IMG/VR virus record: IMGVR_UViG_3300006329_000017
Coordinates: 1-59,021 of that record
Origin: a virus
Taxonomy: Duplodnaviria; Caudoviricetes
Strand: one strand, 5' to 3'
DNA: 59,021 nt
The position numbers were made by a program, and so were the translations under genes. Shown here piece by piece: positions 1-59,021 of this stretch. Numbering within the stretch: position 1 is the first letter of the stretch; each line of letters opens with the position of its first letter. The notes under the pieces were generated by a model, which was not told the origin of the DNA, made no database searches, and was given only the letters and a program-made list of their open reading frames with translations.

Positions 1-130
1 AACATCTCTGCCTGAGACCCGACTGGTAAGTCGATTCACCTTTCGGTGCAGCACCACCTGTGTCTCATCACCTTAACCAGCTATATGCCAGTAAGTTTAT
101 TCAGTCACACCCAATGTGCTGATCAGGCAC
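1..130 (-). ncRNA. manA-type structured RNA of cyanophages (runs off the window's left edge)
   Basis: Non-coding, hairpin-rich minus-strand sequence (GGTGTGACTGAATAAACTTACTGGC...GAGACACAGGTGGTGCTGCACCGAAAGGTG...CGACTTACCAGTCG GGTCTC) directly behind a sigma70 promoter. It resembles the manA RNA motif as I recall it; no Rfam search run. Confidence 0.6.
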
Positions 131-136
131 AAAGTT

Positions 137-165
137 ATTATGGCATGAAAAAAGGAGGGTGTCAA
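137..165 (-). promoter_or_regulatory. sigma70-type promoter TTGACA-N17-CATAAT
   Basis: -35 at 165-160, -10 at 142-137, 17-bp spacer. Confidence 0.75.
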
Positions 166-174
166 CCCCTCCTT
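148..174 (-). terminator. Rho-independent terminator after the DUF4278 peptide gene
   Basis: AAGGAGGGG-TTGAC-ACCCTCC-TTTTTT hairpin plus U-run. Confidence 0.8.
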
Positions 175-180
175 GTAATC

Positions 181-300
181 TTACTTCTTCTCAACCTTGA
201 TTCCTCTATAGACTAGAGGTTGCTGATTAGATTGTTTTGCATCCTGATTAGGACGATTGTTGGTGTCGTAAGAAACACCTCTGTATGTGACTTGTGCCAT
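181..300 (-). CDS. DUF4278-type 'downstream peptide', 39 aa (below ORF-track cutoff)
   Basis: MAQVTYRGVSYDTNNRPNQDAKQSNQQPLVYRGIKVEKK; two YRG motifs; AAGGT RBS; sits behind a glutamine-type riboswitch. Confidence 0.85.
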   Translation of the reverse strand: MAQVTYRGVSYDTNNRPNQDAKQSNQQPLVYRGIKVEKK

Positions 301-329
301 TTTGGTTACCTTAGGTAGGGTTGATTAGA

Positions 330-511
330 CCCGTTCCTTCAGTCGGCATTTGCGTCACTATCTTCCACACATCCCTTTAGAAAGACCTCAACGAGTTCTT
401 CCTTTTGTTCGTTAGTTAAATCCCTATTAGTTCTGACACCCTCTGCTAACCAGAGTGCATCAGTACAAGCAAGAGCTGTAGCTAGAATGATGGGGTACAT
501 AGTGATGAACG
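330..511 (-). promoter_or_regulatory. Glutamine-riboswitch-family aptamer 2 (glnA/Downstream-peptide type) with a 137-nt P2 loop
   Basis: P1 CGTTC/GAACG; P2 TCACTAT(505-499)/ATAGTGA(361-355); core CGCAAATGCCGACTGAAGGAACGGG. Confidence 0.75.
339..500 (-). CDS. 53-aa small protein nested inside riboswitch aptamer 2
   Basis: MYPIILATALACTDALWLAEGVRTNRDLTNEQKEELVEVFLKGCVEDSDANAD; 162-nt open frame; hydrophobic N-terminus. Confidence 0.7.
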   Translation of the reverse strand: MYPIILATALACTDALWLAEGVRTNRDLTNEQKEELVEVFLKGCVEDSDANAD

Positions 512-513
512 AT

Positions 514-561
514 CCGTTCCGTGTCGGCTTACTTGCGTCTTGATCTGTATCAAGATGAACG
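514..561 (-). promoter_or_regulatory. Glutamine-riboswitch-family aptamer 1
   Basis: CGTTCA-TCTTGAT-ACAG-ATCAAGA-CGCAAGTAAGCCGACACGGAACGG; P1 CGTTC/GAACG and a perfect 7-bp P2. Confidence 0.8.
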
Positions 562-586
562 TAATGTCATGATAGCATGACAAAAC

Positions 587-594
587 TATTTATG
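587..594 (-). promoter_or_regulatory. T4-type late promoter (CATAAATA) upstream of the riboswitch
   Basis: Match to the TATAAATA consensus, followed by a TGTCATG-CTAT-CATGACA hairpin (582-565). Confidence 0.6.
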
Positions 595-609
595 CAAGTT
601 TACATTCTC

Positions 610-759
610 TTAATTCTGTTCGGTAAACCCATCGGACGTGTACGTCTGAGATCCCTGCGTAAAGCACGGAGGAAACTCAAGTGGTCCATAATACCACGAT
701 GAGGGTCTCTCAGCGAGCCAATCACCTTGTTCTCTTGGTAAGAATGTTTCTTCTTCCAT
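610..759 (-). CDS. Hypothetical protein, 49 aa
   Basis: AAGGAG RBS before the ATG at 759 (MEEETFLPREQGDWLAE...); the longer track start overlaps nrdB. Confidence 0.55.
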   Translation of the reverse strand: MEEETFLPREQGDWLAERPSSWYYGPLEFPPCFTQGSQTYTSDGFTEQN

Positions 760-802
760 GGTCTCCTTGTCAATAACTTTGCTCCTAAACCAGTTGGTTA
801 AG

Positions 803-1939
803 TTAGAGCTCAAAGTTTGCAAACGTGTCTTCATTAACATTTTGTTTGATACCTCCGACAACATAAGACTCAATCTCGGTCTCCTGTGGTGCATTCTGCT
901 GACCTTTGCTATTTAGCCAGTGATTTGTCCACGGTAACGGATTGTTCTTAGCTGAGATATCAAACTCTGGTTTAAGTCCTATGGCTTTCATTCTACGATT
1001 AGCAATCCACTCTATGTACTGACATAATAGTCTGTCATTGAGTCCAATCATAGATCCTTTTTCGAAAAGGTATCTTGCCCAATCTTTTTCTTCATCAACT
1101 GCTTTGAGGAACATCTCTCTGACGTTTTCCTCCTCCTCTTTGGCGATCTGTATCATCTCTGGATCGTCACCCTTCTTCCACTTGTGGATTATCTTTTGAG
1201 TAAGGATAAGATGCTGACTTTCGTCTCGTGCGATGAGAGAGATAATCTTAGCGGATCCCTCCATAAGTTTGAGTTCACCAAACGCAAAACTGCAAGCGAA
1301 CGAGACGTAGAATCTAATACCTTCGAGAATGTTAACATTGATTACTGCTCGATAAAGTCTTCTTTTAATGTCATGAAGAGTCCAAGTTGCTGTGGGGGAT
1401 TGTTTGTATCCATCCTTCCACATGTTACCTACCGCCCATTCTTGTGCTGTATCGATGAAGTCATCGTATGCTGCGGTAACACTTTGTGCTCTCTTTATTA
1501 TTTTATCGTCGTCCAAGGTTGTGTCAAGCACTTCACTTGGATCAGCGTAAACATTTTTAATAATATGGGTGTAAGATCTGGAGTGAATACCCTCCATGAA
1601 CTCCCATATACTCATAGCACCTTCCAACTCAGGTAAAGAACAGTATGGTTTAAATGCCATACCTGGTCCTCTTCCTTGCACAGAGTCTAATAGGATCTGA
1701 TACTTGAGGTTACTTGTATATATGTGTTTCTGTTGTTCGTTTAACGTTTTGTAATCTGCTCTGTCCTTCTGTAGTGAAACCTCCTCAGGTCTCCAGAAGT
1801 AACCTAGTTGTGATTGTGACAAGCGTTCGAAGTCAGGATACTTATAATCAATGTATTGTTGCATTCCTAAAGGTGCACCAAAGAACATTGGTTGTTTCTT
1901 TGTGTCAATCTTCTGTGCATTAAAGACTGTTGTACCCAT
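803..1939 (-). CDS. nrdB: Ribonucleotide reductase class Ia beta subunit
   Basis: FWRPEEV, LDSVQGR, EGIHSRSY, EGIRFYVSF, RDESQH, APQETEI motifs. Confidence 0.98.
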   Translation of the reverse strand: MGTTVFNAQKIDTKKQPMFFGAPLGMQQYIDYKYPDFERLSQSQLGYFWRPEEVSLQKDRADYKTLNEQQKHIYTSNLKYQILLDSVQGRGPGMAFKPYCSLPELEGAMSIWEFMEGIHSRSYTHIIKNVYADPSEVLDTTLDDDKIIKRAQSVTAAYDDFIDTAQEWAVGNMWKDGYKQSPTATWTLHDIKRRLYRAVINVNILEGIRFYVSFACSFAFGELKLMEGSAKIISLIARDESQHLILTQKIIHKWKKGDDPEMIQIAKEEEENVREMFLKAVDEEKDWARYLFEKGSMIGLNDRLLCQYIEWIANRRMKAIGLKPEFDISAKNNPLPWTNHWLNSKGQQNAPQETEIESYVVGGIKQNVNEDTFANFEL

Positions 1940-2638
1940 CTAACCTCCTATGAAACCTGTTGCCACTTTCCATAATCCCTTGAGTGAAGTAAGTAGTGGA
2001 TACTTATCACGGGTTTGTATCTCGTCAAACAAATACATGTTGAGTCTAAATGCGTAGTTCGCTTCAGTGATCATAGCATTCTTTTGACTCTCGTCAAGTG
2101 GTAGTTCATCTAAAGCAGCACGATACTCTGTCTTAAATGCTTTAGCATCCTCTATGTAAGGAAACTCATAGAAGTTTAGACCTGCTCCCTTGGGAGGTTT
2201 TAATGCCTTCTCTGCTATGTTCTTTAATATCTGACCACCTGATAGGTCACCAATATATCTAGTGTAATGATGTGCTACAAGAAGATAAGGATCATTCTGT
2301 GCAACCTCATTAAGTCTATGGATATATGTCTTACATGCTTCAGACTCACCTTTATATACATCATTCCTCCACATAGGACCATAGAAATATCTAAGATCCT
2401 GCTCAAGAAATGCAGTACGATTTAGTTTTACCTGATACTTCTTAAGAATAGAAGCAATAGGATCTTCTGTAGCCTTTATCAGTTCTTCCATCGTACTATA
2501 GACATAGAAGAAGTTAGTTATTAGTTTCTTATACTCTTCTTCATCTACCACACCTCGGAGGAAAGCACCAACAAACTTAGTATTTTCTGCTGCCGAGTGG
2601 GACTTCTTAGTCCCTGCCTTTAGTTCTGCACTAAACAT
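1940..2638 (-). CDS. ho1: Heme oxygenase (cyanobacterial Ho1 type)
   Basis: LKAGTKKSHSAAE, LLVAHHYTRYIGDLSGGQIL, EANYAFRLN; ATG at 2638 overlaps the nrdA stop. Confidence 0.95.
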   Translation of the reverse strand: MFSAELKAGTKKSHSAAENTKFVGAFLRGVVDEEEYKKLITNFFYVYSTMEELIKATEDPIASILKKYQVKLNRTAFLEQDLRYFYGPMWRNDVYKGESEACKTYIHRLNEVAQNDPYLLVAHHYTRYIGDLSGGQILKNIAEKALKPPKGAGLNFYEFPYIEDAKAFKTEYRAALDELPLDESQKNAMITEANYAFRLNMYLFDEIQTRDKYPLLTSLKGLWKVATGFIGG

Positions 2639-4967
2639 TACATGCCTCACATTCTGATTCATCACCAGATAATATTTCATTCACGAGATTATTTAGATAC
2701 ATACCCTCGTTGTCCTCATGTGGTTGTTCATCCTTCCATCCGATTGGATGTGCAGGTTCATCAACATCCTTCTTAGCATCATATGTATTCTGATAGTAAG
2801 AAGTTTTCCATCCTAATTTATAGGTAGTCAAGAAGTCTCTTGCCATCACATCCATAGGAACTTCATTGTCAGGATAGTTCTCTGGATTGTATGACCAGTT
2901 ACCACTTATTGCTTGATCAAAGAACTTCTGCATCACTGCTACGACATTGATGTAACCCTCGTTAGATGGCATATCCCATAGTAATGTGTAGTTATTCTTT
3001 AGTGATTGATAAGACGGAACAATCTGCTTAAGCGGTCCTTTCTTTGATTTTTTAATGGACAAGTAGTCTCTAGGTGGTTCGATTCCATTGGTTGCATTTG
3101 ACACAACGGAACTGCTCTCCGAAGGCATCTGTGCGGACAATGTGCTGTGCCTGAGACCGTGGGTGGTGATAGATGTCCTAAGACTATCCCAATCATGCTT
3201 GAGGTTATGAGGTACTATAGAATCTACATCTCTCTTATATGTATCGATAGGTAGTATTCCATCAGCATATTTTGTGTCATCAAATCCTGCACATCTTCCT
3301 CTCTCCTGAGCAAGTTGGTTAGATGCTTTCAGTAGATAGTATTGGAATGATTCTGTTAGGTCATGAACCAACTGCCATGCAGCAGGGTCATCATACTTGA
3401 CACCATTCTTAGCAAGATAATGTGCTAAACCAATGTATCCTATACCCAATGACCTGCGTGCTATTGTGCTGCGTTCTGCTGCCTTTACAGGATAGTTTTG
3501 ATAGTCTATTAGTTCTTCTAGTCCACGAACAGCAAGGTCACAGAGTTCATCCATCTGATCTGTGTTTGTTATCTTACCTACGTTGATAGCAGATAGAATA
3601 CAGAGTGCAATCTCTCCTCCTTCATCATCTATATGATTGATAGGGTCAGTAGGTAGAGTAATCTCTTGACATAGGTTACTCATGTTAACTTTATCCTTAA
3701 AGGATGAGTGCTCATTACAATGATCGATATTCATAATGTATATACGACCTGTCTCTGCCCTCTCCTTGAGGATGTCAAGCATTAATTCTTTTGCTTTAAC
3801 TGTAATTCTGGGGATGGATTCGTCCCTTTCGTAACTGCAATATAGGTCATCAAACCTATCGGTCCCAAAACTCTCATACAAGTTAGGACAATTATGGGGA
3901 GAAAAAAGCGAGATTTCCTGATTCCTGATAAACCTTTCATAGAATAACTTACTGATCTGAATACTATAATCTAACTTTCTGACTCTGTTGTCTTCTGTTC
4001 CTTTGTTGTTCTTGAGGACGATGATGTCTTGGATTTCCTGATGCCAGATAGGAAAGTGGACAGTAGCTGATCCTCCTCGGACACCGTTTTGCGTACAGCA
4101 TCTGACAGTTGACTCAAATTTTTTAAGGAAGGGGACCACACCTGTGTGCTGAACTTCTCCACCCCTGATTTTAGAATTGATTCCCCTGATTCTACCTGCG
4201 TTAATACCGATACCAGCCCTCTGTGCGACATATTTGCCAATAGCCATATCACTGCTAAAGATACTATCGAGGGTGTCATCAATATCAACCAGAACACAAG
4301 ATGCAAATTGACGAATGGGTGTTCTGACTCCAGCCATGACGGGGGTTGGGATGTTGATTCTGTGCTTGCTGATTGCGTTGTAGTACCGTTTGACATAATC
4401 GATTCTTGATTCGATGGGATAATTTTGGAAGAGAGTAGCAGCAATTAACATGTACATCTGCTGTGGTGTCTCAAACACCTCACCAGTACTGCGATCTTGT
4501 ACTAGATATTTATCTACGACCTGTCGTAGACCTGCATATGTGAACAGATAATCTCTGTCCCAATCAATAAAGTCATGAAGTTCTGACCATTCCTCTTCCG
4601 AATACTGTTTGATAAGGTCAGGATCATACACACCCTTGTCAATACACTCCTTAATATGCTCTATAAGAGGTGGAGGATTGTCTGGATGTCCTTTATATAC
4701 AGATTTTCTATAAGAAAATAGAAGTAAACGAGCAGCAACGTACTGATAGTTAGGTTGCTCTAATGTAATCAAATCATTTGCAGATTTGATAAGGATCTCT
4801 TGTATGTCAGATGTCATTATATTCTCATAGAATTGCAAATTAGAGTTCATCTCTATTGCTGATTCAGATACACCTGCGAGTCCATCACATGCGAACTCCA
4901 CCATGCGGTGAAGTTTGTCGAGGTTAAGGGGTTCGACTACACCGTTACGCTTTACTACGCTGATCAT
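2631..4967 (-). CDS. nrdA: Ribonucleotide reductase class Ia alpha subunit
   Basis: N-terminal ATP cone (VVKRNG), QFASCVL, SNLCQEI, MPSESSS, C-terminal CEAC. Confidence 0.98.
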   Translation of the reverse strand: MISVVKRNGVVEPLNLDKLHRMVEFACDGLAGVSESAIEMNSNLQFYENIMTSDIQEILIKSANDLITLEQPNYQYVAARLLLFSYRKSVYKGHPDNPPPLIEHIKECIDKGVYDPDLIKQYSEEEWSELHDFIDWDRDYLFTYAGLRQVVDKYLVQDRSTGEVFETPQQMYMLIAATLFQNYPIESRIDYVKRYYNAISKHRINIPTPVMAGVRTPIRQFASCVLVDIDDTLDSIFSSDMAIGKYVAQRAGIGINAGRIRGINSKIRGGEVQHTGVVPFLKKFESTVRCCTQNGVRGGSATVHFPIWHQEIQDIIVLKNNKGTEDNRVRKLDYSIQISKLFYERFIRNQEISLFSPHNCPNLYESFGTDRFDDLYCSYERDESIPRITVKAKELMLDILKERAETGRIYIMNIDHCNEHSSFKDKVNMSNLCQEITLPTDPINHIDDEGGEIALCILSAINVGKITNTDQMDELCDLAVRGLEELIDYQNYPVKAAERSTIARRSLGIGYIGLAHYLAKNGVKYDDPAAWQLVHDLTESFQYYLLKASNQLAQERGRCAGFDDTKYADGILPIDTYKRDVDSIVPHNLKHDWDSLRTSITTHGLRHSTLSAQMPSESSSVVSNATNGIEPPRDYLSIKKSKKGPLKQIVPSYQSLKNNYTLLWDMPSNEGYINVVAVMQKFFDQAISGNWSYNPENYPDNEVPMDVMARDFLTTYKLGWKTSYYQNTYDAKKDVDEPAHPIGWKDEQPHEDNEGMYLNNLVNEILSGDESECEACNV

Positions 4968-5950
4968 ACTCGTTTCCAGTCTGTGAATTTTAATTTTGCT
5001 TCCAATCCATTATATGTGTTGGATAATATTATAGCAGAAGGGTCAAGTCCTGCCAACACCATATCATTGATGTCTTTCTGTTCGACATTCTTTGGCCAGA
5101 TCACTATATTATCCTGCTTGCTAATGGATTTTTCCATTCGCTCAATGATCTGTTTGTTTCTTGGTTCGTTGTCATATACATAGACAAACTCATAATCCCA
5201 AGCACTAAGGTCAACATCGGCACCGCACATAGCGATAGCATTGTCCACAAAGAGGGAGTCCAAGGGTCCTTCTGTAACATAAACTTTTTCATTTTGGTTG
5301 ATAGTATCAAGTCCAAAGACCTTTTGATGATCATCGAACATTATTGTAATGTATCGTAACGTTGTATGCTTTGCCAAAGATCTACCCTGAATGCCAAACC
5401 ATGTACCATCTGCACGAACGAGTGGGATAATAATTCTGGGTTGATCATTGTGGAGACTATCAAACGTTTTCTTCTGTGTGTTGACCCAAGTCTTAAACTT
5501 CTCAGCATAGAATAGTCTTGAGAGTTGACTCTCTGGAACCTTCCTATCGAGAAGATATTTCTTTGCAGGGTGTTCTTTATTTAGATCAGAAATACATTTG
5601 AGATCGTGTGGTTTTTTAAACTTTGGTGTACTGTCAGGGATAGTAAATTTCTCTACCGTTGTACCCTTACCAGTAGAGTTCATACGATACTTTTCTAACT
5701 GATATTCACTATACAAATCAGGAGCAAAGTCTTTCAGAAAGTTCGCAGTAGTCTTCCCAACACCACAGTTGTGGCATTTGTATACCATACGTCCTTTGAC
5801 CAGAAAAAAATACCCCCGAGCCTTGTTCTTATTCTTCTTGGAATCTCCACAGAAGGGGCAACGGAAGTTGTATAGTGAGTTCTTAACTCGTTTAAATTTT
5901 TCTAATCGAATGGATAACCTATTAATATAGAGGTCATCAACTGTACTCAT
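4964..5950 (-). CDS. gp61: DNA primase
   Basis: Zn ribbon CPFCGD...CHNC; TOPRIM motifs EGPLD and YDNEPRN; KDINDM. Confidence 0.95.
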   Translation of the reverse strand: MSTVDDLYINRLSIRLEKFKRVKNSLYNFRCPFCGDSKKNKNKARGYFFLVKGRMVYKCHNCGVGKTTANFLKDFAPDLYSEYQLEKYRMNSTGKGTTVEKFTIPDSTPKFKKPHDLKCISDLNKEHPAKKYLLDRKVPESQLSRLFYAEKFKTWVNTQKKTFDSLHNDQPRIIIPLVRADGTWFGIQGRSLAKHTTLRYITIMFDDHQKVFGLDTINQNEKVYVTEGPLDSLFVDNAIAMCGADVDLSAWDYEFVYVYDNEPRNKQIIERMEKSISKQDNIVIWPKNVEQKDINDMVLAGLDPSAIILSNTYNGLEAKLKFTDWKRV

Positions 5951-6341
5951 TAATTGTGCTAGTGGGTATTGATATCATAGTACTTTCTGCTCCACTTGTC
6001 AAGAGTGGACGGATTATTCTCTGTCCGACTGGACTAACGAGGAAAGATAGAAGAGAAAGAGCACCAAAGATACTCCACATTTTCTTTTCCATCGTCCTAA
6101 GACGGTCATCGACTTTACGGATGTCTCTTTCACAACCACGTTTGATTGAGTCTGTTTCTCTGTTGAGGTCTGCATGTAACCTATCTACCTTCTCGAATAA
6201 TACCTGATCTATCTTATCTTGCTTATCTAACTTCTCATTATGAACTGCCAGTAGTTGACCCATCTTCACGGAGTTATCCTGTAATGATGATACTACTTTT
6301 TCTAATCTTTCTAGTATAGCTGTGTTTATATTCTGGTCCAT
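5937..6341 (-). CDS. Coiled-coil protein with a C-terminal transmembrane helix
   Basis: Heptad-rich N-terminus; MWSIFGALSLLSFLVSP hydrophobic segment. Confidence 0.75.
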   Translation of the reverse strand: MDQNINTAILERLEKVVSSLQDNSVKMGQLLAVHNEKLDKQDKIDQVLFEKVDRLHADLNRETDSIKRGCERDIRKVDDRLRTMEKKMWSIFGALSLLSFLVSPVGQRIIRPLLTSGAESTMISIPTSTINEYS

Positions 6342-6342
6342 C

Positions 6343-6756
6343 CTACTGGTTCTTTAACGCTTTCATCCTTAGGTCGTAGTAAAATTTGATCACCTGATTG
6401 GGATACAAACGTTTCACATATATCTTTTTATGATTCTCAGGTCTGTAGATCTTCCTGAGTTGTATCTTAATGTCTGCTTCGGACTTACCATAGAGTACAT
6501 ACTCTTGTGCACCGTCATAACATACTTTAAAAGGCAGGTACCTGTCATTCTCCTTCTCAGATTTAGGAGTGACGTGTCCTACCACAAGTCCTTCATTACA
6601 CTTACTCTTATACTTACGCTTCTTCCTCAGTCTAGGTTTCTTTTCGCTGTTCGAACCTAGCATTGGATCAAAACCTGCCACAGGACCACTAGCATTGGCA
6701 GATCCAGAGAATCCACCAGTACCTGCACTCATTGTTGGGGCATCTTCGTTAATCAC
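6343..6756 (-). CDS. Hypothetical protein with a gp23 N-arm-like N-terminus
   Basis: GTG start overlapping the upstream stop; residues 2-33 match gp23 residues 50-81. Confidence 0.8.
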   Translation of the reverse strand: MINEDAPTMSAGTGGFSGSANASGPVAGFDPMLGSNSEKKPRLRKKRKYKSKCNEGLVVGHVTPKSEKENDRYLPFKVCYDGAQEYVLYGKSEADIKIQLRKIYRPENHKKIYVKRLYPNQVIKFYYDLRMKALKNQ

Positions 6757-7127
6757 AATTTCCTTAGTGTGTCGTAGATAGTTTCATCAAGTGGTACATC
6801 TTCTAGTACTCCTTCATTACCATCTTCGGGATACCTGCTGAGGTATATCAAAAATGTTTTGACAGAGGAGTAGTATTCCCTCTCAAGTTTGTACATTAAT
6901 AAAGGTAGGGTACCTTCACCAAATACATTAAACAAAACTATTAAGTGATTCAGAATCAGTGTGGTACGCAGTACTCCTGTCTTTAGATAACGCTTAAGCA
7001 ACCTCTTAAGGTACTTAAACTTTTTCATATCTTCCAGAAAGTCATCCACAGTCACAGACTGTGGATTCTCGTAGTACTTGATTGCGAACATCAAATGATT
7101 CTTCTCATCTAGATGATCAAATCGCAT
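6753..7127 (-). CDS. Conserved T4-like hypothetical protein
   Basis: FAIKYYENP...DMKKFKYLKRLL...LILNHLIVLFNVFG, a recurrent marine T4-like family; late promoter CTAAATA at 7150-7156. Confidence 0.8.
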   Translation of the reverse strand: MRFDHLDEKNHLMFAIKYYENPQSVTVDDFLEDMKKFKYLKRLLKRYLKTGVLRTTLILNHLIVLFNVFGEGTLPLLMYKLEREYYSSVKTFLIYLSRYPEDGNEGVLEDVPLDETIYDTLRKL

Positions 7128-7152
7128 TACTTATAATATGGTTCGGTTTTAT

Positions 7153-7977
7153 TTAGCTACCGAAGGTTAGAGTAGCAGCTCCGTTGGTGTACTTCTGTTC
7201 AGCACCTTTACTTGTGTTAAGAACACAACGATACTTGTAACCGTTAAGTGTAGTACCACCGAGACTACTGTATGCAAGTGTTGCAGTAGTGAAGTCAGCG
7301 TATGTGATACCAGTGTCAAGGTTAGCAGTGATGTCCACCCAACGTGTAGTAGCTGTAGCTGTCTGTCTTTGCCACTTGTACTGCTTTGTACCAGACTGAT
7401 CGACTGTGAAGGCAGCAACGAATGTTCCTGCACCAGAAGATGAGGTGGAGTTAGCAGGTTGTGTACCAACTGTGATAGTTTCTAGTACATCTGCTGCGAT
7501 TGTATCGTCATCAAGATCACCAGAAGTTCCAACTGCAACTTTAAGAGGTACGATGCACTCAGCTTTATGCTTGGTGTCACCATTGTGTGTTTGGTATGTA
7601 CGATACTGCCACCATCCTGGACCTGAGATACCACGAGTCTTGTTAGATGCGATGCTATCTTCAGTTGTATCTACAAATACCAATTCGTAGGAGTTAGAGT
7701 CTCCTCCAAGTATAACGTACTCAGCCACTGCCTTTGGCGGTGTCCTTTTGATTACACTAGCAGCAGCAACAGTTGCTGTACTACCTGCATATACTTTATG
7801 CAATTCGATAGATGTTGTACTTGTTACTTGCTTAACGATATAAGCAACGCTACTAATCTCTAGCACGTCGCCTACTACTACGCTATCTCCCGCATTCTTA
7901 GACACAGTAGCATCACCATTGGTGACTCCAATTGTGTTAGAGAATGCAGCTGCGTCAATTTTTCCTACGACAGACAT
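7153..7977 (-). CDS. Virion structural protein with C-terminal Ig-like domain (possible head decoration)
   Basis: Thr/Ser/Ala-rich; Ig signature QP...YKWQ...YRCV...ATLT; TATAAATA at 8014-8021. Confidence 0.7.
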   Translation of the reverse strand: MSVVGKIDAAAFSNTIGVTNGDATVSKNAGDSVVVGDVLEISSVAYIVKQVTSTTSIELHKVYAGSTATVAAASVIKRTPPKAVAEYVILGGDSNSYELVFVDTTEDSIASNKTRGISGPGWWQYRTYQTHNGDTKHKAECIVPLKVAVGTSGDLDDDTIAADVLETITVGTQPANSTSSSGAGTFVAAFTVDQSGTKQYKWQRQTATATTRWVDITANLDTGITYADFTTATLAYSSLGGTTLNGYKYRCVLNTSKGAEQKYTNGAATLTFGS

Positions 7978-8013
7978 TGTAATTCCTCTTAAAGTTGTTG
8001 GTATCCTATTATT

Positions 8014-8021
8014 TATTTATA
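8014..8021 (-). promoter_or_regulatory. T4 late promoter TATAAATA
   Basis: Exact consensus ~36 nt upstream of the 7977 start. Confidence 0.8.
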
Positions 8022-8023
8022 AT

Positions 8024-8218
8024 TTATCGAGCCTTGATTGCCTTTGAGACTTGCTCAAACAACCTGTCATCAGCATCAGTCTTAGTAAGTTTGACTGCTT
8101 TGCCTATGATCTTAAGGCAGATATCTATTAATTTCTCTCCGAGCTCTGCGTCATCGGGGATCTTATCTACTGCATCTGATATGATTTTTGATGCGATTGG
8201 AAGTAAAAAACCTAACAT
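8024..8218 (-). CDS. Hypothetical amphipathic protein, 64 aa
   Basis: ORF track; fits operon packing. Confidence 0.7.
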   Translation of the reverse strand: MLGFLLPIASKIISDAVDKIPDDAELGEKLIDICLKIIGKAVKLTKTDADDRLFEQVSKAIKAR

Positions 8219-8236
8219 GATAATAACTATAGTTAA

Positions 8237-8422
8237 CTAAACTATATAGGCTTCCGACCCCATCATCTTATCTCTTGTGGCAATACTTAACTGGTACATC
8301 TTCTCATGTAAGGTTGCTACTGGCCAAGAATCATATGGATGCTTAGTCTTTCCTGGTATGTACTTATAGTTTCGGTCAAACCATTCATCGTATGGTACTC
8401 TGTCTGGTGCCTTGTATGTCAT
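8237..8422 (-). CDS. Hypothetical protein, 61 aa
   Basis: ATGA overlap with the upstream gene. Confidence 0.65.
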   Translation of the reverse strand: MTYKAPDRVPYDEWFDRNYKYIPGKTKHPYDSWPVATLHEKMYQLSIATRDKMMGSEAYIV

Positions 8423-8676
8423 TTCTTATCTGCTGTAAATTTACGGTTCTTCATGTAACCCCACTTGCCTTTGTGTAATGCTCTTACACCTTTGGGGTTC
8501 CTGATAGCATTCTTCTGTTTCTCTTTGGCATCAGCATCCTTAGCCATAAATTCCTTGTACCTTTTCTTACCGTACTTGGATTTATACTTGGTTTCTTTTG
8601 CCTTTACTTTTTCTTGTTCGTAGGATTTAAGCCTATCGGCAGCAGCATCGTTATCCCACTCTAGGATTGCTGTCAC
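8419..8676 (-). CDS. Lysine-rich hypothetical protein, 85 aa
   Basis: GTGA overlap; N-terminal ILE as a possible gp21 cleavage site. Confidence 0.65.
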   Translation of the reverse strand: MTAILEWDNDAAADRLKSYEQEKVKAKETKYKSKYGKKRYKEFMAKDADAKEKQKNAIRNPKGVRALHKGKWGYMKNRKFTADKK

Positions 8677-9173
8677 CTTCTTGCCTCTTTCTTTTTCTTA
8701 TCATACTCAGCAGTTGCTGCAAGCATCTTCTTCTTAAGATTATCCTTTGCTTTGCTAGTCTTACTGTGAGCAGTAGCACCTACAGATGCAGGTAGAGCAG
8801 CACCTGTTACTGCAACCTCTTTGATTGGTTCGATTTCTATATCAACTCTAGCATCATATCCATCAGGGACACGAGACTTTGCTAGTGCGAGTGATTCTTT
8901 CTGTAACTTATCTCTTCTCTTGATGACTGCACCTCGTACCTTTCTTCTATACTTAAGATACTTGTCATCTTTTTGGTTCTTTTTACCGTCGTTGTTGATG
9001 TCAGAATCTTCTTTACCGACGGGATCTAATTTTTCTTGCATAAGATCCTCCTTCTTTGGATTAATCATGATACCTTTTTTGACTTTGGTCCCGCCTTTCA
9101 TAATAGCAGGTTGATGGTCCTTGTCACGACGATCATTCTTATTTAATAGTGTTTGTTGTGCTCTGGAACTCAT
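8673..9173 (-). CDS. Basic putative internal head protein
   Basis: LDPVGKEDSDINNDG (DxDxNxDG loop); MQE/IKE possible cleavage sites. Confidence 0.65.
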   Translation of the reverse strand: MSSRAQQTLLNKNDRRDKDHQPAIMKGGTKVKKGIMINPKKEDLMQEKLDPVGKEDSDINNDGKKNQKDDKYLKYRRKVRGAVIKRRDKLQKESLALAKSRVPDGYDARVDIEIEPIKEVAVTGAALPASVGATAHSKTSKAKDNLKKKMLAATAEYDKKKKEARR

Positions 9174-10660
9174 GAGTTTACCTCCATTGCTTTACGCCAA
9201 TCATAACTTTCTCCCATACGTCTTGCAACATTACGGGAACCACGAGAAACACTACGGGCAATCTTACCAACGACTTTCTTGATACCAGCTTTTAAACCAC
9301 CACCTGAGGAACCAGATGATGAACTACTAGAACTAGATGGTTTGGAACCTCCACTACGACCTGAACCTGAGACATAACTGTTACCAGTTACACTAGATTT
9401 TCCGTCTGTACTAGAACTAGATGATGTAGAAACACTGGACTTCACTTTTTTCTTAGCAGACGCACGAGCATCTTTATATCCAGACTTAAAGTCTGATCCA
9501 GCTTTCTTAGCAGCACTACCCACCTTACTAGCAACGTTAACTGCTGTACCTGCAGCTTTACCTGCTTGATATGGTACTTTCTTTAACCCCTTCTTAACAG
9601 CTGAACCTGCACTCTTAAGTGCTGACTTCACTTTTTCTGCACGAGAAGGACCAGAGTTGTCTTTGCTAGGTTGCTTGTCTTGTAATGTCTTACGAGCAAT
9701 GGCACCTGCATCTCTTGGTTTTTCTTTCTTTGGTGCTTGTACTGCAACATTAGGGAATGCTGAATGCTTTGATGGTGCTTCTGTTAACAACTCTATGCCA
9801 TCTATAGCTTCGAGTGCTTCATTAAGTGAACCTTCATCCAACTCTTCTAATGCTTCTACAAATAATGTTTCGAGTTCTTCGAAACTAATCTCATCGATGT
9901 AATCATCATCTAGGTCGATGTATCTTTCGATAAGATCATCGATAGTCTCTTCACCAAGCCTTTTCTTTTTCTGAGCAGAGTATAAACGAGAAGACTGTGC
10001 TAGTTTCTTCTTAGCCTTCTCTTTATCACCTGCTACTGCTGCCTTACCTCTTTCCACTTCAGCCTTCTTGGATGCTTTTAGTGCGAGGTCAGCAGAGATT
10101 TCTGTAATAGTGTCCTCTTTGACATGATCTGCTTTTTTATAGACGGGTTCCCCCTTCTTGTTCTTCATGCCTTTCTTAAAGTTCTGCCATGCAGGAGTGT
10201 TACCTTTCTTATCAGCGTTAGTAACTGTCATAGCTTCCAACATAGATCTATGCAAGTCATCTATATCAATAGACTCCTTAGGACCTTGTACACCTATGTC
10301 TTCTGCATACTTAGCAGTCTTCTCTCCTTTCTTACCTACTACAATGTAACGACCATCAGATTTACGACCAGTGATAACCATTGATTGTCCACCAGGTGAG
10401 ATAACTCTACCGATGTTACGATCATCAGGTGAGATACGCTTGTTCTTATCGATCAATTCTTTCTCGATAGGAAATCCACCATACCCTTCGAAAGTATCTT
10501 GGATAGGTGACTCATCGATGATCTTAATGATCTTATCAACTGTCTCCTGCATACGTTGGGAGGGAGCTTGTGACTCTCTGTCAACATGTTTTAGGATTGT
10601 CATCTGTTCATCAAGGGTATAACCCATGAGTTCTGCAGACACTTTTATGTCAGTTGTCAT
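9170..10660 (-). CDS. Large low-complexity putative internal head (poly)protein
   Basis: Alternating acidic and Lys/Ser-rich blocks; several hydrophobic-x-E sites (MLE, ITE, LGE, LNE, LTE, MGE); late promoter at 10685-10691. Confidence 0.7.
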   Translation of the reverse strand: MTTDIKVSAELMGYTLDEQMTILKHVDRESQAPSQRMQETVDKIIKIIDESPIQDTFEGYGGFPIEKELIDKNKRISPDDRNIGRVISPGGQSMVITGRKSDGRYIVVGKKGEKTAKYAEDIGVQGPKESIDIDDLHRSMLEAMTVTNADKKGNTPAWQNFKKGMKNKKGEPVYKKADHVKEDTITEISADLALKASKKAEVERGKAAVAGDKEKAKKKLAQSSRLYSAQKKKRLGEETIDDLIERYIDLDDDYIDEISFEELETLFVEALEELDEGSLNEALEAIDGIELLTEAPSKHSAFPNVAVQAPKKEKPRDAGAIARKTLQDKQPSKDNSGPSRAEKVKSALKSAGSAVKKGLKKVPYQAGKAAGTAVNVASKVGSAAKKAGSDFKSGYKDARASAKKKVKSSVSTSSSSSTDGKSSVTGNSYVSGSGRSGGSKPSSSSSSSSGSSGGGLKAGIKKVVGKIARSVSRGSRNVARRMGESYDWRKAMEVNS

Positions 10661-10683
10661 TGCTTTTTAGTAGTCCGTAACTA

Positions 10684-11781
10684 TTATTTAGGTGTTGCAA
10701 CCTTTCTAAAGTCGGAAAACTTAACTCCGAATTTAGTTGTTGCTTGTCCAGGTGTCATGTCCTGTACTGCTTGACGATATTTATCTGTACCAACCTTCCA
10801 ATCATTTCCTGATCCATCATCTGCAGAGAAGTTAGATTGATCCTTCCTGTTCTTACTAGCATCTGTAACTTCTGTTACATGATGCAACCATGTGCGGAAT
10901 TCATCACCATGCTCATCCTTAAGGATGACATAGTTACTACCACGATGAACAATAGTACCACGAATACCAGTGTCATCATACTCTACTAATGTACCTACCT
11001 CAAAGATCTCTTCTTCGATGTAGTGTTCTCTCAATTCTTCTTGGTTAAGTTTAGGTGCAAACAACCATGACTCTGTTTTTGCTTTCTCTTGCTTGGCTTT
11101 TGCCTTCTTGAGTTTCTCAGGTGGTGTCATACCTGCTTTAACATCTGCCATCAGTTTTAGAGAGTGTGCCTTACTAAAACCTTTAGGCATACCTAGATGA
11201 AAATTATCATGGTCATCACCTGACGCATGTTTCCTCTGATCTGATGCTGAAAGTCTTTCTACAGGGTCTTCGGAGTCTTTGTTTCTTGCTCCTCCAGACT
11301 GTATATTAATACTCTTAAAGTTATAGTGCTTACCGTTATACTTGTCAGTTAACTTCTGAAATTCTTTTACACGATCATCACCTACTACCATAGTAACATG
11401 CTCATGCCCCTCATCATTGAGGTCACGAAGGATATCAAATATATTTCTATGCTGTTCAGAATTTTGGATCTTATCCTTATGATTCTTAAACATCTTACGC
11501 ATGTGATCAACCTTTTGATTAGCATCTAGAGGGTTCTTCTTATGATCCTGTGTCCTACTAGGATAGATCCTGTAGTTACCAGAGTCACCACCTGCTTTCT
11601 GCACAGCATCAAGCATCTTACCATGACCTGCATGTGGTGGATTAAATCTACCAAAAGTTATGGCAACATGTTTGTCTGCAGCCTGCCTTTCCGCTTTACC
11701 ATTACCTGTAGGTTTGGCTTTCGGATTGGTTTTCTTGGTAGCATCGTATGCTTCAGTTATAAAGACGTGAAATGTTAACAT
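10684..11781 (-). CDS. HxGH-class nucleotidyltransferase ('cytidyltransferase'-like) with a capsid-targeting-like N-terminus
   Basis: TFGRFNPPHAGH, VVGDDR, LSASDQR; begins MLTFHVFITE-A. Confidence 0.85.
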   Translation of the reverse strand: MLTFHVFITEAYDATKKTNPKAKPTGNGKAERQAADKHVAITFGRFNPPHAGHGKMLDAVQKAGGDSGNYRIYPSRTQDHKKNPLDANQKVDHMRKMFKNHKDKIQNSEQHRNIFDILRDLNDEGHEHVTMVVGDDRVKEFQKLTDKYNGKHYNFKSINIQSGGARNKDSEDPVERLSASDQRKHASGDDHDNFHLGMPKGFSKAHSLKLMADVKAGMTPPEKLKKAKAKQEKAKTESWLFAPKLNQEELREHYIEEEIFEVGTLVEYDDTGIRGTIVHRGSNYVILKDEHGDEFRTWLHHVTEVTDASKNRKDQSNFSADDGSGNDWKVGTDKYRQAVQDMTPGQATTKFGVKFSDFRKVATPK

Positions 11782-12960
11782 TTATCCCCAATTTTTTGCA
11801 ACGGTGAAGTTAGCACGACTGAACTCTAATCTATCGACCAGTTTCATAGCAGTACCATTTTTAATAGCAACGAATCCCTCAGGACTTGTTACTCGGTACC
11901 CATCTTCATCCTCTATAAACGTACCAATGCCTTTAACCTTTTGTAGTCTACTGATGATGATGTTTTTAGCAGTCATCAATGCAGTAAAGGCATTCATAGC
12001 ACTATGTATGGCAGTTTTGTTACTATTTAGGTATGAAATAGTTTGTCGTTTCTTTTCTTGCCATTGTTTCTTTGCTTTCTCGGTCTTTTTCTTCGCTATT
12101 TCCATGTCAAAGCGTCCTGACACAAAGGCAACAAACCCCCTAAGCATAACAGCAGAGGATGATGGAACGTTACCACTACGAACTACTTGGTTAAAGTACA
12201 TCTTAAACATTGCAGTGTATTCGAATGGTTTCTTACCACCTAAGAGGTCAAGAAAGTTTCTACCCTTAGTCATGCTAGTCTTAGCAGAATTTATATTCTT
12301 ATTAACTGCTGCTTTCTCCATAGCAGTTAGAGTAACCTCCTTACCTGTAGTCTGGAAGTCTGAAGATAATACTGCTACGTCAGGTACACCTTGTAGTCCT
12401 GCTACATTTGCACCAAAGGATGCAGTTGCTTCTGGTAATGATGCTCCACTATATGTTGTATGAAATACTATACCCAACTTTGATGCAGCAACCTTATTAC
12501 CTAGTTCACTACCTTCTTGTGCAAAGTATGTAATAGTATTAGGTCTAAACTTATATCCACTTACACCACCCATCTTCGCTAGACCAGGAGTACTTGTGTA
12601 CAATAGATCACCTTGTAGAATACCTGAGATAGGTAATTTCTTAAGTTCTGATAAACATTTCTTTAGGATACCATTTATAGGACCAGGATAATGATGATCT
12701 ACATCTGCATCAGAGAACGCTGCTTTAGGTACCTTATTAAATACTGACTTGGTTCCTACAAAGAATAGTCCTGTCTCTGGATCAGTACCACATACAATAG
12801 CAGGTGCACCGTCCCATTTAGTTGTGATCCTAGTACCTGTAACCTGTGTCCCTAGCATGTCACGAAGGGACTCTAAAAATTTTATTGCATTTAGACCACC
12901 TGCATACCCATTATTAATGAGTTCATCTTCCAGATGTTCTAAGTGTGTGTTCTTACTCAT
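11782..12960 (-). CDS. Conserved T4-like protein with ligase/covalent nucleotidyltransferase motifs
   Basis: TTKWDG (motif I), LQGDLLY (III), PEGFV (IV), MKLV (V). Confidence 0.7.
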   Translation of the reverse strand: MSKNTHLEHLEDELINNGYAGGLNAIKFLESLRDMLGTQVTGTRITTKWDGAPAIVCGTDPETGLFFVGTKSVFNKVPKAAFSDADVDHHYPGPINGILKKCLSELKKLPISGILQGDLLYTSTPGLAKMGGVSGYKFRPNTITYFAQEGSELGNKVAASKLGIVFHTTYSGASLPEATASFGANVAGLQGVPDVAVLSSDFQTTGKEVTLTAMEKAAVNKNINSAKTSMTKGRNFLDLLGGKKPFEYTAMFKMYFNQVVRSGNVPSSSAVMLRGFVAFVSGRFDMEIAKKKTEKAKKQWQEKKRQTISYLNSNKTAIHSAMNAFTALMTAKNIIISRLQKVKGIGTFIEDEDGYRVTSPEGFVAIKNGTAMKLVDRLEFSRANFTVAKNWG

Positions 12961-12964
12961 GTCC

Positions 12965-13975
12965 TTATTCTAGCACCTCTACGTTGGATCTGTTCTGGAT
13001 AAAGTCCAGTGGATAAATTGCCACACGAGCACCACTATAGCGTGTACTGTCATACTCAAAACCCCTTCCTGCTCTGTATGTGGCACCTAGAACTGGTCGG
13101 TATTCATCTAGATCGTTTGAGTGTATAGCATTACCATTCCATCTGGTATGCTCACTGAAACTAAATGAGTATGTTGATTCCGTTTGTCTGGTCAACACAG
13201 CATTAGCTTGCCCAATAACATGTACATTATCAATACCAAAAGCACTACCATAGTTAGGACCATAGATTGATCTCATCATTAGAGTACCACCTGATACTAA
13301 TTTATACACTGGATTTGTTAATCGGTCATCTACAATACGTTCTGCAACTTCTCCTAAGAAACCTTGCACCTCATCATCATCTAAAATTAATCTTGGGTCT
13401 GCCAGTGAACCTGCTTTAGAACTCAAACCACCATACTGTTGGTATGCTTTAGCACCACCTGCCTTCTTGTGTGATATGTAGAGTACCTTATCACCTTTAG
13501 AGTTTACAATAGCAAAGTCTGCTTTAGCTTCTCTACCGTTAACTTTATCAGTCACATTGACTACACCTACACAGTCCTGTACAGAACCAGTGGGTGTGTT
13601 GAGTGTAATAGGACCGATCTCTCTGACTATTTCTGTAATTCTTTGATTCAGTTGTTGCATAGCAGCAGTCTCAGCAGCAAGTACATTTGTTCTGGTTGGT
13701 TTACGAATTCTATTGAGAGCAACATACCCTGTCCTACCACGGTTAGTAACTTTGGCCACCGCCAATCTACCAATAGTTTCTTGCCTATTAGATGCTAAAG
13801 TAAGTGAGTCTCCTGCTGATAATACACCATGAGAACTCTGCTTATTTAAGGTATAGAAAGTTGCTTCTAAGTTATTCTCAATAACTAATTCTAAATCTTG
13901 CCAACTACTATTGTTAGCAATATACTTATTAAAAGAACTCTGACCATCTGTAGTGGGTCTTGATAGGAGTGCCAT
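12965..13975 (-). CDS. Putative PD-(D/E)XK restriction-endonuclease-like protein with SH3b-like N-terminal domain
   Basis: EAKADFAIV...LYISHKK...YQQYGG; N-terminal GVLSAGDSLTL...AKVT..GRTGYV. Confidence 0.55.
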   Translation of the reverse strand: MALLSRPTTDGQSSFNKYIANNSSWQDLELVIENNLEATFYTLNKQSSHGVLSAGDSLTLASNRQETIGRLAVAKVTNRGRTGYVALNRIRKPTRTNVLAAETAAMQQLNQRITEIVREIGPITLNTPTGSVQDCVGVVNVTDKVNGREAKADFAIVNSKGDKVLYISHKKAGGAKAYQQYGGLSSKAGSLADPRLILDDDEVQGFLGEVAERIVDDRLTNPVYKLVSGGTLMMRSIYGPNYGSAFGIDNVHVIGQANAVLTRQTESTYSFSFSEHTRWNGNAIHSNDLDEYRPVLGATYRAGRGFEYDSTRYSGARVAIYPLDFIQNRSNVEVLE

Positions 13976-14006
13976 TAAAAAAGAGGGTATTACCCCTCTA
14001 TTTATT
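13976..14006 (-). promoter_or_regulatory. Late promoter AATAAATA overlapping a terminator-like hairpin
   Basis: AATAAATA-GAGGGG-TAAT-ACCCTC-TTTTTT-AATG. Confidence 0.65.
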
Positions 14007-14157
14007 GATGATAAGAAGGAGCATATCCTTCCTTCGGGTCTTTTTGTTCAGACTTAAGTCTATTATATAACTCTTTGGTTTTTGTATCACTCTTACGATG
14101 CATCCAAAGGTTCATTATAATAGTATCAAACTCTTCATTAGTTATCTTTAAGTCCAT
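14002..14157 (-). CDS. Hypothetical protein, 51 aa (below track cutoff)
   Basis: MDLKITNEEFDTIIMNLWMHRKSDTKTKELYNRLKSEQKDPKEGYAPSYHQ; GAGG RBS; fills the gap. Confidence 0.6.
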   Translation of the reverse strand: MDLKITNEEFDTIIMNLWMHRKSDTKTKELYNRLKSEQKDPKEGYAPSYHQ

Positions 14158-14341
14158 TCCTTACCTCATCTACAGTGTTTAAAAGTTCGGTAACCTGAAC
14201 TAGGTTCTCGATGTTGTGTAAAATATCTGCAATATGTTTACTCACATACGGGGGTTCCGTCCTCGATGAAAAGGACAGTGCATTCCTGAGGTCTTCCTGT
14301 GCCTCTCTTAATGAATCTTCTACTTGTTGACTCAGTGCCAT
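14138..14341 (-). CDS. Hypothetical protein, 67 aa
   Basis: MALSQQVEDSLREAQ...; recurrent cyanophage small ORF. Confidence 0.75.
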   Translation of the reverse strand: MALSQQVEDSLREAQEDLRNALSFSSRTEPPYVSKHIADILHNIENLVQVTELLNTVDEVRNGLKDN

Positions 14342-14513
14342 GATTGTCGTTCCAATGTCGAATGTTACCTGCGATAATAAAACAATTAGTTATTACTAAC
14401 TGTACAAAGATAAAAGTTCTGATGATGCAGATAATATCATCATACCTCTTTGTGGTTTCGTCTTGGAAAGATCCGAGTGCGTACTTCCAGATCTTCCACA
14501 CTTCACCCATCAT
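14238..14513 (-). CDS. Small membrane protein
   Basis: WKYALGSF...IRTFIFVQLVITNCFIIAGNIRHW, one TM helix. Confidence 0.7.
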   Translation of the reverse strand: MMGEVWKIWKYALGSFQDETTKRYDDIICIIRTFIFVQLVITNCFIIAGNIRHWNDNHGTESTSRRFIKRGTGRPQECTVLFIEDGTPVCE

Positions 14514-14587
14514 ACCCAGTACTTATATAATGTATATATTACACCAATTAGTACGATGGTAGCGAGTGCACCCATTACATAAATCAT
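14510..14587 (-). CDS. 25-aa single-TM peptide
   Basis: MIYVMGALATIVLIGVIYTLYKYWV; ATGA overlaps at both ends. Confidence 0.55.
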   Translation of the reverse strand: MIYVMGALATIVLIGVIYTLYKYWV

Positions 14588-15270
14588 ATGTCACCCTCCT
14601 TACGGTTCTCTGATTCTTCGATTGAGAACTCACCACCAGGATATCTAGCAGCAAGTTTAAGTGAGTTAGTATAGAACACTTCATCCAAACGAATGTCAAG
14701 TGCCCTTGCTGCACACGCAGCATACCATAGTACATCACCCAACTCTTTGATAAGATGCTCTTTGTTAGCATCGTTCCAAGGTTTCCCTTGGTACTTCAGC
14801 TTCTTAACGATCTCACAGAACTCACCTGCTTCAGCAGTTAGTCCTTGAGATGCAGTATCTAAACGAGCAATGTCACATCCCTGTTCAGATAGTTGTCTCA
14901 ACCTATCAATGTATTGTATCTTATCTTTACTAGCATCAGAACAAGTCTTGTCTTGGAAGTCCATGTACTTGTCTAAGTCTATCTGAAACTTAGTCTTGTC
15001 CTTCTTCTTCTTTTCATCGGTTCTAATTTTCTCTGCTGCTTGCCATGCAGTAAACCCTTTCTGTTTGATAAAATCTTCTGGAGTTTTAGGTGTTTCATCT
15101 GCAATCTTCTTAGCACCTTCTGCCATATCATCTTTGGCATCTTGTGCAGAGTTATTCATTTCCTCTGCTACTTTCTGTGCATTGTCAGTTGATGCAGGGT
15201 CAAAGGGTACAGGACCAGGTACTTCATTTTCATGGTCGTGGTCATGTCCGTGGGAATTCTTCTTGCTCAT
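14584..15270 (-). CDS. mazG: MazG-family NTP pyrophosphohydrolase with an N-terminal extension
   Basis: GLTAEAGEFCEIVKK, KELGDVLWY, KLAARYP. Confidence 0.92.
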   Translation of the reverse strand: MSKKNSHGHDHDHENEVPGPVPFDPASTDNAQKVAEEMNNSAQDAKDDMAEGAKKIADETPKTPEDFIKQKGFTAWQAAEKIRTDEKKKKDKTKFQIDLDKYMDFQDKTCSDASKDKIQYIDRLRQLSEQGCDIARLDTASQGLTAEAGEFCEIVKKLKYQGKPWNDANKEHLIKELGDVLWYAACAARALDIRLDEVFYTNSLKLAARYPGGEFSIEESENRKEGDI

Positions 15271-16637
15271 ATCTTAAATGAATCGAATTTGGTGGCGGTC
15301 TTGGCAATCTCTAAGACCTCTTCTTCACTACCTGAGTCGGTAAGTTGCTGCTGTTCACAATCATACAGCTTCATCTTTGATCTGTCAATACCTATGACAA
15401 ATCTTTTGTGAACTGTTGGATCATTATAACGGTTCTTTAATTGTTTAACCATTATTTGATTTACTCCCTCGAGCTCCTCTGTACTAATAAGAGCAAACAT
15501 GAGGTCAGCAGTAGCAGGGAGACCAAAGGATTCGGAGGTATCAGTAAGATCCACATCAGAACTACCATATCCAGAACGAGTAGTCTGAGTAGCTGAGACG
15601 ATTGGGACATTTGCTTCCACCGCAAGACCCCTAAGTTCCTCAGCAATTGCTTTAACGAACGTGTAAGAATTAACAATTGTATTTTTATAACGAGATGACG
15701 AACATATATTAAGGTAATCTATGAATATAATATCAGGACTAAACCCTTTCTTCATTGCTAACTCATTGATCAGTGACTTAAAGTGACCGACATGAGCAGA
15801 TGCAGTTGGGTATTCCTTAATGATAAGTCTGCCTTGTGTCTTTTTATTTAGCTTGTCTATCTTAGTCCTAAATTGTGCCTTACTAAAGAGTGGATCTTGG
15901 AGTTGTTGGATAGGTACATTAAGTAAGTTAGCATCTATCCTTTCTGCAATCTTCTCTTCAGCCATCTCCAAAGTAATATAGAGAACGTTCTTACCTTGGA
16001 GTAAACTAGAACTAGCACAATGGCACATAAACAAAGACTTACCCACACCAGTACCTGCAAGAGCAATGTTGAGAGTTTTATTAGGAAGTCCACCCTTTGT
16101 AATCTTGTTGAGGAGTTCCAGATCGAACGGAATCTTTTCCTCAATGGTGTGGTAGAAATCGTATCTTTGATCTGCGTCTCTAATATAATCGTGTCCAACT
16201 GTGTCATCAAAACTTGTACCTAATGCTTCCGACATAATATGTGGAATAGCATCCTTACTTTGTGTCTTATCCTGACCGTCAGCAATCTTAATACTATCCA
16301 TGAGAGCAAGGTAGATAGCACGTTCCTTACACCACTTTTCTGTTGTATCTAACAACCAATCTTTATTATAATGATCTCTATCAATCCTATTATCTAGGAA
16401 ATCTTCGATCTCCTTAATGATTTCTTCACTTATATCTCTCCTTTTTTCTACCTCAATCTTAAGTGCCTGAGGTTCAGGCATTGCAGAGAACTCCTGTACA
16501 TACTCCTGTACAGCAGTAAACAAAACCTTATTATTAATGGTGTCAAAATAATCATCCTTAAGAAAAGGCATGACTTGCCTACAATAATTCTCATCAAGGA
16601 TGAGTTTACTGAGGGTGATCTCTTCGATCTTTTGCAT
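15267..16637 (-). CDS. gp41: Replicative DNA helicase
   Basis: LAGTGVGKS, LEMAEE, IDYLNI, SATQTTR, KQLKNRY; ATG at 16637. Confidence 0.97.
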   Translation of the reverse strand: MQKIEEITLSKLILDENYCRQVMPFLKDDYFDTINNKVLFTAVQEYVQEFSAMPEPQALKIEVEKRRDISEEIIKEIEDFLDNRIDRDHYNKDWLLDTTEKWCKERAIYLALMDSIKIADGQDKTQSKDAIPHIMSEALGTSFDDTVGHDYIRDADQRYDFYHTIEEKIPFDLELLNKITKGGLPNKTLNIALAGTGVGKSLFMCHCASSSLLQGKNVLYITLEMAEEKIAERIDANLLNVPIQQLQDPLFSKAQFRTKIDKLNKKTQGRLIIKEYPTASAHVGHFKSLINELAMKKGFSPDIIFIDYLNICSSSRYKNTIVNSYTFVKAIAEELRGLAVEANVPIVSATQTTRSGYGSSDVDLTDTSESFGLPATADLMFALISTEELEGVNQIMVKQLKNRYNDPTVHKRFVIGIDRSKMKLYDCEQQQLTDSGSEEEVLEIAKTATKFDSFKI

Positions 16638-17203
16638 TAGAGGTAGTGTAAATAAGTGCTGACCACCCACTTGTCATGAGACAGGGGTGCTTTTCCTGAG
16701 TGAGGGAACATCCATGTGGGAGGGAAGACTAAGGCACTACCCTCCTTTGGTTGGATGCTGTGATCTATATTATGAAAGCATGTTTCTCCACCTTTGTCAA
16801 CATCATTAAGATAAAAGAACAAGGCAAGGAATCTTCTAGCACTATCATGGTTACCTACATCCACATGTAGATCAAACCTATCATTCTTTTCTTTATCATA
16901 GTGCTTGAGTTTAATTTGCTCAAATGAATTTTCTATTGGCCAGAAGTCTTTACAATTGACCTCTGCCATATAGATCTCAGAGAGACGCTTGATATATTGG
17001 ATCAATTGTTGATGAATCTTAACCCATTCATCCTTAGGATTTTCTTTCTCGATCTCATGGGTAATGTTAAACATATTCCATTGAGGTCTACCCTTCTGCT
17101 CCCACCTTTCTAGTTCAGTTTTCTTTCCTAGATCAATGATATTACGACAGAGACTGGGATCTAATGCCAGAGGGTAGTGTCTGACATAATCTTTAAGCTC
17201 CAT
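16637..17203 (-). CDS. 2OG-Fe(II) oxygenase (P4H-like)
   Basis: HVD...FYLND...GGET...FPH...K motif. Confidence 0.9.
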
Positions 17204-18212
17204 ATCCGAACTCCTTAGCAGCAACTTCATCTAGTGCTTGTAGAACTTCGGGTGTAAAATATTTCTCTGGGTTACTCAAGATTTGTTTAGGATATAGATT
17301 AACTTCTCCCATCTTATATCTGTTACCTATTCTTGTAAACACTCCGTGTTTCTCTCCTAACTCAAGAAGACCATAATACTTATCAAGTCCTCTCTCATCA
17401 TAGAATAGTCTTGATTCTATCTTAGCATTCTCTTTGGTGAACCTAGACTTCTTAGTCTCACATTTGATAATGTTACCGATCACATCCTTACCATCTTTCT
17501 CTTTAGATTTGCTGAGGTATATGATAGTAGATGCTGCATACTTAAGACCACTACCACCACCCATCTCTTTCATAGGTACATAAGCACCCACTACATCATA
17601 GGTATGGTTGGTAACAATCATTGGTACATTTGCTTTACCTAATTTGAGAGTAAGAACTCTGAAGATAGACTTAACAACCTGTGCTCTAGTCATGTCACGA
17701 GTATCTTTACCTGCTTCAGTATCTTCTACCTCTTTACTGGTAGATAACATACCAAGACTATCTAACACAAACATCAATGGTTTACGTTCTTCTTCTTTCT
17801 GTGCCAGATACTTATCAATAATCTTAATTGCTTGCTGACGAAACTCCTGTACAGTTACAACAGGCACAATCATCATACGATTAGAATCGATACCACGACT
17901 CTCAATCATCTCTTTACTTATAGCACTCTCAGACTCAAAATAAATAACCCCACCATCACTATGGTCGTTGAGGAAAGACTGTACAATCCCAAGACAAAAA
18001 TAAGTTTTGCCTGTACTCGACTCACCTGCGAGAGCTGTGATCTTGTTCCCTGGAACTCCACCTTTGATGCTTCCTGAGACAAGAGCGTTAAAGAGGTAAC
18101 TGCCCGTGTCGATAAAATTATTTGTGTCACCAGAAGCGACACCATCACTAACGATACTAGCGTATTCATTACCTATTTCTCCTGCTATGTCCTGTAAAAA
18201 TGAACTTGTCAT
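17193..18212 (-). CDS. uvsX: RecA-like recombinase
   Basis: [28 protein letters not shown]. Confidence 0.96.
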
Positions 18213-20695
18213 CCGAAAATATGCTCCAATGTAACTTTTTTTTCTGGTGTCCAACCTATTGCATCAAGGATACCCTTAATAGGAGACAAGAAACTCTTGT
18301 CAAATTGTACCTCATAATCCACTGATCCGTCAAGTTCGAACTCGGTTGGAAGAGTCTGGAAGAATGAGATAACATTCTCTCCTATGCGATTAGGTTTACG
18401 AAGGTAAAGGTATTTGATCTTCTCACCCTCTTGGATGAAAGGAAACTTGTTTTGTATCTTATGCTTCTTCACATAATGATTATAAAGTAGAGATCCACGA
18501 ACGTGTATAGGACACCCCTTACCATATATGTCCTTGGTGGATGTAAACTTTTCTATGTTATTGCAACTACGAGGAAATGATATATCCTCCAATGGCATAG
18601 ACTCAAACTTCTTTCTAAACTGTGCAATGAATTTCTGCACATCAGATTCTTGTTTGGTCATGACCAACTCAAGTGCTTCTTTAATAGCACCTCTGCATGG
18701 CATAGGTGTGGAAGACTTAACTGCTTCGATACCCATCATCTTTAGTTTAGGTTCAGCATACTGAACACCCTCACTATTCCATACATTTAAGATGTATCGT
18801 TTCTTGGCAGTCCATATACCTTTGTTGGCAATGTTCTCCCTCTTCATGACCATCTTCTGAGAGTATGCGTTTACATAGGTGGCCAACTCCTCGTAAGAAT
18901 TCTCGATATACTTCTCAAATTCCACGTCACACACCTTCTCAAGGAACCTAAGTGTGCTTTGATCGCTCTTCTCTCTGTTCTGGAATACCTTCTCCACAAG
19001 AGGACCAAGGTGCAAGTAAATGCTATCGGTATCACTAGCAATAACGTAATCATAATCTTCTGTCTTTAATAATTTGTTGAGGTAAGTATTCATCTTATTC
19101 TCTATCCATCTGATAGAGACCTGTCCTGATAATGTGATTGCTTCAGCATTAGCAAGATTGTAATACCTAAAGTATTGGTTACCAATAGCACCATAGGCAG
19201 AGTTAAGTTGGATCTTTCTTGCCATCTGGATGTTATTAAACTTAGAAATATCTTTCCTAAGTTTATCGGAAGGAGAACTTTCATAGTCCTTCTTCGCTTG
19301 TATCATCTTCTTCTTATAGATCGTACGTTCATCGTAGATCCTTTGCATTATTTCTGGAAGAAAACCGTGGATGTCCCTTCTATACTGTGCTCCGTTGGCA
19401 CACACTGCAAAATCTCCAGAGATTTGTACATCTCTAGCGAGCAATCCTTCCACAGATGCGGATGGATGTCTTCTATCCACCAAGGTTTCTGGGCTAATGT
19501 TGTACTGCATGATGAGATGAGGGTACAGACTATTGAGATCAAAACTGACGACCCAATCGTACATACCTGGTTTAGGTTCCTTGACGTAGGCACCTGCGTA
19601 TTGTTCATTCTTACGTTCTCCTCTTTTCGGTGGGACAACAACGTTTCTCTTTTTAAGATCGTTGTATATTAATGTGTCCCACATTCGCACCTGTGAATAC
19701 ACATCAGACAAGTTAACCTTAGCGTCATATGCTAAGGACAATGCTAACTCAATCAGTTTCATCTTGCCTTCCAACTGGTCAACAAGTTCCACGTCATGAA
19801 TATTATATTCTACGAACTTCTGCCAATCATTTGTATAGAATGCTTTAAAGTTCTCATACTCACTGTGATCTAACTTGTTCTCACCTAGTTCGACTTCAGC
19901 AATATGATCCAGACGATAAGATGCTTGTGCTGAATAAGTAAACTTCTGATACAAATCAAGATAGTCAAGGACCGTAACACCTGCAATATCATATGCAAGT
20001 TGCTTACGACCCCTGATAACTATCTCTCGATCCAATACTCTGTTCCACGGAGACAGAGACTTCTTCCACTTCTCACCTAACACACGCTCGACCCTGCGAC
20101 AAATGTATGGAATATCATACAAGTTGCAGTTCCATCCAGTAATGACATCAGGAGTTTCAGAGACCCACCACTGTAGGAAGTCCTCTAGCAACTCTGATTC
20201 CGTATTAAATAACCTGTACTCATGTTCCCCTTGGAACTCACGAGTACCCCAAGTAGTAATCTTCTTGGTGATGAGATTCTTCATCGTAATACAAAGCATC
20301 TCTTCACGACACTCCTCTACAGAAGGGAATCCATTATCACATGCGACCTCGATGTCAATCGTATAGATCTTCATCAGATCCATATCGAAATCAATCTCAT
20401 CAGGAAATTTATCTGCTATGAATTGATATACAAATCTATCATACCCATGCACCTCTAGACCTTCCACATTCTCGTACTTCTCAATGAAAGAACGAGCATC
20501 CCTAGCTCCATCGAACCTTTTGGGATGAGCATACCGACCATCTAGAGTTTTATATTTTGACTTCTTGGTTTGATCCTGAGGTACAAAATATAACAGGGGT
20601 CTGATCTTCTCACGATAAGTGATGGCATCACCATCTTCATACCCTCGGTAAAGGATATCATCACCAAGAAGTAATACGTCTGTATAAAAACCCAT
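18209..20695 (-). CDS. gp43: Family B DNA polymerase
   Basis: DIEV exonuclease motif, [26 protein letters not shown]. Confidence 0.98.
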
Positions 20696-20934
20696 TAAGT
20701 AAGTGCTCTGTACTTCTCCGCTATTTCAGGAGATGGATCAATTATAGTAAAAACATTGTCACTTGTCAAGAACAAGTCACGTTGATCCGTGTGCAAAGGA
20801 TACTTCTCTAATGCACCGTCCTTAGTAATCATCATGCAATTTTCTATCAGAATGGATGGTTCTTCATCCAACTCTGTCATCATTCCCATCAGGTGTATCA
20901 GGGGGTTTGATTGTAGTATCAGTATCTTTAGCAT
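20695..20934 (-). CDS. Hypothetical protein, 79 aa
   Basis: TAATG coupling to gp43. Confidence 0.7.
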   Translation of the reverse strand: MLKILILQSNPLIHLMGMMTELDEEPSILIENCMMITKDGALEKYPLHTDQRDLFLTSDNVFTIIDPSPEIAEKYRALT

Positions 20935-21244
20935 TTTCTTCTAGTAGTTCATTGTATTTGGACAGAAGGTTGTCATGTGGTTCATATATTAATGCAACCG
21001 AGGGTATCGGTACCATGATGTATGAATGTTTAGAAAGTGGCACATAGGTTTGGAACTCAACGTCCAAGTGATCTAAGTCCATTGACTCTCCTTCTTCTAA
21101 TAGCATCGCTTTGTTAGGTTGTAGCGTAAGTGCATAGGCAAAGTCTAACTTGTAAGCAAGAGGTGTACCATCTTGGTTACGCATCTCCTTAACGTCAGCT
21201 ATAACGTCCTCTCCGTTTTGCATTCTTACGACCCTTACGCTCAT
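20864..21244 (-). CDS. Conserved T4-like Sm-fold-type hypothetical protein
   Basis: VRMQNGEDVIAD N-terminus. Confidence 0.75.
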   Translation of the reverse strand: MSVRVVRMQNGEDVIADVKEMRNQDGTPLAYKLDFAYALTLQPNKAMLLEEGESMDLDHLDVEFQTYVPLSKHSYIMVPIPSVALIYEPHDNLLSKYNELLEENAKDTDTTIKPPDTPDGNDDRVG

Positions 21245-21437
21245 AGTCTTTCTCCATTAGTTGATTAAATGTTGTCTTTACTAAGTCAGTAAAGGATCTT
21301 CTTGCAGAGATATTCTTTTCCTCTGCGAGGATGTGTACCATCTGCATAAACTCTTCAGTATACTCAGGTGGTATGTCCACAGTTAGGGTTTCTGCCTTAT
21401 CATTATACCGATGGCATAGGTTTACATACATGTTCAT
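21195..21437 (-). CDS. Hypothetical protein
   Basis: ORF track; likely start MNMYV. Confidence 0.65.
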   Translation of the reverse strand: MNMYVNLCHRYNDKAETLTVDIPPEYTEEFMQMVHILAEEKNISARRSFTDLVKTTFNQLMEKDYERKGRKNAKRRGRYS

Positions 21438-21453
21438 AGTGTTATTGGCAAAC

Positions 21454-21478
21454 AAAAAGAGACCTCTGGGGTCTCTTT
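21454..21478 (-). terminator. Rho-independent terminator
   Basis: AAAGAGACC-CCAGA-GGTCTCTTT-TTG. Confidence 0.7.
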
Positions 21479-21500
21479 AGTTGTACATTATATATGTACG

Positions 21501-21752
21501 TTATTCAGATACAATTTTCAGTCCACCAGAAAGTTTTGCTTCCAGTTTATGAAGATGTTCTAGCACATGGTCTAATTTAGTACTGAGTTCAGCAACAGAG
21601 TCAATAATCTGAACGTGTTGTGGATCTGAATACTCAACATTAAATACACTTCCATCACTTCCCTCTGGATATGATGTAACTGTTACACCTGCTGTAGTAG
21701 GAACAGGTGTCGGCTTAGGATCTATCTGTAAATCAATGTCTGACGCTTTCAT
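21501..21752 (-). CDS. Hypothetical protein, 83 aa
   Basis: Has its own sigma70 promoter; C-terminal coiled coil. Confidence 0.7.
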   Translation of the reverse strand: MKASDIDLQIDPKPTPVPTTAGVTVTSYPEGSDGSVFNVEYSDPQHVQIIDSVAELSTKLDHVLEHLHKLEAKLSGGLKIVSE

Positions 21753-21774
21753 TTGTTTCTCTCTACTAGGGTTT

Positions 21775-21803
21775 ATGTTAACACATTATTATGTAGGTGT
21801 CAA
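21775..21803 (-). promoter_or_regulatory. sigma70-type promoter TTGACA-N17-TAACAT
   Basis: -35 at 21803-21798, -10 at 21780-21775. Confidence 0.6.
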
Positions 21804-21976
21804 TAATCATCATCATTCGTATGTGATTCTACCCATTCAGCGTTGTTTCTACAGTACGCATCAGCATCTATTTTCATGTGCAGGTGTGCACCTGTATGAA
21901 TACCCTCTATCATTGCTACCATGCCAAGAACCATGACTGGTAGCATCCATAGAGGGTGACTCATTATCTTACCCAT
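21800..21976 (-). CDS. Small membrane protein, 58 aa (below track cutoff)
   Basis: MGKIMSHPLWMLPVMVLGMVAMIEGIHTGAHLHMKIDADAYCRNNAEWVESHTNDDDY. Confidence 0.65.
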   Translation of the reverse strand: MGKIMSHPLWMLPVMVLGMVAMIEGIHTGAHLHMKIDADAYCRNNAEWVESHTNDDDY

Positions 21977-22001
21977 AGGGAAGAAATATAACTGTCTCTA
22001 T

Positions 22002-22433
22002 TTAGAGATAGTCTTTACGAGCATGATGTTCTGGAACGATCTTTCCTAACAATACGTTAAGTAATCCGTTATCAAAGTCAACATGTTTGATCTCTACATC
22101 TTCAGACATCTGCCACATTCTAGTGAAAGATCTCTTGGCAAGACCACGATGCATGAATTCTCCCTCTTCCTTCTTATCTTCTATCTCTGCTGTCACATAG
22201 AGTTTACCATACTCTGTGTAGACTTTAACTTCTTCCTTTTTAAATCCTGCTAGTGCTACTTCTAATCTACTTTCGTGATTACTTAGATGGATTAGGTTAT
22301 AGGGTGGGTAGTTACTGTTCTCATTGTAGGAAAAGAACTGATCGAAGTAACTGTCGAGTCCTATACCATACTTATTGATCTTATCCATCAAGGCAGGTAG
22401 ATCAGCTGCACGATATCTTGCTAAATTTGTCAT
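22002..22433 (-). CDS. hsp20: Small heat-shock protein (IbpA/Hsp20)
   Basis: NYPPYNLI, LEVALAGF, HRGLAKRSF, NGLL; AAGGAG RBS before the ATG at 22433. Confidence 0.95.
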   Translation of the reverse strand: MTNLARYRAADLPALMDKINKYGIGLDSYFDQFFSYNENSNYPPYNLIHLSNHESRLEVALAGFKKEEVKVYTEYGKLYVTAEIEDKKEEGEFMHRGLAKRSFTRMWQMSEDVEIKHVDFDNGLLNVLLGKIVPEHHARKDYL

Positions 22434-22439
22434 AATAGT

Positions 22440-22497
22440 CTCCTTTGTAAGCGAGTTGTTTGATTGTGGATCCTTTCGGCATCCATATGTATTTATA
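22440..22497 (-). promoter_or_regulatory. Late promoter TATAAATA plus ROSE-like two-hairpin leader of hsp20
   Basis: Hairpin 1 TGGAT(G)CC-GAAA-GGATCCA; hairpin 2 CTC(G)CTT-ACA-AAGGAG sequesters the SD. Confidence 0.65.
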
Positions 22498-22561
22498 GCA
22501 CACTTCTTACCCACTAGCAGTAGTGCTATCCGTATAAGTACCTGGTGAACATAATTTTTTT

Positions 22562-22569
22562 GATAAATA
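22562..22569 (+). promoter_or_regulatory. Late promoter GATAAATA for the + strand operon
   Basis: 33 nt upstream of the 22603 ATG; divergent from the hsp20 promoter. Confidence 0.6.
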
Positions 22570-22602
22570 GAGCTAGTAATCCTACAACTAAAACGGAGAA
22601 CA

Positions 22603-23115
22603 ATGAAGAAATTAATTTTACTTCTTGGTATGGGGATGCTGTTACCAACTGCTGCGAATGCAGATCTAGTTCATAGATTGACGACCAGTACACAGTTAAC
22701 TGTAGACGGGGCAGCAACACAGAGTACAAGAATAGGTAGTACTTACAGTGTAAGTGGTAACAACATCAAAGTGGCATCATCAGACGATCACTTCGGTAAG
22801 TTAGTAACACCAAGTGGTACTGCTGCTGCAACACTTGACGCAGGTACATACGATATTAATACTGCAGGCTCAGCTTTCAGCTTTAGTGAAAGTTTCGTCG
22901 CAGGTGACGCTGTAAATACTATCGGTAGTGGTGTAGACGTGACCAGTGGTGTTGTCGCAGACATGCCAGCTTTCGGTATCACAACTACTCAAAGTGGCGG
23001 TGTCGCAGGAACCCTTGCAGGAACTATAACCTCAGCAGGTTTGATGACAATAACAGCTGGTGGAGCTGGCACTACAGCTACGGGTCAATTCGTATCTGAA
23101 CTTACCATAAATTAG
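22603..23115 (+). CDS. Secreted beta-strand-rich protein
   Basis: Sec signal MKKLILLLGMGMLLPTAANA; G/T/S/A-rich; GGAG RBS. Confidence 0.85.
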   Translation: MKKLILLLGMGMLLPTAANADLVHRLTTSTQLTVDGAATQSTRIGSTYSVSGNNIKVASSDDHFGKLVTPSGTAAATLDAGTYDINTAGSAFSFSESFVAGDAVNTIGSGVDVTSGVVADMPAFGITTTQSGGVAGTLAGTITSAGLMTITAGGAGTTATGQFVSELTIN

Positions 23116-23126
23116 GGATATATATA

Positions 23127-23579
23127 ATGAAGAAGGTAGTATTAGCTAGTCTTACTATCATGTCACTAGGTACCCCAGTGATGGCGGTGCCCGTGGTCCC
23201 CAATTTTACCCAAGGCTCCATGACTAGCCACACCGAGACAACTTCTACGGTGACGGAGACCATAAATTCTATAGATTATAATACAGGATGGCAATATTCA
23301 GTGACAGGGACAGGGGTTTCCCACAATGGCGACAGCATCTTACCAGATGGAGTGACAACATCAGGAAGCATAGACCTTCTTGGAACGTCAGGAACGACAC
23401 CCCAAACTACACATGGTCTGGATCTCTCAACACTAGGAGACTATACCATAACGACACCAGGAGCTGCCTTCCAACTCACAAATACATATCAAGGACCAGG
23501 GATCTCCAACCAGACCGTGATCCAAAGAGAAACCACCGTAACAAGCGTCACAGATACAACAAGTATCTTCTCCCAGTAA
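23127..23579 (+). CDS. Secreted Thr-rich beta protein, paralog-like of 22603
   Basis: Signal MKKVVLASLTIMSLGTPVMA; shares YSV(S/T)G and Y.I.T.G.AF motifs. Confidence 0.85.
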   Translation: MKKVVLASLTIMSLGTPVMAVPVVPNFTQGSMTSHTETTSTVTETINSIDYNTGWQYSVTGTGVSHNGDSILPDGVTTSGSIDLLGTSGTTPQTTHGLDLSTLGDYTITTPGAAFQLTNTYQGPGISNQTVIQRETTVTSVTDTTSIFSQ

Positions 23580-24436
23580 TAGCAGCACTTACATGTTCTC
23601 CTGCTGCTATGGCTACAGACGTAGGTGGTGTTTCTGCGACTGCCAATCCAATCGCCAACTCTTCAGGCTCAGTCACCAACCAGGCAATACAAGTTTTACA
23701 AGGTCCATATATTAACAACCAGTATGGTGGTGGTATATCATGTCAAGGACCTACCCTCAATATTACTCCATTCGTCACTGGGGCGTTATCTGAACAGCAT
23801 CCTTATGAATCGTACTATAATGACCCTGTATACAACAACGCTGATAATGATGATGACGGTATTCCCGATAATCCAGGTGAAGTTCTTTACTACATTCCAA
23901 CAAGAACTGGTCAGAAAAACAATACCAACCTATCCTTGGGTATCAGTGCGACAGTTTCTATACCCCTAGACAGACAACTGCAGCAGGGTTGTAAGAACGC
24001 CTTTAATACACAGATAGCCTTACAACAACAAGTCTTGGCTAATAAGCGGTTAGACTTTGAGATCGCAAGGCTAAAGAACTGTGGTGAATTGATGCAGCGA
24101 GGCATATCGTTCGCACCAGGTACACAATATGCTAAGGTCTGTGCTGATGTAGTTGTAGCTAACCATACTATAGTAGGTAATGAACATAAGGATGGTCACA
24201 CCCACTCAATACCACAGCAGTTCCTCAACTGGGAACCTAAGCAGACATCTGTAGTGGAAATAGATAAGGACGGTAACAAGCAATTAAAGCAAGTTACATT
24301 TGAGATCAAGACTAATGGTACCGAAGTATCTACATTCTCATACGATGCTAACGGGAACGCTACGTTGATCAAACGGGAGAACCTCGGACCAAACGAGAAC
24401 TTCCAACTAGAGAATAAAGACAAACCAGAGAAATGA
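23288..24436 (+). CDS. Putative envelope/outer-membrane protein (start uncertain)
   Basis: Signal-like KYLLPVIAALTCSPAAMA; amphipathic strand LSLGISATVSIPL followed by a long helix; four Cys in the mature region. Confidence 0.75.
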   Translation: MAIFSDRDRGFPQWRQHLTRWSDNIRKHRPSWNVRNDTPNYTWSGSLNTRRLYHNDTRSCLPTHKYISRTRDLQPDRDPKRNHRNKRHRYNKYLLPVIAALTCSPAAMATDVGGVSATANPIANSSGSVTNQAIQVLQGPYINNQYGGGISCQGPTLNITPFVTGALSEQHPYESYYNDPVYNNADNDDDGIPDNPGEVLYYIPTRTGQKNNTNLSLGISATVSIPLDRQLQQGCKNAFNTQIALQQQVLANKRLDFEIARLKNCGELMQRGISFAPGTQYAKVCADVVVANHTIVGNEHKDGHTHSIPQQFLNWEPKQTSVVEIDKDGNKQLKQVTFEIKTNGTEVSTFSYDANGNATLIKRENLGPNENFQLENKDKPEK

Positions 24437-24870
24437 TTAAAGATCTAATTAACAACACAGACACCCTCCTCTCACGGAGGGTTAATAATTGCTCATACAA
24501 CTTAGATAGATCTGAGTTAGCACAGACATTGGTAGAGAGTATGCTACACCATAGAGGTGTAGGTCTGTCTGCTAATCAGATTGGTATAGAAGAGAGAGCA
24601 TTCGCTATGGTATCTGACATAGAGACCATGCAAGTTATTGTGGTGTTTAATCCTAAGATTATTAAAGAGTATGATAGAAAAGAAATGATGGAAGAAGGAT
24701 GTCTATCCTATCCAGAGACATTCTTAAAGATAGAAAGACCATGGGGTATCGTGGTCAAGTTCGAGGACGAATATAAGAGAGTACATAAAGTTAAGATGGA
24801 AGGACTGATGGCAAGAATATTTCAGCACGAATACGATCACATGGAGGGAATTAACTTTACCCAGAAATAA
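24433..24870 (+). CDS. def: Peptide deformylase (short phage type)
   Basis: GVGLSANQ, EGCLS, HEYDH; lacks the C-terminal ribosome-binding helix. Confidence 0.96.
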   Translation: MIKDLINNTDTLLSRRVNNCSYNLDRSELAQTLVESMLHHRGVGLSANQIGIEERAFAMVSDIETMQVIVVFNPKIIKEYDRKEMMEEGCLSYPETFLKIERPWGIVVKFEDEYKRVHKVKMEGLMARIFQHEYDHMEGINFTQK

Positions 24871-24898
24871 AAAAAGACCCCCTAAGGGGTCTTTATTA
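24869..24898. terminator. Bidirectional terminator between convergent genes
   Basis: AAAAAAGACCCC-CTAA-GGGGTCTTT. Confidence 0.8.
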
Positions 24899-24906
24899 TT
24901 TTAAAT

Positions 24907-25068
24907 CTATCTCAGGAGATCCGAACATATTTTCCTACAACTGTTCGTTGTGCTATCGCAGTCAATTAGACATTCGAAGTAGTCGTCTATTAGGTCGTCT
25001 GTAGAATTGTACAGGGGTAGCGTCTCAACATGATTCCATTGTGCTAATTGATTATGAGATACTCTCAT
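24907..25068 (-). CDS. Small Cys-containing protein, 53 aa
   Basis: AGGAGG RBS; YFECLIDC...CRKIC pattern seen in picocyanobacterial and cyanophage small proteins. Confidence 0.75.
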   Translation of the reverse strand: MRVSHNQLAQWNHVETLPLYNSTDDLIDDYFECLIDCDSTTNSCRKICSDLLR

Positions 25069-25195
25069 GGTCTTTCCTCCTATCTTTAAACCCATAATAT
25101 AGAGGGGTTTCAGTGCATCTTGTTGCTCCGTGTGTAGGTTTCCCTGACTGCCATTATTTATGCAGCAAACACCATTTTGTCACAAAAATTTATGC

Positions 25196-25999
25196 CTAGT
25201 CCTTTTTCTTTTTCTGTTTCTTAAGAGGGGGTAAACCTTTCTTTTCTCTATATTCATTTGCTTTGATCTCCCACCTATTAATATGAGGAGGAGTCCTTCC
25301 TAGTATTGCATTGACCTTAGCAACTCCTTTCTTAGCCAGTGGTTTAAATACTTTCATCAAAGCATCGGCAAGAGGTTTTGCTAACAACGCTGACGCTGCT
25401 GCAGTAGTAGCAATTGCTGCTGTAGTTGTGACCACAGAGAGTTCTGGAACATACTCACTAAAAACAATTGGTTCAGGAGGTTGTTCTATAATTTGTTCTG
25501 TTGGTGGTTCTACTTTCTCTACACATTGCTGAGTAATAGGATCCCTGACCTTAGGTCTAACACAAGGGGTCTCTGGTACCTCTGGTGGAGGTGGCATTGG
25601 TGGAGGTTCTATCTTAAAGTCTGGTTTATATTCTTCTTGCTGAAATTCTAATTCATCTGAAACATAATCTATAGGATTAAATGATGGTGTACCTGCGTCA
25701 CAGAATGTCTGTACACCTTTAGGATCATCCTCCATTAGTTCATCATTCTTTCCTTTGTTATCCTTGTGTGCTTCCACACAACCAGGTATATTAACAATAG
25801 GTTTACCTAGTTCAGTAACAACTGGAACTGTAACATTTCTGACAACAGGTGGGTTATTATTCTGTACCTGTATCTCTCCATTAAAAGACCCCCTGATCTC
25901 TATCACTGGGATATCGACCTGTACATTGGGTACATTAGGGGGTTGTATTGTATTAATCTCCTGTACCCTTACAAATATATCATGTATAGGGTCAGACAT
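25196..25999 (-). CDS. Pro-rich membrane-anchored protein
   Basis: PGCVEAH...FCDAG; PPPMPPPPE linker; C-terminal TM (TTTAAIATTAAASALLA) and a basic tail. Confidence 0.8.
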   Translation of the reverse strand: MSDPIHDIFVRVQEINTIQPPNVPNVQVDIPVIEIRGSFNGEIQVQNNNPPVVRNVTVPVVTELGKPIVNIPGCVEAHKDNKGKNDELMEDDPKGVQTFCDAGTPSFNPIDYVSDELEFQQEEYKPDFKIEPPPMPPPPEVPETPCVRPKVRDPITQQCVEKVEPPTEQIIEQPPEPIVFSEYVPELSVVTTTAAIATTAAASALLAKPLADALMKVFKPLAKKGVAKVNAILGRTPPHINRWEIKANEYREKKGLPPLKKQKKKKD

Positions 26000-26239
26000 T
26001 TATGGTATAGGGTTACTAGGTGCAGGTAATGCTGGTCCTGTGGTAGGGGGAACTGAAGGTACAGCAGGTAATGCTGTCTTAACTAAACCTGGTAATGCCT
26101 TTTGTAATTCTTCGGCAACTCTTACTTTAGTTGCTTCCACAATAGCATCTTTTCTGATGAATACATATCCACCAAGACCAACTACACCAAGTGCTACAGC
26201 ACCTGAGAAGATGGCAATTCCATTAATAATTTTTTGCAT
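26000..26239 (-). CDS. Small N-terminal-TM, Pro-tailed protein
   Basis: IINGIAIFSGAVALGVVGLGGYVFI; LPAVPSVPPTTGPALP. Confidence 0.8.
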   Translation of the reverse strand: MQKIINGIAIFSGAVALGVVGLGGYVFIRKDAIVEATKVRVAEELQKALPGLVKTALPAVPSVPPTTGPALPAPSNPIP

Positions 26240-26242
26240 GAT

Positions 26243-26467
26243 CTAATCCTCGTTGTCATGTTCTTGTGAGTATATAGGAGGTCCTAGAGTCTTGTACTCT
26301 AACTGTTCCCTAAGAAACGTTATCTCTGCTTTTAGTTCATCAATCTTCTTGATGTTTATGTCGATCTCCTCTTGGTAGATGTGAATCATACTTTCCAGTC
26401 GTTCGTTTTCAGAAATTAGTTCGTGATATGGTCTAATATCATTATAATCCATGTACAATAGTAACAT
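26243..26467 (-). CDS. Small coiled-coil protein
   Basis: Heptad pattern; CATAAATA just upstream. Confidence 0.65.
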   Translation of the reverse strand: MLLLYMDYNDIRPYHELISENERLESMIHIYQEEIDINIKKIDELKAEITFLREQLEYKTLGPPIYSQEHDNED

Positions 26468-26477
26468 GAACTATTAT

Positions 26478-27089
26478 TTATGGCAAGGGTTCCTCGCAAG
26501 CATCGTTAAGTCCTGAAACCATGTTACCACCGATCTCAGCACCTTGGTTACCACCAAACATTGCAACCCAACCTGCAGCTAACCATCCTACGAATGGTAT
26601 ACCTGATACAGCAGGAGCAGCAGCAGCACCAACGCTAGTTCCGACAAGTCTTCCTGTCTGTTTTCCACCACCTACCGCCTCGATGCACTCGACGGTCTTG
26701 GCAGTTAACTTTCCCACAGCACCACCTGCAGCACCTTCTACGATAGTAGATGGATCTTGCCATGATCTATGGTTAGAAACTGGACCTCCCTGATTGGTCT
26801 GTCCATCCATGACATACTCCTCAACAATCTGAGTTGTATTGTTTGCTAGTCCTAAGAAACCACCCTTTCTCTTGATGTCCTTAGTGATATGCATTGTCTT
26901 AGGATCGTTAGCAGTGTAACTAATCTTATATCCATCTTCTGATGCTGAGACAACATAGGAAGTATAGTCACCCACTGGTGGGTTGATATATGGTACCTTA
27001 CTATTTTGTCTAGTTGCTAGTAAACCTATCATTCCGATATGTGATATACCAAAGACGGTTCCTAAACTAATTCCAATCCACTTGTTCAT
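26478..27089 (-). CDS. Membrane protein with C-terminal glycine zipper
   Basis: N-terminal TM; GxxxG repeats GRLVGTSVG...FGGNQGAEIGG. Confidence 0.8.
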   Translation of the reverse strand: MNKWIGISLGTVFGISHIGMIGLLATRQNSKVPYINPPVGDYTSYVVSASEDGYKISYTANDPKTMHITKDIKRKGGFLGLANNTTQIVEEYVMDGQTNQGGPVSNHRSWQDPSTIVEGAAGGAVGKLTAKTVECIEAVGGGKQTGRLVGTSVGAAAAPAVSGIPFVGWLAAGWVAMFGGNQGAEIGGNMVSGLNDACEEPLP

Positions 27090-27093
27090 TGTC

Positions 27094-27498
27094 TTACTTT
27101 GTATCTGGGACTATCTTCACAGGACCTTGCTCTATTCTAATGGTCTGTGCAGGTGCAGTTTCTGATGCTTTAGCTATAAGAAACTCCATATCTTTCTTAG
27201 ATATGTTAGCTCCTCCATTACCATTGTCACCATTCTTTTTCTTACCTCCTGCAGCGACCCCGAAGGTAGCTAAAGTTCCTGTGAACACCGAAGCTATGAA
27301 AGTTGGATCAATTCTTTCTCCTCGTTCGTAACCTGGTATTTTAACATAATTTAAAGTTAAAATTCCTGCGGACCAGACGAGAACGACTACTCTTATTAAA
27401 GTCGCTAAGTATTGGAGTTGTTCCTCCTTATCGTCAACTTTCTCTTTTAGTTTACCGAGGATACCTTTTGGTTTTTCCTCTTTCTTTATTTCAGCCAT
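27094..27498 (-). CDS. Two-TM membrane protein (holin-like topology)
   Basis: LIRVVVLVWSAGILTL and FIASVFTGTLATFGV; GATAAATA upstream. Confidence 0.75.
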   Translation of the reverse strand: MAEIKKEEKPKGILGKLKEKVDDKEEQLQYLATLIRVVVLVWSAGILTLNYVKIPGYERGERIDPTFIASVFTGTLATFGVAAGGKKKNGDNGNGGANISKKDMEFLIAKASETAPAQTIRIEQGPVKIVPDTK

Positions 27499-27519
27499 AA
27501 ATCATCACAACCTCTCAGC

Positions 27520-28974
27520 CTATTTATCAAATAAATTATTACCAATTACTAAATCGTCTATACCTTTCTTAGAAAACATCTCCTTCGCCTCCCAAATCCT
27601 AGACGCTATGGGCGATCCCCCGATATTTAAGGAAGTATTAAGAAGTACAGAGTCACCTGTGATTTCTTTATATTTCCTTAAGAGTCTAGCAAAACTATCA
27701 TCACCATCAACTGTCTGAATCCTACAAGATCCATCTACATGTGTGACTGATGTGAGTTCTTTATCTAATACGGGTACTGATGTGTTCATGTACGGGGAGT
27801 CACCATCGTAATCAAAATACTTAGAGGTATCTTCCTTCAGTACAGCAGCACCAAATGGTCTAAATCCTTCTCTATGCTTGACTCTTTCGTTAAGAAACTG
27901 CTTGGCCCTGCGGTTCCTTGCTTGCATCAAAATACTTCTATGCCCTAGAGCACGGGGACCAATCTCTCCATGTCCCTGATACCAAGCTACTATCCTACCA
28001 AGACTTAACTGTAGTGCTGCCTTCTCTATAGTCCTATCATCTGGTTCATCCTCTGGTGCTTCATCATCTTGCCAGAATGGGAACCCTTCATTACTAAATG
28101 GTTCTTCATGGAACCTTCTTCTTAAAAATTCTACTGCTCCTAAGGATAAACCACAGTCATTTGCATGAGGTGGTATCAGGACTTGCTGACCTGTTTTCCT
28201 GATCTTACCATTAAAGTTGCAATTCTGTGCAACACCACCACTATACCCAATGATGTCATCGCCACCAACGGGATGGCTGAGATATAAAGCAAGCTGGTCT
28301 CCAGTGTATTCATGAACTGTCCTTAACCAATTGATATCAAAGTCTTTATCCCACTTCCTATGCCAAGATTTGTAATTCCATATAGATTTTATGTTAGTAA
28401 AACCGTAGTGAGATATTTTATCATAGTACTCTTTATCTATAAGACCATAGGCAGCAAGTCCCATGACTTTACCTGCTAAATCTAATCCTTGTGGGTCTGC
28501 TTTTAGTCCTACCTGTATACCTACGTTAGCCATCTCCTTACCGATGGATCCATATTCCTCTGCACTATGAGTCAGTGACACTTTCTCACCCTGTATCAGG
28601 GAGAATGAGTGGTCATCATTACCAAACCCATCATAAACATAACCAGTATGAGGTACTTCCCCAACTGGCCAGATGCTTAGGTGATGTGCATAGTGGTGGT
28701 CTACTGCAAACGTCCTGCAGGGAAACCCCATCTCTAATTCTCTATATGATTCTCCTTGTTCGAAATTGATATCATCTGTAATGATAGCAATAGCATCTAA
28801 ATCATCTACCTTGACACCCCAAGAGTCTAGGACATCTTCCCATTGCCATATGTTGTCCCATCCATGATGTTTTATACCGTATAACCTTTCCGTTGCACAA
28901 TACTTAACCTTCTTACCGTCAGTGTAAGTAACATTGGAATCGTGGTCATCGATTCTCAATCCAAGAAACTTCAT
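27520..28974 (-). CDS. Carbamoyltransferase (NodU/CmcH/TobZ family)
   Basis: HD, DHHYAH, DGFG, GKVMGLAAYG, GGVAQN, GPRALGHRSIL, HVDGSCRIQTV, LNTSLN. Confidence 0.95.
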   Translation of the reverse strand: MKFLGLRIDDHDSNVTYTDGKKVKYCATERLYGIKHHGWDNIWQWEDVLDSWGVKVDDLDAIAIITDDINFEQGESYRELEMGFPCRTFAVDHHYAHHLSIWPVGEVPHTGYVYDGFGNDDHSFSLIQGEKVSLTHSAEEYGSIGKEMANVGIQVGLKADPQGLDLAGKVMGLAAYGLIDKEYYDKISHYGFTNIKSIWNYKSWHRKWDKDFDINWLRTVHEYTGDQLALYLSHPVGGDDIIGYSGGVAQNCNFNGKIRKTGQQVLIPPHANDCGLSLGAVEFLRRRFHEEPFSNEGFPFWQDDEAPEDEPDDRTIEKAALQLSLGRIVAWYQGHGEIGPRALGHRSILMQARNRRAKQFLNERVKHREGFRPFGAAVLKEDTSKYFDYDGDSPYMNTSVPVLDKELTSVTHVDGSCRIQTVDGDDSFARLLRKYKEITGDSVLLNTSLNIGGSPIASRIWEAKEMFSKKGIDDLVIGNNLFDK

Positions 28975-29384
28975 TCAGCAGCGACCTTCTTCTTCCCAAT
29001 ATTATATTTGGATTCTAAAGTCCAGTCTCCTTTATCTTTATAACTAAGTACCTTGATCTGATTCAGAGGTGCTATCTCTGTGGGTTGAGTTGCTAGTTCT
29101 ACTAGACCCCAATCAAATAGTAGTTTTGTAATTCTGTTCCTACGTTCTACATCGTTCTTAGTTATGTTTGCAGGTTTACCATCTAGTGCAAACAGTTCCT
29201 TAAAATGAACTATGTAATACTTGCCCTTCTTGTGTAGGATATGGCAAGATTGATAGAGTTTTTTCTCTTTCCTTGATGCTACACCTATTCTAGTAAGTGT
29301 CTCTCTTATTTTGAGAAAGTCATCAGGTTCTTTTAATGAAACCTCAAGCATCATATCTTGAGACCAGTTGATCTCGTCACTCAT
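28971..29384 (-). CDS. regA: Translational repressor
   Basis: DDFLKIRETLTRIG, QSCHILHK, IVHFKELF. Confidence 0.97.
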   Translation of the reverse strand: MSDEINWSQDMMLEVSLKEPDDFLKIRETLTRIGVASRKEKKLYQSCHILHKKGKYYIVHFKELFALDGKPANITKNDVERRNRITKLLFDWGLVELATQPTEIAPLNQIKVLSYKDKGDWTLESKYNIGKKKVAAE

Positions 29385-29773
29385 TTTATTCCTCCAGTAT
29401 CAAGTTTCGCTTTGATGACTTCTAATTCTTCTTTTGAGAGTATAGAAAGAGCAGTTCTAGCTTTCTCATTACTATATCCATAGAACTCTTTAACGAGTTC
29501 CAAATCATTATCAGTCGATTGTTTTTGCCAAGGAGAAAATCTCTTTGATTTCCTAATACTATATAGAAAATAATGATATTGGAGAGCGTTATCTAAGTTA
29601 TAATATCGATTCATTTCATTGACATGAATGATACAGTCCATGTGACTAGATAACATCTTGTTAACCACATACTTAGGATACTTCTTCATAGCACGTTCAT
29701 TGTCCTCAAGTTTTCCCATCTTAAGGTTGATGCCATTTAGATAATCTTTTAGGGGAAACTCAAACTCTGCCAT
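29381..29773 (-). CDS. gp62: Clamp loader small subunit
   Basis: VNEMN, LVKEFYGYSNEKA; lies between g44 and regA. Confidence 0.9.
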   Translation of the reverse strand: MAEFEFPLKDYLNGINLKMGKLEDNERAMKKYPKYVVNKMLSSHMDCIIHVNEMNRYYNLDNALQYHYFLYSIRKSKRFSPWQKQSTDNDLELVKEFYGYSNEKARTALSILSKEELEVIKAKLDTGGIK

Positions 29774-30620
29774 AAAGTAATGCCTCAAGTGGATTTGGTG
29801 GTTGTATATCGTAGTTTGATATCAGCAGTTCTTGCTTCTTATTATTAGCACGATGCTGCATACCATACGTTAGTGTAAAATATTTCTGGTTATAGTTACT
29901 ATATAATTTTTCTATCTCATCGTCAACATTGTATGTAATCATCCATCTGTATGCACATACACTACAGTCATCATAGAATCTCTGGTGATCAAAGTTCTTA
30001 TGCAGATCTGCTTTGGTACCATATAAAAACGATTTGATTTTGTATGGTGGATCTAAGAACACAAATGGATTAGGATGCTGATCGTTATCAAGTTCATCTT
30101 CCATCAAGTCTTTGTAATCTAAGTTGGTAATAGTCCAGTTCTTTATGATATCTGGATACTTTCTAAGATTACCTGCACCTCTAAGAGAAAAGTTCTGATT
30201 AGATGCTGATTCAGAGAACGCAGAGTTCTCAGTTAAGCCAGAATAAGAACACTTATTAAGAACCCAAAAAAGAACAGCTTGGCGAAAAGAGTCTGCGGTT
30301 TGTATCTCATCTTTTGCTCCATTAAATAGAGACTTTGCTGAGATTGGGTCAGGATGATCCTTTTTGATAGCAATGCAAGCATCTGATAAGTCTTGTCCAT
30401 CTGATTGTAATACTCTCCAGAAATTATAAAGGTAATCATATTTGTCGTTCACCCATACTGGTACGTCAGGGTGTAACTGACTATAGTATAGTGCCATGGA
30501 AGCACCACCTATGAAAGGTTCTCTGTACTCCTCAATTTGAGCAGGAAACCATTTATATAACTGTGCTGCTGCCCTTGATTTACCACCAGGATAGCGTAGT
30601 GGAGTCTTCAGTAGTTTCAT
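29760..30620 (-). CDS. dam: DNA adenine methyltransferase (Dam/D12 alpha class)
   Basis: RYPGGKS, EPFIGG, FLDPPY. Confidence 0.9.
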   Translation of the reverse strand: MKLLKTPLRYPGGKSRAAAQLYKWFPAQIEEYREPFIGGASMALYYSQLHPDVPVWVNDKYDYLYNFWRVLQSDGQDLSDACIAIKKDHPDPISAKSLFNGAKDEIQTADSFRQAVLFWVLNKCSYSGLTENSAFSESASNQNFSLRGAGNLRKYPDIIKNWTITNLDYKDLMEDELDNDQHPNPFVFLDPPYKIKSFLYGTKADLHKNFDHQRFYDDCSVCAYRWMITYNVDDEIEKLYSNYNQKYFTLTYGMQHRANNKKQELLISNYDIQPPNPLEALLYGRV

Positions 30621-31234
30621 AATACATGCATTTGTGCCATGGGTACACCCATTGGCCCTGCGTTCACTCTACCATGGGGCAAAGTATTAAATGACATGGT
30701 GTATCTATCAGCACCTTCTGGATTAGGATTACTAAAGTGACGTAACCAACCAGGAAATACTAATAGTTTACCACGTTCTGCTTGGAAGTTTTCATAAGGA
30801 CCACCAAAATCATCACGAATTATTTCGAGTGTGTCGAGGTTCCTTATATCTACTGGGTCTTGGAAAACAGTGTCCGAACCTTCTGTGAAATAGAAGACCC
30901 CAGAGAGATAGCTATAAGGGTGACGATGCAAAGGATGACCAGCCCCTGATCCAGAGGGTGAGAAGTTTGCCCATGCGAGCGAGATTCTGAGTTCATCGAC
31001 TTGGAGGAAGAGTTCTGATCTGACATCATCTACAGCATCTAAAAAAAAATTAATTAAAGGTTCCATCTCTGGATCCTTATGTATGTCACCTCTGCTAGTG
31101 CGAACACCTGCAGGGTAATTATACATTTGCATATCAAGAGTCTTAATAAACTCAAGTGCTTGGTCTATTGCTTGGTCATCATCGATACGATACTCCCAAA
31201 CTCTAGTAGGAAATATGTCATGGTGTGTCTTCAT
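30617..31234 (-). CDS. 2OG-Fe(II) oxygenase (TIGR02466-like)
   Basis: WAN...HPLHRH...LSGVFY...FPGWLRH...RYTMSFN. Confidence 0.88.
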   Translation of the reverse strand: MKTHHDIFPTRVWEYRIDDDQAIDQALEFIKTLDMQMYNYPAGVRTSRGDIHKDPEMEPLINFFLDAVDDVRSELFLQVDELRISLAWANFSPSGSGAGHPLHRHPYSYLSGVFYFTEGSDTVFQDPVDIRNLDTLEIIRDDFGGPYENFQAERGKLLVFPGWLRHFSNPNPEGADRYTMSFNTLPHGRVNAGPMGVPMAQMHVL

Positions 31235-32172
31235 TTAAACTCGCAACGCATCATTAACTCTGTAAGAAATGCCACAAGATTAATTTCCTGATCCATGACA
31301 AAGGTTGCTTTGTACTGGTACTCACCAATAACTAGCACTGCTTCTGGAATAGATTTAGGAAGCAGATATGTATAGAGGTTATCGTAGATCTTACGCATGA
31401 TAACTTGTGGTTCATTATCTATATTAGATGAGACCCACTTCTTCATACTTGTAAACTCACGGTCTCTAAGATACCCTATAAGGTCACTGATCTTAACATC
31501 ACTAACCTGTGCCAGAATACCTGTATCAATTTTACCTCTAGCAGCATACCTCTGCAACTCATTAAGAGTTCTTCTAAAGTCAGGAAAATGTTTTTGTATT
31601 ACTTCTGCAACTACCTTGAGTTCGAACTCTATATTCTCTTGCTCAAGTATAGAATTAATTCTTTTAAGGAATGCACTTGCTAACTGTGCTTTCTCCTTAC
31701 CTTTGATATGAAAATCAACTACAGAACACCTAGAATGTAGAGGTTCTATGATCTTATTTTTATAATTACATGTGAAGATGAACCGACAGTTCTTTTGGAA
31801 CTCCTCAATCGACGCACGGAGTAAGAGTTGTACGTCTGGGGTCGTATTATCTGCCTCATCCACAATGATAATCTTGTGACTAGACCCAGATGTAAGAGAA
31901 ACAGTACTAGCAAAGGTCTTTGCCTTATTGCGTACAGTGTCCAAGAATCTACCTTCATCAGACCCATTAATGACATAAAAATCTGCTCCTAATTCTCTAC
32001 ATAATGCCTTAGCAATAGTAGTTTTACCGATCCCTGCAGGACCTGACAACAATAGATTAGGGATCTCACCTTGCTCTAAGAATCCTTTAAACATTTTCTT
32101 GGATTCATCAGGCAAGATGCAATCATCCACCTTTTCGGGTCGATATTTCTCAACCCATAAAAAATCATTCAT
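31231..32172 (-). CDS. gp44: Clamp loader large subunit
   Basis: WVEKYRP, GPAGIGKTT, DEAD, LHSRC, PDFRR. Confidence 0.97.
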   Translation of the reverse strand: MNDFLWVEKYRPEKVDDCILPDESKKMFKGFLEQGEIPNLLLSGPAGIGKTTIAKALCRELGADFYVINGSDEGRFLDTVRNKAKTFASTVSLTSGSSHKIIIVDEADNTTPDVQLLLRASIEEFQKNCRFIFTCNYKNKIIEPLHSRCSVVDFHIKGKEKAQLASAFLKRINSILEQENIEFELKVVAEVIQKHFPDFRRTLNELQRYAARGKIDTGILAQVSDVKISDLIGYLRDREFTSMKKWVSSNIDNEPQVIMRKIYDNLYTYLLPKSIPEAVLVIGEYQYKATFVMDQEINLVAFLTELMMRCEFK

Positions 32173-32192
32173 AATAAAAAAATCAAAAAAGG

Positions 32193-32318
32193 TTAACGAC
32201 GTTTGGAAAACTTGTTATCCATCTTTATCTTAACATAATACATTCCAATTATCCATAGGGAAAATAATAATCCCTCAAAATAACCCATGGTATTCCATGC
32301 TTCTACAGCAGCATTCAT
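32193..32318 (-). CDS. 41-aa single-TM protein (below track cutoff)
   Basis: MNAAVEAWNTMGYFEGLLFSLWIIGMYYVKIKMDNKFSKRR; ATGA overlap. Confidence 0.65.
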   Translation of the reverse strand: MNAAVEAWNTMGYFEGLLFSLWIIGMYYVKIKMDNKFSKRR

Positions 32319-33220
32319 TTCACATACTCCTCATGTAATTCACACCCAATATAATGTCTATTGAGTGATTGTGCAACCCTTGCAGTAGTTCCTGATCCTA
32401 TAAAAGGATCAAGAATAATATCACCCTCTTTACTACCTGCCTTAATGCAAGGTTCGATTAAGTCAGGAGGGAATACAGCGAAGTGAGTCTTCATCTTACT
32501 AGGTTTATTAGTAACAGACCACACACTACGCTTATTCTTCTTAGGATAACTCTTAGTCAATCCAGTATGAGGGTTAAGACCAGTACCAGGATTGTGATAC
32601 TTACCACTCTTCCTATTCCTAGTACCCCAATCCTTAGCAGGTTCTTTGATTGCTTCATTATCATAGAAATACTTCTTATTCTTACTGAGTAAGAAGATAT
32701 ATTCATGTGATTTTGTGCAACGATCCCTTACTGATTCTGGCATTGGGTTTGGTTTGTGCCATATAATGTCTTGACGTAGATACCACCCATCAGCACGGAG
32801 AGCAAACGCAAGCATCCAAGGAATACCGATGAGATCTTTTTCTTTGAGTCCATCTATCTTGTTACCTCTTCTGGGACAATTAGTTGGGTGGTCTTGATCG
32901 CTAGTAGCAAGTGTTTGTTTTGCTAATGCTTGACCTTTACCAGGTCTATAGTTGTAATAACTATCACCTATGTTAACCCATAGTGTACCATCGTCAGTTA
33001 ATACATCCCTAACTGATCTGAACACTTCCACCAACTGTTGTATATATTCCTCAGGTGATTGTTCTTGACCTATTTGATTCTCTTCATCCCCATAATTTCT
33101 TAATCCATAGTAAGGAGGTGAGGTTACACACATCCTTACTTTCTCATCGATTGTCTTGAGAGTATCTCGACAATCACCAACTAATGTGACATCAATACTC
33201 ACTATCTGGCTCCAATGCAA
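32315..33220 (-). CDS. Beta-class DNA amino-methyltransferase (N4-C likely; start may be GTG at 33202)
   Basis: TSPPY motif IV before DPFIGSGTT motif I; WHKPNPMPES. Confidence 0.9.
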   Translation of the reverse strand: MHWSQIVSIDVTLVGDCRDTLKTIDEKVRMCVTSPPYYGLRNYGDEENQIGQEQSPEEYIQQLVEVFRSVRDVLTDDGTLWVNIGDSYYNYRPGKGQALAKQTLATSDQDHPTNCPRRGNKIDGLKEKDLIGIPWMLAFALRADGWYLRQDIIWHKPNPMPESVRDRCTKSHEYIFLLSKNKKYFYDNEAIKEPAKDWGTRNRKSGKYHNPGTGLNPHTGLTKSYPKKNKRSVWSVTNKPSKMKTHFAVFPPDLIEPCIKAGSKEGDIILDPFIGSGTTARVAQSLNRHYIGCELHEEYVK

Positions 33221-33893
33221 TCAGATATTCTAATGATGACACATTATCCTCAGCAGCTTTACTTATGACACCAGTAAACTTGGCAACCTTACACTCATAT
33301 ATGTCTAACTTATATGATGTACATAGTTTTCCTGGTCTTATTACACTTAGGTTCTCGATCTTGAGACAGAAACAAAACTCTCGATCAACTGAACCTAACT
33401 CTATTTCTAGAGAGTTAGATGCTGAGTTCCTTTTATCAGTGACAATAGCAGAAAGCTTGCCTTGGTTACCAGTAAAACAAATATCTGGCAACTGATAAGT
33501 GGATGCTATTCTCTGAATCTGGTTAAGGTTCGTAACGTCCAACGAAGTTGATACAACTGGGTCACCCATGTCCTGTATGGTCTCAGGAGGTTGAGTAACC
33601 ATACGTTCTTCAGCATAGTAATACTTAATAAGACTACGCTTCGAAACAATATCTACACGTTGTTCTTGGAACTCAACGTCACCATTTTCCAACGTCTTGA
33701 TACTGTTAATCAGGTTACCTAGATCATAGATCGGTGCCTGTTTCTTAAAAGTAAACGCAGGGAAATCTGCAGCAGCAAGAATGTTCTTGTTGTTTGAGAT
33801 TGTTGCAACTTTGTTGCCTGGTTTAAACACAATAGAAGGGTTAATTTCTCTGAAAGAAGTCAACACTTCCATTTCATAATCAGTAAATTTCAT
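33192..33893 (-). CDS. gp45: Sliding clamp
   Basis: FREINPSIVF, IYDL, CLKIENL, YLIALEPDS. Confidence 0.9.
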   Translation of the reverse strand: MKFTDYEMEVLTSFREINPSIVFKPGNKVATISNNKNILAAADFPAFTFKKQAPIYDLGNLINSIKTLENGDVEFQEQRVDIVSKRSLIKYYYAEERMVTQPPETIQDMGDPVVSTSLDVTNLNQIQRIASTYQLPDICFTGNQGKLSAIVTDKRNSASNSLEIELGSVDREFCFCLKIENLSVIRPGKLCTSYKLDIYECKVAKFTGVISKAAEDNVSSLEYLIALEPDSEY

Positions 33894-34201
33894 CAATAGC
33901 TTAACTCCTGAGATGGGATGTCATTAATTTGCACGTCTCCAGGATAAGATGTTCCTGAGAAGTAATATAATAGTATAGCATAATGAATGATTTTTAGCAC
34001 GTCATTTTTATGCTGTCCTTTTTTAGCATACCTAGAAGCATACTTAATAATATTGGATTGACAGAACGCTTCTGCTGTACCGATAGCCTCAAGTAGGTCT
34101 AAGGTCTGTACACTCTTCTCATCTTTAGAATAGTGTGATCTGTATGTGCCACCAATATAGTCTTGCACAATTTTAATAGTGTCGTTTTCCCTATACTTCA
34201 T
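33893..34201 (-). CDS. DUF3310-like protein
   Basis: HY...QTLDL...FCQSNIIKYASRYAKKG...DVLKIIHY. Confidence 0.75.
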   Translation of the reverse strand: MKYRENDTIKIVQDYIGGTYRSHYSKDEKSVQTLDLLEAIGTAEAFCQSNIIKYASRYAKKGQHKNDVLKIIHYAILLYYFSGTSYPGDVQINDIPSQELSY

Positions 34202-34752
34202 GAGAATCTTTCTAGTTGAGTAAAATAAACATCATCGCATTCGACATGAGATAATGCTTCTCTGACAAATGGATTTCTAACATTTGATTGGTTCCACCAG
34301 TGAACAACTTGTCTTGTTCCTCTAGTAACTGGTCTTACTTGATGTACTATACCAGTTGGATAGACTACTGCCCATCCTGCAGGTAACTTAGTATACACCG
34401 AGTAGTCACCTAAACGCAACTCTAACTCACCACCTTCGTAATCTTCATTAAGAAACAGTGTGGTGGAGACATCGAGTCGCATACCATCTGCGTTTGTAAT
34501 TTCATCAGCGTGCCAACCATAATTATCTCCTTGGAGATATTCTTTATAGGTGAAACCTGATCTGTAATTACTGCATGTAAGGGCATCATGACCAGATCGA
34601 TCCACATACATGTCAAGGATACCATCCTCGTGACTAAATCCTTTCATTTCTATACAGGACTTGAGGTGGTTTCCCACCACCTCTGCCTGTAGATTGCTAG
34701 TAAGAACTTGGTCTATCTGTTTCTGGTTCAGAATTCTGATCTTGTGGAACAT
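34198..34752 (-). CDS. 2OG-Fe(II) oxygenase (PKHD-type)
   Basis: YGWHAD, TLFLN..YEGGEL, HQVRPVTRGTR. Confidence 0.9.
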   Translation of the reverse strand: MFHKIRILNQKQIDQVLTSNLQAEVVGNHLKSCIEMKGFSHEDGILDMYVDRSGHDALTCSNYRSGFTYKEYLQGDNYGWHADEITNADGMRLDVSTTLFLNEDYEGGELELRLGDYSVYTKLPAGWAVVYPTGIVHQVRPVTRGTRQVVHWWNQSNVRNPFVREALSHVECDDVYFTQLERFS

Positions 34753-35875
34753 ATGCGTCAGGTAGGTCTACTTTAGCGTCAATTTTGGTGTAGAGTTCTA
34801 AGAATGACTCCTTAGTCTCATCGTCAAAGCGGTTTAAACATACTTTAAGTGCCTTCATACGGTCTTTAAAGATGGCAAACGCACGGATTACATGAACCAA
34901 TCTACGAGTTGAGATTACTTCATCGACCCCACCTTCAGCGAAGGTCTTACGGATGATCTCTGCCCATGTAACAAGATTCTCTGTGTACTCATCGTCACAG
35001 CAGTTTAATTCTGTGCAATAGTTGTTAAGAATCTTCTTCTCATAGTTAACATTAGGGTATTCTTGCTCAAATGTCAAGGGGAACCTCTCTAGGAATGCTT
35101 CATTCAGTACATTAGTACCAACGAACCTACCATCGTCAGATCCTTTACCCTTAGTGTTAGCAGTTGCGATAACTGTAAATCCTGGAGCAGGTTTTACATA
35201 CTTCCCAACCTTCTTGAGGAATACACCCTTGCCTTCCAAAATTGATTGTAGGCAGAGGATTTTATTACTGGCGAGGTCAAGTTCGTCGAGTAAGAGAACT
35301 GCTCCACGTTGGAGTGCTTCGATGACAGGACCGTTATGCCAAACAGTTGACCCATCAACAAGACGGAAACCACCAATAAGATCATCTTCATCTGTTTCTA
35401 CTGTAATGTTTACACGAATAAGGTCTCTACCTAACTGAGCACATGATTGCTCTACACCGAATGTCTTACCGTTGCCAGACAATCCTGTGATGAATATAGG
35501 ATAGAAGATCTTGGATTTTATAACCTTCTTAAGGTCGTTAAATGTACCGAATGGAACATAGTTTGGATCCTTATCGGGTACTAAGTCCTTACTTGCTAAG
35601 TAGGATGGGTCAAATGAATCAACGAGTTGAGTCTTTGGTTGTGTTGACTCTTTATAAGTCTTTTCTAATGCTTCACGAACTGTGAATGTCCAGTTGCCCT
35701 TGCTTGTCTTCTGCACTAGGTTGGAACATGATCTAGTAAGTCTTGCATATATGCTAGGAGTCTTTACTCCGAAGTGTTTTGCTGCGTCTGCTACTCTCTT
35801 GCTTGTAAAATCACCCTTGTCTGGTGATAGGAAGTTTAGTAGTTCGTCATTGCTGAATGTTGATGTAAAAGGCAT
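34697..35875 (-). CDS. cobS: MoxR-like AAA+ ATPase (cyanophage 'CobS')
   Basis: GLSGNGKT, LLDE, TANTKG, NEAFLERF, STRRL. Confidence 0.9.
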   Translation of the reverse strand: MPFTSTFSNDELLNFLSPDKGDFTSKRVADAAKHFGVKTPSIYARLTRSCSNLVQKTSKGNWTFTVREALEKTYKESTQPKTQLVDSFDPSYLASKDLVPDKDPNYVPFGTFNDLKKVIKSKIFYPIFITGLSGNGKTFGVEQSCAQLGRDLIRVNITVETDEDDLIGGFRLVDGSTVWHNGPVIEALQRGAVLLLDELDLASNKILCLQSILEGKGVFLKKVGKYVKPAPGFTVIATANTKGKGSDDGRFVGTNVLNEAFLERFPLTFEQEYPNVNYEKKILNNYCTELNCCDDEYTENLVTWAEIIRKTFAEGGVDEVISTRRLVHVIRAFAIFKDRMKALKVCLNRFDDETKESFLELYTKIDAKVDLPDAYVPQDQNSEPETDRPSSY

Positions 35876-35899
35876 TGGATTTTTGTTTCTATAGTATTA

Positions 35900-35957
35900 A
35901 TGATATAGCCATATGGCTACGATATCAAGTGATAGTGGACACTAATAATAGTGTCAC
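35900..35957 (-). promoter_or_regulatory. Early promoter TTGATA-N17-TATCAT with upstream palindrome
   Basis: GACACT-ATTATT-AGTGTC-CAC ends 29 nt before the -10. Confidence 0.7.
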
Positions 35958-38164
35958 GCTATCTGTCCTGCGAAGGTTGATAGGAGTCTTCTGTTAGACC
36001 CTTTACCCTTAAGAGATTTCTTAAAAGCATTCCTCAAGTCACGCTTGTTTGGGTTCTCCTTGACCTCCATGGATGTTTCCTCGGTCTTAGGTGGAGCGAT
36101 AACATACAACTCAGAGTATGCTGATGATTTTACAATGGCAAGTTTGTCTTTCTTCCACTGTTTCTTGTACTCATCTTGCTCCCAGATACCTTGACGGTTT
36201 AAGTAAGAACTGAACTCTCTTGGTGAGCAGAGACGGAACCCAATTACGTTGCACCATGTGTATCTGTCTCTGATTACTCTAATAAGTGCTGAAGTCATAC
36301 CATAACCACCGTTCTTGATATCTGTGTAGTACCTACCAGTTTTCTTATCTCTAAGAATAGTATTGTAACCACAGTGATACTCATAGTTTCTGTCAACGTA
36401 ATCAGTTTTTTGATGTACATAACCAATTTGCTGTGCTTCACCATCAGATAGAACAACTAAGTGACATTTTTCTACACCATGTGCTGTTTTCCACTTAGGT
36501 AAAAGATCTACCATAGTTGCTAGTCCTTCGTTAAGTGGAGTTCCACCTAGTCCTAGGAAGTATGGTGGTTGTGGTACTCTCATTGAGTCATAACTGTAAG
36601 AATGATATCTCTCAAAGTACTTTCCAACTCTGAAAAGATTTCTAGCATGTCTAGCAAACTCTTTATTGTTAACTTCACTTGTCAAGAAGTTGTATAGTCT
36701 GAATCTTGCGTCCATCCATAGGTCACCTAGGTCTTGCTTTGCAATCTTCTCAAGAGAATCACGATCTTTATATCCATAGTAACCATCGTGCTCACATACG
36801 AAAGCATATACATCGAATGGGATGTTAACTTTATTACAGAACTGACATAAGTTGATAAGTTGCTTGATAGTAGGGAAGATTTCGTTGCTCATAGAACCAG
36901 ACCAATCAAGTAGGAATACTAGACCATGGTTCTTACCATTTGGTACTGCTGTAATCTTTCTGAATATGTCATCAGAGTACTTGTACTTGTGAAGTTTAGT
37001 TGTATCAAGTGTACCAGTTCTTGATTCTGCAGAACGTGCATGTGATGTTGCTGCTTTCTTACACTCGAACTCTTTTACAAGGTATGATACGTCTTTTTTA
37101 GATCCTTGTAGGAACTCATGATACTCTCTATCAATCCAATCGAAACTCTTAGTACCATTATGAATCTCAGTGTCTTCTCTCCACACTTGCTCACATTTGT
37201 CCCAGATATAGTCAGGTTTTACAACAACTTTATCAGATTTTACTGTAGGAACGTTAGTGTAGATTGACTCATAACCATCTGTCTTTGCCATCTCTTGAGT
37301 TTTAGAATCAAATGACTCTTGAGTAGTAACTTCTGAGTGCTCTTCCCATGTTTCGCCACCTTCTCTACCGTGGTCTGGTAATTCACCTAGTGCTGAGTCA
37401 CCACCGAAGGCATCAACATCATTTTCTGTCTTATCCCATGGTTGGTTAGGGTTGATGATCTCTTGATCAGGAGTCTGTTCTCCTTCTTCTTCTTTTTCTT
37501 CCTTATCACCCTTTCCTTCTGATAGATCTTCACCTTCTGGAAATTCTGGAGGTGTTCCTTGACCGCCACCACTTACAGGGATTGAGAATGATGTCTCTTC
37601 CTGTGCTTCTTCCTTTTGTTTCTTATCAAATTCTGCTTTCATGTACTTAAATATATCCTTCGCAGCACTCAGTGCTTCCGCAAATGTCTCAGCAACCCCT
37701 ACAGCGTCTCTGAGAGGTCTCTCAGCATCATTAAATGGGATCATTGCATATGAACCAACCTTAAAGTGAAGGTTAACTCTGTCAATGAATGATAGTTCCT
37801 CTATATCTCTGGTGTTTATGTCGAAGAAATCGATATCATTAAGTGTCTCATAACCTTTATAGAAGTCTTTTGTAAGACCAGGATACTTACGCTTCATTAA
37901 CTTCTCAATGCGTGCATCCTCAGTTACGTTTATGAATGCCATTGGGACACCGATCTTTTTAGGGTCTTCGTTTGGTGTGAAGAGTGCGTGTCCTACCTCA
38001 TGACCCACGAGCATATTATATACGTCATTGCTTGTTTCCCAGATTGGGAGTGTCAAAACACGATTCTCTACATCAAAGGATGCTGTTTCTACTTTCTTGT
38101 GCTCCACGACTAGATTCTCTGTTGCGAGGAGTTTAGCAAGGGTTCCTTTGATCTCGTGGTTCAT
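35954..38164 (-). CDS. Metallopeptidase-like plus VWA domain protein (CobT-like partner of the AAA+)
   Basis: HEVGH...EDARIE; acidic linker; MIDAS motif DWSGSM, GGTP, LSDGE. Confidence 0.88.
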   Translation of the reverse strand: MNHEIKGTLAKLLATENLVVEHKKVETASFDVENRVLTLPIWETSNDVYNMLVGHEVGHALFTPNEDPKKIGVPMAFINVTEDARIEKLMKRKYPGLTKDFYKGYETLNDIDFFDINTRDIEELSFIDRVNLHFKVGSYAMIPFNDAERPLRDAVGVAETFAEALSAAKDIFKYMKAEFDKKQKEEAQEETSFSIPVSGGGQGTPPEFPEGEDLSEGKGDKEEKEEEGEQTPDQEIINPNQPWDKTENDVDAFGGDSALGELPDHGREGGETWEEHSEVTTQESFDSKTQEMAKTDGYESIYTNVPTVKSDKVVVKPDYIWDKCEQVWREDTEIHNGTKSFDWIDREYHEFLQGSKKDVSYLVKEFECKKAATSHARSAESRTGTLDTTKLHKYKYSDDIFRKITAVPNGKNHGLVFLLDWSGSMSNEIFPTIKQLINLCQFCNKVNIPFDVYAFVCEHDGYYGYKDRDSLEKIAKQDLGDLWMDARFRLYNFLTSEVNNKEFARHARNLFRVGKYFERYHSYSYDSMRVPQPPYFLGLGGTPLNEGLATMVDLLPKWKTAHGVEKCHLVVLSDGEAQQIGYVHQKTDYVDRNYEYHCGYNTILRDKKTGRYYTDIKNGGYGMTSALIRVIRDRYTWCNVIGFRLCSPREFSSYLNRQGIWEQDEYKKQWKKDKLAIVKSSAYSELYVIAPPKTEETSMEVKENPNKRDLRNAFKKSLKGKGSNRRLLSTFAGQIA

Positions 38165-38343
38165 CGTATTTTTTCGTATTTGTTTTGTATATACACATGA
38201 TAATCGAAAACCCTCCGCTTGGGAGGGTTTAGTAGACACTTTTTTAAGTGGTTGCGTCTGGCTCGTGCTTGCCTTAATGCTTGTGGTTTTAGCTTTCGCT
38301 TGGGTGGCTTCCCAGAATTATGTTGCCAGTTGGGGGTGGTCAT
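38161..38343 (-). CDS. Basic hypothetical protein, 60 aa
   Basis: PNWQHNSGK...KPQALRQA, a recurrent cyanophage ORF. Confidence 0.7.
   Translation of the reverse strand: MTTPNWQHNSGKPPKRKLKPQALRQARARRNHLKKCLLNPPKRRVFDYHVYIQNKYEKIR
38197..38250 (-). promoter_or_regulatory. Early-type promoter with palindrome upstream of the VWA gene
   Basis: CACTT-AAAA-AAGTG-TCTAC-N29-TATCAT; same spacing as at 35900-35957. Confidence 0.6.
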
Positions 38344-38347
38344 TGTC

Positions 38348-38515
38348 CTAAAAGGATGCTTCTGCTAGTGTATCATGTAAATCTGCAGCGTCAAACTGCA
38401 CATAAGTCAACTCATCATTGTATACCCATCTAATCTTAGACCATATAAAGACAAATTCGTCTTCACTTAAGTCTAAAAAGAGTGCTCGCTCATTCCAATA
38501 GATGTGATAGGTCAT
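38348..38515 (-). CDS. Hypothetical protein, 55 aa (below track cutoff)
   Basis: MTYHIYWNERALFLDLSEDEF...; ATGA overlap with the gp46 stop. Confidence 0.65.
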   Translation of the reverse strand: MTYHIYWNERALFLDLSEDEFVFIWSKIRWVYNDELTYVQFDAADLHDTLAEASF

Positions 38516-40230
38516 GTGTCGTCTTGGATTTTCATGGTGGAAAAGTCGGACTGCTTATCGAATGAGATAATCCGTTCGAATTTATCTAATAGTATATCAC
38601 CTTTATGGGATATTACAAATAGATTAGTATTCAGACCCAATCCCCTTAGAATCTTGAGTAGTTCATCAGTACTACCCTGATCAAGGGAAGAATCAAATAC
38701 TTCATCGAGGATTAGTAAATTTGTACTAACACTGTTCTTCATCTTGGCGATTTCTCTCCAAGTAAAGAGTAATGCTAGGTCAATCTTCTGCTTCTCACCC
38801 TCTGAAAAGGACGCATATGAGAAAGAATCCCTGTATCTAGACAGTATATTCTCATTAAAGTTCTCATCCAGAGTGAAATTCACATAGAAGTCCATACTCT
38901 GAAGATATTTATTGATTTTATTGTTTATAACAGGTACAAATTTCGAAACAATCTTGGACTTGATACCATCATCCCTTAACAACCCAGACACCACCTTAAG
39001 ATTGTCTGCCTGTTTGTTCACGTTGGCACAAAACTTCTCTTTCTCTCCTAATTTCCACTCAAAATGGACTAAATCCTGCTTCTCTTGCTCTAAATTAGTT
39101 GCTTCACTACCTACCTCTGTCATCAACCTAGTATTCTCTTTCAGAATACGCACCTCTTCCTTGGTTAGTGCCTGTATTTCATACCTATAACCGTTAACAA
39201 CTGATGATTTCTCTCTCAGATCCTTTACTTCGGTGTCCATACTATTAATATGGTCTTTGATCTGGGTATGTGCAATATTATACTCTTCTACCTTATCTTT
39301 TAGTTCTGTAATCTTTGTGTGCTTAAGTGATTCATCAATAGTTTGAGTACATACTGGACAAGAATCATTCTTTTCGAAGAAATTCATGTCTTTTTCAGAG
39401 TCTTTCTTCTTAAGATTGATCTTGGTCTTCATTATCTTGACCTTCTCAAGTTTTTCTATTGACCTATCAAGTTCTAAGAGTTGTGGAGTGATCTTATTGA
39501 TCTCCTTTTCCTTCTCTTTTATCTGATCTTTGATCTCTTCTACTCTCTTCTCATTATCCTCAAACTTTTTCATCATATTACCAGTAGTTCTCTGGTCTAC
39601 CTGCTCTAAGTTCTCTATATTTTTTCTTTGCATCTCAACTTTCTGTTGAGCAAGATCTAATTCATACTCACACTGGTTTTTTTCTTCTCTAACATCCTTC
39701 ATCCTCTCTTTGAGGAGTCCATTCATGAACGAGAAGATCTGGATGTCCAATATATCTTCGATAACTTCTCGCCTGTTAGGTGCGGTAAGTTGCATGAAGG
39801 GGACAAATGTGGATGAACCAAGGATGACGACCTGTGTGAAACTCTTGTAGTTGAGTTTGAGAATACTCTGTTCGAGATATTTCTGAGTATCTTTAACTGC
39901 AGCGTCCTGATCAAGGAGATCACTGTTCCTAAAAATCTGAAAGACATTTGGTTTAACTGCTCTAATTACTTTGTATTTAATAGTTCCAACTGTAAATTCC
40001 ACCTCAACCCTGAGTTCCTTCTCATTAATACTGTTAATAAGTTGTGATCTGCTGATCTTTCTAAAGGGTTTATTAAATAAAGCAAAGCACAGGGCATCCA
40101 ACATGGTGGATTTACCTGCACCGTTACTCCCTACAATAAGGGTACTCTGTTTTTCACCCAGTGGAATCTCTGTGAACTGCTGTCCTGTGGACAGGAAGTT
40201 CTTCCATCTGATCTTCTCAAATTTAATCAT
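38512..40230 (-). CDS. gp46: Recombination endonuclease, Rad50/SbcC-like subunit
   Basis: GSNGAGKST, CPVC zinc hook, FSEGE, LDEVFD, ISH. Confidence 0.97.
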   Translation of the reverse strand: MIKFEKIRWKNFLSTGQQFTEIPLGEKQSTLIVGSNGAGKSTMLDALCFALFNKPFRKISRSQLINSINEKELRVEVEFTVGTIKYKVIRAVKPNVFQIFRNSDLLDQDAAVKDTQKYLEQSILKLNYKSFTQVVILGSSTFVPFMQLTAPNRREVIEDILDIQIFSFMNGLLKERMKDVREEKNQCEYELDLAQQKVEMQRKNIENLEQVDQRTTGNMMKKFEDNEKRVEEIKDQIKEKEKEINKITPQLLELDRSIEKLEKVKIMKTKINLKKKDSEKDMNFFEKNDSCPVCTQTIDESLKHTKITELKDKVEEYNIAHTQIKDHINSMDTEVKDLREKSSVVNGYRYEIQALTKEEVRILKENTRLMTEVGSEATNLEQEKQDLVHFEWKLGEKEKFCANVNKQADNLKVVSGLLRDDGIKSKIVSKFVPVINNKINKYLQSMDFYVNFTLDENFNENILSRYRDSFSYASFSEGEKQKIDLALLFTWREIAKMKNSVSTNLLILDEVFDSSLDQGSTDELLKILRGLGLNTNLFVISHKGDILLDKFERIISFDKQSDFSTMKIQDDT

Positions 40231-40486
40231 GCAATGAGGGAGGAAATACTATATCGTCAGGTTGGATGACAGTGTAATGATACCCAAACTGATGACAGTT
40301 TTCTTTTACTTGGTCTTCATCAATCTCCATCATTCTAAGATCTCGATTGTATCCGTCTGCAACCAAGTGTTGATGATAACGTTCAGCATCATCAGGGTGC
40401 TCAAAAATTTGGACTACTCTTTCTTTGAGTGTTTCATCTCTAACAGCATACACCCCTCCGCTTCTTTTGTCAACTAGAACGTACAT
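40223..40486 (-). CDS. Conserved cyanophage hypothetical protein
   Basis: GVYAV...FE..DDAERY; between g47 and g46. Confidence 0.75.
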   Translation of the reverse strand: MYVLVDKRSGGVYAVRDETLKERVVQIFEHPDDAERYHQHLVADGYNRDLRMMEIDEDQVKENCHQFGYHYTVIQPDDIVFPPSLHD

Positions 40487-41520
40487 CAAATCCTCTGTGC
40501 TTCTACATAAAGTGACTTAAGGATAGCAAATATTTCATCCTTATTATCAATTTCACTCACACATTTCTGTAAAATAGTTAGAGTGTCTTCTGCTTCTATA
40601 GAATCATCAACATCCTCTAAATGTAAGAACTGATCTTCTATAATTTTTAGGTCAGCAACATCAGCATCATTAATAGATTTTAAAGTCTTATCAAATAGAA
40701 CTCTATCCTCCTTTGTCTCAACGATTAGCTTGACGTAGCTACCTTTTAGAGTGTTATATTGTATATCAGAGGTCTCTTCATCCTTATAAACGATCTTATG
40801 AAACATTTTGTTGGGATTCTTATGAAAACTTAACCTCTTAGTTTTAGTATTTAGTGTATGGAACCCTCTTTCTTGACCGTAATCATTCCAATAGAGTTGG
40901 TACGGGTTACCTAGGTAGTGAATGTTACCCTTTACACTCTTCATATGGAAATGACCAGTGCATGTTAGATCAAACCTATCGAATATAGAGGGATCGTCTC
41001 CGTGTTCCATGGTGTGACCTGGAACAGCCTCAAAACCGTTAAGCTCAAGATGCCCAAGACAGACGCTCGCATTACTAGAAGAGATAAGATCATAGGATCT
41101 CTTTCTGTTTTCGTCACATATCCAAGGTATAAGAAGAAAATCACACCCGTCAACAGATAGTTCAGTTGGCTCAGCGATAACTGTAATGTTCTCGTATTCA
41201 GCAAGTAATAGTTCTGGTGAGTTAACTCTAAGAGTGTTTTTGTAGTAAATGTCATGGTTACCTACCATCATATACTGCTTCACCCCTCTCTTTAGAAGAG
41301 GATCGAACCACATTTCTTTAGCAGCATCTAATGAGAAAAAATTAACATACTTTCTTCTATCGAAAGTGTCTCCTAAATTGATGATCGTTTTGATCTTATG
41401 CTTATCAATGAAAGGAAGTACTGTTTCGGTATAAAAAGTTCTGTATTTGTCTATGTAATATTGGTTGTCATTTCTGACACCAAAGTGTTGATCAGTTATC
41501 AGTAGGATCTTGGATGTCAT
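40486..41520 (-). CDS. gp47: Recombination endonuclease, Mre11/SbcD-like subunit
   Basis: DQHFG, GDTFD, GNHD, GHFH. Confidence 0.97.
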   Translation of the reverse strand: MTSKILLITDQHFGVRNDNQYYIDKYRTFYTETVLPFIDKHKIKTIINLGDTFDRRKYVNFFSLDAAKEMWFDPLLKRGVKQYMMVGNHDIYYKNTLRVNSPELLLAEYENITVIAEPTELSVDGCDFLLIPWICDENRKRSYDLISSSNASVCLGHLELNGFEAVPGHTMEHGDDPSIFDRFDLTCTGHFHMKSVKGNIHYLGNPYQLYWNDYGQERGFHTLNTKTKRLSFHKNPNKMFHKIVYKDEETSDIQYNTLKGSYVKLIVETKEDRVLFDKTLKSINDADVADLKIIEDQFLHLEDVDDSIEAEDTLTILQKCVSEIDNKDEIFAILKSLYVEAQRI

Positions 41521-41650
41521 ACTCTATAGTCACCTTCTTACTCATCCTACCACGAGAATCCAAATATGTCGAGTGCTCTATATTGATGTCGTCTTTCATC
41601 ATTGAGATCTCATCCAACAGCAGTTTTAATCTATCGTTTGTTCTACCCAT
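41492..41650 (-). CDS. Hypothetical protein, 52 aa (below track cutoff)
   Basis: MGRTNDRLKLLLDEISMMKDDINIEHSTYLDSRGRMSKKVTIEYD...; fills the g55-g47 gap. Confidence 0.6.
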   Translation of the reverse strand: MGRTNDRLKLLLDEISMMKDDINIEHSTYLDSRGRMSKKVTIEYDIQDPTDN

Positions 41651-42131
41651 AGCGTTGATTAGTCTCCACTCTTGACTTAATGTAGTTCATGTCTGCAGAG
41701 TTCTCGTTTCCATCTGTATGGAATACTTCTTCGTACCCTTTACGTTCCAGAATTTTTTCTCTAATAGATTGTTGTCTCTTCTCCTTTGCAATTCTCCTTA
41801 GATATGCGTAGTAAACTATCTGTGTGAAATAAGCAAAAGGATTTTTAGATTTCTCTGGGTCAAAATTGTGTATGTATTGGATGCAATTCTCAATGCCATC
41901 CCCAATCATGTCTTCTCTATACATATAGTTTATAAAATTTGGTCTATATGATAGGTGTGTAGCGATTTTAAGGAAGCATTCACCAATATAATTAGAGACA
42001 CGAGGTTTAGGATCACCTGCTTCTTCAGCTTCAGTAATCTGTTGTCTATAGATAATCAACTCAGCTAAGAATTTCTTATTATCTACATAGTGTTCCTTCT
42101 TTTTAGTGGACTTCCGTGCCATAGTAGTCAT
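41643..42131 (-). CDS. gp55: Late sigma factor
   Basis: HYVDNKKF, RPNFINY, MIGDGIENC, NPFAYFTQI. Confidence 0.97.
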   Translation of the reverse strand: MTTMARKSTKKKEHYVDNKKFLAELIIYRQQITEAEEAGDPKPRVSNYIGECFLKIATHLSYRPNFINYMYREDMIGDGIENCIQYIHNFDPEKSKNPFAYFTQIVYYAYLRRIAKEKRQQSIREKILERKGYEEVFHTDGNENSADMNYIKSRVETNQRYG

Positions 42132-42155
42132 TTATATTAACTCACGGTTAGCATA

Positions 42156-42184
42156 ATTATAGTTCATGGTGACACAATTGTAAA
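42156..42184 (-). promoter_or_regulatory. sigma70 promoter for g55, TTTACA-N17-TATAAT
   Basis: -35 at 42184-42179, -10 at 42161-42156. Confidence 0.75.
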
Positions 42185-42190
42185 GGGGGC

Positions 42191-42219
42191 TTGACAAACC
42201 CATTTACAATGGTTAGACT
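42191..42219 (+). promoter_or_regulatory. Divergent sigma70 promoter TTGACA-N17-TAGACT (antisense direction)
   Basis: -35 at 42191-42196, -10 at 42214-42219. Confidence 0.6.
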
Positions 42220-42227
42220 CAACACTG

Positions 42228-42686
42228 TTAAGGGTTGGAAGGATCCTTAGGCTCTTTTTTATACATATGCTCTAGAAACGAGCGTGCGTCCTCAACTTTG
42301 GCGATTAGACCCATATTAGGACTCAAGGGTACCTCTCCTCTCTCAGGTTCGTGTTCGTGTAATATTTCTTTCTTCACCCAACGTTTATACATTCTTATTG
42401 CGTCCTTACTCATAGGAGCAATGCTGATAACTGATCTTTCTTCGATGACGAAAAACTCTTCGTCGGAAAAATTCACCCACTTAATAAAACCAACAGCGAT
42501 TTTTTGATCACTTGGTTGATTTCCTTCCATTTCTACGATCTTAGTCTTAGCAGGGTGCTGTATGAACAGAAGATCTTCCTTAGAGTCTGGATCTTTTGTC
42601 AACAAAACCTCACCAAGGATCTCCTCCCCAGTAATGAGTTTGACTGTACCGTGAAATTGTTCGTCGTGTCGGATGTAGTTAATCAT
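42228..42686 (-). CDS. Conserved Sm-fold-type hypothetical protein
   Basis: VKLITGEEILGEV; downstream of uvsW. Confidence 0.75.
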   Translation of the reverse strand: MINYIRHDEQFHGTVKLITGEEILGEVLLTKDPDSKEDLLFIQHPAKTKIVEMEGNQPSDQKIAVGFIKWVNFSDEEFFVIEERSVISIAPMSKDAIRMYKRWVKKEILHEHEPERGEVPLSPNMGLIAKVEDARSFLEHMYKKEPKDPSNP

Positions 42687-44136
42687 TTTTTAATTTAACT
42701 TCTTTGATTTCGTAATCAAAATTCTCTTCCTCATATATTTTTCGTCTTGCGACTAAATGACGAAGAGTATAGTTAAGTTTGGAACCTCTCGCACAGTCAT
42801 CCGCTATATCGAATAATGTAGCCTGTGCTTTGTTCTCACCCTTCCTAAGAACCCTACCAATAGACTGAAGATTTCTGACCCTCGACTTTGATGGACTCGC
42901 AAATATAACATTGTGCAGATTCTTAATATTGATACCAGTAGAGAAGGTTCCATAAGACGCTAGTATTATAGCATTCTTTTCCTTCTCACATATAGAACGT
43001 GCTTCTTCACGTTCCATAGCATCTATACCACCATGTATAAAGAAAATCTTACGACCTTCCTTTACTTTACTATTTAGCAATTCCCATAAAGGTTCTCCGT
43101 GTTTTTCGACGTAGTTAAATAAAATCAATGTGTTTCCCCGTAGATCACACGCAAGATTTATGATGAGATTATTGCGTTTTGGGTGTGTAATTAGGTAATC
43201 TATCTCCTGAAAATAGTCATCAAACGGTACAAATCCATGCTTACATAAGAGGATACACACCTTCAGTGGTGTTAGGTGTCCTTTTTTCATGAGATCTATG
43301 GTCTTAGTTACCTGATCCACCTTACCAAACAAACCTTCCAACACTAATTGATGAGTTTCCATACCATCTAAGGTACCTGTCAACCCCACTCGGTACTTAG
43401 CGTCATGACATTTGTTGAGAATCCCTGTCAGACTTTTCGCTTTGTAAAGATGTGCTTCATCCCCGATAATGACATCAAAACGTTTAAAAAATTTGCGGGG
43501 TTCCTTATAGATGCTCTGCCAAGTACTGATAACCACAGAAGAGTCCACATATTTTTCTGCACCTGCTTGGATTTTATGTATTTCATTTGTTCTCCATCCA
43601 TATGATTTAAAATCTTTTGCCAACTGTTCTACTAAAGACACGGTTGGTACTATAATAAGTATGTTTCTATCAAATTTTAAGTGCCAACGCACTATGGCAT
43701 AGATGATCAGGGATTTTCCTGATCCTGTTGGGGATAATAAAAGTTTGCGATGGTGCCTAAGTGCCTGATAAATTGCTCGTAACTGGTAGTCTCGTGCTTT
43801 AAAAGGTAATCCCAGTGATCTAACGTAGCCCGCAACACTCTCAGGGCTGATGATAGATTCCCAATCGTCTGGTCGTCCATAAGTACTGTCCTCAATGTCA
43901 AATTCATAACCTTTTTCTTCTAAGAAATCAACAACATAATCAAAAAGACCCGCATATATCTCACCAGTAGCAGGTGAATACAAGCGGATCTTGCCATCCC
44001 ATTTCCATTTTTGGTACTGTGGCATATACTTAGCACCTGGAACATCAAATATAAAATGTTCACTCAGTTCCTTGTGTACATGCGGTTCTGCAGTTACCTT
44101 AAGGTAAACCTCGTTTTTCTTGGTGATAACTGTCAT
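42679..44136 (-). CDS. uvsW: SF2 helicase
   Basis: PTGSGKS, DEAH, TGT, QSIGRVLR. Confidence 0.96.
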   Translation of the reverse strand: MTVITKKNEVYLKVTAEPHVHKELSEHFIFDVPGAKYMPQYQKWKWDGKIRLYSPATGEIYAGLFDYVVDFLEEKGYEFDIEDSTYGRPDDWESIISPESVAGYVRSLGLPFKARDYQLRAIYQALRHHRKLLLSPTGSGKSLIIYAIVRWHLKFDRNILIIVPTVSLVEQLAKDFKSYGWRTNEIHKIQAGAEKYVDSSVVISTWQSIYKEPRKFFKRFDVIIGDEAHLYKAKSLTGILNKCHDAKYRVGLTGTLDGMETHQLVLEGLFGKVDQVTKTIDLMKKGHLTPLKVCILLCKHGFVPFDDYFQEIDYLITHPKRNNLIINLACDLRGNTLILFNYVEKHGEPLWELLNSKVKEGRKIFFIHGGIDAMEREEARSICEKEKNAIILASYGTFSTGINIKNLHNVIFASPSKSRVRNLQSIGRVLRKGENKAQATLFDIADDCARGSKLNYTLRHLVARRKIYEEENFDYEIKEVKLKND

Positions 44137-44558
44137 CAATAATTCTCATACTTCCTCAGTTCGATAACGTTTTTAATCTGAAATCCTCTATTGGAGCACT
44201 GTTTAAGAACGTTCTCCAAATAATTTATACAAGTTTCGAGGTAGTCCATTTTTTGTTTGGTACGGATGAACTCATCATCTGCCCAGATGTATGTGTTGAG
44301 GTCACCTTTGAGTACCTTATGGTTAAAGGGATTATCTTGGTACACCTTCGATGGTGCCTTACCAGAATAGTACTCAAACTTCTGTTTATACATGCGGTTC
44401 TTCTTCATTTCAGCATCAGACAGCATCAGTCTGAACTGAGACCACAAGTTTAGGTACTTTTCATGTATGACAGTTACCTTAAAATTTTCCGTGTCAAGAT
44501 CGTTCTGGTCGATTTTACAATCTTCCTTCCACATCTCACGGATGTCATCAAGATTCAT
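44136..44558 (-). CDS. uvsY: Recombination mediator
   Basis: HEKYL, YYSGKA, RGFQIKNVIE; upstream of uvsW. Confidence 0.9.
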   Translation of the reverse strand: MNLDDIREMWKEDCKIDQNDLDTENFKVTVIHEKYLNLWSQFRLMLSDAEMKKNRMYKQKFEYYSGKAPSKVYQDNPFNHKVLKGDLNTYIWADDEFIRTKQKMDYLETCINYLENVLKQCSNRGFQIKNVIELRKYENY

Positions 44559-45154
44559 GCTAATTCAGTTCTTCTCTTACCTATTGTATCTTGGATGTCG
44601 TATAGATCGTAACGAAAGCTCGCTTGAGCTACAGCATACTCCGTACCATCTATTGTAGCATTAAATTCTAGTGCTGACAAGGAGACAGGGAACATGTTCT
44701 CAAACGTGACAAAGAAATTTGTCTGAAAATTACTGTTTAATACTGCTAGTGATCCATCAGAACGTACATTGGTTAGTATTTTACCAGTGTCCATCTTCTC
44801 TTCTGACCTATCTTCTAGGAAAGTTCTTTCTGCTAGAGTTCTACCAGTTGCCATACCTCTCATCCAGTTATGGAGAATGAGATAGTTCTCTAAGTCCTCA
44901 TCAATAAGGAACTGTAGATTAAGTGGTTCATAATTAATACCATGTGAATCCCACGGTATAGTACGACCCATAATTGTGGGTTGTTCTACCTGATTGATAC
45001 TGATACCAGGAATGTTTGCGGTCTGTGCAAAGTAAGTTACCTTAGGATAATCTGCCAAGACAAACTTAAATCCAATAGGAGATAAAAAATTTCTATTTTC
45101 TATCTGTCCTTGGAATGAGTCGTAACCTTTATTACCTAGGTATGATCCCGCCAT
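44555..45154 (-). CDS. gp3: Tail completion / tube terminator
   Basis: NFLSPIGFKF, ANIPGI, FLIDEDLENY, FPVSLS. Confidence 0.88.
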   Translation of the reverse strand: MAGSYLGNKGYDSFQGQIENRNFLSPIGFKFVLADYPKVTYFAQTANIPGISINQVEQPTIMGRTIPWDSHGINYEPLNLQFLIDEDLENYLILHNWMRGMATGRTLAERTFLEDRSEEKMDTGKILTNVRSDGSLAVLNSNFQTNFFVTFENMFPVSLSALEFNATIDGTEYAVAQASFRYDLYDIQDTIGKRRTELA

Positions 45155-45525
45155 TACTCTTCGTCTTTTTGATTATTTAGGTACTCAATGACCTCATCAT
45201 GATCTTTTGCTGCTCTTTCGAAGGCAGCATACTGTGCTTCTATACTAAAATTATCTAATCCTTCTACCTCTGAGGGTTCCTGTTTGATAATTACCTTAGA
45301 TTTTTCTTGCTCATCCCAGTGTTCATGTAATTTATCTACCTGCACATCAACATCTCTCATAGTATGCTCTACTTTAAGGTCAAACCACACTCGTTTTAAC
45401 CATGCTATAAATCCCAAAGAGAAAAATTTTACGAATTGGTTGGGTTGTTTGTTTGCCCATCTCTCCATCTTGGCATACCAAGGGTCTACACCTGGTCCAA
45501 ATGTCTTTTCGAATTCGTATTTCAT
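45154..45525 (-). CDS. Hypothetical protein
   Basis: FEKTFG.GVDPWY; TAATG coupling. Confidence 0.7.
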   Translation of the reverse strand: MKYEFEKTFGPGVDPWYAKMERWANKQPNQFVKFFSLGFIAWLKRVWFDLKVEHTMRDVDVQVDKLHEHWDEQEKSKVIIKQEPSEVEGLDNFSIEAQYAAFERAAKDHDEVIEYLNNQKDEE

Positions 45526-45725
45526 TAGTCGTAGATACCGTACGGTGTTAAATCATAATAAGGAGTTTCTAATGGTTCGCCCTTACGAGGTGTTGGTTCA
45601 CCTATCTTTGCTAAGATATCAGCAGGTATTTTCTTCTGACTAATATCATAAGGTATGGGTGCATTTGCTACACATACCCTTACACATTCCCACTCTTCTT
45701 CTGTGAGGTCATAGTTAGTCATCAT
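45525..45725 (-). CDS. Hypothetical protein, 66 aa
   Basis: ORF track; operon packing. Confidence 0.65.
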   Translation of the reverse strand: MMTNYDLTEEEWECVRVCVANAPIPYDISQKKIPADILAKIGEPTPRKGEPLETPYYDLTPYGIYD

Positions 45726-45924
45726 GATCGTCCCATGGGTCTGCTAGATCTTTGTTGTCAAAAAATGCTTTGTACACACCAAACGTGGTGAGTCCTGCAA
45801 CCAATACAATAAATGAAATTGCAAATGTCACATTGGGATCAGCATTATAATGTGGAATAATTGCATTACACTTAGTCCAAGTACCAGGTAATGTATACAC
45901 TGGTGGGCATGATAAAAAAATCAT
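45715..45924 (-). CDS. psbN: PsbN-like protein with N-terminal extension
   Basis: TM helix followed by GVYKAF..NKDLADPWDDHDD, versus host ALYTAFG...LRDPFEEH(E/G)D. Confidence 0.75.
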   Translation of the reverse strand: MIFLSCPPVYTLPGTWTKCNAIIPHYNADPNVTFAISFIVLVAGLTTFGVYKAFFDNKDLADPWDDHDD

Positions 45925-46214
45925 CTTCTTACTACTGCGGGAACGTCACCGTCACCCTCATCATCTTCGTCATCTTCATCAATCCATGGATCTGATATTT
46001 CCATGCCATTGTTAATACGATTCTGTAATGATGCGTGTAACGGATCTTTGGTGAAGTTAACAACCATTAACTCATCACCATTTTTTACATCCTTTAACTC
46101 AGGATGTACAGGTGTCAACTCTCTCTTCTCTTTGATAAACTTATCATTCCAAAACATCAAAACAAATGCCTGATACAATAAGTATAGAGAACATATCGTA
46201 AATATTATTACCAT
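45921..46214 (-). CDS. DUF2973-like membrane protein
   Basis: N-terminal TM followed by HPELKDVKNGDELMVVNF; TATAAATA at 46220-46227. Confidence 0.65.
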   Translation of the reverse strand: MVIIFTICSLYLLYQAFVLMFWNDKFIKEKRELTPVHPELKDVKNGDELMVVNFTKDPLHASLQNRINNGMEISDPWIDEDDEDDEGDGDVPAVVRR

Positions 46215-46235
46215 TAAAATATTTATATCCTTTGT

Positions 46236-46565
46236 CTAGAAGAGATTAGTCCTTGGTATGTACTCTTTTGCTTTTTGTATGTACGGTAAAACTTCAGTCT
46301 CTACTCTCTCTGCTATTTTATCTATAATATTAACATCAATATGCATAAATGGAGGAATGATTCCCAATATTCTAAGTAAACCATCAACAAACAATGCAAG
46401 GGTAGTGAAACCTAGAATCATACTGATGATAGTTGCTTCTCTATTATGCTTTGCCATTGAGGCTTCATCTATTCTTCTGGCTTCTTCTACTGCTTCCCTG
46501 ATAAGGGCATCAACTTCTGCTTTTGTATAGAATTGTCCTATTCCAGGTATGTCATGTAAATCCAT
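46236..46565 (-). CDS. Membrane protein
   Basis: HNREATIISMILGFTTLALFVDGLLRILGIIPPFM. Confidence 0.75.
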   Translation of the reverse strand: MDLHDIPGIGQFYTKAEVDALIREAVEEARRIDEASMAKHNREATIISMILGFTTLALFVDGLLRILGIIPPFMHIDVNIIDKIAERVETEVLPYIQKAKEYIPRTNLF

Positions 46566-46572
46566 TAGCCTC

Positions 46573-46737
46573 CTATTGCCAGTATTCGTCGAGTCTTTCT
46601 AATACATTCATTAGAATTCTATTAGCAGCTCCACGTTGACGGTCATCCCATTCTGGGTACCACGTTTTGTCATGAAGACCTGTCTTCATCTTCATAATAT
46701 AAGCTGTCATGTTCACTTTGTCAAGCCTTCCGTTCAT
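46573..46737 (-). CDS. Hypothetical protein, 54 aa (below track cutoff)
   Basis: MNGRLDKVNMTAYIMKMKTGLHDKTWYPEWDDRQRGAANRILMNVLERLDEYWQ. Confidence 0.7.
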   Translation of the reverse strand: MNGRLDKVNMTAYIMKMKTGLHDKTWYPEWDDRQRGAANRILMNVLERLDEYWQ

Positions 46738-46768
46738 TTTATACAAATCGTATCCTATTATTTAACAT

Positions 46769-46794
46769 AAAAAAAGACCTCCGAAGAGGTCTTT
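46769..46794 (-). terminator. g23 terminator with UUCG tetraloop
   Basis: AAAGACCTC-TTCG-GAGGTC-TTTTTTT. Confidence 0.9.
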
Positions 46795-46815
46795 GTAAAG
46801 TATATAAGCGATTGC

Positions 46816-48162
46816 TTACATTAAGTTGTCAACAAGAACACGTCTGTAGTAGCGGTTCTTATTAGGATCAAGATCTCCACCGCCTTGGTCTGTGCCTTCC
46901 GCAAATGGGTTAGCAACCATACCGTAACGAGTCTTAAAGCCAATTTTAGGTTGGAATGTATCCTGACCTACGGCTCTGACCATTTGTAGAGGTACATATG
47001 GACAATAGAACAGACCTGCGTCGTATGCTGAACTACCTTTGTATCCTGCAACGTAGAAGTGTCTGTCACTTACGTTTGCTGAATAAGGGTCAACGTACAC
47101 TTTGATGCGTCCGTTTAATGTTCCTGCAAGTGTGGAACTATTGTCATCTGGAAGTAAGTTTGAGTTTCCAGCTAAAGCAGGTGTGTAATCAAGTACACCA
47201 GCCATTGATAGAGCAGAAGCTACGTCTGCAGAACATATTAGAATGTTCCCTTTTCCACGACGAGTTTCATGCCCGATTGCGTTCATGTCTCTTTCGATCT
47301 GGAATAGAAGACCTTTAAACTTCTCAACTGACCATCTACCGTTGGAGTCAACGTCTAGGTCAAATATTCCTGCAGTTGCTGTGTTGTTCTGAGCACCAGG
47401 TCTTGCAACCTTGTATACAGATCTTACAACTTCACGGTTGATTTCAGCAAGAACCTCTGTTGAGAGGATGTTTGCCAATTCTGACTCAGCGTCTAAGCCG
47501 TGAACTGCCTTAAGGTCTTGTGCTAGTTCTAAACTGTACTCAGCTTTGAGTGCTCTGGACTTAGCAGTCACAGTAACTTTCTCAATACTGAAGTTCATTT
47601 CAGCGAACTGGTTACCACTAGCATCACCTAATGCTTCAGCTTCTGCTGTAGGCATTCCGTCTGATGTGTTGTAAGTTCCAGATGCGTTTAGAAGTCCTGG
47701 GTTAGATCCAGACTGTGCTGTTCTACCTAGGTCACTAGCAGCGTTCTCTGCTGAGAACTCTGTGTCTGCTTCGTTAAAGAATGCTTCGGATCCAGCTGTA
47801 CGGTTAGTACCATAGCGTGATCTCATCGCAAAGATAAGACCTGTTGGACCTGTCATTGGTTGTACCCCTGCAATGTCATAAGCAATAAGCTTAGGCATTG
47901 ATCTCCTGATTAGGGAGATTAAAACTGGGTCGAAACCTGCTACAGGACCTGTAGCTGTAGAACTACCACTGAAACCTGCAGTACCAGCAGACATTGTAGG
48001 AGCAGCTTCGTTAAGAACGCCAGCTTCTTCCTTTAAAAATCTTTCTTGGTTTTCTAGCAGGACTGAGGTAACTGCCTTTCTATAACCATCTTTGATATTG
48101 TCTATCTCAGAGTGCTCTAGAATGGGTTTCCACTTTTCCTGCAATGATTCTGAATTAAACAT
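46816..48162 (-). CDS. gp23: Major capsid protein
   Basis: LLENQ, GVQPMTGPTGLIFAMR, KSRALKAEYSLELAQDLKAVHG, FQPKIGFKTRYG. Confidence 0.99.
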   Translation of the reverse strand: MFNSESLQEKWKPILEHSEIDNIKDGYRKAVTSVLLENQERFLKEEAGVLNEAAPTMSAGTAGFSGSSTATGPVAGFDPVLISLIRRSMPKLIAYDIAGVQPMTGPTGLIFAMRSRYGTNRTAGSEAFFNEADTEFSAENAASDLGRTAQSGSNPGLLNASGTYNTSDGMPTAEAEALGDASGNQFAEMNFSIEKVTVTAKSRALKAEYSLELAQDLKAVHGLDAESELANILSTEVLAEINREVVRSVYKVARPGAQNNTATAGIFDLDVDSNGRWSVEKFKGLLFQIERDMNAIGHETRRGKGNILICSADVASALSMAGVLDYTPALAGNSNLLPDDNSSTLAGTLNGRIKVYVDPYSANVSDRHFYVAGYKGSSAYDAGLFYCPYVPLQMVRAVGQDTFQPKIGFKTRYGMVANPFAEGTDQGGGDLDPNKNRYYRRVLVDNLM

Positions 48163-48204
48163 TGCGTTTTTCTCTTGGAAAAAATAGATTTACTTATAAT
48201 AAAA

Positions 48205-49242
48205 TCACCTTGCCCAACGGCTTAGTGCACTAGCGTATGCAGACATTGCATCACCAGTTACTTCGCCACCCTCAATTGCAACGTCATCGGATTTCTCCTC
48301 AGCAGGTGCAGGTTTGGTTGAGAAATAAGACTCTTTAAGAGTATTTACTTTCTCACGGAAGGCTTCTTCATTGTCAAACTCAACAGCTTCAGCAAGAGAG
48401 TGTAGTTTCTCCTTCTGTGTGAGGGAGAGACCCTCGCTCAGCTCATTCACAATCCCATTCTTGATATAGCTGCCGACCTCTTTTGAGAGATCAACATTCT
48501 CTTCGATTTGTTGGTTGAGTTTTTGCTCCATAGTATCGAGTTGCTTAGTCATTTCATCAACTAAGTCAACTTTTTCGTCGGGAAGATCAATATGATTCTC
48601 GACAAAAACTTGTTTGAGACCAGCCATGACAGACTCTGCCATTTCGGTTTTGATTCCGTGCTCAATTGCGAGTTCGTTATCCTTAATCCAAGAATCCACA
48701 TGGTATTTAAGGGTCTCGTCAACCTTTTCTGCAAGCTCGGACTTCATAGTCTCGACTTCTTCTTCTAGGACTTTTGCATAATCAGTATGCATACGCTCTA
48801 GTTCTTCGTTTATACGGGAAACAACTGCTGCTTCGAAGATAGTCTTTGCTTTCTCTTTAAACTCTTCTGATAGGTCTTCACCTTCAGTAAGAGCAGCAAC
48901 GTCAGCAGAGAGATCGATCTCGATAGTTTCAGTTTCCGCAGGTGTTTCAGCAATAACCTCACCTTCAGGTTCTAGACCTGCTTTTACGTCTCCTTTTGTA
49001 CTAAACTCTGCCTTCTGGCCAGAAGCAGCAGATGGTTTTGTTTGAGGAGGTGTAGCAGTAGGACCGCCACCAGTCTTGTACTTATTGGAATCGTCAGTAG
49101 GTTTAGAATTAAATGGTGTAGGACCACCTAAATCTTGAGGACCACCTTGTCCAGGAGTTCCACCTTCACTTTTAGGTTGTGGATCACCAGGTTTGGCGTT
49201 CTTGGTCACTGCATTTTCATCAATAGTTTGTTCATTAGACAT
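48205..49242 (-). CDS. gp22: Prohead core scaffold
   Basis: EEFKEKAKTIFEAAV, LKESYF; TATAAATA at 49285-49292. Confidence 0.93.
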   Translation of the reverse strand: MSNEQTIDENAVTKNAKPGDPQPKSEGGTPGQGGPQDLGGPTPFNSKPTDDSNKYKTGGGPTATPPQTKPSAASGQKAEFSTKGDVKAGLEPEGEVIAETPAETETIEIDLSADVAALTEGEDLSEEFKEKAKTIFEAAVVSRINEELERMHTDYAKVLEEEVETMKSELAEKVDETLKYHVDSWIKDNELAIEHGIKTEMAESVMAGLKQVFVENHIDLPDEKVDLVDEMTKQLDTMEQKLNQQIEENVDLSKEVGSYIKNGIVNELSEGLSLTQKEKLHSLAEAVEFDNEEAFREKVNTLKESYFSTKPAPAEEKSDDVAIEGGEVTGDAMSAYASALSRWAR

Positions 49243-49294
49243 TGTTGTCTCCCTCTGCGTACAATTTTGGTTATTTGCTATAGTTATTTATAAC

Positions 49295-49939
49295 TTATAG
49301 ACTTTTTAAGAATGTATCGAATGCGGAAATCTTTCTTTCCGAGATTTGAGATGCGGCTGCGTTGTTAATTCTGTCCTTAATTGTCTCCAATTTCTGTTCA
49401 GATACACCACTTCCAGTCCAAATCCATTCTTTACCTTCTAAAATACCTTCCACAAATGCGTCAGGTGCTGATGGGTCTGCTACTATATCAGCAGCAGTAG
49501 CTAGTGTGAAGTCATCACACACTACCTTACATCCATTTTGTTCTCTAATAGAACCTAGTCCTCGTGAAGAAACACCAAGTTTGATGCCTTCATCAAGAAG
49601 TTCTTTAGTTACACGTCCCATAGGAGTATCAAGTATGCGTGCTTTGCCCACATAGTTGTTACCTTCTTGTCTAAGAGATGTGATTAAATGTGATACACGA
49701 TCTAAGTTTATGGTAGGTCCTTCTGGATGACCGAGTTCTCCCATTGCACGACCCTTTTTAATATAACCTTCGTTATATTTTTGTACTTCTCTATTAAGAG
49801 TTTCCATTGGATACATGCGTCCGTTACGGTTTTTGATAGCACCCTGTAGAAATACACCTTCGATAAAGGTCTTGCGTTTGCTTCCCTTACCTTCGGTTAT
49901 AACCTTGGTATCATTTATCGTTTCCGTTATCAGTTTCAT
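49295..49939 (-). CDS. gp21: Prohead protease
   Basis: MKLITE, NRNGRMY, GELGHP, GVSSRGLGS, DPSAPDAFV. Confidence 0.96.
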   Translation of the reverse strand: MKLITETINDTKVITEGKGSKRKTFIEGVFLQGAIKNRNGRMYPMETLNREVQKYNEGYIKKGRAMGELGHPEGPTINLDRVSHLITSLRQEGNNYVGKARILDTPMGRVTKELLDEGIKLGVSSRGLGSIREQNGCKVVCDDFTLATAADIVADPSAPDAFVEGILEGKEWIWTGSGVSEQKLETIKDRINNAAASQISERKISAFDTFLKSL

Positions 49940-50207
49940 CTGGGGTTTCCTCAGTTTCTGGTTCATCAGTTGGTTCGACAGAACTTGGAGTTCCATCTGC
50001 TTCCGCATCAACTTCTGCTTTTGGCTCTGTTTCTCCCTCTTCTGGTTTCTCTGGAGTAGGTGTAAACATTTGCTTACCCACTTCTTGTTTCATGGAGTCA
50101 ATAGAGTCCATGGCCAGTTCCTTCATACGGGAATCAACGTAATCACTAAGATCTTTTCCACCACCGAATACGGTGTTAACAATATCAATTGAGCTTTGAG
50201 AAGGCAT
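49911..50207 (-). CDS. Prohead core protein (gp67-like)
   Basis: Small acidic ORF between g20 and g21; late promoter at 50227-50233. Confidence 0.7.
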   Translation of the reverse strand: MPSQSSIDIVNTVFGGGKDLSDYVDSRMKELAMDSIDSMKQEVGKQMFTPTPEKPEEGETEPKAEVDAEADGTPSSVEPTDEPETEETPDETDNGNDK

Positions 50208-50229
50208 AATTATAATCGTATAGTACTAT

Positions 50230-51852
50230 TTAGATATCTCCCTTTTTATAGTCTTTAGGATCCACTCCTGGCTCCTCTTCCACTGGTTCGGGTTCGGGAG
50301 GCATCGCTGCCAATTCCATCTGCATCTTCTCAAGTTGAGCAATTTCTGCGGGTGGAACTACGAGACCAGCTTCGATTTCAGCCTGCATCTGTTCGTCTAT
50401 TTCACCGAATTCAGCATCAGTCTGCTTAAGTATATAGCGTCTCATGTACTCAACACTAAAATACTTACCTACGAAAGGATCCATTTGAGCAAGAAGTGCC
50501 ATCCTTTCGTTCATTACTTCCTTCTCTTTCATTTCAGAGAAGTAGTTGTCAGCAATGAAGTTATATTGGATGTGCTCTTTAAACTCATCCCATTCATCTA
50601 TAGTTATAACACCTTTAAGAATCAATTGAGTCTTAAGGATATCATTAAAGAGATCCGTAAACTTCTTACGCAGTCTTACTATAAATTTCTGGAACTTAAC
50701 TTCGTCTCTAGTGATTTCTGCACTACGTCCGATGTTAAATGAACTTTCGCTTTCTAATCTAGACTCAGGAACATTAAGTGCACGGTAAAGTTTCTTCTGG
50801 AAGTACTTAACATCTTCTAATTCACCTAGGTTTTGTCCACCTGGTAGTGTAGAAATTTCTGTACCCCTTCCACCTTCACGTCTTGGTAACCAGAAGTCCT
50901 CCAACATGGACATGAACTTCTTGTCGTCACGGATTTCTCCTGTGTCTGCATTATATACTAACTTATTCCTATAGCGAGACATAACCTCACGGAGGTATTG
51001 TTCTGCCTTTTGCTTAGGAAGGTTTCCTACATCAATGTAGAAAATTCTTCTTTCAGGTGCACGAGAAAGTCTGTATATAACTAGACTATCCTCAATCATA
51101 CGCAACTGATTAAGTGCTTTAATTGCTTTGTGAAGATGTGAAAGCACATAGTTACGCTGCATATCCATCTGTCCAGAGTGGACGTAGGTAACTGCATCGG
51201 GTGCGATTTTTACACCATTATTCTCGTATCCTTTTAATCCTTTAGGAGAATATATGTAATATTCTACGGACTTAGGTACGATACTTGTAACCTCAGGATC
51301 TACTACTCTCTGTCTATCCTTAGGTTTGTCAAACTCTATAACCTTTTTGATCTTTCTAGGATCAATGTAACGTAGTTCTGTAATTCCAAGAGCAGGATCG
51401 TTAACATCAATCATTTTATGATAAAAAAGTCTTCCGTCGATGTACCATCTACGGAAAATGTCGTATGCTTTTCTATCAAAATCTAATAAAACAAGAACGT
51501 TTTCGAATTCATCCCGAATAACGTTCTTTAGATTCTGACTAATTTTTAAATTTTGGAGGTCAATATCAACAGGGTGATCATTTAGATCTCCTGCTATTGC
51601 TTCGTTTACTACATCGTTAATAGCACTGTCGGCTTCTGGATGCAGAGACATTTCTCTGTATCTTCCTATGAGATCAGCTTCGCTTGCTTTATTAGCAGCG
51701 TCACCCATCTCAACGTACTGACCAAAATAACCACCTGCAACTATTGGACTCGCAGCGTCTTCTGATTCTTTACGCACAAAAGAAGGCTGGGTTCCCTTTC
51801 CAGGAGCCTTAGCCTTCTTTCTATCAAGCGAATAACCAAATAATTGAGACAT
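50230..51852 (-). CDS. gp20: Portal protein
   Basis: RRWYIDGR, YRLSRAPERRIFYIDVGNLP, EDFWLPRREGGRGTEI. Confidence 0.98.
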   Translation of the reverse strand: MSQLFGYSLDRKKAKAPGKGTQPSFVRKESEDAASPIVAGGYFGQYVEMGDAANKASEADLIGRYREMSLHPEADSAINDVVNEAIAGDLNDHPVDIDLQNLKISQNLKNVIRDEFENVLVLLDFDRKAYDIFRRWYIDGRLFYHKMIDVNDPALGITELRYIDPRKIKKVIEFDKPKDRQRVVDPEVTSIVPKSVEYYIYSPKGLKGYENNGVKIAPDAVTYVHSGQMDMQRNYVLSHLHKAIKALNQLRMIEDSLVIYRLSRAPERRIFYIDVGNLPKQKAEQYLREVMSRYRNKLVYNADTGEIRDDKKFMSMLEDFWLPRREGGRGTEISTLPGGQNLGELEDVKYFQKKLYRALNVPESRLESESSFNIGRSAEITRDEVKFQKFIVRLRKKFTDLFNDILKTQLILKGVITIDEWDEFKEHIQYNFIADNYFSEMKEKEVMNERMALLAQMDPFVGKYFSVEYMRRYILKQTDAEFGEIDEQMQAEIEAGLVVPPAEIAQLEKMQMELAAMPPEPEPVEEEPGVDPKDYKKGDI

Positions 51853-51900
51853 CAATATACCCGTTTACTGTATCATAACATATTTATTTAGGGAAGTAAA

Positions 51901-52551
51901 CTATCCGCCTACTGTAGGAGGTGTGTTAGTTGTACTTGTCTCTTCTCCCTTAATTGGTAACCAGTATTGTACTTGGAACTCAACTGTGTACTCTTCTGGA
52001 GTATCATTTGTTCCCCAATCTAGATCCAATGCGGATATGTTTGATGGCCAGATGCCTTCTAGTGTAGCCTGTTTGATGACTTCACCATCTCTCGATAGTT
52101 GATCAACAATTGCTCTACCCATGTACTCACCAGTACTCTGAGCAGAAGATCCATTGATCTTATACTCTTGTATGGTTTGTGCCCATGTTTCCATCTGTTG
52201 TCTAATTGTAAATCCTTCGTCGTTGAGAACAGTTACTGACCATGGTTCGTAAGTTCTGTCTCCTGCGATTTTAAGTTGACGACCTCTAAAAGGTACTTCT
52301 ACAACTCCGATAGTTGATGCAGGGAAACTTGCTGCCTTTACCATGAACTGTGTAAGTTCATCTAAAGAAGTAGTTCCTTGTCCCTCATTGTCTTGAGTGG
52401 ATGTTACTAAAGCATCATTTACTGGTTGTAGTGGTGTTAGCTGAGTCTTAGGTAAGTAGATACTAACCTGAAACAGGTTAGGTCTTGCCATTTCAGCAAA
52501 CTTACCTCTAAATTGATCAATCGACTTAGCGTATGGTGCGGTTGTTGCCAT
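51901..52551 (-). CDS. gp19: Tail tube protein
   Basis: ARPNLF, PFRGRQLKIAGDRT, W.VTVLND. Confidence 0.95.
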   Translation of the reverse strand: MATTAPYAKSIDQFRGKFAEMARPNLFQVSIYLPKTQLTPLQPVNDALVTSTQDNEGQGTTSLDELTQFMVKAASFPASTIGVVEVPFRGRQLKIAGDRTYEPWSVTVLNDEGFTIRQQMETWAQTIQEYKINGSSAQSTGEYMGRAIVDQLSRDGEVIKQATLEGIWPSNISALDLDWGTNDTPEEYTVEFQVQYWLPIKGEETSTTNTPPTVGG

Positions 52552-52584
52552 TGCTATTTACTCCTGATAAGTTAAACGGGTTAA

Positions 52585-55383
52585 TTAAGATACGATTTCA
52601 GAGAAACTAGCACCTGTTCTAGTTGCAGTGAATTGTAGTGTGATAAAGTTAATAGACCTTGTAGGCTTAACAAATATCTCTGCGAAGAATTCTCCACGGT
52701 CAATAGCATCAGGTGGGTTGTTGCTACTGTCACAAACAACTAAGAAATCAACGATTCCTCTTCTTGATTGTACTCCACGAAGGAAAGGATTAACTATATT
52801 TTTAAATCCTTGTCTGGTGAACTCATCATTCATCTCGAATAACTGACTCTTAGCAGCTACTGAGATTGCTCTCTCAATCACTAAGAACAGACGACGAACA
52901 TTGATTCTATCGAATGCACTTGCTATTCCTTGTGCAGTTTTGTCTCCGTAAAGGATGACTCCTTGTCCAGGGAATGAGCAGATTGGGTTGATACGAGCAG
53001 AATATAAACGATCTCTGTGATCTTTTAGAGGTGAGTATGCTAATTTAATAGCGTTTCTCAATTGTCCTCTGTTAAATCCTGCAGGTGAGAACCATGCTTC
53101 TTGGTTAAGAGCAGTGCTCAATGTTAGACCTGCAACGTCAGCATTACATGGTAAGTATCTATATTTATCGTTGTACTTGTCATAAACATACTTATAGTTA
53201 TTATCAAACACACCGTATGATGTGGAAGATAATGCTTCGAAGAACTCAATTACTCTATCTACGATAGTATTAACTGAAGGAACTCCGATCACTCTATCTC
53301 TAGGAGGAGATATGAATGCCATGCAGTCCTTACGAGTAGCAGCAAGGTCAAGCATCTTCTGTGCTTTTGCTGTGCTATCTGTTAGGTTACTCATTGCAGG
53401 ACCTTGGAGAATGTAATCAATCTCTTCTGTCTCTGCGTCAGAGTATAAGTCGTAAGAATCGAATAACTTATCCTTCTCTAGTGTGTATCCATCTACTCCA
53501 CCACGAAGACTGTACTTAACAGTAGAAGAATTGTAAGTGTATAGTAGAGGAATTGCTACTGGGTTTGCACCAGTTGGATCATCCTGTGACTTAAGAGAAT
53601 AAGTGTTCTTAAGTAAATCATACTTGCGGTTAGTAACTGCATTACCAATGTCACCTGTAACGTTAGTGTCAACATCAAATACAGTATTCGCTTCGTGTGA
53701 ACCCCACCAGATATATCTGGAGTTTTGCTTGATAACATCCTTATAATAGATGTTAGCACCTTGAGGTGACTTAGCGTCAGATCCCTTAGATACATCTAAG
53801 AATTTCTCAAGAATAGAACCAGGAACTCCTGTGATACCACCGTCACCATCGATGACTAGGATATGCATTAGGTCTCTGAATCCACCACGGTCTGATGCGA
53901 ACTCAGAAGTACCAGGTCTAGGAGCAATTGCTGACCATTTCTGGTTAGGACCATAGAAGCGAGAAATATACTCTTGCTCTATTCCTACGATACTTACGTT
54001 ATCACCATCGTTCTCTCCAGATGTAACTGTAGAAGAATCCTTAATAACTTGGTTTGCTGCAAAGTTTGTTGATCCTTCGCTGTGTGCAACAGTCAAACGA
54101 CGTTGTATTTTCTCCACAACTGCAGAGTCACCTGTAGCAGAACCAGGAGATCCACCACTGTTTGCTAGTTCTGTGAATGTATCACCAACTTCTAGGTAGT
54201 CAGAACCAGTGTCATCAACTGTTAACTCAATCTTACGAGAAGAAGCATCATAAGCAATGATCTTACCAGTAACGTTACCTGCAACAGCAGTGTAGAAGTT
54301 ATCTGCTTCGAATCCACCAACGAGGTTGGAACCTGCTTCGAAGGTTACGATCATAGAGTAACTAAAGACTTTAGAATATGTGTTAGTAGCACTTACGCTA
54401 ACACCAGATCCTGCTGTAAATTTCCACTCATTACCTGATGAAGGTGAGGATAACCAAAGTACTTGGTCAGGACCTGCGTCAGTAGCAACAACACGGATAG
54501 AGTTTCCGTAAACACCAGGAGTTCTTGCTGCCCATTTCCAGTTATTTGCTGCCTCTTCCGTAACAGCTTCGTAAGTAGAAATGTTCTTAATGATAGGTGG
54601 CGTAACACCTGTGGAAGTCTCTTCGTTGATTGTTGTCTTATTAACTGTAACTGTCTGAAGTGTTACCGCACTTCCGTTAGTATGAGCAGCAGCAGTTGTT
54701 CCAAGAGCACCACGAGTAACGGTTAGGTCATTTGTTGCAATAGCAGTGACCTGTAAAATCTCAGAGTCGATCAAGATGTAACTGTTATTCTGTACACCTA
54801 AGGTAGCAGCAGAAGTAACTGTTAAAGTTGTATCTGAATCACTGTAAGTACCACCTTCATTAACTGTAGAAGCAGTACCTGCAGGTTCGATCAATGCGAT
54901 TTGAGAAGATGCAGCGTGAGATACAGCAGATGTGCTCCATGCTCCACGAGTAACAGTAATGTCTAGACCAGAGATAGCAGTAATCTTAAGAATTTCAGCA
55001 TCGATTTTAAGATAATCGTTAACATCAAATCCAGTTGCAGATGTAACTGTTAGAGTTGTATCTGTAGCGTCGAATGTTGTCTGTGTGATTTGAGTAGCGT
55101 CAATAGCATTCTTTAGAGATGCATTGTCGGCACGCACTACTTTGACAGATCCACCGTATAGTAGGAACTGTGCAACTGCGAACCAATACTCATAGTTGTA
55201 ATCATTTGGTTTACCAAATGTAGCAATTAGTTCTCGTTCTGAAGAAATTGTCTGAACCTCTTCTACAGGTCCTTTCTCAAATGCACCTGCTATAGCAGCT
55301 ACATTATCCACCGTTGCATTGGTGGTATGAGACAGATCTCTTTCTAGTACGACAACACCTGGTGATGCTTGTGTTGATGCCAT
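52585..55383 (-). CDS. gp18: Tail sheath protein (932 aa, with inserted repeats)
   Basis: SPGVVVLE, WFSPAG..RG, GDKT, FDRINVRRLF, KPTRSINFI; AATAAATA at 55424-55431. Confidence 0.97.
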   Translation of the reverse strand: MASTQASPGVVVLERDLSHTTNATVDNVAAIAGAFEKGPVEEVQTISSERELIATFGKPNDYNYEYWFAVAQFLLYGGSVKVVRADNASLKNAIDATQITQTTFDATDTTLTVTSATGFDVNDYLKIDAEILKITAISGLDITVTRGAWSTSAVSHAASSQIALIEPAGTASTVNEGGTYSDSDTTLTVTSAATLGVQNNSYILIDSEILQVTAIATNDLTVTRGALGTTAAAHTNGSAVTLQTVTVNKTTINEETSTGVTPPIIKNISTYEAVTEEAANNWKWAARTPGVYGNSIRVVATDAGPDQVLWLSSPSSGNEWKFTAGSGVSVSATNTYSKVFSYSMIVTFEAGSNLVGGFEADNFYTAVAGNVTGKIIAYDASSRKIELTVDDTGSDYLEVGDTFTELANSGGSPGSATGDSAVVEKIQRRLTVAHSEGSTNFAANQVIKDSSTVTSGENDGDNVSIVGIEQEYISRFYGPNQKWSAIAPRPGTSEFASDRGGFRDLMHILVIDGDGGITGVPGSILEKFLDVSKGSDAKSPQGANIYYKDVIKQNSRYIWWGSHEANTVFDVDTNVTGDIGNAVTNRKYDLLKNTYSLKSQDDPTGANPVAIPLLYTYNSSTVKYSLRGGVDGYTLEKDKLFDSYDLYSDAETEEIDYILQGPAMSNLTDSTAKAQKMLDLAATRKDCMAFISPPRDRVIGVPSVNTIVDRVIEFFEALSSTSYGVFDNNYKYVYDKYNDKYRYLPCNADVAGLTLSTALNQEAWFSPAGFNRGQLRNAIKLAYSPLKDHRDRLYSARINPICSFPGQGVILYGDKTAQGIASAFDRINVRRLFLVIERAISVAAKSQLFEMNDEFTRQGFKNIVNPFLRGVQSRRGIVDFLVVCDSSNNPPDAIDRGEFFAEIFVKPTRSINFITLQFTATRTGASFSEIVS
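54655..55074 (-). repeat. Tandem ~63-aa domain duplication inside gp18
   Basis: DTTLTVTSA...Y..ID.EIL..TAI...D.TVTRGA..T.A..H...S occurs twice (aa 104-165 and 180-243). Confidence 0.85.
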
Positions 55384-55466
55384 CTTTAATATCTCCTTGT
55401 GGTCATTACTTGGATGCTTTAATTATTTATTAAAAGGTGTTTTTCCACGGGGAAACTTAGCGGAAA

Positions 55467-55718
55467 CTACCAGTCTGGATAATCTGCTAGGTAAGGAGGT
55501 AAAGGTCTAGGTCTTCTTTTATTCTTTGTAACTCTAGTTATAGTACAGACTTTACACTCATACGAAAAAGCAGAGGGTGTTGCACCTCTGTCTTTACGGG
55601 TCATATAATAATCTTCTAATAAGTTCTTATCTAATCCACATGTCTTACATCTTCTCTCTTTAAATAATAAATGTTCTAACTCAATCTGGGTCTGTATATC
55701 AGTATATGCTTCCATCAT
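55467..55718 (-). CDS. Small zinc-finger protein (CxxC...CxxC)
   Basis: RRCKTCG...SYECKVC; ATGA overlap with g17. Confidence 0.75.
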   Translation of the reverse strand: MMEAYTDIQTQIELEHLLFKERRCKTCGLDKNLLEDYYMTRKDRGATPSAFSYECKVCTITRVTKNKRRPRPLPPYLADYPDW

Positions 55719-57388
55719 GAGAGGTATTCCCACATATAAGATCTATTTCCATACTCATCCATGACACCACCAGTGTTGTCTGTCTGCCATACATCACCAT
55801 CAACAACCTCTATCTCCTCACCTAGACCATCATCAACAAATCCAAAGGGTGCCATGTCTTGTTCTATACCTTCCCTTTGCTCTTTATACATTCTTGCTCT
55901 TACATCGGAGTCGTGAAGTTCTTTAAAATAATCGGAAGTTGCGAGCCAACTAAAAATAACCAAGCACATAGCAAGATCATCATTGCAACCGTCCTCTGCT
56001 TCCCATGCTTGTCCTTTTTGGATGAAGGTTGTGAGTTCTGAGATGATGTCATAGTCGTTTAGTAATAATTTGTCGTCTTCTAGTAACTGTTTTAGGTTAG
56101 AACACCCTTGTTTCTTGACAGTAGTAGACATTTTTACACCTAATTGTACTTTTGTACCACTAAATCCCTGTCCAATGACCTGTCCCGCCCTACCACGCAT
56201 AGCAGACATTAATAGATTATCATATTCTAGGTCAAATTGTAAAATATCTCCTATTTGTGCACCAATATCGTTAACTTCTACCAATACATACGCATGATTG
56301 TATGCACATGCCACTTGATGTATGATATTTGGGAATAATAATGGTTTAATTGTGTTATTTCTATACTTTGCTACCAACTGATAGGGTATTGTTGACGTAT
56401 CTATCACTGTAAATGCACTATAATCCTTAGTTACACCCCTTGCAACGTCCACAGTGATAGTATATTGGTGTCCTTCCTCTGGTTTTATATAAACATCCAA
56501 CCCCTGATTGCTTGTTAGTGGATCTTCATAGGTCATAGTCCTCAATTTAGACGCTGAAATCAATGTATCAACAGATCCTAGGAACTCACACTCAAACTCA
56601 ACTCGAAATTGTTCTTCCGAAGTGTTGGCTATGGTCTGTTCTTTCCATACATCGTCTCTACCAGGCACCTGAGACCAGTGAACCTCCGTAGTTGTGTACT
56701 CGTTCTTACCTCTCTCGGCATCATGCCAGAGTTTGTAGAACATATTCATCCCGTGAGGGGTAGAAATGATAATAACTTTTGTTGATTTACCAGAAGATAT
56801 AGTAGGATACACAGAACTGAAAAACTGGTCAGCAATATGATTCGGAATGAATGCGAATTCGTCCAGAAATATAACGTTAAAGGACATACCCCGAACAGCA
56901 CTAGCAGAAGTAGAAGCAGCGAGGATTTTACTTCCGTTTTCCAATTCGAGTGACCCTTTGTTCCATCCGACAATACCCTGTTGCATCCATTTTGGGAGAT
57001 TCTCATAAGAAAGTTGTAAGCGACCCAACATTTCTCTTGCAGTGGCTGCTTTGTTTGCGAGGATTGCGACATTTACATTATCATTAAAGAGTACATACCA
57101 CAACAAATAGGAAGTAACGATAGTTGACTTCCCTGACTGTCTTGGCAACTTTGCTATATTAAATCTATCTTCATCAAACTTCCTAACCATGTCAACCTGA
57201 AAGTCATACATGTCAAAAGGTACTAGACCTTTGTCTAGTGATACAATCTTGATGTATTTCTGGATGAAATGTACAGGATCTTGGCTACACTTAATAAACT
57301 CCTTCACCTGTTTAGGTGAGAAGTTCGTAGGTACATTCGCCTTTTTAAGGTTCGGGTTACCTAAGTATATGTCCTGTGTTACTGCCAC
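55715..57388 (-). CDS. gp17: Terminase large subunit
   Basis: YLGNPNLKK, PRQSGKST, LDEFAF, ISTPHG, DVARG, DDLAM. Confidence 0.98.
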   Translation of the reverse strand: MAVTQDIYLGNPNLKKANVPTNFSPKQVKEFIKCSQDPVHFIQKYIKIVSLDKGLVPFDMYDFQVDMVRKFDEDRFNIAKLPRQSGKSTIVTSYLLWYVLFNDNVNVAILANKAATAREMLGRLQLSYENLPKWMQQGIVGWNKGSLELENGSKILAASTSASAVRGMSFNVIFLDEFAFIPNHIADQFFSSVYPTISSGKSTKVIIISTPHGMNMFYKLWHDAERGKNEYTTTEVHWSQVPGRDDVWKEQTIANTSEEQFRVEFECEFLGSVDTLISASKLRTMTYEDPLTSNQGLDVYIKPEEGHQYTITVDVARGVTKDYSAFTVIDTSTIPYQLVAKYRNNTIKPLLFPNIIHQVACAYNHAYVLVEVNDIGAQIGDILQFDLEYDNLLMSAMRGRAGQVIGQGFSGTKVQLGVKMSTTVKKQGCSNLKQLLEDDKLLLNDYDIISELTTFIQKGQAWEAEDGCNDDLAMCLVIFSWLATSDYFKELHDSDVRARMYKEQREGIEQDMAPFGFVDDGLGEEIEVVDGDVWQTDNTGGVMDEYGNRSYMWEYLS

Positions 57389-57859
57389 TTAACCTTCTTG
57401 TAAAGTACCTTGACTCCTACGGATCTCTCTTAGTTCCTCGAAGTTCTTTTTCTTTGTACCTCCGTCATATTCCCACGCATACCCTTCCTTAATCATCTGT
57501 TCGTTGAGTGATATATCATCTTCGCCAACGTATAACCAACCAAGAAGCCTACCATACTTACCCATGCCACCTTTAAGTTCAGTTCTGATAGTAAGTTCAT
57601 TGTCTCCTTTGATTGTATCTTCTAACGTTCCTTTGAGCCAATTAGTTGCATCTATTCCCAGTGCCTTCTCTTCCAAGTCTCTTGTTCTTTTTTCTGGCGT
57701 ATCAATTCCTGCAACTCTAACTCTTTCTTTCTTGTATAAGTCAAACCCAAGATCAATGGTGACATCAATAGTATCGCCGTCAACAACACGGTTAATCTTC
57801 GTTACTCGAAAGTTGTAACAACTCTTCCGACTCGGTGGGGTCATTGCTCCCATTTTCAT
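57389..57859 (-). CDS. Staphylococcal-nuclease (thermonuclease) family protein
   Basis: VVDGDT, RVAGIDTPE, GKYGRLLG, NEQMIKEGYA; GATAAATA at 57875-57882. Confidence 0.92.
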   Translation of the reverse strand: MKMGAMTPPSRKSCYNFRVTKINRVVDGDTIDVTIDLGFDLYKKERVRVAGIDTPEKRTRDLEEKALGIDATNWLKGTLEDTIKGDNELTIRTELKGGMGKYGRLLGWLYVGEDDISLNEQMIKEGYAWEYDGGTKKKNFEELREIRRSQGTLQEG

Positions 57860-58346
57860 ACTCCATAAGTGTATTATTTATCATATCCTCTATTGGAGTT
57901 CTTTTAATTCTAGATTCATGGTCTCTCATTTTCTGTATCCACTCGTTTGTAGGAAATGAATGACCCATGTGTGCTATATCAAACGGATCATCATCTCTTG
58001 AATCATATAATGTAAGTGTATGAGTAAAAGCATCTGGAATCTCTTCATCAAATGATTCATCTGTTATTCCTTTAGGTTCTTCCAATATTACAGTATCCCA
58101 AGGTGGACAATAGGTAGGTTCACCATCTAAACGAGGACTACATGCTTCTGCCTTTGGTGCAAAGTATCCTGCTCCAATAACAGCAAGTGCTATAGATCCC
58201 AAGAGACCTATAGCAGCAACTACTTTCTCATTTGCACGAACTCTTCCAGTAAGTTCTTTTTGTTTTTCTAATAAGGCATCAACCTTCGTGTGCAACACTG
58301 CTATGTGTGCGTCCACTTTCAGATCCTTCAATGTTTTCTTCGTCAT
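57792..58346 (-). CDS. Coiled-coil plus TM hypothetical protein
   Basis: Likely start MTKKTLKDL; VVAAIGLLGSIALAVIGAGYF. Confidence 0.65.
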   Translation of the reverse strand: MTKKTLKDLKVDAHIAVLHTKVDALLEKQKELTGRVRANEKVVAAIGLLGSIALAVIGAGYFAPKAEACSPRLDGEPTYCPPWDTVILEEPKGITDESFDEEIPDAFTHTLTLYDSRDDDPFDIAHMGHSFPTNEWIQKMRDHESRIKRTPIEDMINNTLMEYENGSNDPTESEELLQLSSNED

Positions 58347-58443
58347 TAGGATACCATGTATCATACATGAATATGTAGTAAATTGCAATTCCCACTGCAA
58401 CGAGAAGGATAGCAATCATTATATTAACTGAATGTACAACCAT
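58279..58443 (-). CDS. 54-aa single-TM protein (below track cutoff)
   Basis: MVVHSVNIMIAILLVAVGIAIYYIFMYDTWYPND...; TAATG coupling. Confidence 0.6.
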   Translation of the reverse strand: MVVHSVNIMIAILLVAVGIAIYYIFMYDTWYPNDEENIEGSESGRTHSSVAHEG

Positions 58444-58556
58444 TAGACGTATGCTTCAGCAGCAAGTCTAAATGCTAATCCTAGAGAAACTCCCATCACT
58501 GTGAGTCTACTCATCCACCACATTATCTCATGCTTATGCTTCGTAATACGACTCAT
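58443..58556 (-). CDS. 37-aa single-TM protein (below track cutoff)
   Basis: MSRITKHKHEIMWWMSRLTVMGVSLGLAFRLAAEAYV; ATGA overlap. Confidence 0.6.
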   Translation of the reverse strand: MSRITKHKHEIMWWMSRLTVMGVSLGLAFRLAAEAYV

Positions 58557-58735
58557 AGCTCCATACCCATGGTACAGTAATCAATAAAATGAGGATGCTC
58601 CCTTAGACCAGGGACATCCTCTTTTGAATGTTGTATTGCTTCATATGCATCTTCTGCATACTCACATATCTCATAATGATTTTTTTGTAAGTCGTGATAA
58701 CCGACTGTGTAATGTCTCTGTTGAGTCAGGGGCAT
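58553..58735 (-). CDS. Conserved picocyanobacterial/cyanophage small protein
   Basis: HYTVGYHD...EICEYAEDAYEAI...EHPH; TATAAATA at 58761-58768. Confidence 0.75.
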   Translation of the reverse strand: MPLTQQRHYTVGYHDLQKNHYEICEYAEDAYEAIQHSKEDVPGLREHPHFIDYCTMGMEL

Positions 58736-58817
58736 GATTGTTTCAATCCCGTACTGCATATATTTATAGCACAGATTGAGTAATTTTGCTTAGTTCAGTG
58801 TGGACTCACTGACACTG

Positions 58818-59021
58818 TTAGAGAACCTGGATAACTCCATAGCAATCTGGGATCTCATGACATAACTTAGATTCTATACCTTGCTTTAATGTCATAGCAC
58901 TCATAGCACATGTAGAACATGCACCACCTAGTCTTACCTTAACGAACGCACCCTCATCCATATAATCTATCTCAACAAACTCTAACCACCCACCATCTGC
59001 TTCAATGTAGGGTAGTAGTTC
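58818..59021 (-). CDS. nfuA: NifU C-terminal (Nfu) Fe-S carrier domain, 5' end outside the window
   Basis: LPYIEADGG.LE...VRLGGACSTCAMSAMTLKQGIE. Confidence 0.88.
   Translation of the reverse strand, partial: ELLPYIEADGGWLEFVEIDYMDEGAFVKVRLGGACSTCAMSAMTLKQGIESKLCHEIPDCYGVIQVL

Follow-up and report, generated by a model that had tools for sequence, protein, structure and literature searches.

Why does a small gene beside the primase of a T4-like cyanophage carry a near-copy of the N-terminal segment of that phage's own major capsid protein, gp23? The window, meaning the whole stretch of 59,021 nucleotides analysed here, belongs to a T4-like cyanomyovirus whose best-matching named record is cyanophage P-RSM6 (90.5% identity for the small protein, 99% for gp23). 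We give a probability of about one half to the reading that the small protein is a minor or internal head protein that is targeted to the prohead, undergoes trimming by the head protease gp21 and docks by self-mimicry of gp23. Put more generally, the gp23 copy is probably the means by which the protein enters the phage head or docks on it.

The gp23 gene occupies 46816..48162 on the minus strand, the strand of all features given below, and matches Pfam PF07068 (Gp23) with an E of 6e-145. By BLASTP, residues 1-35 of the small protein align with gp23 residues 49-83 at 26 of 35 identities (E 3e-15 for the pair), and similarity to gp23 is confined to those residues. The corresponding gp23 stretch (47914..48018) holds the maturation site, V-L-N-E|A, and the copied N-terminal segment, in register with the T4 cut site and N-fist when the two capsid proteins are aligned on their conserved GP..G..RR / GVQPM block. 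The original prediction had put the match at 25 of 32 residues (residues 2-33, at 6753-6658, against gp23 residues 50-81, at 48015-47920), with the two loci 41 kb apart and the copy beginning at the gp23 maturation site. Our recount returned the same figures and distance, and the alignment places M-I-N-E of the small protein in register with V-L-N-E of gp23. Across all six translated frames of the window, gp23 and the small protein hold the only two GPxAGxDP motifs. Beside gp23, the window also encodes the scaffold gp22 (48205..49242; Pfam T4_CASP, E 1e-76), a possible prohead partner of the copied segment, and gp21 (49295..50011; Pfam Peptidase_S77, E 4e-32), the presumed processing enzyme. 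No gp24 gene stands next to gp23 in the window, and cyanomyoviruses reportedly lack g24 (PMC2984593).

The small protein gene (6343..6756) encodes 137 residues from a GTG start that overlaps the stop of the upstream gene. Four observations favour this start: an AAGGA Shine-Dalgarno sequence 4 nt upstream, the GTGA overlap with the upstream stop, the invariance of N3 and E4 across 62 aligned homologues and the 12 nt preceding the internal ATG at codon 9, which by eye hold no Shine-Dalgarno-like purine run. In the RefSeq record of P-RSM6 (NC_020855.1), the start of the homologue is annotated at that internal ATG. Residues 1-4, M-I-N-E (6745..6756), form a minimal leader with a hydrophobic-x-Glu end, at which cleavage may occur. 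Residues 5-35 (6652..6744) are the copy of the mature gp23 N-terminus, the equivalent of the T4 N-fist. A basic linker follows at residues 36-68 (6553..6651; 12 K/R, pI 10.4), which includes the stretch KKPRLRKKRKYK at residues 39-50 and is the place of insertions of up to about 110 residues in relatives. Residues 69-137 (6346..6552) make up a small alpha/beta domain ordered strand-strand-helix-helix-strand-helix. AF2 predicts residues 1-70, modelled alone, to be disordered (pLDDT about 50) and residues 74-135 to form a confident alpha/beta fold (pLDDT about 90). The earlier description of a basic stretch and then a small unrelated domain was thus borne out. Foldseek on the PDB returned no fold relative of the C-terminal domain at E<=0.001 (best 0.38), and in a wide VIA-align search the best Z was 5.1, a tie among small alpha/beta domains of ribosomal, RNAP epsilon and AcrIC9-like type.

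The surroundings of the gene are conserved. Upstream lie a Syn9 gp189-like protein (6753..7127; DUF7207) and a Syn9 gp188-like 'head protein' (7153..7977; phrog_613); downstream are a Syn9 gp191-like coiled-coil protein with a hydrophobic tail (5937..6341; DUF7201) and DNA primase gp61 (4964..5950), assigned from the annotation of homologous loci. The gp189-like and gp191-like proteins, recognized by domain search and synteny, are the constant neighbours on the two sides. The order gp188-like, gp189-like, small protein, gp191-like, primase, nrdA is kept in 27 fetched records (one per named phage among the matches listed, plus six by accession), with additional genes within it in P-HM1/2 and P-SSM2. 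Homologues of the gp188-like protein are annotated as virion structural proteins, in agreement with the proposal that the cluster contains head-associated genes. A T4-type late-promoter-like motif, TATAAATA, stands at 8014..8021, 36 nt ahead of the ATG (7977) with which the first cluster gene begins; since the window holds five matches to this motif where 4.1 are expected, it is suggestive by position only. The supplement of PMC7238727 gives ortholog groups and no expression class for the cluster genes.

How widespread is this protein? By tblastn it matches 294 phage records, all of them cyanophages except one marine virus, and a search of a protein collection returned 273 proteins at E<=1e-3. 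The family corresponds to Syn9 gp190, to T4-GC_426 (Sullivan et al. 2010) and to phrog_696, whose profile covers residues 2-136 of the window protein with an E of 8e-49. Its members are labelled 'major head protein' or 'precursor of major head protein' in RefSeq, in PHROGs and in one GenBank record. The window protein matches no Pfam family at E<=0.01, and Pfam likewise returns nothing for T4 gp61.1, Syn9 gp190 or S-PM2p147; because the Gp23 domain is absent from the small protein, whose AF2 model holds an alpha/beta domain of 65 residues only, the label is wrong.

Two alignments, one of 25 of the 121 listed sequences and one of 62 of them chosen without the long forms, show an N-terminal segment that is nearly invariant among close relatives. 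Across the family the domain order is a leader of 0-11 residues, often ending in hydrophobic-x-Glu, then the gp23 N-terminus copy, the basic linker and variable C-terminal domains. Syn9-type proteins add a Gln/Lys-rich tail and S-ShM2-type proteins one further domain. At the same locus, P-HM1, P-HM2 and S-PM2 encode the arm and basic stretch with another C-terminal part (phrog_4187), and P-SSM2_205 has an arm-like motif and a Lys run at its C-terminal end. When the C-terminal domain alone was used as query, 30 representatives were found at E<=1e-3, and the domain was C-terminal in every case. In long marine relatives the arm may be internal: in six of the eight fetched (294-558 residues) it follows straight after V-A-E, P-E-E, K-E-E or H-E-E, and in the other two, P0245 and P0271, the protein opens with the arm right after M-N-E or M-F-N-E. 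Judged from these sequences, the constant part of the family is the arm with its basic stretch, not the C-terminal domain.

We compared the start of the copy across 28 genomes, comprising the 27 records and the window. A Glu-ending motif (INE, VNE, MNE-E, MKEE, NLNE, PEE and others) precedes the arm in 15 of them; the remaining 13 cyanophage members begin with the arm itself and have no x-x-Glu motif. Nine of these 13 start M-T-[V/I/M]-[M/A]-T-A-G, and with the initiator Met removed they are exactly in register with the mature gp23 sequence T-L-Q-T-x-G. Methionine aminopeptidase removes Met before Thr, and these nine members would be processed in this way. With or without a leader, then, the family appears to present the N-terminus of mature gp23.

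This pattern bears on a regulatory alternative, in which gp21, or the site of the gp23 N-terminus, is contested between gp23 and the small protein, which would time cleavage or expansion and then be degraded or lost. The copy does begin exactly at the cleavage site, positions P9-P1 of the gp23 site are also copied in T4 gp61.1, and virions of S-SZBM1 have no detected homologue. On the other hand, the absence of an x-x-Glu motif from 13 of 28 members argues against an obligatory role as protease substrate or decoy, a competitor would not need a conserved folded C-terminal domain and basic linker, and the proteomic flag of T4-GC_426 reads YES (PMC3037559). On balance, we regard a maturation regulator or decoy as improbable.

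The window gene can be viewed as the cyanophage form of a family that would span the T4 superfamily, with gene 61.1 as its T4 member. T4 61.1 lies directly upstream of primase gene 61, and the window gene two genes upstream of its primase. The T4 product has 54 residues and is annotated 'hypothetical' (phrog_1823, with longer relatives in phrog_2086; 1432 phage records together). Its single other match in the T4 genome is within gp23, at residues 58-95 with 45% identity (E 1.4e-5) and, by our count, 17 of 37 identities; it spans the cut site and N-fist, and the copied stretch can be taken as residues 57-93. A search with the phrog_1823/2086 profiles gave no match to the window protein at E<=1e-3. 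The copies score 135 and 80 against their own gp23 and 28 against the copy of the other clade, while the cyanophage and T4 gp23 arms score 31 against each other; because the two copies are no more alike than the two gp23 arms, the case for common descent is one of position and design and not of alignment. That design, in which a segment like that of the cognate gp23, starting with the maturation site, gives way to a basic tail, is found in the window, in T4 and in the 10 T4-like pairs, of 12, that were readable. In all 10, hydrophobic-x-Glu precedes D-M-V-A-G-D.

T4 gp61.1 also carries a targeting leader of the IPII/IPIII type. Its first ten residues are MKTFKEFIKE; a degenerate leader pattern occurs in three T4 genes only, namely 61.1, ipII and ipIII, and the latter two start MKTYQEFIAE. 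Residues 4 and 7 of the capsid-targeting sequence (CTS) are described as governing targeting and residues 8 and 10 processing (PMC9026906), and all four determinants are kept in gp61.1. T4 gp23 itself has Phe, Phe, Leu and Glu at the corresponding places of its residues 56-65. The ten-residue leader is present in two marine relatives as well, P-SSM2_205 and P0261, which start (M/V)KTFKQF.E and so connect the locus of the cyanophages with the leader of T4. In the window protein the leader has a Leu/Ile-x-Glu end, M-I-N-E; the ten-residue form, with aromatics at positions 4 and 7, is absent from this protein and from all ORF starts in the window. As no TATAAATA occurs within 3.1 kb around 61.1, late expression in T4 is not indicated. 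We found no paper on the function of gp61.1 or Syn9 gp190.

If the copy is used to imitate gp23, it might be expected to follow the gp23 of its own phage, as the original prediction proposed in suggesting a mirror-tree test. The result was divided. The phage's own gp23 ranked first or second in 12 of 28 genomes, as proposed, and eighth or worse in 11 of 28. The summed own-pair score was 2263 against a permutation mean of 1877 (sd 66), and none of 20000 permutations reached it, a significance that is overstated because related phages are not independent. Among 10 T4-like pairs (L147 and L171 were left out, and record G007 lacks gp23), the same comparison was marginal, with 991 of 20000 permutations as high. 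The 61.1 copies of the divergent phages L170 and L173 show features of their own gp23.

P-HM1 and P-HM2 carry a copy of a gp23 arm found in their lineage only, with 11 consecutive identical residues, and the two phages differ from each other by the same Pro/Gln difference and at a second coincident position in both genes. The short 'TTGYTG' gp23 arm is copied in Syn9, S-MbCM6 and P-SSM4; a one-residue deletion is common to both genes in S-SSM4 and ACG-2014d. In S-RIM8 it is the gp23 arm that resembles its own small protein, in features otherwise typical of small proteins. From these sequences, the copy appears to track its own gp23 partly, in some lineages such as P-HM1/P-HM2, Syn9 and S-RIM8. 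In 10 genomes a 'GY' gp23 arm is combined with a 'GF' copy. Three of 13 genomes whose gp23 is of the GY type have the short 'GY' copy, versus 0 of 15 others, a weak association (Fisher about 0.09). The gp23-core tree leaves 14 of its 25 inner branches open, a resolution too low for counting independent events. S-SZBM1, S-WAM1 and S-CREM1 retain the copy for about 10 residues, with erosion beyond, and in S-PM2 nearly all of it is eroded.

The match is maintained at the level of protein. Between the small-protein gene and gp23 of the window, 76 of 117 aligned columns are invariant in DNA, and of 22 common residues other than Met and Trp, 10 use the same codon. Across the genomes, residues in common have the same codon in 164 of 426 cases for own pairs (38.5%) and 3648 of 9615 for non-own pairs (37.9%); reference values are 55.5% for gp23 orthologues and 49.2% for small-protein orthologues. 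Codon identity being equal in own and non-own pairs, synonymous sites between the two loci are saturated. The many synonymous differences noted originally are confirmed by the codon count for the window. Recent gene conversion was rejected by this test. Identical DNA runs of 11 and 16 nt exist in P-HM2 and S-RIM8, where short conversion patches are possible.

These runs, and the general capacity of similar sequences in one genome to exchange by gene conversion, are what would favour a functionless accident, with recent or repeated transfer of DNA between gp23 and a neighbouring open reading frame. The equal codon identities speak against it, as does the retention of the design in 294 cyanophage and 1432 T4-like records, and we consider such an accident extremely improbable.

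What, then, might a copied capsid N-terminus do? In T4 the N-fist comprises gp23 residues 66-91. Before the prohead expands it is internal, close to the scaffold core; expansion brings it to the exterior of the shell, and it contributes to Soc sites (PMC9546572, PMC7136217, PMC9958956). That final position is not the inner shell, to which the original prediction had also considered anchoring a cargo or DNA-binding domain. Each N-fist touches four subunits, two belonging to its own capsomer and two to the adjoining one (PMC9958956), and it is disordered in the five portal-facing subunits, which are without a neighbouring capsomer (PMC7136217). It is tempting to speculate that the processed small protein fills sites in the gp23 lattice that receive no incoming N-fist, for example at the five hexamers that surround the portal, and so completes and stabilizes the shell at this symmetry-breaking vertex. 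This portal idea, voiced early on, overlaps the head-protein reading and is a more specific structural claim.

The bridging of two capsomers by the T4 N-fist and its disorder at the portal make such a role attractive. In almost every member the N-terminus of the copy has the register of mature gp23. Further, the CTS suffices for IPII and IPIII to enter heads, and they have no gp23-like segment, so the copy in gp61.1 must serve something besides entry. Yet solved T4 head entries contain no separate gp61.1 chain, an outer-surface position gives no evident task to the highly basic linker, the large and variable C-terminal additions (proteins of up to 558 residues) suit cargo better than a lattice plug, and the copies are eroded in several phages. 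We consider this role unlikely on present evidence. Much the same doubt attaches to its broadest form, in which all T4-type phages would encode a spare capsid N-terminal clasp that is delivered to the prohead, trimmed by the protease, completes the lattice at the portal vertex and co-evolves with gp23; if that were true, the T4 capsid-targeting sequence would itself imitate the pre-cleavage decapeptide of gp23. A complex prediction with two copies of gp23 residues 84-448 and small-protein residues 1-45 scored 0.00 (mark 0.32) and favours neither side.

A different use of mimicry would be directed at the host, the copy imitating a gp23 peptide sensed by host immunity and blocking or misleading the sensor. 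T4 61.1 adjoins 61.2, which belongs to Pfam AdfA (anti-DarT factor A), the C-terminal parts of the family are highly variable, and the C-terminal domain has a weak, non-significant fold likeness to small anti-CRISPR proteins (AcrIC9: Foldseek E 0.98, Z 4.0). Against this, the design is kept at one genomic position from coliphages to Prochlorococcus phages, which points to a core morphogenetic role more than to a host-specific one, and the CTS leader suggests a destination inside the head. In addition, the copy stops just short of the equivalent of the T4 Gol peptide. An anti-defence function seems to us quite improbable.

In File S1 of PMC3037559, T4-GC_426 carries the entry 'Existence of Proteomic Data? 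YES', and the proteome analysed in that paper is that of the S-SM1 virion. The S-SM1 column of that file is off by one row; GenBank places SSM1_197 in GC 426, and GenBank notes on family members read 'similar to Synechococcus phage S-SM1 protein'. In S-SZBM1, the homologue SSZBM1_134 is absent from the 30 reported virion proteins, which include its neighbours _136 and _139. The tryptic peptide at the mature N-terminus has 35 residues and may escape detection or be credited to gp23.

We propose a model where members of this family are small head-directed proteins built around a copied N-terminal segment of the major capsid protein. The short leader, M-I-N-E in the window protein, would be removed by gp21, and trimming would expose an N-terminus that imitates mature gp23, the counterpart of the T4 N-fist. 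Given its likeness to the gp23 N-terminus, the protein could use the sites that hold that segment, which in T4 would be the interior beside the scaffold core in the prohead and the N-fist contacts between capsomers in the expanded head. The basic linker and C-terminal domain may thereby be carried into the head or tethered to it, as parts of a minor or internal head protein. Within this head-protein reading we would, as rough odds, assign two parts in five to an internal protein that is DNA-associated or injected, slightly more than a third (seven parts in twenty) to a shell-bound filler of N-fist sites and the remaining quarter to something else.

In weighing the head-protein reading, we counted against it the 13 of 28 members without a motif, the 11 of 28 failures of tracking, the eroded copies and the non-detection in S-SZBM1. 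Also counted were the window protein's want of a ten-residue CTS, the absence of TATAAATA near T4 61.1 and that of a gp61.1 chain from solved T4 head entries.

A 2023 review applies the word 'mysterious' to the sorting of proteins into the T4 prohead core (PMC9958956). The protein described here is natural and conserved, and has a single constant part, a copy of the N-terminal segment of the capsid protein, which in T4 is joined to a classical targeting leader. It offers a testable handle on what holds the gp23 N-terminus in the prohead, on the role of the N-fist sites at the portal and on the loading of cargo into heads. A widespread mis-annotation as 'major head protein' in cyanophage genomes is corrected, and the segment might serve as a short tag with which to load proteins into the heads of cyanophages or T4.

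Among known systems, the internal proteins IPII and IPIII of T4 offer a first parallel, being small and basic with an N-terminal leader that ends in I-x-E. That leader is cut by gp21 (Mullaney and Black 1996, via PMC9958956, PMC9026906), and it has 7 of 10 residues and all four determinant positions in common with the leader of gp61.1. Unlike gp61.1 and the window protein, IPII and IPIII have no gp23-like segment past the cut, and the window protein in turn lacks the ten-residue leader. For the internal proteins, packaging and injection have been demonstrated; for the small-protein family they are possibilities.

A second parallel is T4 gp61.1. Like the window protein, it is encoded on the side of the primase and reproduces the maturation-site and N-fist region of the gp23 of its own phage; a Lys-rich tail comes next. 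It differs in having a full ten-residue leader of the internal-protein type and no folded C-terminal domain, where the window protein has a leader of four residues and a C-terminal domain of 69.

The N-fist of mature T4 gp23 is the positional equivalent of the copy, which extends from the cut site to just before the ...ISLIRR / ...GMVRR block. The copy differs in being free-standing on another protein, and the cyanophage sequence is unrelated in detail to that of T4 (score 31); a PDB sequence search found no structure of a cyanomyovirus head. Finally, gp24, the vertex paralogue of gp23, provides a precedent for a second gene, gp23-derived or gp23-like, that acts in the head. It is a paralogue over the whole fold, whereas the small protein copies about 30 residues only.

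In RefSeq, in phrog_696 and in some GenBank records the small protein (6343-6756, minus strand) and its homologues are tagged 'major head protein' or 'precursor of major head protein', or else 'major capsid domain-containing protein'. This capsid-type label appears to have been propagated from the 35-residue match. The S-SM1 column of File S1 in PMC3037559 is one row out of place around T4-GC 424-426, and SSM1_197 stands there under GC 425 as opposed to GC 426 per GenBank. Annotations vary among homologues of a nearby gp188-like protein (phrog_613), which are called virion structural proteins in some cases and S-layer domain proteins or cell adhesion proteins in others.

That gp188-like 'head protein' (7153-7977, minus strand) is possibly a capsid decoration protein, first in the small protein's late-promoter-like unit. 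The small protein's constant downstream neighbour (5937-6341, minus strand) is a DUF7201 coiled-coil protein that has a hydrophobic stretch at its C-terminal end and is annotated in S-CREM1 as 'holin-like'. Upstream of the cluster lie two low-complexity Lys/Ser/Asp-rich proteins (9170-10660 and 8673-9173, minus strand; phrog_27523 and phrog_24377), the larger of which matches a cytidyltransferase-labelled family only through its repetitive part. Further TATAAATA motifs, consistent with T4-type late promoters, are found immediately upstream of two genes: the gp22 scaffold gene (49285-49292, minus strand) and a small ORF that lies downstream from gp23 (46220-46227, minus strand).

In six long metagenomic relatives (P0252, P0255, P0257, P0261, P0267 and P0269; 294-558 aa) the capsid-arm copy is internal, preceded by large basic pro-regions, some of which contain DUF6321 and glycine-zipper stretches. 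Several of these long forms share the start MPA(K/V)SK.QQ(K/R)(F/Y)FGYLLSNPDERKK.

In T4, the upstream neighbour of 61.1 is gene 61.2, identified by Pfam as AdfA, anti-DarT factor A (L137:1664-2290 of the T4 record, minus strand; E 1e-135), which is unrelated to DUF7207, the upstream neighbour of the cyanophage small protein. Within the T4 record (loci L136-L142, outside the window), both the gp61.1 leader and the IPII/IPIII capsid-targeting sequence (MKTYQEFIAE) resemble the P10-P1 decapeptide of gp23, sharing with it an aromatic residue at position 4, Phe at 7, Ile or Leu at 8 and Glu at 10. The T4 capsid-targeting tag may itself be an imitation of the capsid protein.
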